Positions 1-49,587 of a DNA stretch of 49,587 nucleotides are shown here, one piece after another (within the stretch, counting starts at the first letter, position 1; the number at the start of each line of letters is the position of its first letter). The DNA is from Pseudomonadota bacterium (GTDB lineage: Bacteria; Desulfobacterota; QYQD01; JAZDGK01), in the NCBI GenBank assembly GCA_043806955.1, contig JAZDGK010000278.1:1-49587 (forward strand), in the 5' to 3' direction. The position numbers and the translations under genes were made by a program. The notes below the pieces were generated by a model that saw nothing but the letters and a program-made list of their open reading frames with translations, made no database searches and was not told where the DNA came from.

Positions 1-28
1 GGTTAAACTTGGAACTGTGAACCGTGAA

Positions 29-176
29 CTCAGGGACCCGGAAAATGCTGATATACCGCGCACAGGTCAATTCCCAACATCGAATGTCCAATGCTCAGGG
101 AATTTGCTCCTAATTGGAAATTGGTTATTGAGCATTGAACATTGGAAATTGATCCTAAAATGGTATGATTGAAAAC
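29..176 (+). repeat. Family F element (CCAATG/CATTGG-rich, ends ...GATCCTAAAATGGTATGATTGAAAAC)
   Basis: Its reverse complement aligns with 24443-24536 plus 24680-24748. The same orientation aligns with parts of 43280-43497. Confidence 0.7.
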
Positions 177-192
177 CGGGGCGCGGTTACGT

Positions 193-230
193 CCCCTCAC
201 CCTGCCCTCTTCCCGTGGACGGGGCGAGGG
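193..230 (+). repeat. Family E repeat (CCCCTCACCCTGCCCTCTYCCCGYGGACGGGGCGAGGG)
   Basis: Same sequence as the units at 33.8 kb. It supplies the stop codon of the helicase gene. A partial inverted copy lies at 3897-3925. Confidence 0.75.
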
Positions 231-1435
231 TATCCGGACGGCACCGGGTGTGCCCGCTCCCGGCGGCGTTGCGGTTCACGAGGCGGGCGGGCAAATTCGG
301 TTTCCCGTGCCGGCGCCGGCCTTTCATAATCGAAGCCCTTCAGCGTGCGACGAGCCACCTTTCCGCCGAGCACGCGCTCGATGCCGCGTACCGTAGCCTC
401 GTCTTCATGAGTAATGAACGTGAAGGCATCCCCGGTCTTCGCGGCGCGGCCGGTCCGGCCGATTCGGTGTGTGTAAGCGTCGGTGGTATCAGGCATGTCG
501 TAGTTGATGACGTGGGATATGCATGAGACATCGATGCCGCGGGCTGCGATGTCGGTCGCAACAAGGACCTGATAGGATCCGTCACGAAATCCGTCGAGCG
601 CCATCTGGCGCTTGTTCTGCGACAGATTTCCCTGCAGCGATGCGGCCCGGTAGCCGGCATTTTCCAATTGTTGCCCAAGCCGCTTGGCGCGGTGCTTGGT
701 GCGCGTAAATATCAGGACCGAGTCCGTATCTGTATGGCGCAGCAGTTCGAGGAGGAGCGCGGTTTTGAGATGCTGACTTACCGGATAGAGCGCGTGCGCC
801 ACAGTGCTTGCGGGCGCAGCGGGATCGACCTGAACCGTAACCGGGGTACTCAGGACGTCTTGCGCCAGTTTGCGGATATCATCAGGCATGGTTGCCGAGA
901 AAAGCAGCGTTTGCCGCCTGGCCGGCACATGCTTGATGATTTTTCGGATATCAGGCAGGAAGCCCATGTCGAACATCCGGTCCGCCTCGTCGAGAACGAG
1001 CACCTCCAGATTCGACAGGTTGATCGTGCCCTGACCGATGTGATCAAGCAGGCGGCCGGGACAGGCAACCACGATTTCGACACCGGCGCGCAGTTTCTGT
1101 ATCTGCGGGTTCGTGCCCACACCGCCGTAGACCGTTATGCTGCGAATGTGCGTATGACGGCCGAGGTCGGCAAAGGCGTTGCTGATCTGATCAGCCAGTT
1201 CGCGTGTCGGGGCAATGACGAGGGCGCGGATACGGCCCCGCGGTCCTTTCATCAGACGTTCCAGAATCGGCAGCACGAAAGCCGCTGTTTTGCCGGTTCC
1301 GGTCTGGGCAAGGCCCATGACGTCCTGCCCATCAAGGACCAGCGGAATGGCGCGGCGCTGGATAGGGGTTGGTGTTTCGTAGCCGAGAGCTTTGATGCCG
1401 GCCGTGATCTGCGGATGAAGATTAAACGAAGTCAA
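197..1435 (-). CDS. DEAD-box ATP-dependent RNA helicase (RhlE-like)
   Basis: 412-aa ORF with AQTGTGKT (Walker A), VLDEADRM (DEAD), SAT and HRIGRTGR motifs. TTG start lies 8 nt after GAGAGG. The last ~11 codons of the basic C-terminal tail and the stop codon lie inside a repeat copy (193-230). Confidence 0.9.
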   Translation of the reverse strand: MTSFNLHPQITAGIKALGYETPTPIQRRAIPLVLDGQDVMGLAQTGTGKTAAFVLPILERLMKGPRGRIRALVIAPTRELADQISNAFADLGRHTHIRSITVYGGVGTNPQIQKLRAGVEIVVACPGRLLDHIGQGTINLSNLEVLVLDEADRMFDMGFLPDIRKIIKHVPARRQTLLFSATMPDDIRKLAQDVLSTPVTVQVDPAAPASTVAHALYPVSQHLKTALLLELLRHTDTDSVLIFTRTKHRAKRLGQQLENAGYRAASLQGNLSQNKRQMALDGFRDGSYQVLVATDIAARGIDVSCISHVINYDMPDTTDAYTHRIGRTGRAAKTGDAFTFITHEDEATVRGIERVLGGKVARRTLKGFDYERPAPARETEFARPPREPQRRRERAHPVPSGYPRPVHGKRAG

Positions 1436-1475
1436 ATTGATGTACCTCTCTTTTGTTTATAAGGCTATCGGGAAT

Positions 1476-1620
1476 TATACTCAGCGACATAAGTCCGATG
1501 CATCTCGACATGCTGCGTCACTCGCTGCGGTGCCTGCTCACAGCGCAATAAGGCTGCTCCGCGGGCTCCTCGCTCGTTCCTTGCCTGATCGAACGCCTCG
1601 AACTTATGTCGCTGTGTATA
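1476..1620. repeat. 145-bp long-palindrome element H in the helicase 5' leader
   Basis: Termini are TATACTCAGCGACATAAGT and ACTTATGTCGCTGTGTATA. The core (GCTGCGTCACTCGCTGCGGTGCCTGCTCACAGCG...CTCCTCGCTCG) resembles the core of element P. Confidence 0.75.
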
Positions 1621-1835
1621 GTTCCTGAAAGCGCGTAATTCTATCTGTATTGCGTATGTATTAAAACGTGATAGCGGAGCCGGATTTGGACCGAAGACCT
1701 GCGGATTGTGGAGAGGTTTAAGATGCCTAATCTTGGCTGTCGGCGTATTACGATCTTTTCGTACTATAATCTTGTTCCCTCTATTCTGTCAATGGAATTA
1801 GTCAGGTACTAAGTCCGACAGACTCCTGGACCGCC

Positions 1836-2549
1836 TCAAGTCCGGCCTTGGCCGGTAGTATCCGGAGCATCGCGCTCTTTCAATTGGCGTATCTCTTGAT
1901 AGACTTTCTCCGCACAGTCAGGGCAAATGCTGTGACTAAATTCTGCTTCAGAGTGATTCCGGATGTATGTTTCTATCTGCGTCCAATAGCCCGCATCGTC
2001 GCGTATTTTTTTGCAGGAAGCACAAATCGGCAGCAAGCCGCTCAGGGTCTTGACCGTGGCAAGTGCGTCCTGGAGTTCCTTGATAAGTCTGTCTCGCTCT
2101 TCCTCCGCCCGGTGGCGATCGGTAACATCTTCAATGGCCAGAAGAATCAGCGGACTCTTATCGTAGTCTCGTATCACACGTCGAGCATTCAGGATCATAA
2201 CTCTTTTCCCGATACTCTCGAAATAATGTTCTACCTTGAAATCTCGGAACTCTGTGTGTTGGGGGAGTATTTCGTCCAGTAGTTCGCGAAGCTTCGGAAT
2301 GCTCCACTGGTGATTCCCCAAGTCATATATGAACTGTCCCTGAGTCTCTTCGGGAGTTACTTCAAAAACCTGGTAGAAGGGCCGATTAGCTAAAAGCACT
2401 TTTAAGCCGCCATCCAGTATGACCAGAGGCTCTCGTATCGTATCCACGATGCTTTCGGCATATTCATGTGCTTTCCAAATGTCCCGATCAATCGTCCCGC
2501 GCCGGGCGCTTCCCGGTTCTGATTCGTCAATCCTGCAGTTCACGTCCAT
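1836..2549 (-). CDS. PAS-domain protein with C-terminal CxxC-x29-CxxC module (no kinase core)
   Basis: ORF track gives 1836..2588. Preferred start is ATG 2549, preceded by GGGGAGG. The PAS domain is paralogous to the upstream kinase (AESIVDTIREPL...IYDLGNHQWSIP). The C-terminus is LPICASCKKIRDDAGYWTQIETYIRNHSEAEFSHSICPDCAEK. Confidence 0.8.
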   Translation of the reverse strand: MDVNCRIDESEPGSARRGTIDRDIWKAHEYAESIVDTIREPLVILDGGLKVLLANRPFYQVFEVTPEETQGQFIYDLGNHQWSIPKLRELLDEILPQHTEFRDFKVEHYFESIGKRVMILNARRVIRDYDKSPLILLAIEDVTDRHRAEEERDRLIKELQDALATVKTLSGLLPICASCKKIRDDAGYWTQIETYIRNHSEAEFSHSICPDCAEKVYQEIRQLKERDAPDTTGQGRT

Positions 2550-2606
2550 CAACCTCCCCAGAGTTCTATTCTTGTCTGCACCCCTCATTGTAGGCGTTCA
2601 CCAAGC

Positions 2607-3773
2607 CTATTGCTTCGGCAAGGTGAAGCTGAAGGTACTGCCTTTGCCGGGTATGCTTTCGGCCCATATCCTTCCTCCATGCCGTTCTATTATCGTTCTG
2701 GCAATGGCCAACCCGAGCCCCGAACCCCCTACGTTTCTGCTCCCGCGGTAGAATGCATCAAATATATAAGGCGTATGATCGCTTGAAATTCCCGTGCCTG
2801 TATCCGTAACAGAGACAAGTATTTCATTCCCTCTGTCTGATACTTTGACCGTTGCGGTACCTCCCGGACCTGTGTATTTCACTGCATTGTCGAGAAGATT
2901 CCTGATGACGCGGTTTATCATAGCAATATCCCCATTGATCATAGGAATCATCTTTTCCGGGGAAATGATGGACACACTGACCTGTTTCTTCTCAGCCTCC
3001 AGTTTTCCGGCTTCAATATTTCTTCGGATTTCCGCTTCAATATTGAATGGAGCAAGGACAGGCTTGTATCCTTTCGCTTCAAGTCTCGAGAACTCCAGAA
3101 AATCGGATAGTAACTGTGACAATTTACCAAGCTCGCTAAGGATGATTTGAAGATACTTATGTTGTTTTTCTGCAATGGTTCCGGCCTTCCCTGAAATAAG
3201 TCTTAATAGAAACCCTTCTGATGTTACAAGTGGGTTTTTCATGTCGTGGGCGAACATGGAAAGCATGTTCTTTCGTTCTCTTTCCTGTTGTTTGCTCTTT
3301 GTAATGTCTTCGACGGCAAGAAGGATCATCTTTCGGCCAATCTCCTCCTGATAGACCTGGCGGGCATTAAGCAACATTATTTTATGCCCTACTGTCGAGA
3401 AATCGTGCTCGACTTCGAAGTTGTTGAACTGGGTCTTTTCGGGAAGAATACCCTCAAGCAGCAGCCGGAGTCTGGGAATGTCCCACTGTCGGTTTCCAAG
3501 GTCATAGATATGATTTCCTATGGTTTCCTCCGGATTCGCCTTGAAGATATCAAAGAAGGAACGATTGGCCGAGAGTACTTTGAGGTCTGCATCCAGAACC
3601 AAAAGCGGCTCACGAACTGTCTCTATGATGCTTTCGGCATATTGGAGGGCGGCTCGACCTGCAACTCCCGCACGCTTGCATTCGGCTCCCGACTTTTGCA
3701 AGTCGGCAGTCTGTTGACGCAAGTTTATCAGCTCATCCATAAGTTGTTCTTTTGTCTTGTCTTCATCTTTCAT
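2607..3773 (-). CDS. PAS sensor histidine kinase
   Basis: ORF track gives 2607..3875. Start is taken at ATG 3773 (MKDEDKTKEQ), preceded by GGAGAAG. Contains a PAS domain, H-box MFAHDMKNPL, and HATPase boxes LLDNAVKYT, DTGTGI and GSGLGLAIA. Confidence 0.88.
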   Translation of the reverse strand: MKDEDKTKEQLMDELINLRQQTADLQKSGAECKRAGVAGRAALQYAESIIETVREPLLVLDADLKVLSANRSFFDIFKANPEETIGNHIYDLGNRQWDIPRLRLLLEGILPEKTQFNNFEVEHDFSTVGHKIMLLNARQVYQEEIGRKMILLAVEDITKSKQQERERKNMLSMFAHDMKNPLVTSEGFLLRLISGKAGTIAEKQHKYLQIILSELGKLSQLLSDFLEFSRLEAKGYKPVLAPFNIEAEIRRNIEAGKLEAEKKQVSVSIISPEKMIPMINGDIAMINRVIRNLLDNAVKYTGPGGTATVKVSDRGNEILVSVTDTGTGISSDHTPYIFDAFYRGSRNVGGSGLGLAIARTIIERHGGRIWAESIPGKGSTFSFTLPKQ

Positions 3774-3948
3774 AATTACTTCTCCGGCAAGGTAAAGATG
3801 ACGGCTTGGTACAGCTCCACATAAGAAGGTATCCATAATGCCACGGAGGATGCGCGTTCGCCAAGCAACAACCACCCCGCGCCCCTTATGATTCGGGGGA
3901 GAGGGCAGGGGATGGGACTTAACGTGGGGTGTGAGTTACGGAGGGGCC

Positions 3949-6111
3949 TCACTCTTCAGTTCCGGCTATGATCCGGCACAAGGTCTTGCCTAATTCCTCC
4001 GGTTCGTAGGGCTTGGCAATGACGCCGCGAAAGCCGAATTTTGCATATTCCGTCATGATCGGGTCATTGGAATACCCACTGCAGACAATGGCCCTTACCG
4101 CTGGATCGATCTTCAGGAGCTTCTCCATCGTTTCCTTGCCGCCCATTTCACCCGGTATGGTCAAATCCAGGATAACCACGTCAAACGGCTGCCCTGATTC
4201 TCTGGCTTCTGCGTACCGCTTAACGGCCTCTGCACCGTTTCCGGCCAGGCCCACTTTGTACCCGAGATGCTTCAGTATCTCACCGCCGACGTTTCGCACT
4301 GCTTCGTCGTCATCCATCAGCAGTATCTTTCCCTCCCCGGAGGGCAAACCATAATGACGATCCTCCTCAACCCGGCTTTCCACCACGCCCTTGGCTGCGG
4401 GCAGAAAGATGTGAAAGGTCGTCCCGTTTTCCGGTTTCGTTTCGACATCGATATAGCCGGCGTGCTTTTGTATGACAGAGTAGACGATGGTGAGACCCAG
4501 CCCGCGCCCTGCCTGCTTGGTAGTGAAATAGGGGTCGAATATCCTTTGCAGGTCTTCCTTTGGGATACCGATGCCGTGGTCCTCAAACGATATCCGCACA
4601 TAGGTGCCGGCCTTAAGCGGCAAGTGTTCCTCTCCCTCTACAAATACGTTGCGTGCCCGTATGTCGATGGTCCCCCCCTGAGGCATGGCTTGCTGGGCAT
4701 TGAGGGCCAGATTGTTGAAAACCTGGCTGATCTGCCCTTCGTCCACCTGCACCGGCCAAAGGTCGTCGGCTATAAAGAACTCACACCGGACGTTTGAGCC
4801 TCTTACGGCAAAACAGGCCATCTCCTCAATCAACTCTGAAATCTGAACGACATCTCTTATCGGCGCCCCGCCCTTGGCAAAAGTGAGTAATCGAGCAGTC
4901 AAATGCTTGGCCTGCAAGGCAGCTTTTTCCGCCCTGTTCAACCTTTCAAGAGTGTCGGGTTCCAGTCTTTGCGAGACCTTGGCCAAGGCGATATTGCCCA
5001 GGACCCCCATAAGGAGGTTGTTGAAGTCATGGGCGATACCCCCGGCGAGAACGCCTATGGACTCCAGTTTGTGAAGCTTGATAAGCTCTTCTTCCAGCTT
5101 CTTGCGCTCGGTAACGTCGCGCACAATTCCCATGACCGCCGGTCTTCCATGATACAGGATAACGTCGGTCGATACTTCTACGTCTCTTGTGGTTCCATCC
5201 TTGCAAAGCGCTCTGGTCTGATAGTTGGGAATCTTATCGCCCGTCAGGCGCCGTCCTTGCTTCTCGGTTGATTCATCGCGGCATTCCGGCGCCATGAGCT
5301 CAAAAAAGCATTTGCCGAGCACTTCTTCAACGGTGTAGCCATGATTCAGCGCGAAGGCCCGGTTGGCGAACTTGATGAGCTCATCCTGCACAATCAGTAC
5401 CCCGTCTCCCGCCTGCTCGACCAGAGACGAATACTTGGCCTCTGATTCCTGCAACTCCTCCTCCGCACGGATACGCGAGGTGATGTCCATAACGGCGATT
5501 CGCATCAGCTTCCCGGCCCCTTGGGCGTCCGTTACCGATATACCTTCCATCAGGGCATAAAGTGGGCTCTCACCATCCTTCAGAAGCTTCAGTTCGCCCG
5601 TCTTCTTGCCGTCGCTTTCGAATACCCGGCGGGAAAAAACATGAAATTCGGCACGGGCATCCGAGGCCACAAAAAGCTGAAATCGCCTCCCGACCAATGA
5701 ACGCCTTTCCAGGCCGAGCAGCTTCGCTCCCGCCAAGTTCACCTCCAATATCGTCCCGGATTCGTCAAGGGTGAAATATCCAACGGGTGCGAAATCGTAA
5801 AGGTCCAGATATTTTGTTCGCAGCTCCTCGGCTTCCAGGAAGGCATGCTGCAGTTCCTCATTTTGCATCTCCAGTTCAATCTGATGCACCTGAAGCTCAT
5901 GAACCAGTGCCCGGACATCTTCTTCCGTCATGGTTTTGAAGGCTTCTGACTTTTCCCTGCCCAAACGTTCCTCGGCTTGGCGCCGCAAGTCATTTGATTG
6001 CGGATTGCGGATTGCGGATTGCGGAGTACTCGATTTCGGATTGGAAGATTCGGATTGGTTTGATTGCGGGGGGGATTTCTTGGGTTTCTTGGTTCTGGAA
6101 GGGCGATTCAT
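3949..6111 (-). CDS. Hybrid sensor histidine kinase/response regulator with PAS domains
   Basis: 720-aa ORF. It has the coiled-coil leader LRRQAEERL...HELQVHQIELEMQNEEL, two PAS domains, H-box GIAHDFNNLL, HATPase GRGLGLTIVYS, and a C-terminal receiver (ILLMDDDEAV...VVILDLTIPG). The N-terminal low-complexity stretch is encoded by a heptamer repeat. Confidence 0.9.
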   Translation of the reverse strand: MNRPSRTKKPKKSPPQSNQSESSNPKSSTPQSAIRNPQSNDLRRQAEERLGREKSEAFKTMTEEDVRALVHELQVHQIELEMQNEELQHAFLEAEELRTKYLDLYDFAPVGYFTLDESGTILEVNLAGAKLLGLERRSLVGRRFQLFVASDARAEFHVFSRRVFESDGKKTGELKLLKDGESPLYALMEGISVTDAQGAGKLMRIAVMDITSRIRAEEELQESEAKYSSLVEQAGDGVLIVQDELIKFANRAFALNHGYTVEEVLGKCFFELMAPECRDESTEKQGRRLTGDKIPNYQTRALCKDGTTRDVEVSTDVILYHGRPAVMGIVRDVTERKKLEEELIKLHKLESIGVLAGGIAHDFNNLLMGVLGNIALAKVSQRLEPDTLERLNRAEKAALQAKHLTARLLTFAKGGAPIRDVVQISELIEEMACFAVRGSNVRCEFFIADDLWPVQVDEGQISQVFNNLALNAQQAMPQGGTIDIRARNVFVEGEEHLPLKAGTYVRISFEDHGIGIPKEDLQRIFDPYFTTKQAGRGLGLTIVYSVIQKHAGYIDVETKPENGTTFHIFLPAAKGVVESRVEEDRHYGLPSGEGKILLMDDDEAVRNVGGEILKHLGYKVGLAGNGAEAVKRYAEARESGQPFDVVILDLTIPGEMGGKETMEKLLKIDPAVRAIVCSGYSNDPIMTEYAKFGFRGVIAKPYEPEELGKTLCRIIAGTEE
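5996..6023. repeat. Tandem heptanucleotide repeat (GATTGCG)x4 inside the kinase 5' coding region
   Basis: Read directly from the sequence. Degenerate GATT(T)CGG units follow up to about 6070. Confidence 0.9.
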
Positions 6112-6311
6112 TCTTTGTTCCTCCGGCTGTCATACTGATTGCGGATACCGAAGTTTCTCTTAGCGGTGTTAATTGATGCAACAGTCATAGCCAGAATCTC
6201 TCCGGCTTCTTGCATGAGAGGATACACCTTTTGCAATTCCATTATTGAAGCCTCGATCAACAACTCCATCCAGTATAGAGACTCATCCGCTTCTTCTTCA
6301 ACCACGCCCAT
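6108..6311 (-). pseudogene. C-terminal remnant of a four-helix-bundle protein (23S rRNA IVS protein / Avd family)
   Basis: In ORF 6108..6359, residues KMGVVEEEADESLYWMELLIEA...EILAMTVASINTAKRN match the C-terminal helices of this family. The first ~15 codons are encoded by the palindromic element 6312-6478, and no N-terminal half is present. The stop overlaps the kinase start as ATGA. Confidence 0.5.
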
Positions 6312-6478
6312 CTTAGGGCCTGTCACGAAATAACTTGAACATTCTGAGCGCCGATCCATCCCGTCCGGCTGCGTTGCTCGTCGGTTGCATACTCACGGGT
6401 ATGCGCCCTCCTCGCGTCTTGCCGGACGGGCGCCTCAGCACTCAGAATTGCGCAACTTATTCCGTGACAGACCCTTAG
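6312..6478 (+). repeat. 167-bp long-palindrome element P, copy 1
   Basis: Termini are CTTAGGGCCTGTCACGAAATAACTTGAACATTCTGAGCGCC and its imperfect inverse GGCGCCTCAGCACTCAGAATTGCGCAACTTATTCCGTGACAGACCCTTAG. The central hairpin is GCATACTCACGGGTATGC. Confidence 0.88.
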
Positions 6479-6536
6479 CCGCACTTTCGCCGATCATATG
6501 ATTCATGGGAAAAAATAGCAAGTCGAAATCCTTCCT

Positions 6537-6780
6537 GTACAGCCCTCAAAAGGCCCTGAATCGACTACAAATCTGGATGACCTTTCTGAGCCTTCGTGTA
6601 TAATCGCACAGTGCAGCCTGACAGAAGATGTCCCCATTAAACCCGGACCTGGCGAAGCAACATCGTAGGGTGGGCTTTGCCCACCATCTTTGCTTTGGCC
6701 TTTTCGGGCAGGGATTCCGGTGGGCAGAGCCCACCCTACAAGTATGTCGATTCTGGGTAGTCATTTGTGTAGAGCTGTAC
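6537..6780. repeat. Element bounded by GTACAGCCCTC / GTAGAGCTGTAC, with an inner GTAGGGTGGGC palindrome
   Basis: The termini are inverted. The inner pair GTAGGGTGGGCTTTGCCCACC (6665-6685) and GGTGGGCAGAGCCCACCCTAC (6719-6739) is also inverted. Confidence 0.7.
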
Positions 6781-6796
6781 TTATGGGATTCAAGCC

Positions 6797-7990
6797 ATGA
6801 TATACGTATTTGACCACAACCCGGGATACTTGCTCAACGAAAGCGTCTCTCGATTCACCGGCTGCAGGATATACGAACCCTCCATTTCGTTAAGCGGCAG
6901 CGATCTCCTTTTATATTGCAAGTACTTTCATAACTATACCAGGTTCAAGTTGTTGAATGGAGAGACAGACTATGAACAAATAAGCAGGAACAAAAACGAG
7001 GAGGGCATAGACGAACCGATCGCATTGAATACGGATTTGAATTCGGTCTTGAGACAACAAAACAGCTTCTTATTCCTCTGCAACACCTGGGAGTATTTCC
7101 CTCTCCATTCCAGTCAATTCCAGCACAACCTCTCGCAGTTTCTCCTATATCTGGGGATTCCGTCAGACAAGGTTATCATTTCATGCTGCGATTCAAGAAA
7201 TATAGGCAGGACCGTCAAGGGGAGGATAAAGGCATTCGGCTTTGACTGGTCCTACTTGAGAGAAAAGATCAATTTCAGCGATGAAAACTCGGCAGGCACT
7301 TCCGGCAAAAAGCAGAAGCGTTTCATCTTTCTGAACAGAAGATACTCCGATGACCGCTTCCTGATATTCCTATACCTGATGTACAAGAATTATGATGATA
7401 GAGGCCATCTGTCGTTCCTGTCCGAACCGCCGCCGGGCAGTCTCAGCAGAATTGACAGGCTGATTGGATCGATGGACTTCTTTGATTCAGACTTTCCGGG
7501 GGCCGTTCAGTTCATGCGAGCGGGGCGCTTCAAGCTGCCGGTAGAAATTGACGGCGGCAGGGAAGATGTTGACTGGGCCGGGAATAGAAGCATCAGGCAT
7601 CAAATCAGTGATTCCCACTTTTTCATAATAAACGAGACGATATGTGATCATAATGATTTTTTGTTCGTCAGCGAAAAGACTTACAAAGGGATCAGGCATG
7701 GAATGCCTTTCCTCTTGTTTGGAAGCAACGGCATACTGAAGCATCTGCGCAAATTGGGGTTCAGAACATTCCATCCTTTCATCGACGAGAGTTACGACGA
7801 AGAAGAGGATTATCTGAGAAGATTGAACCTGTTTATTCGGGAAATCGATAGATTGTGTCGATTGAACGAGGATGAAATCAAAGAACTGCACGAAAGCATG
7901 ATCCCGATAGTGGATCACAATACCGGTCATCTTAAGAAAGCCGGCAGGATAGACCTGCTTGAAAACGAGATAACCAGATGCGTTAGATAG
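6797..7990 (+). CDS. Hypothetical protein, possibly a glycosyltransferase (weak GT10-like motif)
   Basis: 397-aa ORF in clearly AT-richer DNA. The only motif I recognise is HFFIINET..DFLFVSEKTYKGIRHGMPFLLFG...LGFRTFHPFIDESYD, which loosely resembles the fucosyltransferase-type C-terminal motif. Confidence 0.55.
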   Translation: MIYVFDHNPGYLLNESVSRFTGCRIYEPSISLSGSDLLLYCKYFHNYTRFKLLNGETDYEQISRNKNEEGIDEPIALNTDLNSVLRQQNSFLFLCNTWEYFPLHSSQFQHNLSQFLLYLGIPSDKVIISCCDSRNIGRTVKGRIKAFGFDWSYLREKINFSDENSAGTSGKKQKRFIFLNRRYSDDRFLIFLYLMYKNYDDRGHLSFLSEPPPGSLSRIDRLIGSMDFFDSDFPGAVQFMRAGRFKLPVEIDGGREDVDWAGNRSIRHQISDSHFFIINETICDHNDFLFVSEKTYKGIRHGMPFLLFGSNGILKHLRKLGFRTFHPFIDESYDEEEDYLRRLNLFIREIDRLCRLNEDEIKELHESMIPIVDHNTGHLKKAGRIDLLENEITRCVR

Positions 7991-8001
7991 AGATCTATTC
8001 T

Positions 8002-8781
8002 ATGTGCAAAGAGATCCGCGCATATTGGATGGATGAAAAGAACTTCGGGGACATGCTGACCCCTGTCCTGCTCGAGCACTATGGTTATCGGGCGTCTCAC
8101 GCATTGATCGATGCCTGTGATTTGATCTGTGCCGGTAGTGTCCTTGACTATGTCTCATCAGATTACTCCGGGATCATCCTGGGAACCGGTTTCATGTGGG
8201 AGGAGAGTCGGACGGCGTTCAGCCGTGCAAAAATTCTCGCCTTGCGCGGGAGACTCACATGGGAAAGGGCGCATTCTCCCGAAAACGTAATCCTGGGAGA
8301 TCCCGGTCTGCTCTCGGCAAACCTCCTGGGAGGCGCTGTATGCAGCCAGTATGCGCTAGGTATCGTGCCTCATTACGTCGATAAGGACAACGTTGCCATC
8401 CGCCGCCTGAAAGAGAAATATCCGGATGACGTTCACGTGGTCGACGTGCAGGAAGAGCCCCGATTCGTTGTCGGAGAAATAGCGAAATGTGAAAACATCT
8501 TTTCCTCCTGCCTGCACGGCCTTATTGCTGCAGACGGCTTGGCAATTCACAGTCGTTGGCTTGTCTTAAGCGACAAAGTACTTGGGAACGGCTTCAAATT
8601 CATGGACTACTATTCCGCATTTGGAGAAGAGAGAACTCCGGCAAGAATAAGCGGAGATGAGGATCTCGGACGGCTGCTTGGCTATATGAAAGAGCCATCC
8701 CCAAAAGTCGGTGACGTCATGCATTCCTTGGATAAGCTTTTTCGAGAATTGGACACTTGGCTGAGAAGAAGCAAATCGTAA
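8002..8781 (+). CDS. Polysaccharide pyruvyl transferase family protein
   Basis: 259-aa ORF with the N-terminal NFGDMLTPVLL motif, GTGFM, and the overall pattern typical of CsaB/WcaK-type pyruvyl transferases. Confidence 0.6.
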   Translation: MCKEIRAYWMDEKNFGDMLTPVLLEHYGYRASHALIDACDLICAGSVLDYVSSDYSGIILGTGFMWEESRTAFSRAKILALRGRLTWERAHSPENVILGDPGLLSANLLGGAVCSQYALGIVPHYVDKDNVAIRRLKEKYPDDVHVVDVQEEPRFVVGEIAKCENIFSSCLHGLIAADGLAIHSRWLVLSDKVLGNGFKFMDYYSAFGEERTPARISGDEDLGRLLGYMKEPSPKVGDVMHSLDKLFRELDTWLRRSKS

Positions 8782-8795
8782 GCCCCGCAGTTATT

Positions 8796-9461
8796 TCACC
8801 AGGAGCCTGTTCCGGTATTTCCGAACAAGACGTCGCCTTTGAAATCTTCCGCTATTTCCCAGCCTTCCGGTAAAGCGGCAAGGAGATTATCCAGGGGGGC
8901 GTCTCCCTCGTACAACCCCCCGTTAGAATACTCGGCATAGAGATACCGGGTCTTTTTTAAGGCCTTTTGCCCTCCGAGGATCAGGTTGATTTCCGCCCCC
9001 TGTATGTCAGCCCATATAAAGTCCACCATATCCACACCGGCGTTATCGAAGAGTTCATCATAAGTGAAACACTGCACCGTGGCCACGCTGTCGAACCTCA
9101 TCCGCGGCCAAACCCTTGTGACACCGCCCGGTTTCAGCAGCGATGACGACCCGCTGTATACCGAACCATCGTCTCCTGTGCCGCTGGACAGGTAGAACTC
9201 ATGCATGCCCCCGGCAGAATGCACGGCGGCCTGGATGAGTGTGATCGACGGGTTGTCCTTGACTCTGTCATGGAGACAGGGAAAGACTCGATGGTCCGGC
9301 TCAAGTGCGAAGTACCTGTATCCGGTACAGAGATTGCCGGCAATCCCGGACAGGATACTCGTATGGTATCCGTCGTTGCACCCGAACTCGAATACTACAC
9401 CCCGTTTACCCGCAATAATCTTCCGGTACCAGTCAAAGATGTCCACGATTTCTCCAGACAA
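8796..9461 (-). CDS. FkbM-family methyltransferase
   Basis: 221-aa ORF with VVFEFGCNDGYHT (SAM-binding), FALEPDHRVF, and VDFIWADIQGAE, typical of Methyltransf_21/FkbM. Confidence 0.75.
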   Translation of the reverse strand: MSGEIVDIFDWYRKIIAGKRGVVFEFGCNDGYHTSILSGIAGNLCTGYRYFALEPDHRVFPCLHDRVKDNPSITLIQAAVHSAGGMHEFYLSSGTGDDGSVYSGSSSLLKPGGVTRVWPRMRFDSVATVQCFTYDELFDNAGVDMVDFIWADIQGAEINLILGGQKALKKTRYLYAEYSNGGLYEGDAPLDNLLAALPEGWEIAEDFKGDVLFGNTGTGSW

Positions 9462-9498
9462 TACAACCAGAAAGACTCACCACGAAGGTTTGTCTTTT

Positions 9499-10134
9499 TC
9501 ATCTTCCCGCTATCAGGTTTTCTGCATTTCGGGCAAGCTCGTGGAACCCGAAGGGGTGCATTATCTTCATCATTGCTTCAATCCAGCCGTCATGCTCGAC
9601 ACAAATAAGTCTAAGCATTGACATTCCGGCAAAGTCGAATGCCCGGAATATCTCCCAGTTGCATGATTCTACATCAAGATTGATGAAATCAAAGTTGCGT
9701 CCGTAAGTACCGAACATCTCCTCCACTGAGACGGTATCTACTTCCACTTCCGAGAAAACTGATTTTGCGCCGTCCTCCCACCTCTTTTTGTGTCGTTCGT
9801 CAAAAGTTGAGATTGCGTCGCCGTTGGAATCATAGAAACGCTGCCGGCCGGTCCGGTCGCTGATGGCCGTTTGAACGACGGTTATGCGAGGATTGTCTCT
9901 ATGTATTTCCCTGAGCCTGGGAAAGACGGACGGCGACGGCTCAAAACAGATACCGCACCACCCCAGTTCGACGAGGCGATAAGTATTGCTGAACGTCTTG
10001 CCGTCATATGCTCCTATATCGAGGAAACGGCCGGTAAAGCCGTTGAAGTATTCCGTAATGACAGCTTCTTCATCGTTTTGTGAGTACACACGAATTGCCT
10101 TTCCCTCTGCATCCCGTTCGAGCAGAGTCGCCAA
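9499..10134 (-). CDS. FkbM-family methyltransferase
   Basis: 211-aa ORF with RFLDIGAYDGKTFSNT, ICFEPSPSVF, and FDFINLDVESCNWEI. Confidence 0.75.
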   Translation of the reverse strand: MATLLERDAEGKAIRVYSQNDEEAVITEYFNGFTGRFLDIGAYDGKTFSNTYRLVELGWCGICFEPSPSVFPRLREIHRDNPRITVVQTAISDRTGRQRFYDSNGDAISTFDERHKKRWEDGAKSVFSEVEVDTVSVEEMFGTYGRNFDFINLDVESCNWEIFRAFDFAGMSMLRLICVEHDGWIEAMMKIMHPFGFHELARNAENLIAGR

Positions 10135-10156
10135 ACAGCAGATCCCGCCTTGGGTA

Positions 10157-10321
10157 CTTAGGATGCGTTACGAAATAACTTGAGCATTCTGAGCGCCGAT
10201 CCATCCCGTCCGGCTGCGTTGCTCGTCGGTTGCATACTCACGGGTATGCGCCCTCCTCGCGCCTTGCCGGACGGGCGCCTCAGCACTCAGAATTGCGCAA
10301 CTTATTCCGTGACAGACCCTT
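10157..10321 (+). repeat. Long-palindrome element P, copy 2 (direct orientation)
   Basis: From 10169 onward it is identical to copy 1 except for two substitutions seen by eye (A/G and T/C). The outermost left terminus has diverged. Confidence 0.88.
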
Positions 10322-10381
10322 TTGTATTCGACATACCTGGCAGAAGTTCCTGAAAAATTCAAGTTAAAAGATGCCGATCGG

Positions 10382-10990
10382 TCAGGAAGGCAGGGGTGAC
10401 GCCTTGGCTGTTACGAGCAGGCGAAGTTTCATTAAATGGGCCTTGAAGTACTCTTCGGTGCCTGCCAGCTTTGCGTTGACCACTGTGACCCAGGTAGGAT
10501 TGGGCAGTTCCGGCCACAGTATGTACAGGCTGACGACCTTCTGATCCTTTTCTGCATCAATACTGACTACCGTATAACCGACCTGACCCCGATTCAGCGC
10601 CTTCAGCGAAAAGCCGGGTACGGGCTGTACACCTTGTCCTCTCGCCAGCGCCAGATTGCCTTGCACCAGAGACAGGAAAGGAGCCTTACAGCTTGCCGGA
10701 AGATCAGCATAGTTCCATTTCAGGTACCCCTGGCTGCGCAGTACGTCGTGAGATGCCGGAGGGAGCCGGGCAAAACCATTGATCAGAGCCGCTGTGCCCG
10801 GGTCTGAGATCTGCATGATAATGGGATGGTTTTTCCCGAGCAAATCGTCGTGTTCCGATGCAGATAGTTCTCCTTTTCCCGCCCGGATGGACAACTGGTA
10901 TTCTTCTTCGAACGAGGCGCCACGGCTGCAACTGCAAAGGCACAGACCGCACAAAAATAAAACAAGCATCTTTAGCCGATTACTTTTCAT
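10382..10990 (-). CDS. Putative lipoprotein of unknown function
   Basis: 202-aa ORF with a signal peptide MKSNRLKMLVLFLCGLCLCSCS (Cys-containing lipobox-like end). I recognise no other motif. Confidence 0.55.
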   Translation of the reverse strand: MKSNRLKMLVLFLCGLCLCSCSRGASFEEEYQLSIRAGKGELSASEHDDLLGKNHPIIMQISDPGTAALINGFARLPPASHDVLRSQGYLKWNYADLPASCKAPFLSLVQGNLALARGQGVQPVPGFSLKALNRGQVGYTVVSIDAEKDQKVVSLYILWPELPNPTWVTVVNAKLAGTEEYFKAHLMKLRLLVTAKASPLPS

Positions 10991-11040
10991 ATTGCCCCCA
11001 TGATGTCCGGCCGGTCCGTAGAAGAATTGATTGAAACAGC

Positions 11041-11252
11041 CCTAGGAGCCTGTCCGAGAACTGATGATCTACTGCGGAAAGCGGGATGACGGCCAGTATA
11101 AGTTTACCGTTATCCGTTTACCGTTGTCCGTAATATCACAAAAGAGTCTTTTCGGTGAACGGTGAACGGCTTTTATCCCTCAAATCCGTGAATATTTGGT
11201 CTCGTCCTCCGCTTTCCTCGCTACGATCCCAGTTCTCGGACAGACTCCTAGG
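11041..11252. repeat. Family A element variant with nested heptamer element
   Basis: The ends CCTAGGAGCCTGTCCGAG...GATGATCTACTGCGGAA and GAATATTTGGTCTCGTCCTCC...CGGACAGACTCCTAGG match family A. The centre is replaced by element 11103-11169. Confidence 0.7.
11103..11169. repeat. Heptamer-armed hairpin element (CCGTTCA arrays), short copy
   Basis: TTTACCGTTATCCGTTTACCGTTGTCCG faces TTCGGTGAACGGTGAACGG across about 20 nt. Nested inside a family A element. Confidence 0.8.
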
Positions 11253-11271
11253 AAGACAGGCGCCTAGAAAT

Positions 11272-11400
11272 CTGACCCGCTGGGATTGCCTCTCAGCCTT
11301 CTCGCCTCCCGGCATCCCAGCCTTCAAGCCTTCAAGGGTTAGAATCCTCGCCTTCCTTGACCCTGAAACAAAATTGAGAGTTTTTCGACACCCTCTTAGA
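11272..11400 (+). repeat. Family B element, half copy
   Basis: Matches the right half of 36730-36937 (CGCTGGGATTGCCTCTCAGCCTTCTCGCCTCCC...GAGAGTTTTTCGACACCCTCTTAGA). Confidence 0.8.
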
Positions 11401-11449
11401 AATAATCCTGAAAAAATACAGTAAACCACGAAAAATAGCAATTGATTAC

Positions 11450-11669
11450 GGCACCCCAAATCCACCGCCTATTTTCTGTTGCATCCGCGCGGGCGAAGTC
11501 AAAATACGTCCGTGAAATCAGTTCACCTTGGGTGGTGCTTTGACCACGGACCATGCACCATTGACGATATGTTTTCGTGGTCTATCGTCCATCGTCTATG
11601 GTCAATCCGCCGCAGTAGATCAGATAGTTACTTGCCCTGACTGACCTTTGGCGGCGGATTTGGGGCGCC
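11450..11669. repeat. 220-bp element L bounded by 20-bp inverted repeats
   Basis: GGCACCCCAAATCCACCGCC (11450-11469) and GGCGGCGGATTTGGGGCGCC (11650-11669). Confidence 0.65.
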
Positions 11670-11939
11670 ACAATCACGGTAAATTTGTTGTCCCCCCCTT
11701 TCGAAGTCAGGCAGGTGCGGATGCGTTTTGTGTCCTCCGCAAGTAGTCGAAAACCAAGCGGACGTTGCGTGTAAGCTCTCGCATTTTGTGTGTGACGGTT
11801 GTCCCGACATAATTACAAGCAATGGAGATTATCGCTTATTTGGGTCAGAACAAAGTCGCCCTGGCGTTAAGGCAGGGAATGTTGGAATTCCAACGATTTT
11901 TGGTGGGATTTAGAGTTTCATAATAGACTCGTCCACAAA

Positions 11940-11962
11940 CCGGCCTTCGCGGACGAGGCCGG
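11940..11962 (-). terminator. Terminator-like hairpin after the FmdB-family gene
   Basis: CCGGCCT-CGTCCGCGA-AGGCCGG on the minus strand, followed by TTTGTGG. Confidence 0.4.
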
Positions 11963-12011
11963 ATGTCTCCGAGAAGCGTGATCCGGCAAAGTATTTGAAG
12001 AAGTTAAGACG

Positions 12012-12272
12012 TTACTTGCGGCCGGTTTTTCCGCAGCAGCTTCCCGGGCCTGCACAGGTTGCAGATGTGCCCGGCACCGATCCGCAGCATCCCGTATCTC
12101 TTGCCCCGGGCAGTCTTTCTTTTGAAACGCCGGAAAAGGAAGCAGTGGCTGAGAGGATTCTCCCGACATCGGACGAGTTACAGTGCGGGCAGGTCGGGTC
12201 ATCCGTCATCTTGTAGACCAACAGCTCAAATCTGTTCCCACATTGGGTGCAGATGTATTCAAATATAGGCAT
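12012..12272 (-). CDS. FmdB-family zinc-ribbon protein
   Basis: Starts MPIFEYICTQCGNRFELL....CPHCNS and has a Gly/Cys-rich tail, the CxxC_CxxC_SSSS family pattern. Confidence 0.85.
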   Translation of the reverse strand: MPIFEYICTQCGNRFELLVYKMTDDPTCPHCNSSDVGRILSATASFSGVSKERLPGARDTGCCGSVPGTSATCAGPGSCCGKTGRK

Positions 12273-12289
12273 AGTTCCATCCTTATTCT

Positions 12290-12949
12290 TTATTCTTCCA
12301 TGAGCGCCTTGCGCATGGAGATGATAGTCTCGGCGTAGTCGCTGCTGCCGAATACGGCAGACCCCGCTACAAAGATATCCGCCCCTGCTCTGGCTGCCAG
12401 TTTAGCAGTTTCCAGATTGATTCCGCCGTCCACTTCAATCTCAACCGGAAGGCCGAGCTTGTCGACCAGTTCCCGCAATTGAGAGATTTTACGAACGATG
12501 CCCGGAATAAAAGACTGGCCCCCGAAACCGGGATTGACACTCATCAGCAATATCATATCAATTTCATCGAGCAAATACTCAATAGTAGTGAGAGGAGTTG
12601 CGGGATTCAAAACCACACCCGCTTTTATGCCCTGTTTCCTGATGGCACTTACGGTCCGGTTCAGGTGGTTACACGTCTCGACGTGTACGGTGACGATGTC
12701 CGATCCGGCCCGGGCGAATTCTTCAATAAACTGATCGGGATTTGAGATCATAAGATGAACATCGAGAGGCAGGGAGGTGATCCGGCGGACGGCTTCAACA
12801 ACAAGAGGACCGATTGTTATGTTCGGAACAAAATGACCGTCCATGACGTCAATGTGAATGAGGTCCGCTCCGGCTTTCTCAACGGCTCTTATTTCCTCGC
12901 CAAGCCGACTGAAATCGGCAGAAAGAATTGACGGCGCTATTTTTTTCAT
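12290..12949 (-). CDS. rpe: Ribulose-phosphate 3-epimerase
   Basis: ORF track gives 12290..13039. The conserved start [19 protein letters not shown] is at ATG 12949. [12 protein letters not shown] and [10 protein letters not shown] motifs are present. Confidence 0.92.
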
Positions 12950-13146
12950 CAGATTCGTTGATCTCCCCTGCAATTTCTTCGTGGAAAGAGGCGGATGGCG
13001 AACAGAACGCAGACTAGCGGTATCGAAATAAAAAGTCAATGGATTACTCAGCCCGGGGAAACAGCTTAAACTTTACTTTCGGGGGCAAAAATGGTAATAG
13101 TTTCTGCTTAAAAGTTATTTTAACTGCCCGCCGGAGGCTCAGGTGT

Positions 13147-13509
13147 ATGAACCCAGAAAAGATTACGTTTTTCAAGGAACTGTTGGAGCAAAAAAAAGCG
13201 GAATTATTGAGTGAGGCCGAGAAGACACTCTCCGGGATGACGGATTCGCCCGACAATTTTCCGGATCCCGCCGATCGTGCAACTCTCGAATCAGACCGCA
13301 ATTTCGAATTGCGAATTCGAGACAGGGAAAGAAGGCTGCTGCAGAAGATCCGGAGCGCCGTTGAACGGATAGAGAGCGGGACCTTTGGGATATGTGACAG
13401 TTGTGGAGAGGATATCTCCGAAGAAAGACTGCGTGCTCGTCCCGTAACCACCCTGTGCCTCGAATGTAAGAAGAAAGAAGAATCTGCAGAAAAGGCGCGT
13501 GGCTCATAA
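13147..13509 (+). CDS. dksA: RNA polymerase-binding transcription factor DksA/TraR family
   Basis: ATG 13147 follows GGAGG. Contains a coiled-coil region with DPADRA, and the C4 zinc finger CDSCGEDI...LCLECK. Confidence 0.85.
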   Translation: MNPEKITFFKELLEQKKAELLSEAEKTLSGMTDSPDNFPDPADRATLESDRNFELRIRDRERRLLQKIRSAVERIESGTFGICDSCGEDISEERLRARPVTTLCLECKKKEESAEKARGS

Positions 13510-13515
13510 GAAGCT

Positions 13516-15693
13516 ATGGCATTGCCTCCGCTTTATATTTGTTTTCTATGGCACATGCATCAGCCATATTACAGGGACCCGTTTACGCATAGGTATTCCA
13601 TGCCCTGGGTCCGGTTTCATGCCTTAAAAGCCTACTACGACATGCCCGCTCTGCTGGACGGGTTTAGATCAATCCGACAGACATTCAATCTGGTCCCGTC
13701 CCTTCTGCTCCAACTCGAAGAATACGCTTCAGGCCAAGCCAAAGACGATTTTTTGGATGTGAGCCTGAAACCGGCAGGAGAACTCTCTCCGGAAGACAAA
13801 GAGTTCCTCCTGGCCAATTTTTTCAACTGCAATTGCGAGAACATGATTAGACCCCATCCGCGCTATTGGGAACTGCTCCTTAAGCGGGGGATGAACGTAA
13901 GCGAGTCTCAACTCAGGGAGGCTGTTGCCCGGTTTAATACTCAGGATTTTCTTGATCTGCAGATATGGTTAAATCTTGCCTGGTTCGGCTATACAAGCCA
14001 GGACAAGACGTCAATTCGAGCCTTGCTGCAGAAAGGGCGATTTTTCACCGAATCCGACAAAACTGTCTTATTCGACGTCCAGAGAGAAGTAATCAAAGGA
14101 CTTATACCTTTATATAAGAGGCTGGCAGAAAAAGGGCAGATTGAAATCAGCACCAGCCCGTTTTATCATCCTATTCTGCCGCTGCTGTTTGATTCCGATT
14201 TTGCCCGGCGGGCACGGACGGACGTAAGCCTGCCGTCTCGATTCTCCTATCCTGAAGATACAAAATGGCACCTCCGGGAGGCACTCCGTTTTCATGAAAA
14301 GACCTTTGGAATAAGGCCGGTCGGGCTGTGGCCTTCAGAGGGATCCGTATGCCCTGAAATGATTCCGATTTGCCGCGAACTGGGGATCGAGTGGGCGGCC
14401 AGCGACGAAGCCGTTCTGTTCAACTCCGCCCGCGATGACCAGAGCAGGAATGCTCTGTTTTATCCCTTCGGGGTTGACCATGACGGCGCCAGAATAAACA
14501 TGATCTTTCGCGATCATGCGCTTTCCGACCTCTTCGGTTTCGTCTATTATCGCAACGAACCGCACCATTCAGCGGCAGATTTCTTCTACCATCTCCAGAA
14601 TATCAGGAGCCAGTGGGAATCGGGCGATCCACTTCTGCTCAACATTATCCTGGATGGAGAAAACGCATGGGAGCATTACAGTGACGGTGGAAAGGCATTT
14701 CTTTCCGGAATCTACGAGAGGCTTTCAAAGAGCAGTGATTTCAAGACTACCACGGTATCTGATTACCTCCGTGAATTTCCACCGAAACGTTCGATCAGCA
14801 ATCTCTACACCGGTTCGTGGATAAACCGCAATTTTGATATCTGGATCGGTGGGGTCGAGGAGAACACCGCGTGGGATTGCCTTAAAGAAACAAGACTCTT
14901 CTTGTCCAAGAGGGTCAGAGACAAGAAAGAATCGGAAAAGAATCGCATAGAAGAGGCTTATAATGCCCTTTATGCAGCCGAAGGCAGTGATTGGTTCTGG
15001 TGGTATGGCGACCAGTTTTCAAATGCTTATGCCTTTGAATTCGACCGACTTTTCCGGCAGCATCTCTCACAGGTTTACCAGGCGCTGGGGTCCGAGGTCC
15101 CGGAAAGAATAACACTGCCCATCAAACAGACTAGAAAGGCCGTACCCCTGAGAGAGCCGAGTGGATTCATCCATCCCGTCCTTGACGGCCGCCAGACCCA
15201 GTTTTTCGAGTGGAGTGGAGCAGGTTATTTTGAGGACAAGGCGCTGGGAGGCGCCATGTACCATGGAAAGAATGCCATCTCAGGGATATGGTATGGATTC
15301 GATTTGGAGAATCTCTATCTGCGGCTGGACATAAGGGAGCAAGACTTATTAAAGTGGCCCTTGGGGAAGGAAATCTGCGTTGTTCTGCAGGGCACTCAGC
15401 CCTCGTTCCTTGTCTTTGTTCCAACCGTGGCGGCAAAAGACAGTAAGTATCGTTTTTATGAGGGCAGGCCGGACCATTGTAAAGCTCTTGGCGAATTCGA
15501 TTCCATTCGGTCTTCTAAACTGGTCGAACTGGCAGTGCCTTTCAAGCAACTGCACTCCAAGGCCGGGGAAGAGATTCGATTCACAGTGGAGATTAAGACC
15601 CGAGGTTTGACGGAAGAGAGGCATCCATCAACGGGCTATCTTTCTATCGCCGTACCGGATGAGAATTTCGAGCGCGTGCGGTGGCAGGTTTGA
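13516..15693 (+). CDS. Glycoside hydrolase family 57 protein (alpha-glucan-active enzyme)
   Basis: 725-aa ORF with N-terminal FLWHMHQPYYRD, WPSEGSV and ILDGENAWE motifs characteristic of GH57. Confidence 0.85.
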   Translation: MALPPLYICFLWHMHQPYYRDPFTHRYSMPWVRFHALKAYYDMPALLDGFRSIRQTFNLVPSLLLQLEEYASGQAKDDFLDVSLKPAGELSPEDKEFLLANFFNCNCENMIRPHPRYWELLLKRGMNVSESQLREAVARFNTQDFLDLQIWLNLAWFGYTSQDKTSIRALLQKGRFFTESDKTVLFDVQREVIKGLIPLYKRLAEKGQIEISTSPFYHPILPLLFDSDFARRARTDVSLPSRFSYPEDTKWHLREALRFHEKTFGIRPVGLWPSEGSVCPEMIPICRELGIEWAASDEAVLFNSARDDQSRNALFYPFGVDHDGARINMIFRDHALSDLFGFVYYRNEPHHSAADFFYHLQNIRSQWESGDPLLLNIILDGENAWEHYSDGGKAFLSGIYERLSKSSDFKTTTVSDYLREFPPKRSISNLYTGSWINRNFDIWIGGVEENTAWDCLKETRLFLSKRVRDKKESEKNRIEEAYNALYAAEGSDWFWWYGDQFSNAYAFEFDRLFRQHLSQVYQALGSEVPERITLPIKQTRKAVPLREPSGFIHPVLDGRQTQFFEWSGAGYFEDKALGGAMYHGKNAISGIWYGFDLENLYLRLDIREQDLLKWPLGKEICVVLQGTQPSFLVFVPTVAAKDSKYRFYEGRPDHCKALGEFDSIRSSKLVELAVPFKQLHSKAGEEIRFTVEIKTRGLTEERHPSTGYLSIAVPDENFERVRWQV

Positions 15694-15696
15694 GAT

Positions 15697-15727
15697 AACG
15701 TTCACCATTGACCGTTATCCGTTCACC
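15697..15727 (+). repeat. Heptamer array, solo arm
   Basis: AACGTTCACCATTGACCGTTATCCGTTCACCG, lying 4 nt after the GH57 stop codon. Confidence 0.75.
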
Positions 15728-16014
15728 GAAAAAAACGTTTTTCGCACGGGGCAGTGGCCGAACAGCGGGCACGAAGTGAAGTTGGAAGAAGTAGAGATGC
15801 GTGTACGGTGCAGGGTCACCTCTGATTCTTTAATTATGTCGAATCATTATTAATATAGAGCAGGACAGCATCTTATTCCTTGGAATTTCTATCAATACTA
15901 TTAAAGTGGAAGGTCAATAGATCCGTCAACTCTAAGTGGGGGAAAGATAAAGACCGGAAGCATCTGGTATTCCCAGCGGGTTTCCGTTCGCACTAATCCT
16001 CATACACATTGGCC

Positions 16015-16176
16015 AGGAGCCTGTCGGACTTAGGGGATCGTCACGAGGAAGTGGAGGGACGAGACCAAATATTCACGAATTTGAGGCGCATAGTGTTGCT
16101 ATGCAACGAAAATTCGGGGATATTTGGGCCGTCTCCGCCACTTCCGCAGTAGATCATCCTAAGTCCGACAGGCTCT
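16015..16176 (+). repeat. Family A element (about 162 bp, TIR AGGAGCCTGTCGGACTTAGG)
   Basis: Bounded by AGGAGCCTGTCGGACTTAGG and CCTAAGTCCGACAGGCTC. Ends 15 nt upstream of the galT ATG. Confidence 0.88.
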
Positions 16177-16190
16177 CAGGAGGAGTAATC

Positions 16191-17186
16191 ATGCCGGAAT
16201 TACGTAAGGACCCGATAGTTGGACGGTGGGTCATCATTTCAAAGGAACGGGGCAAAAGGCCGTCTGATTTCATAGTGGAAAAAGAAGCAACCAAAGGCGG
16301 GTTCTGCCCGCTCTGCGCCGGAAACGAGAATACCACACCCAAAGAGGTCCTCGCCTATGGCCGCACCGGCGAGCCGGATACCGGGGGATGGACCGTGCGG
16401 GTTGTCCCTAACAAGTACCCCGCTCTAATGATAGAAGGGGACCTGGATAAAGAAGGAGAAGGCGTCTATGACAAGATGAACGGCATTGGCGCACACGAAG
16501 TAATAGTTGAGACTCCCAATCATGATGCCACACTGGCCCAGCTTCCGCCCGATGAAATCGTCCAGATCCTCTATGCATACCGCGACAGAATTGTCGATCT
16601 GGCCAGAGATTGTCGATTCAGATACGTAATGATATTCAAGAATTATGGGCAGTCGGCAGGGGCATCCCTGGAACACTCACATTCACAGCTCATAGCGCTT
16701 CCAGTCGTGCCCGAACTGGTTACCGAAGAGTTGCAGGGGGCCAAGACCTACTTCAACTATAAGGAGCGTTGTGTCTTCTGTGACATTATTCGTCAGGAAC
16801 TGACACAGGGAACGAGACTGGTTTGCGACAATCAGGACTTCGTCACAATAACCCCCTATGCTCCCCGTGCGCCGTTCGAAATGTGGGTGTTGCCCAAAAA
16901 GCACCGGTCGTCATATGTAGATATGACCGATGCTGAGTTTTATCAACTGGCAGAGATTTTTTCTGAGACTTTTCGGCGCTTGAATTCTGCAATTCAGCAT
17001 GTTCCGTATAATTATGTATTGCATACGAAACCTTTGAAAGAAGGATCATTGGAATACTTTCACTGGCATTTTGAAATAATGCCCAAGTTGACTATGATAG
17101 CCGGGTTCGAATGGGGTACGGGGTTCTATATTAATCCCATTCCTCCTGAAGATTCCGCCAAATTCCTGCGTGAACTGACAATTTAG
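16191..17186 (+). CDS. galT: Galactose-1-phosphate uridylyltransferase-like (GalT/HIT class) nucleotidyltransferase
   Basis: ORF track gives 16101..17186, but its first 30 codons are repeat-encoded. ATG 16191 is preceded by AGGAGG. Contains CPLC zinc-site cysteines and the active-site HSHSQ (HxHxQ). Confidence 0.85.
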   Translation: MPELRKDPIVGRWVIISKERGKRPSDFIVEKEATKGGFCPLCAGNENTTPKEVLAYGRTGEPDTGGWTVRVVPNKYPALMIEGDLDKEGEGVYDKMNGIGAHEVIVETPNHDATLAQLPPDEIVQILYAYRDRIVDLARDCRFRYVMIFKNYGQSAGASLEHSHSQLIALPVVPELVTEELQGAKTYFNYKERCVFCDIIRQELTQGTRLVCDNQDFVTITPYAPRAPFEMWVLPKKHRSSYVDMTDAEFYQLAEIFSETFRRLNSAIQHVPYNYVLHTKPLKEGSLEYFHWHFEIMPKLTMIAGFEWGTGFYINPIPPEDSAKFLRELTI

Positions 17187-17348
17187 GAGCCTGTCGGACT
17201 TAGGGATGATCTACTGCGGAAGTGGGGGGAACGGCCCAAATATCCCCGAATTTTCGTTGCATAGCAACACTATGCGCCTCAAATTCGCGAATATTTGGTC
17301 TCGTTCCTCCACTTCCTCGTGACGATCCCCTAAGTCCGACAGACTCCT
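17185..17348 (-). repeat. Family A element, inverted copy
   Basis: Reverse complement of 16015-16176 with about 7 differences by eye. Its first bases overlap the galT TAG stop. Confidence 0.88.
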
Positions 17349-17374
17349 AGGAAGACGGGGCGCGTCTATCCACA

Positions 17375-19660
17375 ATGGATACCGATTTTTATATCAAGGC
17401 GTACCAGACTCTTTCCAGGCTGATAAGAATCAGTAACGAAACAGTAGATGTAAAACGCCGGCTGGAATATACGGTGCTGCTTTTGTCCGATACGATGGAT
17501 GCCCATTTTTCGGCTTACTTCTCGGCGAAGCCGCGGGTCGAGTATCTTGTTCTTGAGGCTGCGAGCGATCACTCGCACAGGAAGAGAGTGTCAACGCGTC
17601 TGAAACTGGAAGAATCCGGCCTGAATCGGCTGGCTTACGAAAAGAAGCCTTTCATAGTCGATTCTCTTACTGAAAAGCAGCGGAGATATCTTGAAGATTT
17701 CATAGGAAAGCCGTGTCAGACTCTGCTGGCGGCTCCAGTGTGCCAGGACAATGCCGTTTTCGGTCTTCTGGTCCTGTGTGACAAGGCTCGGCGAGTATGG
17801 TCACAGGGAGAATCGGATCTTATTGCGGCCGTGAGCCGGGAAATCGCCGGCATAATGGGGAACGAAGAAATACTGCAGTCCTCAAAAAAGCGGATAGCCG
17901 AGCTTACAGCGTTGTTCGAGGTCGAAAAGGTCCTCGGAAAGACTCTCGATCTCCAGAACCTGCTTCAATCCATGTCCATGATCATCACCAAGGTGATGGA
18001 TGCAGGGGGGTGTGCCATTTCTATCACCGGCGAATCGGAACGAGAGACCGGAGCCGGGCAGCTTGTGACCTACGGTGAATTTCCGGAGGCTGATTACAAA
18101 CGAGTGATGGACTACTCATCAAGCGGAAAAGTAGAGTTTTTCTGCGACATGGCGACGAGAACAACCGCGGATGCCGGTATCTGCCCGCAAATTGTCTCTC
18201 AGAAGGACGGCCCTGCCACGATGATAGCACCCTTGACTATTCAGGGAAAAGTTACGGGCAGTTTGTGCGTGCACGAAAAGAACGGAAAGGTCTTTCCGAA
18301 AAGTCATGGATTTACAACGGATGATGTCCGTCTTTTATCGACGATGGGCAGTATGATTTCCAAGAGTCTGGAAAGCGTCCTGGTCCATGCCGATATGGAA
18401 GCATTAGCCAGAGAAAATGAAGCCATGGTGCGCGAACTGTCGACCATCTATCAGATAAGCGGTGAGCTGATGAAGACAGTCTCCGTCGATGAAATAGGCA
18501 ATACTGTTATCAGTGCTATTACGAGTGACGAGGGATTAGGATTTGACAGGGCCGTTATTCTTATGATCAATGAGAAAGAGAAGGCGTTGAAGGAGGCATG
18601 GCGTAAAGAAAAGGGGAGGGATACAACCTCCTCGGGCTTTGTTCTCCCTTTGAATAACAGAAATGAGACGTTAAGAGGCGCAGATGAAGGAGATACTCTG
18701 ATTGTAGAGGACCTGGTCTCGGATCCGGAAATTAAAAGTATATGGCCGGTCATGCCGGACGGTGCGGTCTCGTCCGCGGTCGTACCGCTTCTCGGCAAGG
18801 ACGGCATGATCGGGGTCATTATAGCCGATCAGGTGTTAGTTGAGCATGCGCAACCGAAGGAAAGCGCTCGTGTTTTGAAGATGCTGGCAAACCATGCCGG
18901 GCTGGCACTGGAGAATGCGAGGCTTTACTCCTTTCTCGATACAACAAATAAAGAACTGGTCGAGGCTAGAGGCCTCCTGACGGAAGCCGAAAAACTGGCA
19001 GCCATGGGGGAAATGGCCTCCACATTGGCGCACGAAATCAGAAATCCTCTTGTTTCCATAGGGGGGTTGGCAAGACGGGCGATAAAAGTGGCCTCGGGGA
19101 AGACCGAAAAACGTTACCTTGAGGTCATAGTTGATGAGGTCGGGCGTCTCGAGAAGACCTTAAAGGAGTTACTTGATTTTGTTCAGGAGCCGGAAGAAAC
19201 ATATACAAAAAGAGATCTGAACAATATCATCAAGGAATGCCTGCAATTGATGCAAAGGGAATTCAAGGATGGACACATTGCGGTAAATACAGAGTTGAAT
19301 TCGGTCACCCCGATCCTGTGTGATGCGAGGCAGATAAAGCATACTCTTTTCAACATCCTGCTCAATGCCAGGCAGGCCATGCCGGCGGGGGGCAGTGTGC
19401 AGGTAAGTAGTTCCGAGCATGAAGAAGGCGGCAAGAGATATGGTGTCTGTACAATAAGAGACTCCGGGAGAGGTATTCCCGAGTCCGTTCTTCATAATAT
19501 TTTTAATCCCTTCTTCACGACGAAGAAGGGAGGTTTCGGACTGGGTTTGGCCGTCTCCTACCGTATTGTCTCCAGGCACAATGGAAAAATAGATGTCGAC
19601 AATCATCCGGGCCGAGGTGTGGCCTTTAGCATAAAATTGCCTATAGATTCCAATAATTGA
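17375..19660 (+). CDS. Multi-GAF sensor histidine kinase
   Basis: 761-aa ORF with several GAF-like regions, H-box LAHEIRNPL, and HATPase boxes NILLNARQAM, DSGRGI and GFGLGLAVS. Confidence 0.88.
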   Translation: MDTDFYIKAYQTLSRLIRISNETVDVKRRLEYTVLLLSDTMDAHFSAYFSAKPRVEYLVLEAASDHSHRKRVSTRLKLEESGLNRLAYEKKPFIVDSLTEKQRRYLEDFIGKPCQTLLAAPVCQDNAVFGLLVLCDKARRVWSQGESDLIAAVSREIAGIMGNEEILQSSKKRIAELTALFEVEKVLGKTLDLQNLLQSMSMIITKVMDAGGCAISITGESERETGAGQLVTYGEFPEADYKRVMDYSSSGKVEFFCDMATRTTADAGICPQIVSQKDGPATMIAPLTIQGKVTGSLCVHEKNGKVFPKSHGFTTDDVRLLSTMGSMISKSLESVLVHADMEALARENEAMVRELSTIYQISGELMKTVSVDEIGNTVISAITSDEGLGFDRAVILMINEKEKALKEAWRKEKGRDTTSSGFVLPLNNRNETLRGADEGDTLIVEDLVSDPEIKSIWPVMPDGAVSSAVVPLLGKDGMIGVIIADQVLVEHAQPKESARVLKMLANHAGLALENARLYSFLDTTNKELVEARGLLTEAEKLAAMGEMASTLAHEIRNPLVSIGGLARRAIKVASGKTEKRYLEVIVDEVGRLEKTLKELLDFVQEPEETYTKRDLNNIIKECLQLMQREFKDGHIAVNTELNSVTPILCDARQIKHTLFNILLNARQAMPAGGSVQVSSSEHEEGGKRYGVCTIRDSGRGIPESVLHNIFNPFFTTKKGGFGLGLAVSYRIVSRHNGKIDVDNHPGRGVAFSIKLPIDSNN

Positions 19661-19662
19661 TG

Positions 19663-19844
19663 AAATTGGGTATTTACTTGACTCTGGTGAATCGTGCTCG
19701 TGCTCGGCGAAGCGGTGCGCGTAATCGTAATCGCGAAGGAGTTGGTCTTTATGCTGAAGCGCGATTTGGATGCACAAAGAGTCGATTACGATTACGAGCA
19801 CGAGCACGAAAAAGCGCTACCGGAGTGATGTAAATACCCAGTTT
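19663..19844. repeat. 182-bp long-palindrome element K
   Basis: AAATTGGGTATTTAC...CGTGCTCGTGCTCG...CGTAATCGTAATCG is mirrored by CGATTACGATTACGAGCACGAGCACG...GTAAATACCCAGTTT. Starts 3 nt after the kinase stop. Confidence 0.8.
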
Positions 19845-19979
19845 GATGAATTCGCAAAAAAAGTCGTCACTCCGGTGAAAACCGGAGTCCAGATCCTCAG
19901 TAACCAGTTGAATAGACTGGATTCCGGCTTCCGCCGGAATGACAAAAGGTGGTACTTTCTGACCTCTTGCGAATTCATC
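19845..19979 (-). mobile_element. MITE family 1 copy (about 133 bp, TIR GATGARYTCGTAAAAAGTCG)
   Basis: Internal hairpins GTCACTCCGGTGAAAACCGGAGT and CATTCCGGCGGAAGCCGGAATC. This copy abuts another element and has no clear target-site duplication. Confidence 0.8.
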
Positions 19980-20053
19980 ATTTTTGGTCATTCGAATTTG
20001 TTTCGGATTTAGAATTTCGGATTTCCGGCTTGTCCGGGTTAGGAGGTTAGTGG

Positions 20054-20404
20054 ATGAAAAAGATCTTGATCGTGGATGACGAGGAAAGCATCCATCTACT
20101 CTATCGAGAGGAACTGGAGGAAGAAGGTTATCAGGTGCTTTCGGCAATGGATGGCGAGGAAGCCCTGAGAATATTTGAAACTACTCCGGTGGACCTTGTT
20201 GTTCTCGACATAAACATGCCGGGTATGAAGGGCATCGATGTATTAAGACAGATTAAGGCCAAGAAACCGACGCTTCCCGTCATACTGAGTTCGGCCTACA
20301 GCGAGTATAAGCACGACATTGGGTCTTGGGCATCGGACGATTATATTGTTAAGTCCTCAAATCTCGATGAACTCAAGACCTCAATAAAGAGCCACCTGCA
20401 GTAG
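20054..20404 (+). CDS. Single-domain response regulator (CheY-like receiver)
   Basis: 116-aa ORF with ILIVDDEESI and VVLDINMPGMKG (phospho-acceptor Asp). There is no output domain. Confidence 0.9.
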   Translation: MKKILIVDDEESIHLLYREELEEEGYQVLSAMDGEEALRIFETTPVDLVVLDINMPGMKGIDVLRQIKAKKPTLPVILSSAYSEYKHDIGSWASDDYIVKSSNLDELKTSIKSHLQ

Positions 20405-20468
20405 GACTTGTCGGCAGACTGATATGTGATGAGTTATCCTCTGCACCTTGCAGGCATGATTTGCAATG

Positions 20469-20693
20469 TCTCAGAGGGTGTCTAAGAACTCTCAATTTTG
20501 TTCAAGGTCAAGGAAGGCGAGGATTCTAACCCTTGAAGGCTTGAAGGCTGGGATGCTGGGAGGCGAGAAGGCTGAGAGGCAATCCCAGCGGGTCAGCTTC
20601 CCAGCCTCCTGGCTTCCTGGCCTTCCGAGGATTAGAATCCGAGCTTGACGCAGAGATTGGACAAAAGGGAGAGTTTTAAGACGCCCTCTCAGA
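20469..20693 (-). repeat. Family B element (about 210-225 bp, TIR AGAGGGTGTCTAARAACTCTC)
   Basis: Full copy between the response regulator and gspE. It is the source of the spurious SRKARILTLEGLKAG ORFs. Confidence 0.85.
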
Positions 20694-20821
20694 TCTTCAA
20701 GCTCGTATTGGGCGCTGTTTGCCGGCTGGGCCCTGATTACGCGACAGTCTTTTCGGAAAACCAGTTAAGTCTAAGGTAACCGTCGACCGATTTGGTTCGG
20801 ATTGTCCGGTTGACTCGCGGA

Positions 20822-22519
20822 ATGGGAAATTCAATGTATCCTGAAAGAAAATTCATAACGGAAATGCTGGTCGATGCGGGAAGAATCACAAGGGAAGATG
20901 TGAACAGAATCATAGAGATCCCCGACAGAACGAGGCTGGTCGAAAGGCTGGTGTCTGCCGGGATCATCTCGGAAGATGTCCTGCACAAGTTTATTGAAAC
21001 AGAACTGGGCATTCCTTCCATTTCTCTAAAGGAAGACCGCGAGCTGATACCAATAAACGGGCTGACGGTCAGATTCATGAAGGATGCCAAGTGCATACCT
21101 TTGAAGCTGGAGGGCGAGGTCCTGCACCTTGGTGTGGCCGATCCATTCGATACGTATACGCTCGATGCCGTGAAAATGGCTACCGGTTTTGAGGTTTCAC
21201 CCTGCATGGTAAAAGAGGAGGAGATCCTGAACGCGATCGACCATCTTTATGGGACAGGGTCCTCCATGCAAGGAATAATCGGTGATATAGAAGACCGTGG
21301 GGAAACTGCCGGCGATCTGGACCAGGATATAGATTCGTTACGAGATATGGCATCCGAGGCCCCGGTAATCAGGTTGGTAAACCTGATACTAACAAAGGCG
21401 ATCGAGGCACGGGCCAGTGATATACATCTGGAGCCCTTTGAAAAGGACTTCAAAGTCAGATACAGGATAGACGGCGTATTGCACGATGTAGAAGCGCCGC
21501 CCATGAGCCTGAATGCGGCGCTTACGTCCAGAGTAAAAATAATGGCACAGCTCGACATTGCGGAAAGGCGGCTCCCTCAGGACGGAAGGATCCGGATAAG
21601 GCCCTCTGGAAAAGACATCGACATACGGGTATCCACCATTCCTACGGTATTTGGAGAGAGCGTGGTCATGAGGCTTCTCGACCGGAGCAACGTTGTTCTG
21701 AGCCTTGAGACCCTGGGCTTCCCCGGCGAGACTCTGGACGTCTTTAACCAGTTTATAACAAAACCCTACGGGATGATTCTGGTTACCGGCCCGACAGGAA
21801 GCGGCAAAACCACCACGCTTTATGCCGTTCTGCAGAGGATCCATTCGAGTGAGAAGAAGATCATTACTGTTGAGGACCCGGTTGAATACCAGTTAAGCGG
21901 GGTAAACCAGATCCAGGTGAAGCCCCACATAGGTCTGACTTTTGCCAACTGCCTGCGTTCCGTAGTCAGACAGGACCCGGACGTGATCTTCATAGGAGAG
22001 ATAAGGGACCGGGGAACTGCGGAGATTGCAATTCACTCCGCACTGACCGGGCATCTTGTCTTCAGCACCCTGCATACGAATGATACGGCCGGGGCCATCA
22101 CCCGTCTCCTGGAGATGGGCGTGGAGGATTATCTGCTTTCTTCGTCGCTCATGGGAATACTTGCTCAAAGGCTCGTGCGGGTTATATGTCCGCACTGCAG
22201 GGAATCCTACCGCCTGTCGAAAGATGATCCAATCTCAAAGGAGATCGGCATGGCCAGCGATGAGGCTCTCGTTCTGTATAGAGGAGCGGGCTGCGTGAAG
22301 TGCTCTTCTACCGGCTATTTCGGCAGGACAGGAATTTACGAGCTCCTCATTGTGGACGAGGATCTCCGGAACCTGATTCTAAACAGGTCTGATGCGGCAA
22401 CGATGAAAAAGGCGGCGATGGCCAAAGGAACGAAAACCCTGAGGGAAAGCGGTTGGGAAAAGGTCAGGGATGGAATAACGAACGTTGCTGAAGTGTTGCG
22501 TGTGACCATGGAGGAATAG
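20822..22519 (+). CDS. gspE: Type II secretion system ATPase GspE
   Basis: ORF track gives 20792..22519; ATG 20822 or 20834 is preferred. Contains a T2SSE_N-type N-terminal domain, Walker A GPTGSGKTTT, Asp/His boxes, and the tetracysteine CPHC...CVKC typical of GspE. Confidence 0.92.
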   Translation: MGNSMYPERKFITEMLVDAGRITREDVNRIIEIPDRTRLVERLVSAGIISEDVLHKFIETELGIPSISLKEDRELIPINGLTVRFMKDAKCIPLKLEGEVLHLGVADPFDTYTLDAVKMATGFEVSPCMVKEEEILNAIDHLYGTGSSMQGIIGDIEDRGETAGDLDQDIDSLRDMASEAPVIRLVNLILTKAIEARASDIHLEPFEKDFKVRYRIDGVLHDVEAPPMSLNAALTSRVKIMAQLDIAERRLPQDGRIRIRPSGKDIDIRVSTIPTVFGESVVMRLLDRSNVVLSLETLGFPGETLDVFNQFITKPYGMILVTGPTGSGKTTTLYAVLQRIHSSEKKIITVEDPVEYQLSGVNQIQVKPHIGLTFANCLRSVVRQDPDVIFIGEIRDRGTAEIAIHSALTGHLVFSTLHTNDTAGAITRLLEMGVEDYLLSSSLMGILAQRLVRVICPHCRESYRLSKDDPISKEIGMASDEALVLYRGAGCVKCSSTGYFGRTGIYELLIVDEDLRNLILNRSDAATMKKAAMAKGTKTLRESGWEKVRDGITNVAEVLRVTMEE

Positions 22520-23736
22520 TGCCGCTTTTTTCTTACAAGGCGACAGACACTCTTGGGCGGACAGTGGAAGGGACCATGGAGGCTCACGGTGAGAGAGCCG
22601 TTGTCGACCGGCTCCATTCCCTTGGGTACATTCCGATAAGGATAGCCCAGCCCGGTGAAGATGTTTCTTTTTCCAGACAACTGAAATTCGGCCGATTCCG
22701 GGGAGTTTCCGCAGGCGATGTCTTAAATTTTACGCAACAGTTGTGCACGCTGTTAAAGGCCGGCCTGCCGATGGACAGGAGCCTCGGTATTTTGTCCGAA
22801 TTAGCGGAACAACAGGCACTTAAAGAGATAGTTGAGGAAATACTAAAAGACGTTCAGGGTGGATCGACATTGGCCAATGCCTTGGCGAAACATCCGAAGA
22901 CCTTTTCCAAGCTGCATGTGAATATGGTGCGGGCCGGAGAGGCGGGTGGATTCCTTCCGAAGGCTTTAGAACAGATACTCGGGTACCTCGAAAGCGCTCA
23001 AGAGCTTAGGAACTATATAAGCTCGGCCATGATGTATCCGGTAATACTCAGTGCGGTCGGCGGGCTATCCATAATAATTCTTTTGACCTTTGTGATACCG
23101 AGATTCGCCCAGATTTTTTCGCAGACAGGAGGCGAATTGCCTCTGGCCACTCAATTTCTGCTCGATGTAAGCCATCTCATGAAAGGTTACTGGTGGCTTC
23201 TCCTGCTCTCGGTAGCCGGCGTGTTCTGGGCTTTCAAGGCATACACCGGGGTTGAAGAAGGCAGGTTCAAATGGGACAACTGGAAGCTGAAGTGGTTCCT
23301 TCTGGGAAATCTCATCCGGAAAGTAGAGGTAAGCAGATTCTGCCGTACCCTGGGCACCCTGATAAGAAGCGGCATCCCGATTCTTTCCGCCATCAGCATA
23401 GCCCGTGAGACGTTGGGAAATCTGGTGATGAACCGTTCGATGGAGGACGTGTACAGAGAGATCAAGGAGGGTGGAAAGATGGCCGACGTCCTGAGGAAGG
23501 CAAACCTCTTCCCTGCCCTGGCTGTTCACATGATCAGAGTAGGTGAAGAATCCGGACAACTGGACGGTATGCTGTTAAATATCGCGAGCAGCTTTGAAAA
23601 CGAAGTACGGACCGATGTAAAACGATTGGTCAATCTCCTGGAGCCGGCCATGATACTCTTTATGGCCGTGGTAGTGGGATTTGTGGTAATTTCTATGCTG
23701 CTCGCCATATTCAGCATAAACGAATTGCCGCTGTAG
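22519..23736 (+). CDS. gspF: Type II secretion system inner-membrane platform protein GspF
   Basis: 405 aa, begins MPLFSYKATD. Contains two T2SSF repeats and three TM segments. The start overlaps the gspE stop. Confidence 0.92.
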   Translation: MPLFSYKATDTLGRTVEGTMEAHGERAVVDRLHSLGYIPIRIAQPGEDVSFSRQLKFGRFRGVSAGDVLNFTQQLCTLLKAGLPMDRSLGILSELAEQQALKEIVEEILKDVQGGSTLANALAKHPKTFSKLHVNMVRAGEAGGFLPKALEQILGYLESAQELRNYISSAMMYPVILSAVGGLSIIILLTFVIPRFAQIFSQTGGELPLATQFLLDVSHLMKGYWWLLLLSVAGVFWAFKAYTGVEEGRFKWDNWKLKWFLLGNLIRKVEVSRFCRTLGTLIRSGIPILSAISIARETLGNLVMNRSMEDVYREIKEGGKMADVLRKANLFPALAVHMIRVGEESGQLDGMLLNIASSFENEVRTDVKRLVNLLEPAMILFMAVVVGFVVISMLLAIFSINELPL

Positions 23737-23763
23737 GGAAGCGTGGAGCAGAGGGCATAGTGG

Positions 23764-23931
23764 TAACCGTTCACCGTTATCCGTTGACCGTTGTCCGTAA
23801 GGACCTGAAAAGCGGCATCTTCGTAAATGCGCCGCAGGCGGATCGTGCTTTCCTTTGTTTGGCCGCCACTGTCCGTAACAACCGAGACAAACGTCTTTTT
23901 CGGTGAACGGCTAGCGGTCAACGGTGAACGT
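23764..23931. repeat. Heptamer-armed hairpin element between gspF and gspG
   Basis: Forward arm at 23764-23797 (CCGTTCA/CCGTTAT/CCGTTGA/CCGTTGT units). Inverted arm at 23900-23931 (CGGTGAACGGCTAGCGGTCAACGGTGAACG). Confidence 0.85.
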
Positions 23932-23974
23932 TTACTCATAGTGCATAGCGATTTCGTGATGGGAGTGAGGAGAG

Positions 23975-24412
23975 ATGAAAAAGAGGCGCTTTTTGAAGGA
24001 AAGAGGGTTTTCGCTGATCGAATTACTCGTTGTAATGATCATACTCGGTCTGCTTGCTGCTTTCGTTGGCCCAAGGATGTTTGGAAAAGTAGATAAGGCA
24101 AGGCAGCAGGCGGCACAGAGTCAGATAGAAGGCTTTGGGGCGGCATTGAAGCTGTTCCGTTTGGATGTGGGGAGGTATCCCACTACTGAAGAGGGTTTGG
24201 AGGCACTGCGCACCGACGTCGGGAATATCCCTCGCTGGAACGGGTCATATACGGAGAAGGACATTCCGGAGGATCCCTGGAATCATGCCTACGTGTACAA
24301 GTGCCCCGGGGAACACGGCGAATACGATTTGATGAGCTACGGCGCCGACAATGCTGACGGCGGCGAAGGAAACGACACGGACATAGTAAGCTGGAAGGCA
24401 CTGAAGCAATAG
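23975..24412 (+). CDS. gspG: Major pseudopilin GspG
   Basis: Prepilin signal KERG/FSLIELLVVM. Conserved GspG body: RQQAAQSQIEGFG..L..F..D.GRYPT...GL.AL, DPWN..Y.Y..PGEHGEYDL.SYGADN. Confidence 0.93.
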   Translation: MKKRRFLKERGFSLIELLVVMIILGLLAAFVGPRMFGKVDKARQQAAQSQIEGFGAALKLFRLDVGRYPTTEEGLEALRTDVGNIPRWNGSYTEKDIPEDPWNHAYVYKCPGEHGEYDLMSYGADNADGGEGNDTDIVSWKALKQ

Positions 24413-24442
24413 CCCGGGGCATAGGAGCCTGTCGGACTTGGG

Positions 24443-24748
24443 AGTTTCAATCATACCATTTTCGGATCAATGTCCAATGCTCAATTACCAAGTTCCAATC
24501 AGGAGCAAACACCTTGGACATTGAACATTGAGTGTTGGTAACAGTTTAGCCTTTTGAAAAACTGGCTAAACTTGAACTCAAAGTGCAAATTTCAAAATTT
24601 AAAGGATTTGTTTCGAGATCTTGTATTTTTCATTCTGCATGGAGATTTAGCGCGTTTTTGCAAAGCGCTAAATTGTTGCGAGTATTGGACATTCGATATT
24701 GGAAATTGGCCTATGCGAGGATATCAGCATTTTCCACGTCCCTGAGAG
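24443..24748 (-). repeat. Family F element carrying a nested ~140-bp element (24539-24679, TIR GTAACAGTTTAGC / GCTAAATTGTTGC)
   Basis: Fills the gspG-gspH intergenic gap. The nested insert is absent from the copy at 29-176. Confidence 0.7.
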
Positions 24749-24751
24749 CTC

Positions 24752-25216
24752 ATGCATAACATGCTCAATTCAAAAAAAGGGTTTTCCCTGCTGGAGCTCC
24801 TGGTCGTTCTCGTCATAATCGGGCTTGCCGCCATGGTGACTTTTCCGGCGCTGGCAAAGGGTCTGAGCACTGTCAGACTGAAGGCTTCAGTCAGAGAGGT
24901 AGCGGCCGTTCTCAGGGAGGCACGCAGTCTTGCGGTCTCGAAATGCGAGCACCAGGTGCTGAACATTGATATGGACGAGGGAAAATTCTGGCTCAATGAC
25001 GATGAATCTCACGTTCACGAATTGCCTCCTGACGTGCGGTTTTTGAGCGTGCAGGTCCAGGGATCCGAATTCAAGGAAGGAAAGCCGGCAATAACTTTCT
25101 ATCCAATCGGGAACTCGAGCGGCGGAACTATTACCGTTGGCGGAGACCAGAAGGTCAAGGGAAGGATTGAAGCCGGACTGGTCACCGGCATAGTTGAGGT
25201 TTCCTTTGAAGACTAA
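24752..25216 (+). CDS. gspH: Minor pseudopilin GspH-like
   Basis: Prepilin signal KKG/FSLLELLVVL and the GspH/FimT-like pattern (ITFYPIGNSSGGTITV). Confidence 0.8.
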   Translation: MHNMLNSKKGFSLLELLVVLVIIGLAAMVTFPALAKGLSTVRLKASVREVAAVLREARSLAVSKCEHQVLNIDMDEGKFWLNDDESHVHELPPDVRFLSVQVQGSEFKEGKPAITFYPIGNSSGGTITVGGDQKVKGRIEAGLVTGIVEVSFED

Positions 25217-25829
25217 GTACAGTTCCACAGAACAAGGTATCCATTTTGTTGTACTCGGGAGACGGGTATGCCTTCTTTCGGCCCTTCGGATAGGCGGTCC
25301 TTTCCAGGGCCGCCCGGCGACCGAGGCGTCCATTGTGGGCGGGGTTAGAAAACCCCGCCTATCCGCGTCTCGTGGAACCCATTTTGGACACCCATTTGCG
25401 TGGAGCTGTACTAGGAATCCGGAACGGGGTTTTACCCTTTTGGAAGTTCTGGTCTCGGTAGCTATTCTGGGGATTGCGCTGACCTTTTTGATACAACTTT
25501 TTTCAGGCGGGCTGACGTGTGCCGATAGATCAGGTGAATATACACAAGCAATACTTTACGCCCGTGAAAAAATGGGCGAGCTTACTGCAAAAAATGACCT
25601 CTCCGAAGGGGAGGACGAGGGCGAGTTTGACAGCAGGTACAAGTGGCGGGCTCAGGTTTTGCGCTCTAAGCTGATGGACGAAGAGGACTATAAGGACCTG
25701 CCGGTGGATGCTTACGAAATAGATCTCAGGGTATTGTGGTCCAGCGGCGACAAAGAGCGCCAAATAGGGCTCGAAGGCTTTAGAGTGATACCCAAGTCGG
25801 TTTCGGCGGCCCTGACAGGCACGGAATAA
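25194..25829 (+). CDS. gspI: Minor pseudopilin GspI-like with abnormally long, repeat-encoded leader
   Basis: The pseudopilin body starts at RG/FTLLEVLVSVAILG (G at codon 79). In-frame starts are only TTG 25194 and GTG 25335. Codons ~9-73 are encoded by the inverted-repeat element 25217-25411. Confidence 0.7.
   Translation: MRFPLKTKYSSTEQGIHFVVLGRRVCLLSALRIGGPFQGRPATEASIVGGVRKPRLSASRGTHFGHPFAWSCTRNPERGFTLLEVLVSVAILGIALTFLIQLFSGGLTCADRSGEYTQAILYAREKMGELTAKNDLSEGEDEGEFDSRYKWRAQVLRSKLMDEEDYKDLPVDAYEIDLRVLWSSGDKERQIGLEGFRVIPKSVSAALTGTE
25217..25411. repeat. Element bounded by GTACAGTTCCAC / GTGGAGCTGTAC, inside the gspI leader
   Basis: 195 bp. Its termini match those of 6537-6780. Internal hairpins include GGCGGTCCTTTCCAGGGCCGCC and GGGCGGGGTTAGAAAACCCCGCC. 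Confidence 0.75.
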
Positions 25830-25837
25830 TCATAGGT

Positions 25838-25859
25838 GTTCACCGTTGACCGTTCACCG
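25838..25859 (+). repeat. Heptamer array, solo arm between gspI and gspJ
   Basis: GTTCACCGTTGACCGTTCACCG, ending 6 nt before the gspJ ATG. Confidence 0.8.
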
Positions 25860-25865
25860 AAAAAG

Positions 25866-26498
25866 ATGCGAAATAGTCGCGGGTTTACACTGCTCGAAGT
25901 CCTGGTTGCCTTGACCATTTTTGGGATCGTAGTTGTCATTATCTTTGGTTCCTTAAATCTGGCGGTCAGGGCGTGGGAGCGAGGTGAAAGCGCCGCGGAG
26001 CGGAACCAGGAGACGAGGATTGTCGCGGACCTTATAGAGCAGCAGGTGAGATCGACGTACCCGTACTATTTTAGAGAAGGAAACGAAGAGACGCCGGCTT
26101 TCAGGGGAGAGCGTCAATCCGTCAGATTCATCTCCACAGTAGGGCTCACTTCCGGGGATGTTGTGGGCCTCGCCTTTGTCTCCTATTTCGTCCAGCCCGG
26201 AAAAGGGCTTATGCTTTGCGAAAAGCGTGTCTTCTCAAAAAAGGTGTTCGAGGAAACGTCGAGTCTAAGAGAAGAGAGCGTTCTCTTGAGCTCGTCCGCC
26301 TCGGAGGTCTCTTTCGAGTACGAGACTGAAGACGGGGAGTGGAAGGAATCCTGGGACATTAAAGAGATGCTGGTCTTCCCCCGATCAATAAGAATAACCC
26401 TGGAATTCTCAAAGGACGAGTCGGGCGAAAAAGAGACGGCTAGACTTAGTATTCCGCTCGTGGCAAAGGGGTTCCGGCAACACGGCTTGCCGGGGTGA
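25866..26498 (+). CDS. gspJ: Minor pseudopilin GspJ-like
   Basis: ORF track gives 25836..26498. ATG 25866 gives MRNSRG/FTLLEVLVALTIFG. The upstream codons of the longer ORF are heptamer-repeat DNA. Confidence 0.8.
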   Translation: MRNSRGFTLLEVLVALTIFGIVVVIIFGSLNLAVRAWERGESAAERNQETRIVADLIEQQVRSTYPYYFREGNEETPAFRGERQSVRFISTVGLTSGDVVGLAFVSYFVQPGKGLMLCEKRVFSKKVFEETSSLREESVLLSSSASEVSFEYETEDGEWKESWDIKEMLVFPRSIRITLEFSKDESGEKETARLSIPLVAKGFRQHGLPG

Positions 26499-26509
26499 TG
26501 CCGGCGTAA

Positions 26510-26704
26510 GCGTTCACCGTTCACCGTTGACCGAAAAAGACGTTGGTCGTGCTTTTCACGTACAACGGTGGTCGAATAACAGAAAATGCGTTCACCGTTT
26601 ATGGAGGAAGATCTCCACGTTTTTTGGGGACGACCGTGAATGGACAACGGAAAAAACGCTCTTCAGGTTCTTACGGACGCCGGTGAACGGATAACGGTGA
26701 ACGG
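26510..26704. repeat. Heptamer-armed hairpin element between gspJ and gspK
   Basis: Forward arm at 26510-26532 and inverted arm at 26680-26704. An extra partial arm lies at 26589-26603. The element ends 4 nt before the gspK ATG. Confidence 0.85.
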
Positions 26705-26708
26705 ATAC

Positions 26709-27665
26709 ATGCCGGCCTTGAAGAAAAATGGTATAGCATTAATAGCGGTGCTCTGGGTCATTGCGCTCTTGACCGTTATGGCGCTTGAGTTTTCGTATGC
26801 CATGCGTACGGAAGTGGATATATGGACCAATTATAAAGACGAGTTGAAAGGGTATTTTCTGGCCCGTGCAGGGGTGGAACGGGCCTTGCTGGAAATAACG
26901 CGATTCCACAAGACCGGGACGGCTGTTCTGGCTCAAGAAAACGGAGAAGAAGAAAAACCGGAGGAAGAGAACGAGTTATGGGTGCCGGACGGCAGTCCCC
27001 ACGAAGTCTCAATGAATGAAGGCGATTTTAAAGTAAGTGTTGAGGATGAGGGGGGAAAACTCAATATTAACCGCGCGTCGGAAGACGCCCTGAGAGATCT
27101 TATGGGAAATCTCGATATACCGCCTGAAGAGGCCGGCATAATTGCCGATTCGATCCTGGACTGGCGCGATCAGGACAATCTTCATCGCCTGAACGGTGCT
27201 GAAGATGACTATTATGCCGCCCTCCCGGACCCCTATGAATGCAAGGACGGGGAATTCGACGCCGTTGAGGAATTGCTCCTGGTGAAAGGCATTACACCGG
27301 AAATCTACAGGAAATTTGCCGACAAGCTCACGGTATATACGCAAAACGACACGATCAATGTGAATACGGCGTCCCCGGCCGTCTTGAGATGGGTGATTCC
27401 TGATAATCAGATAGTGGATCAGATTCTGGAGCAAAGACCTTTCCAGACTCCGCAGGAGTTACAGATCGTCAAAGGTGACACTACGACCCTGGCGCCGGTT
27501 GGAATAAGCTCTTCGAGCGGGTTTTATACTGTAAAGTCAACCGGTAGAATAAAGGGGAGCAAGATAGCGCGATCGGTGAAAGCGGTCGTCCAGATCAAGG
27601 GACCGGAGAGTTCGATTGTAACCTGGACGGACCGGTGGTGGGAGATAAAAGATAATGCTGCTTGA
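26709..27665 (+). CDS. gspK: Minor pseudopilin GspK-like
   Basis: ORF track gives 26640..27665. ATG 26709 gives MPALKKNGIALIAVLWVIALL. T2SSK features are present (DWRD, LLLVKGITPEIY, NVNTASPAVL). Confidence 0.82.
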   Translation: MPALKKNGIALIAVLWVIALLTVMALEFSYAMRTEVDIWTNYKDELKGYFLARAGVERALLEITRFHKTGTAVLAQENGEEEKPEEENELWVPDGSPHEVSMNEGDFKVSVEDEGGKLNINRASEDALRDLMGNLDIPPEEAGIIADSILDWRDQDNLHRLNGAEDDYYAALPDPYECKDGEFDAVEELLLVKGITPEIYRKFADKLTVYTQNDTINVNTASPAVLRWVIPDNQIVDQILEQRPFQTPQELQIVKGDTTTLAPVGISSSSGFYTVKSTGRIKGSKIARSVKAVVQIKGPESSIVTWTDRWWEIKDNAA

Positions 27666-29079
27666 TTCCATTATTGGAATGGAGATTCAGAAAGACTACC
27701 TGGCCATGGTCTCCATTCAGAAATCGATCGATGGATCTGCGCTCAAGTTCTGCGAAATCGCCTCACTTCCGCCGGCTGAATCAAAAGATCAGAGACAGAA
27801 GATCATAATCGAACAGGTTTTAGAATTTAAGAAGAAGGCAAAGGTCAAAACGGGTAAGGTATTCTTTGCCTTTCCGCGAGAAGAAGCCATCTTCAGGTTT
27901 GTGAGCCTTCCTGCGAGCGCAAAAGAGAATCTGGGTCAAGTGCTGGAATACGAATTGTCCAGGTATATCCCGTTTTCTCCGGAAGAAGTATATTACGACT
28001 TTCAATTACTAAGAGAAAGCGACGAAAGCCTGGAGATTCTGCTGGTTGCGGCCAGGAAGCAGGCGATCAACTTTTACCTTGAGACCTTATCGCTGGCCAA
28101 TTCCAAACCAGTGTCGATAGAGGTAAGCACAAGTGCCCTGTTTAATGCCTTTGTTGATGGGGCCGGCTTATCCGGACCGGGATGCCAGGCCGTTTTGCTG
28201 GCAAGAAAGGACAATGGCGAGCTGGTATTGATATCTGACGGGTTCCCGGCCTATTCCAGGTCTTTTTCCTGGCGGGACGGTTTATCAGAGATCAAATCGG
28301 AAATACAAAAGGCGTTTGATCATTTTTCAAATACGCACTTTTCGGGGACGAAGGGAGTGCCTTTTCAGGACATAAAGCCCGTGTTGTTAAAGATGGGAAG
28401 GTCTGAAGAGGACTGGAATGCACTGGTCAATCAGACAGAAGTCCGGTTTTCAACAGATTTCAAGCCCGCGCGGTTAAGGGGCGTCCGGCTGAATTTCCAG
28501 CCGTTCGCTGTTTCCTACGGCGCAGCTCTAAAGGGCCTCAAGAAGGTCACCCTCAGGACCAATCTGTTGCCAAAGCAGGCGAAGAAAGAGGGAAAGCGGG
28601 CGAGTCTCATTCCCACTCTTATTCTGGCTGTCATTATTGGCGCTCTGGGGATATCCTGGGGATCGGTGATGCTGTCAAAGGAGAAACGCCAACTTGAAAT
28701 GCTGAACGCCGAAGTGGATCGATTGAACCCGGATATAAAGGCGGTCGAAGCGATGGAGAAGGAAATAGGGGGGTTGAAGAAGAACCTGCAGATTCTGGAG
28801 GAGATTAATGGGGAGAATTACAGTCAGCTCGAGATACTGCGAGAGCTTACCGGTACTATTCCCGAAAAGGTATGGCTGAACAGGTTTACCTGTGGAAAGG
28901 GAAAAGTCCAGATAGAAGGACAGGCGCCTACTGCCTCAGATTTGATTCCTATTCTCGAAAGATCGGCATTGTTCCAGGACGCCAAGTTTCCCTCGCCCAT
29001 TACCAAGACCCCTGACGGCCTGGAACAGTTCCGAATTGAGATGACAATAGAGGGTACGGGTGGAGAAGAAAACCGATAA
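27655..29079 (+). CDS. GspL-like assembly protein (PilM-type cytoplasmic domain fused to TM plus PilN-type periplasmic domain)
   Basis: 474 aa. It has an N-terminal actin-like domain, a TM segment LIPTLILAVIIGALGISWG, a coiled coil, and a PilN-like C-terminus (WLNRF...VQIEGQAPTASDL). Confidence 0.7.
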   Translation: MLLDSIIGMEIQKDYLAMVSIQKSIDGSALKFCEIASLPPAESKDQRQKIIIEQVLEFKKKAKVKTGKVFFAFPREEAIFRFVSLPASAKENLGQVLEYELSRYIPFSPEEVYYDFQLLRESDESLEILLVAARKQAINFYLETLSLANSKPVSIEVSTSALFNAFVDGAGLSGPGCQAVLLARKDNGELVLISDGFPAYSRSFSWRDGLSEIKSEIQKAFDHFSNTHFSGTKGVPFQDIKPVLLKMGRSEEDWNALVNQTEVRFSTDFKPARLRGVRLNFQPFAVSYGAALKGLKKVTLRTNLLPKQAKKEGKRASLIPTLILAVIIGALGISWGSVMLSKEKRQLEMLNAEVDRLNPDIKAVEAMEKEIGGLKKNLQILEEINGENYSQLEILRELTGTIPEKVWLNRFTCGKGKVQIEGQAPTASDLIPILERSALFQDAKFPSPITKTPDGLEQFRIEMTIEGTGGEENR

Positions 29080-29845
29080 GAACTCCCCATTTGTTTCTGT
29101 TTTGAGAGGATTGGCCAAGCTTCCTTTCAAGGTTTCGCGGAGGGAGAGAAAAATTCTGGTCCTTGGCGCCGTGGTCGGCGCTCTTATTCTGCTGTATATG
29201 TACAGGGTTGAACCCGTTCTAAGCGAGCAGCAGGAAGCGAAGAAGCAGATTATCCAGAGAGAAAAACTTCTGTCCGGCTCGCAAAAACGGGCAAAGGAGA
29301 AGGCGCCTCTGCAGCGAGATCTTTCGGCGGTAAGAACCAAATTGAAGGAGATGGAAGGCGGTCTCCTCGAGGGAGACAATCCGTCTCTGGCCGCAGCAAG
29401 TCTGCAGGAAATAATAAGGGAGATTTCTGGGAAAACGGGTATTGCAGTGACGAGTGTAAGGGTATTGCCTCCGGTGCCGCTGGACAGGTATACGGAGATT
29501 CCCGTAAGGATCGAAACCACCGGGAAGATATCGGCTCTAAAGGATCTTCTATACGAGATTGAAACTTGGCCGAAGCTGATGATGATAAAAGAGATGAACG
29601 TGTATGTCTTTAATTTTGGGCCGGCAAGGCGTCCTGTGAGTGCGGGGCCGATGCCAGGAAGAGGGGATCCACGCTCCCGTGTCCCGCGCATGGCCGCCCC
29701 GCGCCCTGTGACCGATTTCAGAACAGGCCTGGTCATAAGCGGGCTCATAAAATCTTCAGAAAAACCCCGGGCCTCGAAATCTGAAACCACGAAGTCGGGC
29801 GCCCCCAAAAGAGAACTGCTTGATGCAGAGCAAGGGGAATCGTAA
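29060..29845 (+). CDS. GspM/PilO-like assembly protein
   Basis: GTG start overlaps the upstream gene. It has an N-terminal TM segment ILVLGAVVGALILLY, a coiled coil, and a ferredoxin-like part (YTEIPVRIETTGKISALKDLLYEIE). The tail is Pro/Arg-rich. Confidence 0.65.
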   Translation: MEKKTDKNSPFVSVLRGLAKLPFKVSRRERKILVLGAVVGALILLYMYRVEPVLSEQQEAKKQIIQREKLLSGSQKRAKEKAPLQRDLSAVRTKLKEMEGGLLEGDNPSLAAASLQEIIREISGKTGIAVTSVRVLPPVPLDRYTEIPVRIETTGKISALKDLLYEIETWPKLMMIKEMNVYVFNFGPARRPVSAGPMPGRGDPRSRVPRMAAPRPVTDFRTGLVISGLIKSSEKPRASKSETTKSGAPKRELLDAEQGES

Positions 29846-29852
29846 TTTTGAT

Positions 29853-30076
29853 AACCGTTCACCGTTAACCGTTCACCGTTCACCGTTATCCGTTCACCGT
29901 TCACCGCAAGAACCCGGACGGTGCGTCTTTGGTGGACAGCCATGTAGTCGTGCTTTCTTGACCGTTTGTTTGTACTTAACGGCATAAAGAAGATGAATAT
30001 GTCTTCGGTTATTGGCCGCTGTTGTTGCTGCAAACGGTTTTTTCGGTGAACGGTGAACAGTCAACGGTGAACGGTT
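29853..30076. repeat. Heptamer-armed hairpin element between gspM-like and gspC-like genes
   Basis: Forward arm at 29853-29907 has 7 consecutive CCGTTNN units. Inverted arm at 30044-30076. The spacer shares blocks with the 23.8-kb copy. Confidence 0.88.
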
Positions 30077-30090
30077 ACTAATTCTGCCCT

Positions 30091-31047
30091 GTGGTAAACG
30101 GAGGGATTCAACTGAGCCGCGGAACGATCGTCGTATTAAACCTGTGCCTGGCAGTGATTGCCTATGTCGTGGGTATTAGACTGTACAATGCATGGAAGAG
30201 TCCGGTCGAACCTCATGTCTCGGTAAAGGAATCGTCTCGAGAACCGATCGGCGCCCTCCCGAAAACCGGCACGCGGGCGAGTACACTCAGGAGCGGGGGG
30301 GAGGGAAATGCTCGTGTGGGGACCGGTGCGCCCGACCGGAATAACACAGCCGCAAATCTTGCCGGGCAGAAGACGGGGCTGAAAGACTCCAAAGCCCAGC
30401 AGGGAAGGGGCAACACGACAGGCGCCGGGGGCCAGCCCGCGGTCAACGACCCCAGACAGAGAAAGCCCAAAGAAACGTATGAAATAATTGCCCAGAAGAA
30501 CCTTTTTTCTCCGAACCGGAATCCGATTGAAGAGAAAGAGGAAATACCCGAACCGGAAGAAGTCTTTGACCCAAATTCGGAACTGATGGTCTACGGGACT
30601 TTCATAATAGGGGATTACAAGAGCGCCCTGGTAAAGGTTTCGGGAGGCGCTGAAAAGCAAAAGGCGACCGAAACAACGATCGGCAGCAACGTCGCCCGAT
30701 ATCGGGTGACCGATATAAATGATGAAGGAATCGTTGTTGAGGACCCAAAAGGCCGGACGTACACCCTGAATTGTTCTAAGGCAAAAAAGGAAAGGCGGGA
30801 CATAAGAACCGCCGTGCCGCAAAGACCTGGCGCACAGAGAGAAATGGCACAGAGAGAACCGGTCCAGGGAGATGAGGGCGCGCGGCGTGCCACTCCGCCG
30901 CCGGTCGACGAGAGAAGGCGAGTGGGTCGAACCAGAGACGAAAGGGCGGCAATACTTTCCGAATTGAGAAAGAGACATCTACAGAAACAAAAAGAACCGG
31001 AGGTAGCCGTAGATGAAGCACCGGAACCCTCGAATCCTGAAGAATGA
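30091..31047 (+). CDS. GspC/PilP-like secretin-interacting protein
   Basis: GTG start, N-terminal TM segment, a low-complexity linker, then a beta-rich HR/PilP-like domain (LMVYGTFIIGDYKSALVKV...YRVTDINDEGIVVED) and a charged tail. Confidence 0.6.
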   Translation: MVNGGIQLSRGTIVVLNLCLAVIAYVVGIRLYNAWKSPVEPHVSVKESSREPIGALPKTGTRASTLRSGGEGNARVGTGAPDRNNTAANLAGQKTGLKDSKAQQGRGNTTGAGGQPAVNDPRQRKPKETYEIIAQKNLFSPNRNPIEEKEEIPEPEEVFDPNSELMVYGTFIIGDYKSALVKVSGGAEKQKATETTIGSNVARYRVTDINDEGIVVEDPKGRTYTLNCSKAKKERRDIRTAVPQRPGAQREMAQREPVQGDEGARRATPPPVDERRRVGRTRDERAAILSELRKRHLQKQKEPEVAVDEAPEPSNPEE

Positions 31048-31069
31048 AAGCCGTAAGGAGGATCAGTAA

Positions 31070-33643
31070 GTGCTTTCTGGAGCCAAACGATTTTATTCGG
31101 CAATACTAATTGCGGGGCTTCTGGCTCTTTGCACCGCAGCAGGTGCTGCCGATACAAAAAAAGGCGTAGCGGAGAACTCACAAGCGAAAAGTCCGGAGAC
31201 TTCGGCTGTTAGTGAACAGAAAGTCAGGCCTTCCCGCAAGCCGGGAAATGTCCCCAATCCGCGATTCCGGCGGGCAGTCCCTGCCAAAACCGCTAATCCG
31301 TCTCCCGCTGAAGAGCAGGGAGCGGATTCCACCGCGATTGTGCCTTCCACTGACGGCAAGGGGACGCAGAATCCGCTTTCGGCGCCACCTCCACCCGGAA
31401 GCATTTCAACGTCTGATGCCGCGCGAACCGATGATGTCCAGCCCTCCCACAATCCCATGACTGTAGCAGATCAGCCGGGATTGAGACCGGAGCTTTCTGC
31501 GCCGCCTTCGCCCGGAGAAGCCCAGGTTATCCCTTCGCCTGTGCCTGACAGGTCGGAGATGAGACCGGAGGTGCGACCTGAGATAAGACCGGAGGCAAGA
31601 CCGGAGGCAAGACCGGACGCGGGTCCGGCTGCAACTCCGGAAGTGCAGCCGGAAAAGAGAGTCGATCCGGGGCCGGGAGCACCGCCTCCGGCACTTCCAC
31701 AGCCCGGTTTCCCTAAGGCAAGGGCAGTCCCTGCACCGATTAATGACAGGGAGACCTTCAACCTCAATTTTGACAATGCAGACCTGAATGAGGTCATAGA
31801 AGTCCTGGCCAAATCCCTGCAGCTCAATTACATCGTGGATTCGCGCGTTAAGGGGACCGTGACCATTCATACCGCAGGGAAGGTTCCCAAGACCGAGCTT
31901 TTCGCCGTTCTGGAGCAGATTTTGAAGATGAACGGTGTCGCCATAGTGAAGACAGGCGACATTTATAAGATCATGCCTTTTGGCGAGGCCCAGACTGAAG
32001 CCTTGTCGCCCCATATTGAAGGCGGCCGGGGGGAGGCAAAGCCCGCGGGACAAGACTTCATCATCCAGCTTATGCCGCTGAAATTCGTTCCGGCAGCCCA
32101 GATGGCAAAGATCCTGAAGCCTTTCCTTACGCCGGGTGCAAACATATATGAGATCCCTGTGGGCAATCTTCTCCTCGTAACAGACTTGTCCTCCAACATC
32201 AAAAAGCTGATCGAGATGGTAAATATATTCGATATTCAGATCTTTGAGAATATAAAGGTCGAGCTCTTGGCCATTCAGAATACGAGCGCAGAAGAGATAA
32301 TTACCGATCTCGAAGCGGTTTTTGGCGCCTACGGCCTGCTGGCAAAGGATAAGCAGGCCGAGGGGGGAATCAGATTTGTTCCTATTTCCCGGCTCAATTC
32401 CGTTATGGCCATCACCTCCAGTGCCGAATTGCTCGCCCAGGCCGCGGGGTGGATAAAAAAGCTTGATGAGCGGGCCGAATTGGGTACGGACGTCCATGTC
32501 TATTTCGTTGAGAATGTGAAGGCTGAAGATCTGGCCTCGGTTCTCAACCAGATTTACACGGAAAGCAAAAAAGGCGCAGCAAAAGCGGCCCCGGTAAAAG
32601 CAGGAGACGCAAAACGGAACGTTCCGGCCAAGCCGGCGGCAAATGCCAAGGGGGCCGAAGCCCCTGGAGAACTGGAAGGGGAAGTGAGGATAATCCCTGA
32701 TAAGGGCAGCAACGCACTGGTTATTATGGCGACGCCGGAAGACTACAAGACGATAAGTTTAACCGTAAAGAAACTGGACGTAGTCCCCCGTCAGGTAATG
32801 ATAGAGGTAATGATAGCGGAAATAACACTTGGTGACAGTTTGCAGCACGGAATCAACTGGTGGCTTCAGCACGAAGAGGCAAAGGTCCCCCTGTTGGGAG
32901 GAAAAGTGACGAATAAAACAACACTCCTCGGATCGGTTCCCGCAGGAGGCTTTGCCTATTCTCTCCTGGACGGCGCAAATGTACGGGCTCTATTGTCTCT
33001 TTTGGCCAGCGAATCCAGATTGAACGTACTCTCTGCCCCCAGCATAGTGGCATCAAATAATCAGAAGGCCACAATCAGCGTAGGATCTCAGGTACCAATC
33101 GTTACCAGCGAATATGTGCCTCTGGCCACCACAACAGAGAACCAAACGCAGCAGTCCAGTACCAGCCGGACGATTCAGTACCGGGATACCGGTGTCCTCT
33201 TAACGGTGACTCCGCACATCAACTCCGCACGCCTCGTAACTCTGGAGATTAGCCAGGAAGTCAGTGACGCGCAAGAGACCACCACGGGAGTCACATCAAC
33301 CCCGACCATTTTCAAGAGAAAAGCAGAGACCTCAGTCGTGGTCTATGATGGTCAGAGCGCGCTCATAGGCGGTCTGATTCAGGAGAGAAAATCCGTCAGT
33401 CACTCCGGGATCCCGTTTTTAAAGGATATCCCGGTCCTTGGATGGCTTTTTGGCGGCAAGACCACTTCGGTCAACAGGACGGAATTGCTGGTTCTTCTTA
33501 CGCCCCGGGTGGTAACAGAACGGCAGGAACTCGATCAGGTGACGAGAGAGATGATGAACAAGATTGATTCGCTGAAAAGCATGATCGAAGCCCATACCAG
33601 CAGAGGAGAGGGTCCCTGTAAGGTCGTGCCGGAAGCCAACTAG
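31070..33643 (+). CDS. gspD: Type II secretion system secretin GspD
   Basis: 857 aa. It has a signal peptide, a ~200-aa Pro-rich spacer, an N0 domain (FNLNFDNADLNEVIEVLAK), N1-N3 repeats, a secretin core (VLSAPSIVASNNQKATISVGSQVPI) and PFLKDIPVLGWLFG. Confidence 0.93.
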   Translation: MLSGAKRFYSAILIAGLLALCTAAGAADTKKGVAENSQAKSPETSAVSEQKVRPSRKPGNVPNPRFRRAVPAKTANPSPAEEQGADSTAIVPSTDGKGTQNPLSAPPPPGSISTSDAARTDDVQPSHNPMTVADQPGLRPELSAPPSPGEAQVIPSPVPDRSEMRPEVRPEIRPEARPEARPDAGPAATPEVQPEKRVDPGPGAPPPALPQPGFPKARAVPAPINDRETFNLNFDNADLNEVIEVLAKSLQLNYIVDSRVKGTVTIHTAGKVPKTELFAVLEQILKMNGVAIVKTGDIYKIMPFGEAQTEALSPHIEGGRGEAKPAGQDFIIQLMPLKFVPAAQMAKILKPFLTPGANIYEIPVGNLLLVTDLSSNIKKLIEMVNIFDIQIFENIKVELLAIQNTSAEEIITDLEAVFGAYGLLAKDKQAEGGIRFVPISRLNSVMAITSSAELLAQAAGWIKKLDERAELGTDVHVYFVENVKAEDLASVLNQIYTESKKGAAKAAPVKAGDAKRNVPAKPAANAKGAEAPGELEGEVRIIPDKGSNALVIMATPEDYKTISLTVKKLDVVPRQVMIEVMIAEITLGDSLQHGINWWLQHEEAKVPLLGGKVTNKTTLLGSVPAGGFAYSLLDGANVRALLSLLASESRLNVLSAPSIVASNNQKATISVGSQVPIVTSEYVPLATTTENQTQQSSTSRTIQYRDTGVLLTVTPHINSARLVTLEISQEVSDAQETTTGVTSTPTIFKRKAETSVVVYDGQSALIGGLIQERKSVSHSGIPFLKDIPVLGWLFGGKTTSVNRTELLVLLTPRVVTERQELDQVTREMMNKIDSLKSMIEAHTSRGEGPCKVVPEAN
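31559..31627 (+). repeat. Coding tandem repeat (about 12-nt unit AGACCGGAGGYR) giving MRPEVRPEIRPEARPEARPD in GspD
   Basis: Read directly from the DNA and the translation. Confidence 0.85.
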
Positions 33644-33754
33644 GAGGCTGTCCTTCACCCATAGGTCGTGCGACGGAATCGCTGGTGCCAGTGTGTGCCG
33701 TATGCTGTTGAAGTACCGCCTGTTACATCCTCTCCACCATCCTGGGGGAGAGGA

Positions 33755-33933
33755 TCGAGGTGAGGGGGAAAAGGGCCGCCTTAAGACCCCTCACCCTGCC
33801 CTCTCCCCGCGGACGGGGCGAGGGTGCTCTGACTGGCATCCTTAATTCAACAGCATTGAGGATTGAGGTGAGGGGGAAAAGGGTCACTTTTACCCCTCAC
33901 CCTGCCCTTTCCCCCGCGGACGGAGGCGAGGGG
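33755..33933 (+). repeat. Two tandem family E units downstream of gspD
   Basis: The units at 33755-33825 and 33862-33933 each contain GAGGTGAGGGGGAAAAGGG...CCCCTCACCCTGCCCT hairpins. Confidence 0.8.
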
Positions 33934-34018
33934 AAGTCAATCCGGCCGTTTTTTTGGATCAACACTTCCCATTATGGACGGACTTGTGGGTAAAGGGCAG
34001 AACTAGGGTTAGGATGAT

Positions 34019-35860
34019 CTACTGCTTCTGTCCCTTCCTTTCACTTATCCCCAAAAACTCGAGGTTTTGTTGAGCGTCGCGCAATTGCGGATTGAGGCGC
34101 AGGGCCTCCTGAAAGTGAAGGACTCCCTCATTCGGCCGTCCTGTCGTAACCAGTGCGACTCCGAGATTATTATGAGCATCCGGATAGTCGGGTCTGATCG
34201 CTATTGCCCTGGCAAAAAGAGGGATCGCATCTTTCGCCCTGTTTTGATACTGAAGTATCACACCAACATTATAATGGGCTTCTGCATAATCCGGCTTTAG
34301 CTTCAGGGCTTCGAAAAAATGCCGCTGTGCCCCGTTCAAATCTCCCTGCCTTTCCAGGGCGACTCCCAGATTGTTGTGGGCTTCCGCGTAGTCCGGTTTG
34401 ATTCGCAATGCCTTTGTGAACCAGCGGGCGGCGTCCTCAAACCTGTTTATCCCCAACTCAAGATGCCCCAGATTATAATATGCGTCGGGCAGGTCCGGTT
34501 TCTGCCGAGACGCTGATAGAAAATGCCCTCTGGCCTGGCCGAAGATTCTTTCCCTTTCCAACGCGATTCCAAGGTTATTTCGTGCTATGTAATTGTCAGG
34601 GACCACTGTCAGGGCGTGCGTCCAGAGATCTGTGCTGCTCCGCCAGTATTCAAGCTGTTTCCAGGTACATGCTGTCAGCGCACAAACGATCACTCCTGCC
34701 AGAACAGGGCCTATGACCCTCAATTTGGGAACTCTTTCCAGGGTATCGGCTGCAATCCAGACAACTGCCCAGAAAAGGCCGATATGCGGGATATACGCAT
34801 ACCGGTCGGCCATGGCCTGTGTGCCGACCTGAACAATGCCGATCACGGGCAAAAGGGCGCCTATATACCATAACCATCCCACGACAAAATACGGATATCT
34901 CCGGGCGCTTCGAAAAGCGAGAGCGGATATTCCCAAAAGGAGCAATCCTGATCCAACTACCTGCCAGGCGGACATACTTAAGGAAAATGGGTAGAAAACC
35001 GCGAGATCACATGGCCAAACAGCCTTTCCGATATACCGCACGTAAGACAGCAAAGCATTAGCGACGCGGAGATGAAACGGTATGAGCTGGAGCGAGGTGA
35101 CCGCTTGACCATGTTGTTGGACAAGAATCGTGACGGCACTTGAAACAAGGGATAAGGCGAAAAGTGGCGCCTTCTCCTTCAACGCGCCCAGGGAAGATAA
35201 TCTTGTAGTACCCACAAAAGGGATGCATGATGGGCTGCCGGGCTGAAACTGCATGCGGCAAAGAGGCCAGTAATCCACCAGGAGCAATACAAAAGGCAGT
35301 GTGACCAGCATAGGTTTGGCCATTAGACCGCAGGCAAAGATAAGCAGAAGGAGCAGATAACGCCGGGCATTTGGAGTTTTGACATACCGAATATAGCTCA
35401 TCAGGCCAAGCAGCCAGAAGAAAGTACTGAGGACGTCCTTACGTTCTGAAACCCAGGCCACTGATTCTACATGCAGGGGATGGACCGCAAAGAGAGCTGC
35501 AACGAGGCCGCTTTTCCATACGGCTCCCGTAACACTGTTCAGCAGCAAGAAGAGCAGGACGGTATTTAAAAGGTGAAGGAACTGGCTGGTCAGATGGTGC
35601 CCTTTGGGGTTCAAACCGTAGAATTCGCAATCTGCCATATGGGACAGCCATGTCAGCGGATGCCAGTTGGCAGCGTGGGCGGAGGTGAATGCCCAGACCA
35701 TACCCTTTAAGGACAAACCGGTCTTCACATGCGGATTATCGGTAACATAAAGATTATCGTCGTAATTTACGAATCCCAAATCTCCGATTTGCCAGAAAGC
35801 TGTGCACGTCAGAGTTATCAGGGTGAGGCATATCAGCGTTTGCTTCAGTCGGGGGTTCAT
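34019..35860 (-). CDS. GT-C-type (TMTC/PMT-like, DUF1736-like) membrane glycosyltransferase with C-terminal TPR repeats
   Basis: ORF track gives 34019..36028, but the longer form overlaps the upstream GT2 gene and runs through repeat DNA; ATG 35860 is preferred. The N-terminal half has many TM segments and a first-loop VNYDDNLYV...NWHPLTWLSH...GHHL pattern. About 6 TPR units follow. Confidence 0.75.
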   Translation of the reverse strand: MNPRLKQTLICLTLITLTCTAFWQIGDLGFVNYDDNLYVTDNPHVKTGLSLKGMVWAFTSAHAANWHPLTWLSHMADCEFYGLNPKGHHLTSQFLHLLNTVLLFLLLNSVTGAVWKSGLVAALFAVHPLHVESVAWVSERKDVLSTFFWLLGLMSYIRYVKTPNARRYLLLLLIFACGLMAKPMLVTLPFVLLLVDYWPLCRMQFQPGSPSCIPFVGTTRLSSLGALKEKAPLFALSLVSSAVTILVQQHGQAVTSLQLIPFHLRVANALLSYVRYIGKAVWPCDLAVFYPFSLSMSAWQVVGSGLLLLGISALAFRSARRYPYFVVGWLWYIGALLPVIGIVQVGTQAMADRYAYIPHIGLFWAVVWIAADTLERVPKLRVIGPVLAGVIVCALTACTWKQLEYWRSSTDLWTHALTVVPDNYIARNNLGIALERERIFGQARGHFLSASRQKPDLPDAYYNLGHLELGINRFEDAARWFTKALRIKPDYAEAHNNLGVALERQGDLNGAQRHFFEALKLKPDYAEAHYNVGVILQYQNRAKDAIPLFARAIAIRPDYPDAHNNLGVALVTTGRPNEGVLHFQEALRLNPQLRDAQQNLEFLGISERKGQKQ

Positions 35861-35869
35861 TAGTGCGTA

Positions 35870-35925
35870 AACGTTCACCGTTGTCCGAAAGAACCCAAGA
35901 GCATTCCTTCGGTGAACGGTTACCT
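35870..35925. repeat. Heptamer-armed hairpin element, short copy, between GT2 and GT-C genes
   Basis: AACGTTCACCGTTGTCCG ... TCGGTGAACGGTTACC. Confidence 0.75.
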
Positions 35926-36702
35926 CTCCGAAGTGTGGATTCGTTCTTTCCGTTTCGAACAGGGAAAGATCTCCGAGGAGATGAGCCCCATCCTGGCCAG
36001 ACGGAACTTCATTGCTGTCGCGAGACATCCGAGGCCGTACTTAATGCTCTTGTTGAAATCGATAGACGAAGCCTCGGGGGAATATTTCGTCGGACAGCTT
36101 ACCTCTGCTATTACATAACCGAGCCATAGTGTCTGCGCAAGTATCTGGTTATCGAAGATAAAATCATCGGAATTCCTTTCGAATCCCACCTGTTCCAAAA
36201 GCTCGCGGGAATACCCCCTGTATCCGGTATGGTACTCTGAGAGTTTTGCGTCCATCAGCATATTCTCAATCAGTGTGAGAAAGCGGTTCGCAACATACCT
36301 CCAGACGGGCATCCCGCCCTTCAAAGCACGGCCCCCGAGGATTCTCGATCCCAGGACGCAGGAATAAAGGCCGTTGCCTATCATGGATACTATGGCCGGA
36401 ATCAGCTTCGGAGTATACTGATAGTCAGGGTGGACCATTATGATTATATCCCCGCCCTCTTCCAGGGCAAGGCGGTAGCATGTCTTTTGATTCCCTCCGT
36501 AGCCCCTGTTCTTCGGATGAACGTGGACCTTGGTCCGCGAGAGGGTATTCGCTATCGTTATGGTCTCATCCTGACTCCCGTCATCCACGATTATGACCAG
36601 ATCGACATAATCCTGGGCAATAACCTCGGCATGAGTCTTTCGCAGGGTCTTTGCCGCATTGTATGCCGGCATGACCACAATGACTTTTTTGTCTCTGTAC
36701 AC
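35920..36702 (-). CDS. Family 2 glycosyltransferase (polyprenyl-phosphate sugar synthase-like)
   Basis: 260 aa with VVMPAYNAAKTL, IVDDGSQDET and HPDYQY motifs, typical of Dpm1/ArnC-like GT2 enzymes. Confidence 0.85.
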   Translation of the reverse strand: MYRDKKVIVVMPAYNAAKTLRKTHAEVIAQDYVDLVIIVDDGSQDETITIANTLSRTKVHVHPKNRGYGGNQKTCYRLALEEGGDIIIMVHPDYQYTPKLIPAIVSMIGNGLYSCVLGSRILGGRALKGGMPVWRYVANRFLTLIENMLMDAKLSEYHTGYRGYSRELLEQVGFERNSDDFIFDNQILAQTLWLGYVIAEVSCPTKYSPEASSIDFNKSIKYGLGCLATAMKFRLARMGLISSEIFPCSKRKERIHTSER

Positions 36703-36729
36703 ATCAATGCTCGTGCTGCAAGTCCGTCA

Positions 36730-36937
36730 TTAAGAGGGTGTCTAAAAACTCTCCCTTTTGCCCAATCTCTGCGTCAGGCTCGAATTCTAATCCTCAGAAG
36801 GCCAGAAAGCTAGAAAGCTGATCCGCTGGGATTGCCTCTCAGCCTTCTCGCCTCCCAGCATCCCAGCCTTCAAGGGTTAGAATCCTCGCCTTCCTTGACC
36901 TTGAACAAGATTGAGAGTTTTTAGACACCCCCTAAGA
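36730..36937 (+). repeat. Family B element, full copy
   Basis: TTAAGAGGGTGTCTAAAAACTCTC ... GAGAGTTTTTAGACACCCCCTAAGA. Lies upstream of the GT2 gene. Confidence 0.85.
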
Positions 36938-37206
36938 GATATCGTCATAATCTCAAACCTGCTTGATAAACGGTGTTTGTGCACAGACGCCTCCCCAAGA
37001 GTCTGTCAGACTTGGTGGCCGTTACGAGGAAGTAAGGGACGCATAGTGTTGGCTTGTGCCGGATCGACACAGTGAAGCTGACGCAGCTCAATGTTAGATG
37101 AGGCCTGCTCATGGAAGTCGGAAGCCTGTGGGGACTGGGGTGATCGTCGCGCGCTTTCCGGATGAAGGCCGGTTAATGCCCCGGCATAAAGCGGCAGTGA
37201 AAGGAA

Positions 37207-37283
<77 letters not shown>

Positions 37284-37293
37284 AAACACGCAT

Positions 37294-37322
37294 AAGTTAG
37301 CATGCAGCCGCCCACAATGCAA
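37294..37322 (-). promoter_or_regulatory. Putative promoter of tRNA-Pro
   Basis: On the minus strand: TTGCAT, a 17-nt spacer, then TAACTT, ending 10 nt before the tRNA 5' end. Confidence 0.4.
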
Positions 37323-37438
37323 CCAATAAATTGATGGAACCGGTTGAAAAAGGACCGGAAGTTCAATCTCTAATTATGAACCATATCGATATCGCCCGGG
37401 TTCGGCAATCAAAGATGCACCCGTCCCCAACCGAACTA

Positions 37439-37467
37439 TTGACAAACTCTTACATGTAGATTAACTT
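37439..37467 (+). promoter_or_regulatory. Putative sigma70-type promoter of rplM-rpsI
   Basis: TTGACA, a 17-nt spacer, then TAACTT, lying 37 nt upstream of the rplM start. Confidence 0.45.
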
Positions 37468-37503
37468 ACGCGCCTATTCCTTTTTGAAAGGACGGGGAGA
37501 ATT

Positions 37504-37938
37504 GTGAAAAGAACCTATTCGGCCAAACCTAACGAAACGCAGAAGAAATGGTATGTCGTTGATGCGACGGACAAGGTTTTGGGCCGCATCTCAAGTGAGA
37601 TTGCATCCAGGCTGCGCGGCAAACATAAGCCGGTTTATACCCCCCATGTGGATACCGGGGATTTCATTATAGTTGTCAACGCCGACAAAATCAGACTTAC
37701 AGGCAACAAATGGTCCGATAAAATCTACTATCACCATACCGGCTATATTGGCGGAATAAAGAGCATCAGCGCAAAAGATCTGCTGAGCAAACAGCCCGAA
37801 GACCTGATCAGGTTCGCTGTAAGAGGGATGCTGCCAAAGAATACCCTTGGCCGGAGCATGCTGAAAAAGCTAAAGGTTTATCGGGGGGCCGAACATCCCC
37901 ATCAGGCTCAAATACCAGAAACCCTCAACTTAGATTAG
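37504..37938 (+). CDS. rplM: 50S ribosomal protein L13
   Basis: GTG start after [28 protein letters not shown]...[17 protein letters not shown]. Confidence 0.95.
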
Positions 37939-37947
37939 GAGCTTATA

Positions 37948-38340
37948 ATGGCTGAAAAAGTATATTACGCAACGGGCAAGCGAAAAACCGCTATAGCCAG
38001 GGTTCGTATGAACTCCGGGAAGGGCGGTCTCGCCATAAATGATCAGGGCCCCGAACAGTATTTTGGTGATCAAAGCCCTTTATTGATCCTTCAAAAACCC
38101 CTGGCACTCACTGATACAGGGTCCACCTTTGATATATCAGTCAATGTCGCAGGTGGAGGGAAAATGGCCCAGGCAGGAGCTATCAGGCACGGGATCGCCA
38201 AGGCCCTTTTGGAGTACAATCCGGAATACAGATCGGTTCTCAAAAAAGCGGGGTTGCTGACACGGGATCCGCGGGCAAAAGAAAGAAAGAAATATGGACA
38301 AAGAGGCGCCCGGGCCCGGTATCAATATTCAAAGAGATAA
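37948..38340 (+). CDS. rpsI: 30S ribosomal protein S9
   Basis: YYATGKRKTAIARV...GGGKMAQAGAIRHGIAKAL...RDPRAKERKKYGQRGARARYQYSKR. Confidence 0.95.
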   Translation: MAEKVYYATGKRKTAIARVRMNSGKGGLAINDQGPEQYFGDQSPLLILQKPLALTDTGSTFDISVNVAGGGKMAQAGAIRHGIAKALLEYNPEYRSVLKKAGLLTRDPRAKERKKYGQRGARARYQYSKR

Positions 38341-38363
38341 TTGGTTTGACATATCTTTTTTTG

Positions 38364-38394
38364 AGAGGGTTTGCTTGCAAACCCTCTTTTTTTT
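38364..38394 (+). terminator. Rho-independent terminator after rpsI
   Basis: Stem AGAGGGTTT / AAACCCTCT, loop GCTTGC, followed by a T8 run. Confidence 0.8.
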
Positions 38395-38414
38395 ATAATG
38401 CAGAATCATACTGT

Positions 38415-38548
38415 GATGAGCTCGTAAAAAGTCGAAAAGTACTGCTTTTGTGTCATTCCGGCGGAAGCCGGAATCCAGTCTATTCAAGTAGTTACGGGGG
38501 ATCTGGACTCCGGTTTTCACCGGAGTGACGACTTTCTACGAATTCATT
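38415..38548 (+). mobile_element. MITE family 1 copy with 7-bp target-site duplication
   Basis: Same sequence as the other family 1 copies. Flanked by ATACTGT at 38408-38414 and 38549-38555. Confidence 0.88.
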
Positions 38549-38568
38549 ATACTGTAGTGGGGGAGATT

Positions 38569-39606
38569 ATGCTGCGTGCAGCCATTGTCGGCGCCACCGG
38601 ATATACCGGTCTGGAGCTGGTGAGGATTTTGTCGGGACATCCGCAAGTTAGAATTACCATGGTCACATCGAGGCAGCATGAAGGCCAGCCTCTGTGCAGA
38701 GTGTTTCCGCTTCTCTCCACCTGTTTTGATATGCCCTGCTCCGGTTTCTACCCGGAAAAGATAGTCGAATCTTCAGACGTGGTCTTTATGGCTGTTCCTC
38801 ATAAGACCGCCATGACTCATGTTCCGGATTTCCTCAAGGCCGGGAAGATAGTCATTGACTTGAGCGCAGACTTTCGAATCAAAGACCCCGCCGTCTATGA
38901 GAAATGGTACGAACCTCATACCGCTCCGGAATACCTTGCGCAAGCTGTTTACGGATTACCGGAATTATATTCAGAGGACATAAAACGAGCCCGGTTGATA
39001 GCCAATCCCGGCTGTTATCCGACCAGCGTGATTCTGGGGCTTGCGCCGCTCCTGAAACAGGGTTCCATTGATACGAATACCATAGTCATTGACTCCAAAT
39101 CCGGGGTAAGCGGGGCGGGAAGATCTGCGGCGGTAGGGAGCCTCTTTTGCGAAGTACACGAGGATTTTAAGCCATACAAAGTGGCGGTCCATCGGCACAC
39201 ACCGGAAATCGAGCAGGAATTGACCAGTCTTGCCGGAAAGCCAGTAACGGTGACCTTTGTTCCCCATCTGCTGCCAATGGGAAGAGGCATGCTCAGCACG
39301 ATCTACGCGCAGCTCAATGCCGGGCAGAGCATCCGTGAGATTGCCGGCATGTATACGGAATTCTACAAGGATAAGCACTTCGTCAGGATCTGTCCCGAAG
39401 ACAACTATCCCCGGACAGCCCATGTCAAAGGGTCCAACTATTGCTTCATCGGCCTGAAGGTCGACGAACGGACCGGCCGTGTAATTGTAATATCCGCGAT
39501 AGACAACCTTACTAAGGGCGCCTCGGGCCAGGCAGTTCAGAATATGAATATCGCCGCCGGATTCGACGAAGCATCCGGTCTGAAATCGATCCCGCTCTTT
39601 CCTTGA
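38569..39606 (+). CDS. argC: N-acetyl-gamma-glutamyl-phosphate reductase
   Basis: ATG 38569 follows GGGGGAG (ORF track starts at 38557). Contains IVGATGYTGLEL and the active-site NPGCYPTS. Confidence 0.92.
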   Translation: MLRAAIVGATGYTGLELVRILSGHPQVRITMVTSRQHEGQPLCRVFPLLSTCFDMPCSGFYPEKIVESSDVVFMAVPHKTAMTHVPDFLKAGKIVIDLSADFRIKDPAVYEKWYEPHTAPEYLAQAVYGLPELYSEDIKRARLIANPGCYPTSVILGLAPLLKQGSIDTNTIVIDSKSGVSGAGRSAAVGSLFCEVHEDFKPYKVAVHRHTPEIEQELTSLAGKPVTVTFVPHLLPMGRGMLSTIYAQLNAGQSIREIAGMYTEFYKDKHFVRICPEDNYPRTAHVKGSNYCFIGLKVDERTGRVIVISAIDNLTKGASGQAVQNMNIAAGFDEASGLKSIPLFP

Positions 39607-39611
39607 TCCCC

Positions 39612-40346
39612 ATGCGAAACATAAAACTGATGATTGAATATGACGGTACAGGGTACTGCGGCTGGCAGCGCCAGGACAACGGATTAAGCATCCAGGAAGT
39701 AATTGAAAACAAAATAGGCATAATGACCGGGGAAGACGTCAAGCTTATCGGCTCCGGTCGTACCGACGCCGGTGTACATGCCCTCAATCAGGCCGCCAAC
39801 TTCAGGACCGCCTCCGGAATCCCCACAGAGGGGCTGCTTCGCGGATTAAACAGCCTCCTGCCCCATGATATCGCCGTAAAGGAAGTGACCGAGGTAGACC
39901 TTTCTTTTCATGCCCGTTATTCTGCCCGGGAAAAAGTCTACCTGTACCGTCTCTTCAACATGGATGTAAGATCCCCTCTGGAGCGGCTATACTCGTGGCA
40001 GATAAGAGGCAGCCTCGATCTTGCACTCATGAAGCAGTGCCTTGGTGTATTGCTGGGAGAGCACGACTTCTCAGCATTCATGGCAAGTAACAGCAACGTC
40101 AAGAGTACCATTCGGTCGGTTTCGAGCGCAAGTCTGACGTCCAGGAATAGTGTTGTCGAGTTTGAGATAAAGGCAAACGGTTTTCTCCGGCATATGGTCC
40201 GGAATATTATGGGAACACTGGCTGAAGTGGGTCAGGGCCGCCGCACCCCGGAGGAGTTTGCAGGCATTCTCGCGGGACATGACCGAAAAAAAGCAGGCAT
40301 AACTGCGCCCCCGCAAGGGCTGTTTCTTAAAGAGGTAATCTACTGA
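39612..40346 (+). CDS. truA: tRNA pseudouridine(38-40) synthase
   Basis: ORF track gives 39603..40346. Contains IEYDGTGYCGWQRQ and GSGRTDAGVHALNQ. Confidence 0.92.
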   Translation: MRNIKLMIEYDGTGYCGWQRQDNGLSIQEVIENKIGIMTGEDVKLIGSGRTDAGVHALNQAANFRTASGIPTEGLLRGLNSLLPHDIAVKEVTEVDLSFHARYSAREKVYLYRLFNMDVRSPLERLYSWQIRGSLDLALMKQCLGVLLGEHDFSAFMASNSNVKSTIRSVSSASLTSRNSVVEFEIKANGFLRHMVRNIMGTLAEVGQGRRTPEEFAGILAGHDRKKAGITAPPQGLFLKEVIY

Positions 40347-40349
40347 GAG

Positions 40350-40380
40350 CCGTTCACTGTTATCCGTTCACCGTTATCCG
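40350..40380 (+). repeat. Heptamer array, solo arm after truA
   Basis: CCGTTCACTGTTATCCGTTCACCGTTATCCG, starting 4 nt after the truA stop. Confidence 0.75.
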
Positions 40381-40478
40381 CAGGAACTCGCAACAGTCGA
40401 GTTCTGTGCGATTCGAGAATCGTTTGCAGTATTTTTTTCTCGACAAACCCGCGACTTTGTCCTAAACGTAAAATTGAG

Positions 40479-40575
40479 CTAGGCGCCCGTCGGACTTACC
40501 TGTCTGCGTGTCCGCACAGGCAGAAGGGATCGTCGCGAGGAAGTAGATCATCCCTAAGTCCGACAGGCTCCTGGG
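40479..40575. repeat. Family A element, short (about 97 bp) variant
   Basis: CTAGGCGCCCGTCGGACTTA ... CCCTAAGTCCGACAGGCTCCTGG. Solo termini of this family also occur at 1809-1829, 24422-24442 and 36997-37052. Confidence 0.7.
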
Positions 40576-40614
40576 AGCGCCAACGAACTGCAATGGCTCA
40601 TTATTATAAAACTG

Positions 40615-40846
40615 GTAACAATTTAGCATTTTGAAAAAGCACGATAAAAAATTCAAAGAAATGTATTGAATCAGGAACTCAGGAACTCAAGAAAGAGTAA
40701 AGCATGGAAGGCAAAGTCTGACTGGTGGGACGCTGACACTGAGGAGACTGTTGCCATGCGTTAGAGATATGCCACTGATATGAGGTGTCTCGATTAGAAT
40801 GATATAAGAATTTCCAATGTCGAATTCTCAATGTCCAATGTCCAAG
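40615..40846 (+). repeat. 232-bp repeat G, copy 1
   Basis: Near-identical to 43041-43273 (about 10 differences by eye). Contains the hairpin GCATGGAAGGCAAAGTCT...AGACTGTTGCCATGC (40702-40759). Confidence 0.88.
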
Positions 40847-40872
40847 TGAGTCTTTTTCTTGCGTTGAGTATT

Positions 40873-41005
40873 GATGCATTCGTAAAAAGTCGTCACCCCG
40901 GTGAAAACCGGGGTCCATAGTGTGCTTAACTTATTGAAAATACTGGATTCCGGCTTTCGCCGGAATGACAAAAAACGAGGAATTTCGACTTTTTACGAGA
41001 CCATC
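40873..41005 (-). mobile_element. MITE family 1 copy with 6-bp target-site duplication, nested in another repeat
   Basis: Flanked by AGTATT at 40867-40872 and 41006-41011. Confidence 0.85.
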
Positions 41006-41203
41006 AGTATTGGTTATTGGACATTCACACAGCCCTTGGAATGATGTTAGATTAAGAAAGATCAGCACTATATAATTCTCCTTTTTTCCTGAGTTCCTGA
41101 GTTCCTGATTAAACATTGCTTTTGTTTTTCTTATTAGATTCGGGGGTTTTCTTTCAAAGAGCTGAACGTTTACTAAAACTGTTCAAAGTCGAGGGGATAA
41201 GAG

Positions 41204-42406
41204 ATGACCAAAAAGATTCTATCCAAGAGGGCCAGTGGAATTAAACCGTCGCCCACACTTTCCATTGATGCTAAAGCCAAGGCCATGAAGACCTCTGGAG
41301 TCGACATCGTCAATTTCGGTGTGGGAGAACCCGATTTCGATACCCCTGATCATATTAAAAAAGCGGCCATTGAGGCCATTAAGAGTGGATTTACAAAGTA
41401 CACACCGGTAGGGGGAATTCTTGAACTGAAGGACGCCGTGATCAAACGATTAAGCGAGGACTATGGCTTGACGTACACCCGTCCGGAGATCATAGTCTCC
41501 TGTGGCGGCAAGCACGCCCTCTACAATCTCGCGCAGGCAATCCTGGATAAGGGCGATGAGGTGATAATCCCGACTCCGTACTGGGTTTCATACCCGCCCA
41601 TAGTCGAGCTTGCCGGGGGCAAGCCTGTCTGTGTTCCAACCAGGGAGGCAGACGATTTCGACCTGGATATCACGGAAGTTGAAAAGGCCATGACTGCAAA
41701 AACAAAGGCCATCATTCTGAACAGCCCGTCCAATCCGACAGGATCGGTCTTTAGCAGGAAGACTCTCACCGCACTGGGAAAACTGATTTCCAGGCATGAC
41801 TGCTATATAATATCGGATGACATTTATGAAAAAATCCGCTTTGACGGGAAGAAGCCGTTTAATCTGCTGTCGCTCAATGCGGGTCTGAGGGAAAGAGTTT
41901 TCATCCTGAATGGAGTGTCGAAGACCTATGCAATGACCGGCTGGCGCATAGGATATCTCGCCGGCCCGCAGGCAGTGATTTCCGCCATGACCAATATACA
42001 GAGCCAAAGCACATCCAATCCGAACTCGATCGCACAGAAAGCGGCCGTAGCTGCCCTGAACGGATCGGAGAGTTTTATTGCCGAAATGGTTTCGGTCTTC
42101 AAGGAGCGGCGCGATTACATTATAAAAAGACTGAGGGCTATTGCGGGACTGACCTGTATCAGGCCACAGGGCGCTTTCTATGCCTTTCCGAATACATCCG
42201 CTTACTATACAAAAAAGTGCAATGGGAAAAAGATAAACAATTCCGTGGCATTGTGTGATTATCTTTTGGAAGAGGCACGGATTGCAGTTGTTCCGGGAGC
42301 AGCTTTTGGTGATGACAGGTATATAAGGTTTTCCTTTGCTACATCGATGGACAGTATTACCAAGGGGATGGACCGGTTCGAACAGGCGTTAAAGAAGCTT
42401 TCCTGA
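41204..42406 (+). CDS. Pyridoxal-phosphate-dependent aminotransferase, class I (aspartate aminotransferase-like)
   Basis: 400 aa with FGVGEPDFDTP, NSPSNPTG, SKTYAMTGWRIGY (PLP lysine) and RFSFA. Confidence 0.9.
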   Translation: MTKKILSKRASGIKPSPTLSIDAKAKAMKTSGVDIVNFGVGEPDFDTPDHIKKAAIEAIKSGFTKYTPVGGILELKDAVIKRLSEDYGLTYTRPEIIVSCGGKHALYNLAQAILDKGDEVIIPTPYWVSYPPIVELAGGKPVCVPTREADDFDLDITEVEKAMTAKTKAIILNSPSNPTGSVFSRKTLTALGKLISRHDCYIISDDIYEKIRFDGKKPFNLLSLNAGLRERVFILNGVSKTYAMTGWRIGYLAGPQAVISAMTNIQSQSTSNPNSIAQKAAVAALNGSESFIAEMVSVFKERRDYIIKRLRAIAGLTCIRPQGAFYAFPNTSAYYTKKCNGKKINNSVALCDYLLEEARIAVVPGAAFGDDRYIRFSFATSMDSITKGMDRFEQALKKLS

Positions 42407-42427
42407 AAACCGCCGAGGGCCTTTGGC

Positions 42428-42455
42428 GAGAGCAACACTCGCAGGTGTTGCTCTC
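42428..42455. terminator. Perfect 11-bp hairpin between the convergent aminotransferase and PxxKW genes
   Basis: GAGAGCAACAC-TCGCAG-GTGTTGCTCTC. There is no U-tract on either strand. Confidence 0.35.
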
Positions 42456-42607
42456 CACGAGCAAAGATCGGCATATAGACTTCCACATAAAGCTTTTGGG
42501 TGCGTTATCGGTCGGGGATGTACGAACAGGTACTATCCCCTCCCTGCTGCCTTCCCAAAAACATTATCTGAAAGTCTATAGATTGTGGCCGGATATTGCC
42601 GGCAGAG

Positions 42608-42892
42608 TTATCGCCCTGCTGCATTCCGTTTGGATGCCTTGAGTGGATTGACTTTGACGGCAGCCTTAGGGGCTTCAGTCTTCAAGTGTGTTGCGAGATT
42701 GCAATTTCCTCTCTTCCACTTCGAGGCTGGATCGGGATAGCTGCTGCAGTATTTCCCGGTCGGGAACTCTATGACCCGGCTGCAGCCTTCGCAATTCTCG
42801 ACAACAGTATGACATGCTCCACCGTTGAAAGAACAACCTTTCTTGCTCATGAAGACGCAGCTAACCCCTTGTTTAATCGTTACACAGTCCAT
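42608..42892 (-). CDS. Small cysteine-rich protein of the PxxKW type
   Basis: ORF track gives 42608..42961. ATG 42892 follows AAGGGGGTGG and a strong promoter. There are 9 Cys in about 70 aa, including CEGC, and YPDPASKWKRGNCNLATH contains the PxxKW signature. The tail is Lys-rich. Confidence 0.75.
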   Translation of the reverse strand: MDCVTIKQGVSCVFMSKKGCSFNGGACHTVVENCEGCSRVIEFPTGKYCSSYPDPASKWKRGNCNLATHLKTEAPKAAVKVNPLKASKRNAAGR

Positions 42893-42993
42893 GGGAACCA
42901 CCCCCTTTCTTTTTGATCTCTTTGGATCTGAAATCTCCCCGCAGACGTACGGGAATTTCACTGAACCAAATCGGCTTGGCCAAAAACCGTTAT

Positions 42994-43022
42994 TATATAA
43001 TAAGTGATCGGCAGGTTGTCAA
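42994..43022 (-). promoter_or_regulatory. Putative strong sigma70-type promoter of the PxxKW gene
   Basis: On the minus strand: TTGACA, a 17-nt spacer, then TATATA(AT), about 100 nt upstream of ATG 42892. Confidence 0.5.
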
Positions 43023-43040
43023 CAGAAATTTACAAAAACC

Positions 43041-43273
43041 GTAACAACTTAGCATTTTGAAAAAGCACGATAAAGAATCCAAAGAAATTGTATTGAATCA
43101 ATAACTCAGGAACTCAAGAAAGAGTAAAGCATGGAAGGCAAAGTCTGACTGGTGGGACGCTGATACTGAGGAGACTGTTGCCATGCTTTAGAGATATGCC
43201 ACTGATATGAGGTGTCTCGATTAGAATGATATAAGAATTTCCAATGTCGAAATCTCAATGTCCAATGTCCAAG
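43041..43273 (+). repeat. 232-bp repeat G, copy 2 (direct orientation)
   Basis: See copy 1. Begins 19 nt beyond the -35 box of the divergent PxxKW promoter. Confidence 0.88.
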
Positions 43274-43279
43274 GGACCA

Positions 43280-43497
43280 TCTCCGGATTGGAAATTGGTT
43301 ATTGAATATTGGCCATTGATCCTAACCCGGCAAAGCCGGAACCAAAGAGTTCACGGTTCAACCCTGAATGTTGAACTCTCAGGATAAAATCTCTGCAAAT
43401 GCTTTACTGTAAAGGCGTTCCGGACGCAGTGAAAAATATTTTGCCAAAATTGTCGTTAATCTTATGGCTTAGTGACTAAAATGGTATGATAGAAACC
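43280..43497 (+). repeat. Family F element with an internal ~150-bp insertion
   Basis: GGAAATTGGTTATTGAATATTGGCCATTGATCCTAA ... TAAAATGGTATGATAGAAACC matches 110-176 but is interrupted. Confidence 0.55.
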
Positions 43498-43526
43498 TCC
43501 AAGTCCCTTACATCGGAGGCATTGCG

Positions 43527-43868
43527 GTGATCACTGACTATCAGTTTGGCTCAGTTACCGTCAACGGTCAGACATATCGTGCGGATCTTGTCATTTTTCC
43601 AAATGAAGTAAGACCAAACTGGTGGCGAAAAGAGGGGCACGCATTACATTTGGAGGATCTTGCAGGCATATTTGACAAGAACCTGGATGCCGTGGTCATT
43701 GGTACGGGGGCCTACGGGGTAATGAAGGTTTCTAAAGAGGTCACAGAAGCGGCCAAGGAAAAGAATGTGCGTCTAATCATTAAGAAGACCGGAGAAGCAT
43801 GCGGCGAGTATAATTCCTTGGTTCAGGCGGGAAAAAGAACTGTGGCTGCGCTTCATCTTACCTGTTGA
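43527..43868 (+). CDS. Mth938-like (DUF498) domain protein
   Basis: 113 aa with a GTG start. ITDYQFGSVTVNGQTYRADLVIFP...VVIGTGAYGVMKV matches the Mth938/NDUFAF3-like fold family. Confidence 0.75.
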   Translation: MITDYQFGSVTVNGQTYRADLVIFPNEVRPNWWRKEGHALHLEDLAGIFDKNLDAVVIGTGAYGVMKVSKEVTEAAKEKNVRLIIKKTGEACGEYNSLVQAGKRTVAALHLTC

Positions 43869-44863
43869 GAGCTGCTGTGCTATCCCACTCGGAACGCGAA
43901 AAGGCCCGGAACCTGCTGAAAGATATGAGAGAAGGGGTGACTCTTGAGCTCTATTACAGAGAGACGGAAGATGAGATCTTTTTCGGTCGCCTCCGGGATG
44001 CAGTACGTGAGATAGCCGGCTGTTCCAAGCTGATACGAGTGTCGGGACCCTTCAAAGAAGACTGTCACCTCGCCCCGTCCGTAAGAATCGTAAGCAGCTC
44101 GCGGCAGAACATCCGGTATGCCGCTCTGCCCCTGGGCTTTGAATTGGTCCCCTTCCTGAAGGCATGTACTGCTGCAGATGGAGACAACTCGCTCAAAGAC
44201 GAGACCGCGGACTATTTGAGAGGCCTCACCCGGGATATTCTTATCCAAATCCTGGTCGCGGAAAACTGCCCGTCTTGTCCAATAATGGTGGAACTGGCGT
44301 GCCGGTTTGCATTCTCCTCACGGCACGTTAATATAGAAGTCATTGATATTGCGCATTTTACGTCAATGGAAACGGAATCTCGCATCCGTTCGGTTCCGGC
44401 AGCCATTATCGACCGCAGAGAACAGATAATTGGAGTAGCCGGCGAAAGATCGCTTTTGAAAGCAATAAAGAATGCGGCTTCCGAAGAAGGTCTTATAGAA
44501 ATCCTGGCCTCGCTTCTTACGATAGGAAACAGCGATAAAGCCCGAGAGATTATTCTGGCCCAGGATAGACCGGACATGCTTGCGGATCTGCTGGGGAGAG
44601 AAGAATTCACGGTTCGCCTGGGAGCAATGGTGATAGTCGAAGGATTGCTTGAGGAATCGCCGGAAAAGGTGCGTGTGCTTGTTCCCGGGCTGATAGAGCT
44701 CCTTTCATCGACGAGCATGAATGTTCGGGGCGACGCAGCATTTGTACTCGGAAAAATAAGAGACAGCCGTGCTGCAGGACCTCTCACTCGCTTGCTGTCG
44801 GAAACGAATGAGGACATAGTGGAAATAGCCCGAGAGGCCCTTTCATGGCTGGAAGAAGAATGA
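43865..44863 (+). CDS. Thioredoxin-fold (glutaredoxin/PDO-like) protein fused to HEAT repeats
   Basis: The TTG start overlaps the upstream stop (TTGA). Contains NCPSCPIMVELACRF...VIDIAHF...IRSVPAAII, and C-terminal HEAT/PBS-lyase-like repeats (VRLGAMVIVEGL, VRGDAAFVLGKI, IVEIAREAL). Confidence 0.65.
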   Translation: MRAAVLSHSEREKARNLLKDMREGVTLELYYRETEDEIFFGRLRDAVREIAGCSKLIRVSGPFKEDCHLAPSVRIVSSSRQNIRYAALPLGFELVPFLKACTAADGDNSLKDETADYLRGLTRDILIQILVAENCPSCPIMVELACRFAFSSRHVNIEVIDIAHFTSMETESRIRSVPAAIIDRREQIIGVAGERSLLKAIKNAASEEGLIEILASLLTIGNSDKAREIILAQDRPDMLADLLGREEFTVRLGAMVIVEGLLEESPEKVRVLVPGLIELLSSTSMNVRGDAAFVLGKIRDSRAAGPLTRLLSETNEDIVEIAREALSWLEEE

Positions 44864-44899
44864 CACGGGGATGGGGTGTTTTGTGGTGAGAAGTTTAAG

Positions 44900-45793
44900 A
44901 TGAAGTGGCACGAAATATCCATAGAATGTGAAGAAGACCTGGCCGAAGTCATTTCCGATTATCTCGTCGAGATTACGGGGAGGGGCATTGTGCTGGAGGA
45001 TCTGGAGTCCGATGGGTCCCGTCTTCCGATGCAGCGTGTAAAAGCCTATCTGCCTTTTGCTGAAGCATCCGCCGACAAAATGACCGCACTGACCGGGTTT
45101 CTGGAAGGACGGATAAAGGGCTCCGGCAGCGTGGCCTTCCATTTTGTCCAGGATGAAGATTGGGCTCACAACTGGAAGGCCTTTTTCAAACCGCTTCGCC
45201 TTACGCAAAGGATTGTGGTCAAGCCATCCTGGGAGGAGTTTATTCCTGGAGAAGGGGACATCGTCCTCGATATAGATCCGGGAATGGCCTTTGGCACCGG
45301 CCAGCATCCGAGCACTCATCTCTGTATCGGGACTCTCGAAGATCTCTTGTCGGGAAAGGAATTCAGATCACTGAATCCCGAGATTAGAGTCCTGGATGTC
45401 GGCACTGGAACAGGCATTCTTGGTATGGCGGCTGCCGGACTGGGCGCCGATTATGTACTCGGGATAGATGTAGATCCGGAGGCGGTGGAAAGTGCTTCAA
45501 AAAATGTCTATCGAACCGGACTTGGAAATAGAATGGTGGTAAATGACGTGAACCTCGCCGACATTTCGGAAGAATTCACGATAGTATTGGCCAACATAGT
45601 CTATCGTGACCTGGTTGTACTCTGCCCACTTCTTTCGAAACGCGTAAAAAAGGGCGGTGTACTTATCCTCTCGGGGATCCTTGGCGAAGAGAAGGACGAC
45701 CTTTTCGGGGGTTACGAGGCTGAGGGATTTTCCCTGCAGTCCGTGGCCGAAAACGGGGGCTGGGCCTGCCTGGTCATGTCCAGGAACCGGTGA
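44900..45793 (+). CDS. prmA: Ribosomal protein L11 methyltransferase
   Basis: MKWHEISIE..., DPGMAFGTGQHPSTHLC and VLDVGTGTGILG. ORF track start is 44876. Confidence 0.9.
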   Translation: MKWHEISIECEEDLAEVISDYLVEITGRGIVLEDLESDGSRLPMQRVKAYLPFAEASADKMTALTGFLEGRIKGSGSVAFHFVQDEDWAHNWKAFFKPLRLTQRIVVKPSWEEFIPGEGDIVLDIDPGMAFGTGQHPSTHLCIGTLEDLLSGKEFRSLNPEIRVLDVGTGTGILGMAAAGLGADYVLGIDVDPEAVESASKNVYRTGLGNRMVVNDVNLADISEEFTIVLANIVYRDLVVLCPLLSKRVKKGGVLILSGILGEEKDDLFGGYEAEGFSLQSVAENGGWACLVMSRNR

Positions 45794-45794
45794 T

Positions 45795-46550
45795 ATGAGG
45801 CGATTTTCTCTTCAGTCTGAAATTGTGCAGGGCAGAGCCGTGATAACGGGCTCTGATGCCCACCATATCAGGAACGTCCTGAGGCTGAGACGCGGCGGCC
45901 GAATTGATGTCTTTGACCGCTCCGGTGCGGAATATCCGGCGACTATTCTATCTATGACTGGTGATAGAATTGATATCCTTCTGGACGAAAAGACTTGCGG
46001 AGAGGAGATTCGCCTGCGCATCTCCGTCGGCCAGTCACTCCTGAAGGGCCAGAAGATGGACTTTTTGGTGCAGAAATTGACCGAACTTGGGGTCTCGGCG
46101 TTCCGGCCTTTTATTTCGGAGAGGTCTATTTCTCGTGGAGATATGGTCAAAATGCACCAGAAAAAGGCCAGATGGGAGAAAATCTCTGTAGAGGCAGCCA
46201 AGCAGTGCGGAAGAAACACTCTTCCGGCGATACATGATGTTTGCGATTTTTCATCCCTCTTGACTGCATGCGGGAGACACGACCTGAAAATAATATTTTG
46301 GGAAAAAGCTTCCGATAATAACTTGAGAAGCATTTTGTCGGCTTCCGATCCGAAAGAAGTTTGCGTTCTAATTGGGCCGGAAGGGGGCTTCCCGGCGGGG
46401 GAAGTCGAAACCGCGGTTGGGGCCGGTTTCTTACCGGCAAGGCTGGGGCCGTGTGTTTTGCGGGCGGAAACTGCTGCTTTGGCCGTAGTAAGCATTATCC
46501 AGTATGAGCTCGGTTATTTATCGGCGAGTTCAAATCCCTGTACGAGGTAG
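45795..46550 (+). CDS. rsmE: 16S rRNA (uracil1498-N3)-methyltransferase
   Basis: ATG 45795 lies 1 nt after the prmA stop (ORF track start is 45657). Contains MRRFSL, HHIRNVLRLRRG, LIGPEGGF and LGPCVLRAETA. Confidence 0.9.
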   Translation: MRRFSLQSEIVQGRAVITGSDAHHIRNVLRLRRGGRIDVFDRSGAEYPATILSMTGDRIDILLDEKTCGEEIRLRISVGQSLLKGQKMDFLVQKLTELGVSAFRPFISERSISRGDMVKMHQKKARWEKISVEAAKQCGRNTLPAIHDVCDFSSLLTACGRHDLKIIFWEKASDNNLRSILSASDPKEVCVLIGPEGGFPAGEVETAVGAGFLPARLGPCVLRAETAALAVVSIIQYELGYLSASSNPCTR

Positions 46551-46556
46551 AGTGAA

Positions 46557-48329
46557 ATGAAATGTCGCAAGTGTGGATTCACAAATCCGGATTACGTGGA
46601 TAGTTGTAAGAATTGTCAAAAGGACTTGACTGAAACGAGATCGATGCTTGGCAATCTCGCTGCAACACCCGAACAGGTATGCTTTCTGTCAAAGCTTCTG
46701 CGTTCCGATGCTGAAATGAACCCGCACGAAGAGTCGGCGGCCTCTTCTCTTGACCGGACCATGCCGACAATGGGCGAAGAATCCATGCTCTCTGATTCAG
46801 AAGAGTCTCCTCCACCGGCTTTCGACCTCGCACAAATAGATTTTTCGGATCTGCAGAATGCTCCTGAGGTTCCGGAGTCGGTGAACCAGACAAAGAGCCC
46901 CGGCGAGACAGGTGTACCCGAAGACGAGCCGGATATCCTCCAAATCGAACTCCCTGATCTGGAGATAGAGGCAAAGTCCAGCGAAGAAACCAAAGGCGCC
47001 GAACGGGCTGAAGGGCCGGTTTTTTCGGAGATAGATTTTCCTGGTCTGCACATGGAACTCCCATCTGAAAAAGAAGTGGAACCCGAAGTTTCTGAAGAGC
47101 CGTCGTTTCCTCAACTCGAGTTCTCCGATCTGGGGATGGCGCCCGCTCTTCCGGATGAGACCGGGACGGAAAGTCCCGAGAAGCCCGGCCGCCCTCATCT
47201 TGACCTCTCCGACTTCGGAATAGGTATTGCGTCTCAGGAAGAAACCGGCCCGGGAGATTCTGAAAAGCTGGATTCTTCCGAACTCGACTTTGCCGGTATG
47301 GAGATGGAAATTGCTCCCCGGGATGAAACCAGAAACGATGCCTCTGAGGAGTCTGACCTTCCTCAGCTCGACTTTGCCGACCTGGAAATAACATTGAACT
47401 CTCCCGGCGAGCAAAGGAGCCCGGAGGAGTCGGAAGAAGCCCGGAACGAGGCAGACCGAATATTCCTGGATCTAGATGATAAAGCAAGCCTTGATTTCCT
47501 GCTGCAGCCTGAAGAACAGCCCTCCAAAGAACACGAAGAGCCACCGGCCATACCGGCAGAAGACAGTCCGAATAAGACCATAAGACTGGATAAAGCAGGG
47601 CGCACCAAAAGAGGGGATAAGGACAAAACCCCGCCACCTGCTTCTACCGGCGCTTCGGGCCGCAAGGGACGAGGAGGGAAGAAAAGCAAAGATCCTGCTC
47701 CGGCCCTTGCTTTTTCCGGTTTAAGGGACTCGGCCGAAAATAATTGTTCCAGATGGCGCAGGATTTTGGTTCGTATTCAAGGCGCATCAAAGGGCGCATA
47801 CTTGCCGTATGTAACCTTTGGTGCAACGCGGAAGACGGACCAAAAGACGCGCAAGGTGGGACAATTACTTTTGGCCGCGTCCCTTAACCTCCATCTGGAC
47901 CGTGCCGGCTTTTTTAGGAGACTATGGGCCCTTGCCTTTGATTTGTGCCTTTTATCCTTGCTGATGCTCTTTCTCATGCTTGCAACAGTAGTCGCGGTGA
48001 GGACGGCGCCCGGGTCCTCCGAAGGAGTTTCAGATTTCATTGCCCTTGTTCTCTCGCCTTTGCCCTTCGGTATGATCCTCTTCGCAGCGGTTTATTCAGT
48101 TTTTTTTCATGGGTATTCAGGACAAACCCCGGGGAAGATGCTTTTTGATCTCAAAGTGGTCCATACCTCGGGGCTGCCGCTTAATTATGCACATTCGTTT
48201 CTGCGGCTGGCAGGCGCTGTCTTATCGGCGATTCCTCTCTCCCTGGGCTTTTTCTGGGCGGCATTTGACAAGAATAGACAAACATGGCATGACAAATTGA
48301 CAGACACTTATGTTATTCGGATAATATGA
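46557..48329 (+). CDS. Zinc-ribbon / acidic-repeat / RDD-family membrane protein
   Basis: N-terminal CRKCGFTN...CKNC zinc ribbon. About 8 acidic repeats of the type LDFxDLExxL....EET follow, then a Lys/Arg/Pro-rich linker and a C-terminal RDD domain (RRLWALAFDL..., GQTPGKMLFDLKVV, WHDKLTDTYVI). Confidence 0.8.
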   Translation: MKCRKCGFTNPDYVDSCKNCQKDLTETRSMLGNLAATPEQVCFLSKLLRSDAEMNPHEESAASSLDRTMPTMGEESMLSDSEESPPPAFDLAQIDFSDLQNAPEVPESVNQTKSPGETGVPEDEPDILQIELPDLEIEAKSSEETKGAERAEGPVFSEIDFPGLHMELPSEKEVEPEVSEEPSFPQLEFSDLGMAPALPDETGTESPEKPGRPHLDLSDFGIGIASQEETGPGDSEKLDSSELDFAGMEMEIAPRDETRNDASEESDLPQLDFADLEITLNSPGEQRSPEESEEARNEADRIFLDLDDKASLDFLLQPEEQPSKEHEEPPAIPAEDSPNKTIRLDKAGRTKRGDKDKTPPPASTGASGRKGRGGKKSKDPAPALAFSGLRDSAENNCSRWRRILVRIQGASKGAYLPYVTFGATRKTDQKTRKVGQLLLAASLNLHLDRAGFFRRLWALAFDLCLLSLLMLFLMLATVVAVRTAPGSSEGVSDFIALVLSPLPFGMILFAAVYSVFFHGYSGQTPGKMLFDLKVVHTSGLPLNYAHSFLRLAGAVLSAIPLSLGFFWAAFDKNRQTWHDKLTDTYVIRII

Positions 48330-48458
48330 GCTTCATGCAAAACGTCCTCTTTTGCCGCACCCTGTAAAATGGTTGGCATTGACTCAGTGCCCCCGTGATG
48401 CCTGGCAGCTTTCAACTGCTCTGCGCACATCTGTCGCGGTCCTATTTGACAGGGCAGG

Positions 48459-48556
48459 TCTCTGCGTCAGGCTCAGATTTTAATCCTCAAAATACGTCCA
48501 GTATTCCCCGGTTAAAATCTTCGCCTTCCTTGACCTTGGCCAAAATTGAACATTTT
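48459..48556 (+). repeat. Family B element, degenerate internally deleted copy
   Basis: TCTCTGCGTCAGGCTCAGATTTTAATCCTC and CTTCGCCTTCCTTGACCTTGGCCAAAATTGA resemble both halves of the element. Confidence 0.55.
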
Positions 48557-48838
48557 GCAAGAAGCTCTGAAGGTCTATATGATTACGGCAGTCTTGTCAA
48601 CCATATGCGGACATCACCCGGGATTTCGCCCTGCCGATATCCGCTGTTGTGGACAGACATTTCTATTTTAATGGAAATGTTGTTCTCCACACAACGGCCG
48701 TCTATTTCGCCAGTCTCTTCGGCCTGCCTGCTAACCTGTTGTAATTTGTAACAACGTCCTCGCCACAAGATCTGGCCTGGATGTTGCTGCCAGAAAGTAA
48801 TAGCCATCGCCCTGCGGGCATGTCGTCTAATGCCCTTC

Positions 48839-48861
48839 TCGGTGAACGGACAATGGTGAAC
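48839..48861 (-). repeat. Heptamer array, solo arm
   Basis: TCGGTGAACGGACAATGGTGAAC. Confidence 0.6.
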
Positions 48862-48915
48862 ATGTTCTCGATGAGTAGACTTTGACAATGCGTGTGTAAC
48901 GCAGGGGGAAGAAGC

Positions 48916-49465
48916 ATGAGAAGGCACGGTAAACTGGTTCTGTTGTTGGTTTGTTTGTTGAGTCTACTGATCGGGATTCCGATCTCGTACGGTGCAAAAA
49001 TGCCGAGGCTCGGATGGAAGGGGCCGAGGGTTGTGGGTCTGGAGAGACCGAGGGAATACAGAGAAGGCGAACTCTTGGTCAAGTTCAAGCGAGGAATCAG
49101 GCCGCGAGCCGCCTCTGCCTACCATGCCGGCATAGCCTCGGAGGTCAAACGGCGGTTTGCAAGAACCGGGATTGAGCATATAAAACTCAAGGCCGGTCTC
49201 AGCATGAAAGAGGCAATTGAACGCTACAGGAAAGATTCGAACGTAGAATATGTGGAGCCCAACTTTGATGAGTTCGTAAAAAGTCGAAAAGTACTGCTTT
49301 TTGTCATTCCGGCGGAAGCCGGAATCCAGTCTATTCAAGTAGTTACGGGGGAGCTGGACCCCGGTTTTCACCGGAGTGACGACTTTTTACGAGACCATCA
49401 ACTTTAGATTTCATATCTACGATATCCTGCCTGACAATTATAATGTTATGGGGGTATCGGGTTGA
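48916..49465 (+). pseudogene. Subtilisin-like (S8) protease gene remnant: signal peptide plus I9 propeptide, interrupted by a MITE and then terminated
   Basis: MRRHGKLVLLLVCLL signal peptide. The propeptide GELLVKFKRG...IEHIKLKAGLSMKEAIERYRKDSNVEYVEPNF is then interrupted by the 133-bp element 49267-49399, which is flanked by AACTTT duplications. The restored frame reads only 19 more codons before TGA. Confidence 0.6.
49267..49399 (+). mobile_element. MITE family 1 copy with 6-bp target-site duplication, inserted in the S8 protease gene
   Basis: Flanked by AACTTT at 49261-49266 and 49400-49405. Confidence 0.88.
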
Positions 49466-49587
49466 CTCCACTTAATCGCCCGCAATTAACTGAATTATCT
49501 GAATTTTGGTCCATTTCTTATGACAAGAGGCGCAAGTAGCCAAAAAGCCTGTCTATTCAGAGTGATAACGAATATGAACTGGAGTCA

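What the first reader, a model, noticed from the sequence alone, without database searches (positions are those of the whole stretch)
25194..25430. The gspI prepilin leader is interrupted in frame by a 195-bp inverted-repeat element
The pseudopilin body of GspI begins at RG/FTLLEV, with the Gly at codon 79 of the only ORF that contains it. That ORF starts at TTG 25194 and overlaps the gspH stop. Positions 25217-25411 are bounded by GTACAGTTCCAC and GTGGAGCTGTAC, the same termini as the intergenic element at 6537-6780. The segment is 195 bp (65 codons), has no stop codon in this frame and is rich in internal hairpins. Deleting it in silico joins MRFPLKT to RNPERG-FTLLEV, which is a canonical short basic prepilin leader. 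As it stands, the leader is 78 aa from TTG 25194, or 31 aa from the only other in-frame start, GTG 25335. The leaders of gspG, gspH and gspJ beside it are 6-11 aa. So a repeat element has been absorbed into the coding sequence of an essential pseudopilus tip subunit without breaking the frame. The gene may be made with a giant leader, may use an internal start, or may be silenced.
Basis: partly seen in the sequence, partly recalled or inferred. Interest (0 to 1): 0.7.

Follow-up and report, generated by a model that had tools for sequence, protein, structure and literature searches.

The report
Small transposon inside a pseudopilin leader
A 0.2-kb non-autonomous transposon (a MITE with IS630-type ends) has landed on the stop codon of gspH, which lies inside the overlapping start of gspI, so GspI's cleavable leader grows from 9 to 75 residues without a frame break; this is a clean example of a known kind of event, not a new system.

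Summary
Positions 25217-25411 are a 195-bp hairpin-rich element with inverted ends, sitting in frame and stop-free between gspI codon 3 and the RNPERG/FTLLEV prepilin cleavage site. An 82%-identical relative (L001) has the same operon with an empty site: gspH ends GAC-TAG and gspI starts at an overlapping TTG, giving the leader MTRKPEHG. The net insertion is 198 bp, which fits a TA duplication in CTAG.

The ancestral start is TTG 25206, not TTG 25194. GAGG plus 6 nt plus TTG is conserved in four orthologous loci. The leader is therefore now 75 aa; the reconstructed ancestor is MKTRNPERG.

The same about 26-nt termini bound 140-190-bp elements with unrelated interiors, and 1.25-kb insertion sequences encoding IS630-family transposases, in 31 public MAG and metagenome loci. 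So this is an IS630-type MITE.

The insertion regenerates the gspH stop (TAG to TAA) and leaves the gspI ribosome-binding site, start codon and cleavage site intact.

Most likely GspI is still translated through the element and the extra 66 residues are removed with the leader. This step is inferred, not shown. Loss or reduction of function, or use of the internal GTG 25335, cannot be excluded.

In-frame MITE fusions are well known, so interest is modest.

The parts
24752..25216 (+). gspH (154 aa). Its stop codon is now TAA 25214-25216: the TA comes from the target and the A is the base adjoining the element.
   Evidence: ORF. PF07963 and PF12019, XpsH/GspH models. The relative ends GAC TAG.
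25196..25199 (+). Shine-Dalgarno GAGG for gspI, lying inside the gspH codons GTT GAG GTT, 6 nt before TTG 25206.
   Evidence: (G)GAGG + 6 nt + TTG is conserved in L001, L035 and L036, and with CTG in L003.
25206..25829 (+). gspI as now encoded from the conserved start TTG 25206: 207 aa, made of a 75-aa leader and a 132-aa mature pseudopilin.
   Evidence: N_methyl motif at ORF residues 75-99, XpsI/GspI models below cut-off. Lies between gspH and gspJ.
25214..25215 (.). Left copy of the putative TA target duplication.
   Evidence: Filled site GAC-TA-A[GTACAG...CTGTAC]-TA-GG against empty site GAC-TA-G in L001. Full-length relatives are flanked C-TA...TA-G.
25217..25411 (+). MITE core (195 bp; 196 bp if A 25216 is counted). 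It encodes no transposase, and its interior is unique among the copies found.
25217..25242 (+). Left terminal inverted repeat GTACAGTTCCACAGAACAAGGTATCC.
   Evidence: Matches the pattern found in 31 public loci. 85-90% identical to ends in L020, L013, L034 and L024.
25386..25411 (-). Right terminal inverted repeat (reverse complement GTACAGCTCCACGCAAATGGGTGTCC).
   Evidence: 25/26 identical to the ends of IS630-family elements in L017, L028 and L031, and to two ~200-bp-plus hairpin-repeat elements that carry no transposase in the sequence read (L011, L018).
25293..25314 (+). Internal GC hairpin GGCGGTCCT/AGGGCCGCC.
   Evidence: MFE structure.
25338..25359 (+). Internal perfect hairpin GGCGGGGTT-AGAA-AACCCCGCC, immediately after GTG 25335.
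25323..25337 (+). Alternative internal start GTG 25335 with GAGG 25323-25326. This is the start chosen by the public gene call P0001 (164 aa, 32-aa leader).
25412..25413 (.). Right copy of the putative TA target duplication. With G 25414 it forms the original TAG.
25413..25448 (+). Intact prepilin-peptidase site: RNPERG (Gly codon 25428-25430) | FTLLEV (Phe 25431-25433; Glu +5 at 25443-25445).
   Evidence: PF07963 1.3e-08, TIGR02532.
6537..6780 (+). Older intergenic copy of the same family: good right end, decayed left end.
3809..3836 (+). Solo left terminus of the family (25/28 identical to 25217-25244). No right end was found.

Best explanation
What it is (confidence about 0.95). It is a non-autonomous miniature transposon (MITE) whose ends are those of an IS630-family insertion sequence. 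It inserted at the TA of the CTAG formed by the last gspH codon plus its stop (GAC TAG). In this clade gspI starts at a TTG 8 nt upstream of the gspH stop, so there is no intergenic DNA, and the insertion falls after gspI codon 3.

Shown:
- the empty site in a relative;
- the shared termini with transposase-bearing elements;
- a net gain of +198 bp, which equals 66 codons with no stop;
- the gspH stop regenerated as TAA;
- the gspI ribosome-binding site, TTG start and G/FTLLE cleavage site untouched.

How it most likely works (inferred, about 0.55). Ribosomes still initiate at TTG 25206, coupled to gspH termination, and read through the element. This makes a prepilin with a 75-residue, strongly basic, non-membrane leader. 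The leader stays on the cytoplasmic side, and the prepilin peptidase cuts after Gly as usual. The element-encoded 66 residues are discarded with the leader, and the mature GspI is unchanged. On this reading the leader is the one place in the protein where such an insertion is erased after translation, which is why it survived.
For: - **Empty and filled sites.** The relative's operon (GspI 82% identical, nucleotides about 82%) has the empty site. The alignment breaks at window 25209/25410.
- **Start codon.** GAGG/GGAGG + 6 nt + TTG is conserved in L001, L035 and L036, with CTG at the same position in L003.
- **Family.** The pattern GTACAGYTCCACNNAANNNGGTRTCC hits 6 GTDB MAG contigs and 25 metagenome contigs. 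Most hits are 136-190-bp elements with both ends and unrelated hairpin interiors. L010, L020, L028, L031 and L032 are 1251-1271-bp elements bounded by the termini. The L032 ORF hits NF033545 transpos_IS630 at 2.2e-49 (168 bits, cut-off 100). The L008 remnant hits DDE_3 at 4e-13.
- **Terminus identity.** The window's right end is 25/26 identical to the ends in L017, L028 and L031.
- **Target.** L010, L020 and L032 are flanked C-TA-[AGTACAG...CTGTACT]-TA-G. IS630 elements duplicate TA (PMC2170065).
- **Read-through.** There are 0 stops in the gspI frame. Shuffles are stop-free 9.5% of the time, and with a 1/3 chance for length this gives about 3% by chance. Core lengths in the family show no 3n bias: 5 of 13. 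The open frame therefore looks like a survivorship filter on this particular insertion.
- **Constraint.** dN/dS of mature gspI against L001 is 0.119, within the 0.05-0.20 range of the ten neighbouring T2SS genes. All of those are intact.
- **Leader properties.** The leader has 12 K/R against 3 D/E. Its maximum 19-residue hydropathy is 1.35, against 2.63 for the pilin helix.
- **Established biology.** Leaders are variable in length, stay cytoplasmic by the positive-inside rule, and are cut at the cytoplasmic face. The terminal Gly is the critical residue (PMC10191384, PMC4471445).
Against: - No expression, proteomic or processing data exist for this uncultured organism.
- A 75-aa leader is about three times the longest range described in the reviews read (6-26 aa, and about 15-30 aa for type IVb; PMC4471445). 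Nobody has shown that a peptidase accepts one.
- The element's 12-bp terminal stem starts 11 nt after the start codon, and the whole hairpin is very stable (-93 kcal/mol). It could hinder initiation or attract RNase III.
- dN/dS integrates over the whole divergence from L001 and cannot detect a recent loss of function.
- Two of the six frames of the element are stop-free, so the open frame is less improbable than for ordinary DNA.
- The insertion is seen on one contig only.
- The exact duplication (TA or a 3-bp TNA) is not resolved across the family. The flanks are T-N-A on both sides, and by my reading of the flank sequences printed, N is identical on the two sides in only about a third of complete copies.
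Confidence: 0.55

Rival explanations
1. Same MITE insertion, but it cripples gspI. Either the giant leader is not processed or inserted properly, or the stable hairpin blocks initiation or triggers mRNA cleavage that is polar on gspI-J-K. On this reading the locus is a recent, mildly deleterious or neutral hit on its way to becoming a pseudogene, and the open frame is luck.
For: The leader is far outside described lengths (PMC4471445). The hairpin of -93 kcal/mol begins 11 nt after the start codon. RNase III processing of MITE stems has been proposed elsewhere (PMC5896051). Two of six frames are open anyway. The insertion is on a single contig with no evidence of persistence. The same operon has taken at least four other small insertions relative to L001, so this lineage is under heavy MITE load.
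Against: The joint chance of a 3n length and no stop is only about 3-10%. The start, ribosome-binding site and cleavage site are all untouched. All eleven T2SS genes are intact with low dN/dS, which argues that the machine is in use. No terminator excess was found in the element.
Confidence: 0.27
2. GspI is made mainly from the internal start GTG 25335 supplied by the element, which has GAGG 8 nt upstream. This gives a 32-aa leader of type-IVb-like length that the peptidase can handle. The upstream reading frame would then be irrelevant.
For: The public gene call chose this start (P0001). GAGG 25323-25326 sits at a suitable spacing. A 32-aa leader is at the upper edge of described leader lengths, about 15-30 aa for type IVb (PMC4471445).
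Against: GTG and its GAGG are buried in predicted stems (unpaired probability 0.07 and 0.18), and a perfect 9-bp hairpin starts right after the GTG. The conserved, translationally coupled TTG 25206 is still present upstream in the same frame. This rival does not explain why 25217-25334 is also stop-free and why the total is 3n.
Confidence: 0.1
3. The element has been co-opted as a regulator. For example, its hairpin might tune the gspH:gspI-J-K ratio, or reversible excision might switch the pseudopilus tip on and off.
For: MITEs can act on expression of co-transcribed genes (PMC10969869). The position is exactly at the boundary between gspH and the tip-complex genes.
Against: The interior is unique and not conserved in any other locus. 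The relative works without it. There is no Rfam match and no promoter or terminator signal above chance. No transposase was found in the window.
Confidence: 0.05
4. Assembly artefact: a repeat fragment was wrongly assembled into the operon.
For: The window is a metagenomic contig, and the family has three copies in 49.6 kb.
Against: Both flanks are collinear with the relative's operon to the base. The junctions have the family's typical C-TA-A / TA-G flanks, and only about 26 nt are shared with the other copies. An artefact would not produce a precise TA-flanked complete element.
Confidence: 0.03

Closest known systems
IS630-type MITEs, e.g. MITEPlu5 of Photorhabdus luminescens (PMC6267812), and IS630/ISY100 transposition (PMC2170065)
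   Same: Short non-autonomous element whose inverted ends match those of IS630-family insertion sequences. TA target and duplication. Folds into a long hairpin.
   Different: The termini are different (GTACAGCTCCAC...), the hosts are uncultured MAGs of several phyla, and the interiors vary between copies. Flanks across the family read T-N-A, so the duplication is not settled. This family is not named anywhere I could search.
Rickettsia palindromic elements (RPE; Ogata et al. 2000, cited in PMC10969869 and PMC3184786)
   Same: Palindromic mobile element of 100-200 bp inserted in frame in a protein-coding gene, adding a peptide segment while the gene stays open.
   Different: RPEs do this systematically and sit in the mature protein. 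Here there is one copy in a gene, no 3n bias in the family (5 of 13), no sequence relation, and the added peptide lies in a segment that is normally cleaved off.
Coxiella QMITE1/2 (PMC5896051) and enterobacterial RU/ERIC ORF fusions (PMC2759123, PMC3184786)
   Same: MITEs that overlap gene ends, donate stop codons or extend ORFs in frame. A stable stem may be an RNase III substrate.
   Different: The fusions those papers describe at annotated functional genes are 3'-terminal extensions or donated stops; in-frame insertions in mid-ORF are reported only for hypothetical proteins (PMC5896051). Here the element donates the third base of the upstream stop and extends the 5' leader of the downstream overlapping gene.
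Chunjie MITE of Geobacter uraniireducens (Chen et al. 2008, as summarised in PMC3184786)
   Same: Recently active MITE with a very stable RNA fold (about -98 to -130 kcal/mol). Some copies overlap protein genes.
   Different: Chunjie is A+T-rich with 9-bp duplications and different ends. It is not IS630-type.
Long-leader type IV prepilins (type IVb, Flp; PMC4471445, PMC10191384)
   Same: Class III signal peptide with a hydrophilic, basic, cytoplasmic leader ending in Gly, removed by the prepilin peptidase.
   Different: Described leaders are 6-30 aa and evolved in place. This one is 75 aa, and 66 of those residues come from a transposon.

Membership tests
MITE derived from an IS630-family insertion sequence | Terminal inverted repeats | tested here: met
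   25217-25242 against 25386-25411: 11/12 in the outer 12 nt, 19/26 overall.
MITE derived from an IS630-family insertion sequence | Small size with no transposase gene | tested here: met
   195-196 bp. The only long frames are the gspI read-through and an antisense frame. tblastn with the L032 transposase finds nothing in the window.
MITE derived from an IS630-family insertion sequence | Ends shared with an autonomous element encoding the family's transposase | tested here: met
   The right end is 25/26 identical to the ends of the elements in L017, L028 and L031. L032 94-1353 is bounded by the same ends and hits NF033545 transpos_IS630 at 168 bits, above the cut-off of 100.
MITE derived from an IS630-family insertion sequence | TA target-site duplication | tested here: inconclusive
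   The window's filled and empty sites fit TA in CTAG, and the five full-length elements fit TA. Many MITE copies have TGA or TCA flanks, and N differs between the two sides, so TA against TNA is unresolved.
MITE derived from an IS630-family insertion sequence | Empty site in a related genome (evidence of mobility) | tested here: met
   L001 and L002 have GACTAG with no insert.
MITE derived from an IS630-family insertion sequence | Multiple copies in the same genome | tested here: inconclusive
   One intact and two decayed copies in 49.6 kb. The rest of the genome is not available, and the species is not among the GTDB representatives scanned.
GspI, T2SS minor pseudopilin | Class III signal peptide: G/F-x-x-x-E followed by a hydrophobic helix | tested here: met
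   PF07963 1.3e-08 and TIGR02532 4.9e-07 at ORF residues 75-99.
GspI, T2SS minor pseudopilin | Position between gspH and gspJ-gspK in a gspE-F-G-H-I-J-K...D operon | tested here: met
GspI, T2SS minor pseudopilin | Match to curated GspI/XpsI models above the cut-off | tested here: not met
   NF047828 XpsI scores 59.6 bits (cut-off 150). TIGR01707 gspI scores 29.7 bits (cut-off 44.35). These are the best-ranked families but below threshold. I call it GspI by synteny plus weak homology.
GspI, T2SS minor pseudopilin | Short hydrophilic leader | tested here: not met
   The leader is now 75 aa. The reconstructed ancestor is 9 aa and the relative has 8 aa.
RPE-like protein-coding palindromic elements | Family-wide tendency to insert in frame in ORFs, with length a multiple of 3 | tested here: not met
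   5 of 13 complete copies have 3n length. By eye, without ORF calls, the complete MITE-sized copies lie outside long ORFs or just after their stop codons.

The most novel reading that the evidence does not exclude
The MITE-bearing gspI is fully functional. If so, a prepilin peptidase accepts a 75-residue leader, about three times the described maximum. Cleavable class III leaders at overlapping gene junctions would then be 'safe harbours' where IS630-type MITEs that home to TAG/TAA stop codons can persist. The operon would show two independent solutions to inserting into overlapping genes: read-through plus cleavage at gspH/I, and start-codon duplication at gspJ/K.
Probability: 0.3. Interest if true: 0.5.

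Novelty: new member of a known kind. Interest (0 to 1): 0.35.

Why it matters
- It is a clean natural experiment on how much extra leader a prepilin peptidase and the SRP/Sec insertion route tolerate. The 66 foreign residues sit upstream of an intact cleavage site, and an isogenic-like empty allele exists in a relative.
- It shows how a TA/CTAG-seeking MITE can sit exactly on a stop codon, rebuild that stop, and still leave an overlapping downstream gene open.
- It has a practical annotation lesson. Gene callers mis-started gspI in this clade, at an internal GTG here and at internal ATG codons that truncate the GFTLLE motif in relatives, because the true start is a TTG (or CTG) overlapping gspH.
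- None of this changes current understanding of MITEs or of T2SS.

Tried and rejected
- **Rfam.** The gathering scan of the whole window found only a tRNA at 37210-37283. An E-value scan of 25100-25520 found nothing. The element is therefore not a known RNA family.
- **Promoter and terminator scan, 24700-25900.** It found 0 promoters and 1 weak terminator-like site, against 1.2 expected. No signal.
- **RNA accessibility of the two candidate starts.** Both are predicted to be largely paired, and so is the start in the insert-free relative. The result does not discriminate.
- **Target duplication.** I tried to settle it from 50 element ends. The flanks are C-T-N-A, and TA against TNA stays unresolved.
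- **Hidden start.** I looked for one just upstream of RNPERG, including near-cognate codons. None exists after 25337.
- **Other samples.** Exact-protein look-ups of the window's GspH and GspG, meant to find the same strain elsewhere, returned nothing.
- **Autonomous partner.** tblastn for a transposase in the window and in L001 found none.
- **Interior of the element.** blastn against all fetched loci matched the termini only.
- **GTACAG as 'G + TA + CAG'.** I considered reading it Tc1-style, with TA as the duplication. I rejected this because the G and the preceding A are conserved in nearly all copies, and the implied empty site would put a stop in gspI.
Full report
**1. The observation**

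The window reads ...GTT GAG GTT TCC TTT GAA GAC TAA | GTACAGTTCCAC ... GTGGAGCTGTAC | TAG GAA TCC GGA ACG GGG TTT TAC C....
- gspH (24752-25216) ends at TAA 25214-25216. The 195 bases 25217-25411 are bounded by inverted 12-mers with one mismatch.
- The only ORF containing the pseudopilin body runs from TTG 25194 to 25829. Its RG/FTLLEV site has the Gly at codon 79.
- The segment is hairpin-rich: a 29-nt imperfect and a 9-bp perfect inverted repeat, with an MFE of -93.4 kcal/mol and z = -6.5.
- The gspI frame has no stop across the element. Among the six frames, two are stop-free.

So the description is accurate.

**2. It is an insertion: the empty site**

A homology search with the whole ORF found 26 proteins. 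Only the window's own gene call (P0001, started at GTG 25335) covers any of the extra N-terminal sequence.
- The closest relative is P0002, 82% identical. It lies in a syntenic gspE-F-G-H-I-J-K-...-D operon on a 58-kb ENA contig (L001) and on a Logan contig (L002).
- There the junction is ...GTC GAG GTC TTC TTT GAC TAG AAA ACC GGA ACA TGG TTT TAC....
- blastn of the window against L001 is collinear. It breaks exactly at window 25209/25410 against L001 9962.
- Aligning the two gives an empty site GAC-TA-G(G/A)A, and a filled site GAC-TA-A[GTACAG...CTGTAC]-TA-GGA.
- The net gain is 198 bp, or 66 codons.

**3. The real start and the real leader**

In L001 the only in-frame start upstream of GFTLLE is a TTG that overlaps the gspH stop (TTGACTAG). 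It gives the leader MTRKPEHG.
- The arrangement (G)GAGG + 6 nt + TTG recurs in L035 and L036, and in L003 with CTG in place of TTG. The GAGG comes from the conserved Val-Glu-Val codons at the gspH C terminus.
- In the window the homologous codon is TTG 25206, with GAGG at 25196-25199.
- TTG 25194 corresponds to TCG in L001, so it is not conserved.
- The encoded precursor is therefore 207 aa with a 75-aa leader: MKT, then 66 inserted codons, then RNPERG. The reconstructed ancestor is MKTRNPERG|FTLLEV.
- No ATG, GTG, TTG, CTG or ATH codon lies in frame after GTG 25335.
- Gene callers mis-start this gene. P0002 and P0008 were called from an internal ATG that removes GFTLLE.

**4. What the element is**

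Inside the window, 3809-3836 shares 25/28 nt with the left end, and 6762-6780 shares 17/19 nt with the right end. The interiors are unrelated.

The pattern GTACAGYTCCACNNAANNNGGTRTCC gave two sets of hits.
- Six hits came from the GTDB representative genomes: Syntrophobacteraceae, 'delta proteobacterium', Chloroflexi and Nitrospinota MAGs.
- Twenty-five hits came from JGI metagenomes.

Reading them shows two kinds of element.
- Some are 136-190-bp elements with both termini and assorted GC-hairpin interiors.
- Others are 1251-1271-bp elements (L010, L020, L028, L031, L032) bounded by the same termini and filled with a transposase gene.

The transposase is of the IS630 family.
- The L032 ORFs hit NCBIfam transpos_IS630 at 2.2e-49 (168.5 bits, cut-off 100).
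- The L008 remnant hits Pfam DDE_3 at 4e-13 and transpos_IS630 at 1.3e-24.

The window's right terminus is 25/26 identical to the ends in L017, L028 and L031.

Neither the window nor L001 encodes such a transposase. Rfam has no match.

This is the definition of a MITE, here of IS630 type.

**5. Target and flanks**

IS630-family elements insert at TA and duplicate it (PMC2170065).
- L010, L020 and L032 are flanked C-TA-[AGTACAG...CTGTACT]-TA-G. L028 and L031 also fit a TA duplication.
- The window fits in the same way, and the relative's empty site is CTAG.
- Across all 50 ends the flank is nearly always C-T-N-A. TGA and TCA occur, and in my reading of the flank sequences the N matches on the two sides in only about a third of complete copies. 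I therefore leave TA against TNA open.
- Five ends, including this one, sit directly on the stop codon of an ORF of 150 codons or more. That is expected for an element that seeks TA within CTAG or TNA.
- Here the insertion rebuilt the gspH stop: TAG became TAA.

**6. Consequences and most likely mechanism**

Shown:
- gspH is unchanged.
- The gspI ribosome-binding site, start codon and first three codons are unchanged.
- The cleavage motif (Gly -1, Phe +1, Glu +5) is unchanged.
- The 66 added codons are open.

Inferred: translation proceeds from TTG 25206 through the element. The 75-aa leader has 12 K/R against 3 D/E and no membrane-like stretch (maximum hydropathy 1.35, against 2.63 for the pilin helix). 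It should stay cytoplasmic, and the peptidase should remove it.

This inference rests on established biology. Leaders are hydrophilic, variable in length, held inside by the positive-inside rule, and cut at the cytoplasmic face. The terminal Gly is the critical determinant (PMC10191384, PMC4471445).

Support for retained translation:
- The chance of a 3n length together with no stop is about 3%: 9.5% stop-free in shuffles, times 1/3 for length.
- The family as a whole shows no 3n bias, with 5 of 13 complete copies.
- All eleven T2SS genes are intact against L001. Their dN/dS values are 0.05-0.20, and gspI's is 0.119.

Caveats:
- The leader is about three times the described range.
- The hairpin begins 11 nt after the start codon.
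- dN/dS cannot see a recent loss of function.
- There is only one contig.

**7. Rivals**

| Rival | My estimate |
|---|---|
| Loss or reduction of function | about 0.27 |
| Internal start GTG 25335 with GAGG, giving a 32-aa leader | about 0.10 |
| Co-opted regulator | about 0.05 |
| Assembly artefact | about 0.03 |

The details, with evidence for and against each, are in the rivals section.

**8. Comparison and novelty**

In-frame MITE-ORF fusions are described as 'not unusual' (PMC10969869).
- RPEs in Rickettsia are the extreme case.
- QMITEs in Coxiella donate stops and C-terminal extensions (PMC5896051).
- IS630-type MITEs with TA duplications are known, for example MITEPlu5 (PMC6267812).

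I found no paper linking a MITE to a prepilin leader, and this terminus family is unnamed as far as I could search.

The finding is a new member of a known kind. Its neat twist is that the inserted peptide lies in a segment destined for removal.

**9. Context**

Relative to L001, the same operon carries other small insertions.
- One is a second MITE family whose ends are built of GTTCACC-like heptamers.
- A copy of that family split the gspJ/gspK GTGATG overlap. Its 8-bp duplication (ATGCCGGC) recreates the gspK start.

This lineage is under heavy MITE load, yet its T2SS genes stay open.

Noticed in passing
window 26497-26716 (also 23767-23945, 29855-30074, 11107-11169; solo arrays at 15712, 25843, 40364): A second MITE family has inverted ends built of tandem heptamers (GTTCACC/GTTGACC/GTTATCC), which translate as 'VNGERITVNGY' in spurious ORFs. 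One copy split the 4-nt gspJ/gspK overlap (empty site GGATGATGCCGGG in L001). Its 8-bp duplication ATGCCGGC leaves the gspJ TGA on the left and recreates the gspK ATG at 26709. The listed ORF from ATG 26640 is an over-extension into the element.
   Followed up: partly
window 16016-16176, 17186-17347; single ends at 1808-1826, 24424-24442, 40553-40571: A third MITE-like family of about 160 bp has ends GGAGCCTGTCGGACTTAGG / CCTAAGTCCGACAGGCTCC. The two complete copies are in opposite orientation. One end starts the roughly 320 bp of extra DNA between gspG and gspH, where L001 has only 19 nt.
   Followed up: partly
window 19859-19947, 38448-38535, 40885-40973, 49293-49387; L001 5772-5854 and 17876-17947: An ~80-bp repeat (75-82% identity) is present at four places in the window and at two places in the relative's contig. 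It is a repeat family shared by both genomes.
   Followed up: no
L001 9959-9961, L035 678-680, L036 1451-1453, L003 about 992-994; window 25206: In this clade gspI starts at a TTG overlapping the end of gspH, 6 nt after a (G)GAGG. In L003 the homologous codon is CTG, and no ATG, GTG or TTG is available upstream of GFTLLE. Public gene calls P0002 and P0008 start at an internal ATG and lose the cleavage motif.
   Followed up: partly
L021, L009, L027, L010, L006, L032 and window 25214-25216: Seven of 50 ends of this element family abut the stop codon of an open frame of 60 codons or more, and five of those frames are 150 codons or more. The family tends to dock on stop codons (TAA/TGA on one strand, TTA/TCA on the other). 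Chance expectation was only roughly estimated.
   Followed up: partly
L032 65-119: Two IS630-type element ends abut head to head, separated only by TAA (GTGGAGCTGTAC-TAA-GTACAGCTCCAC). Either one copy inserted at the TA flanking another, or this is a tandem or circle-type junction. The L032 transposase is also split over two frames (ORFs 183-506 and 142-1326), which could be a frameshift site or a sequencing error.
   Followed up: no
L037 1337-1500: A more distant relative (GspI P0007, 50% identical) has a 165-nt spacer with a GC-rich hairpin (CCCTCCCTCTCTGATGGGGGAGGG) between gspH and gspI, and gspI there has its own ATG. The same junction may have been expanded independently.
   Followed up: no
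L005, L007, L009, L014, L022, L025, L027, L029 interiors: Many family members from different MAGs carry the same interior module: CGTCATGCCCGCGAAGGCGGGCATCCAG...CTGGATTCCCGCC...GCATGCGGGAATGACG. The window's copy has a different interior. The termini appear to be combined with exchangeable hairpin cores.
   Followed up: no
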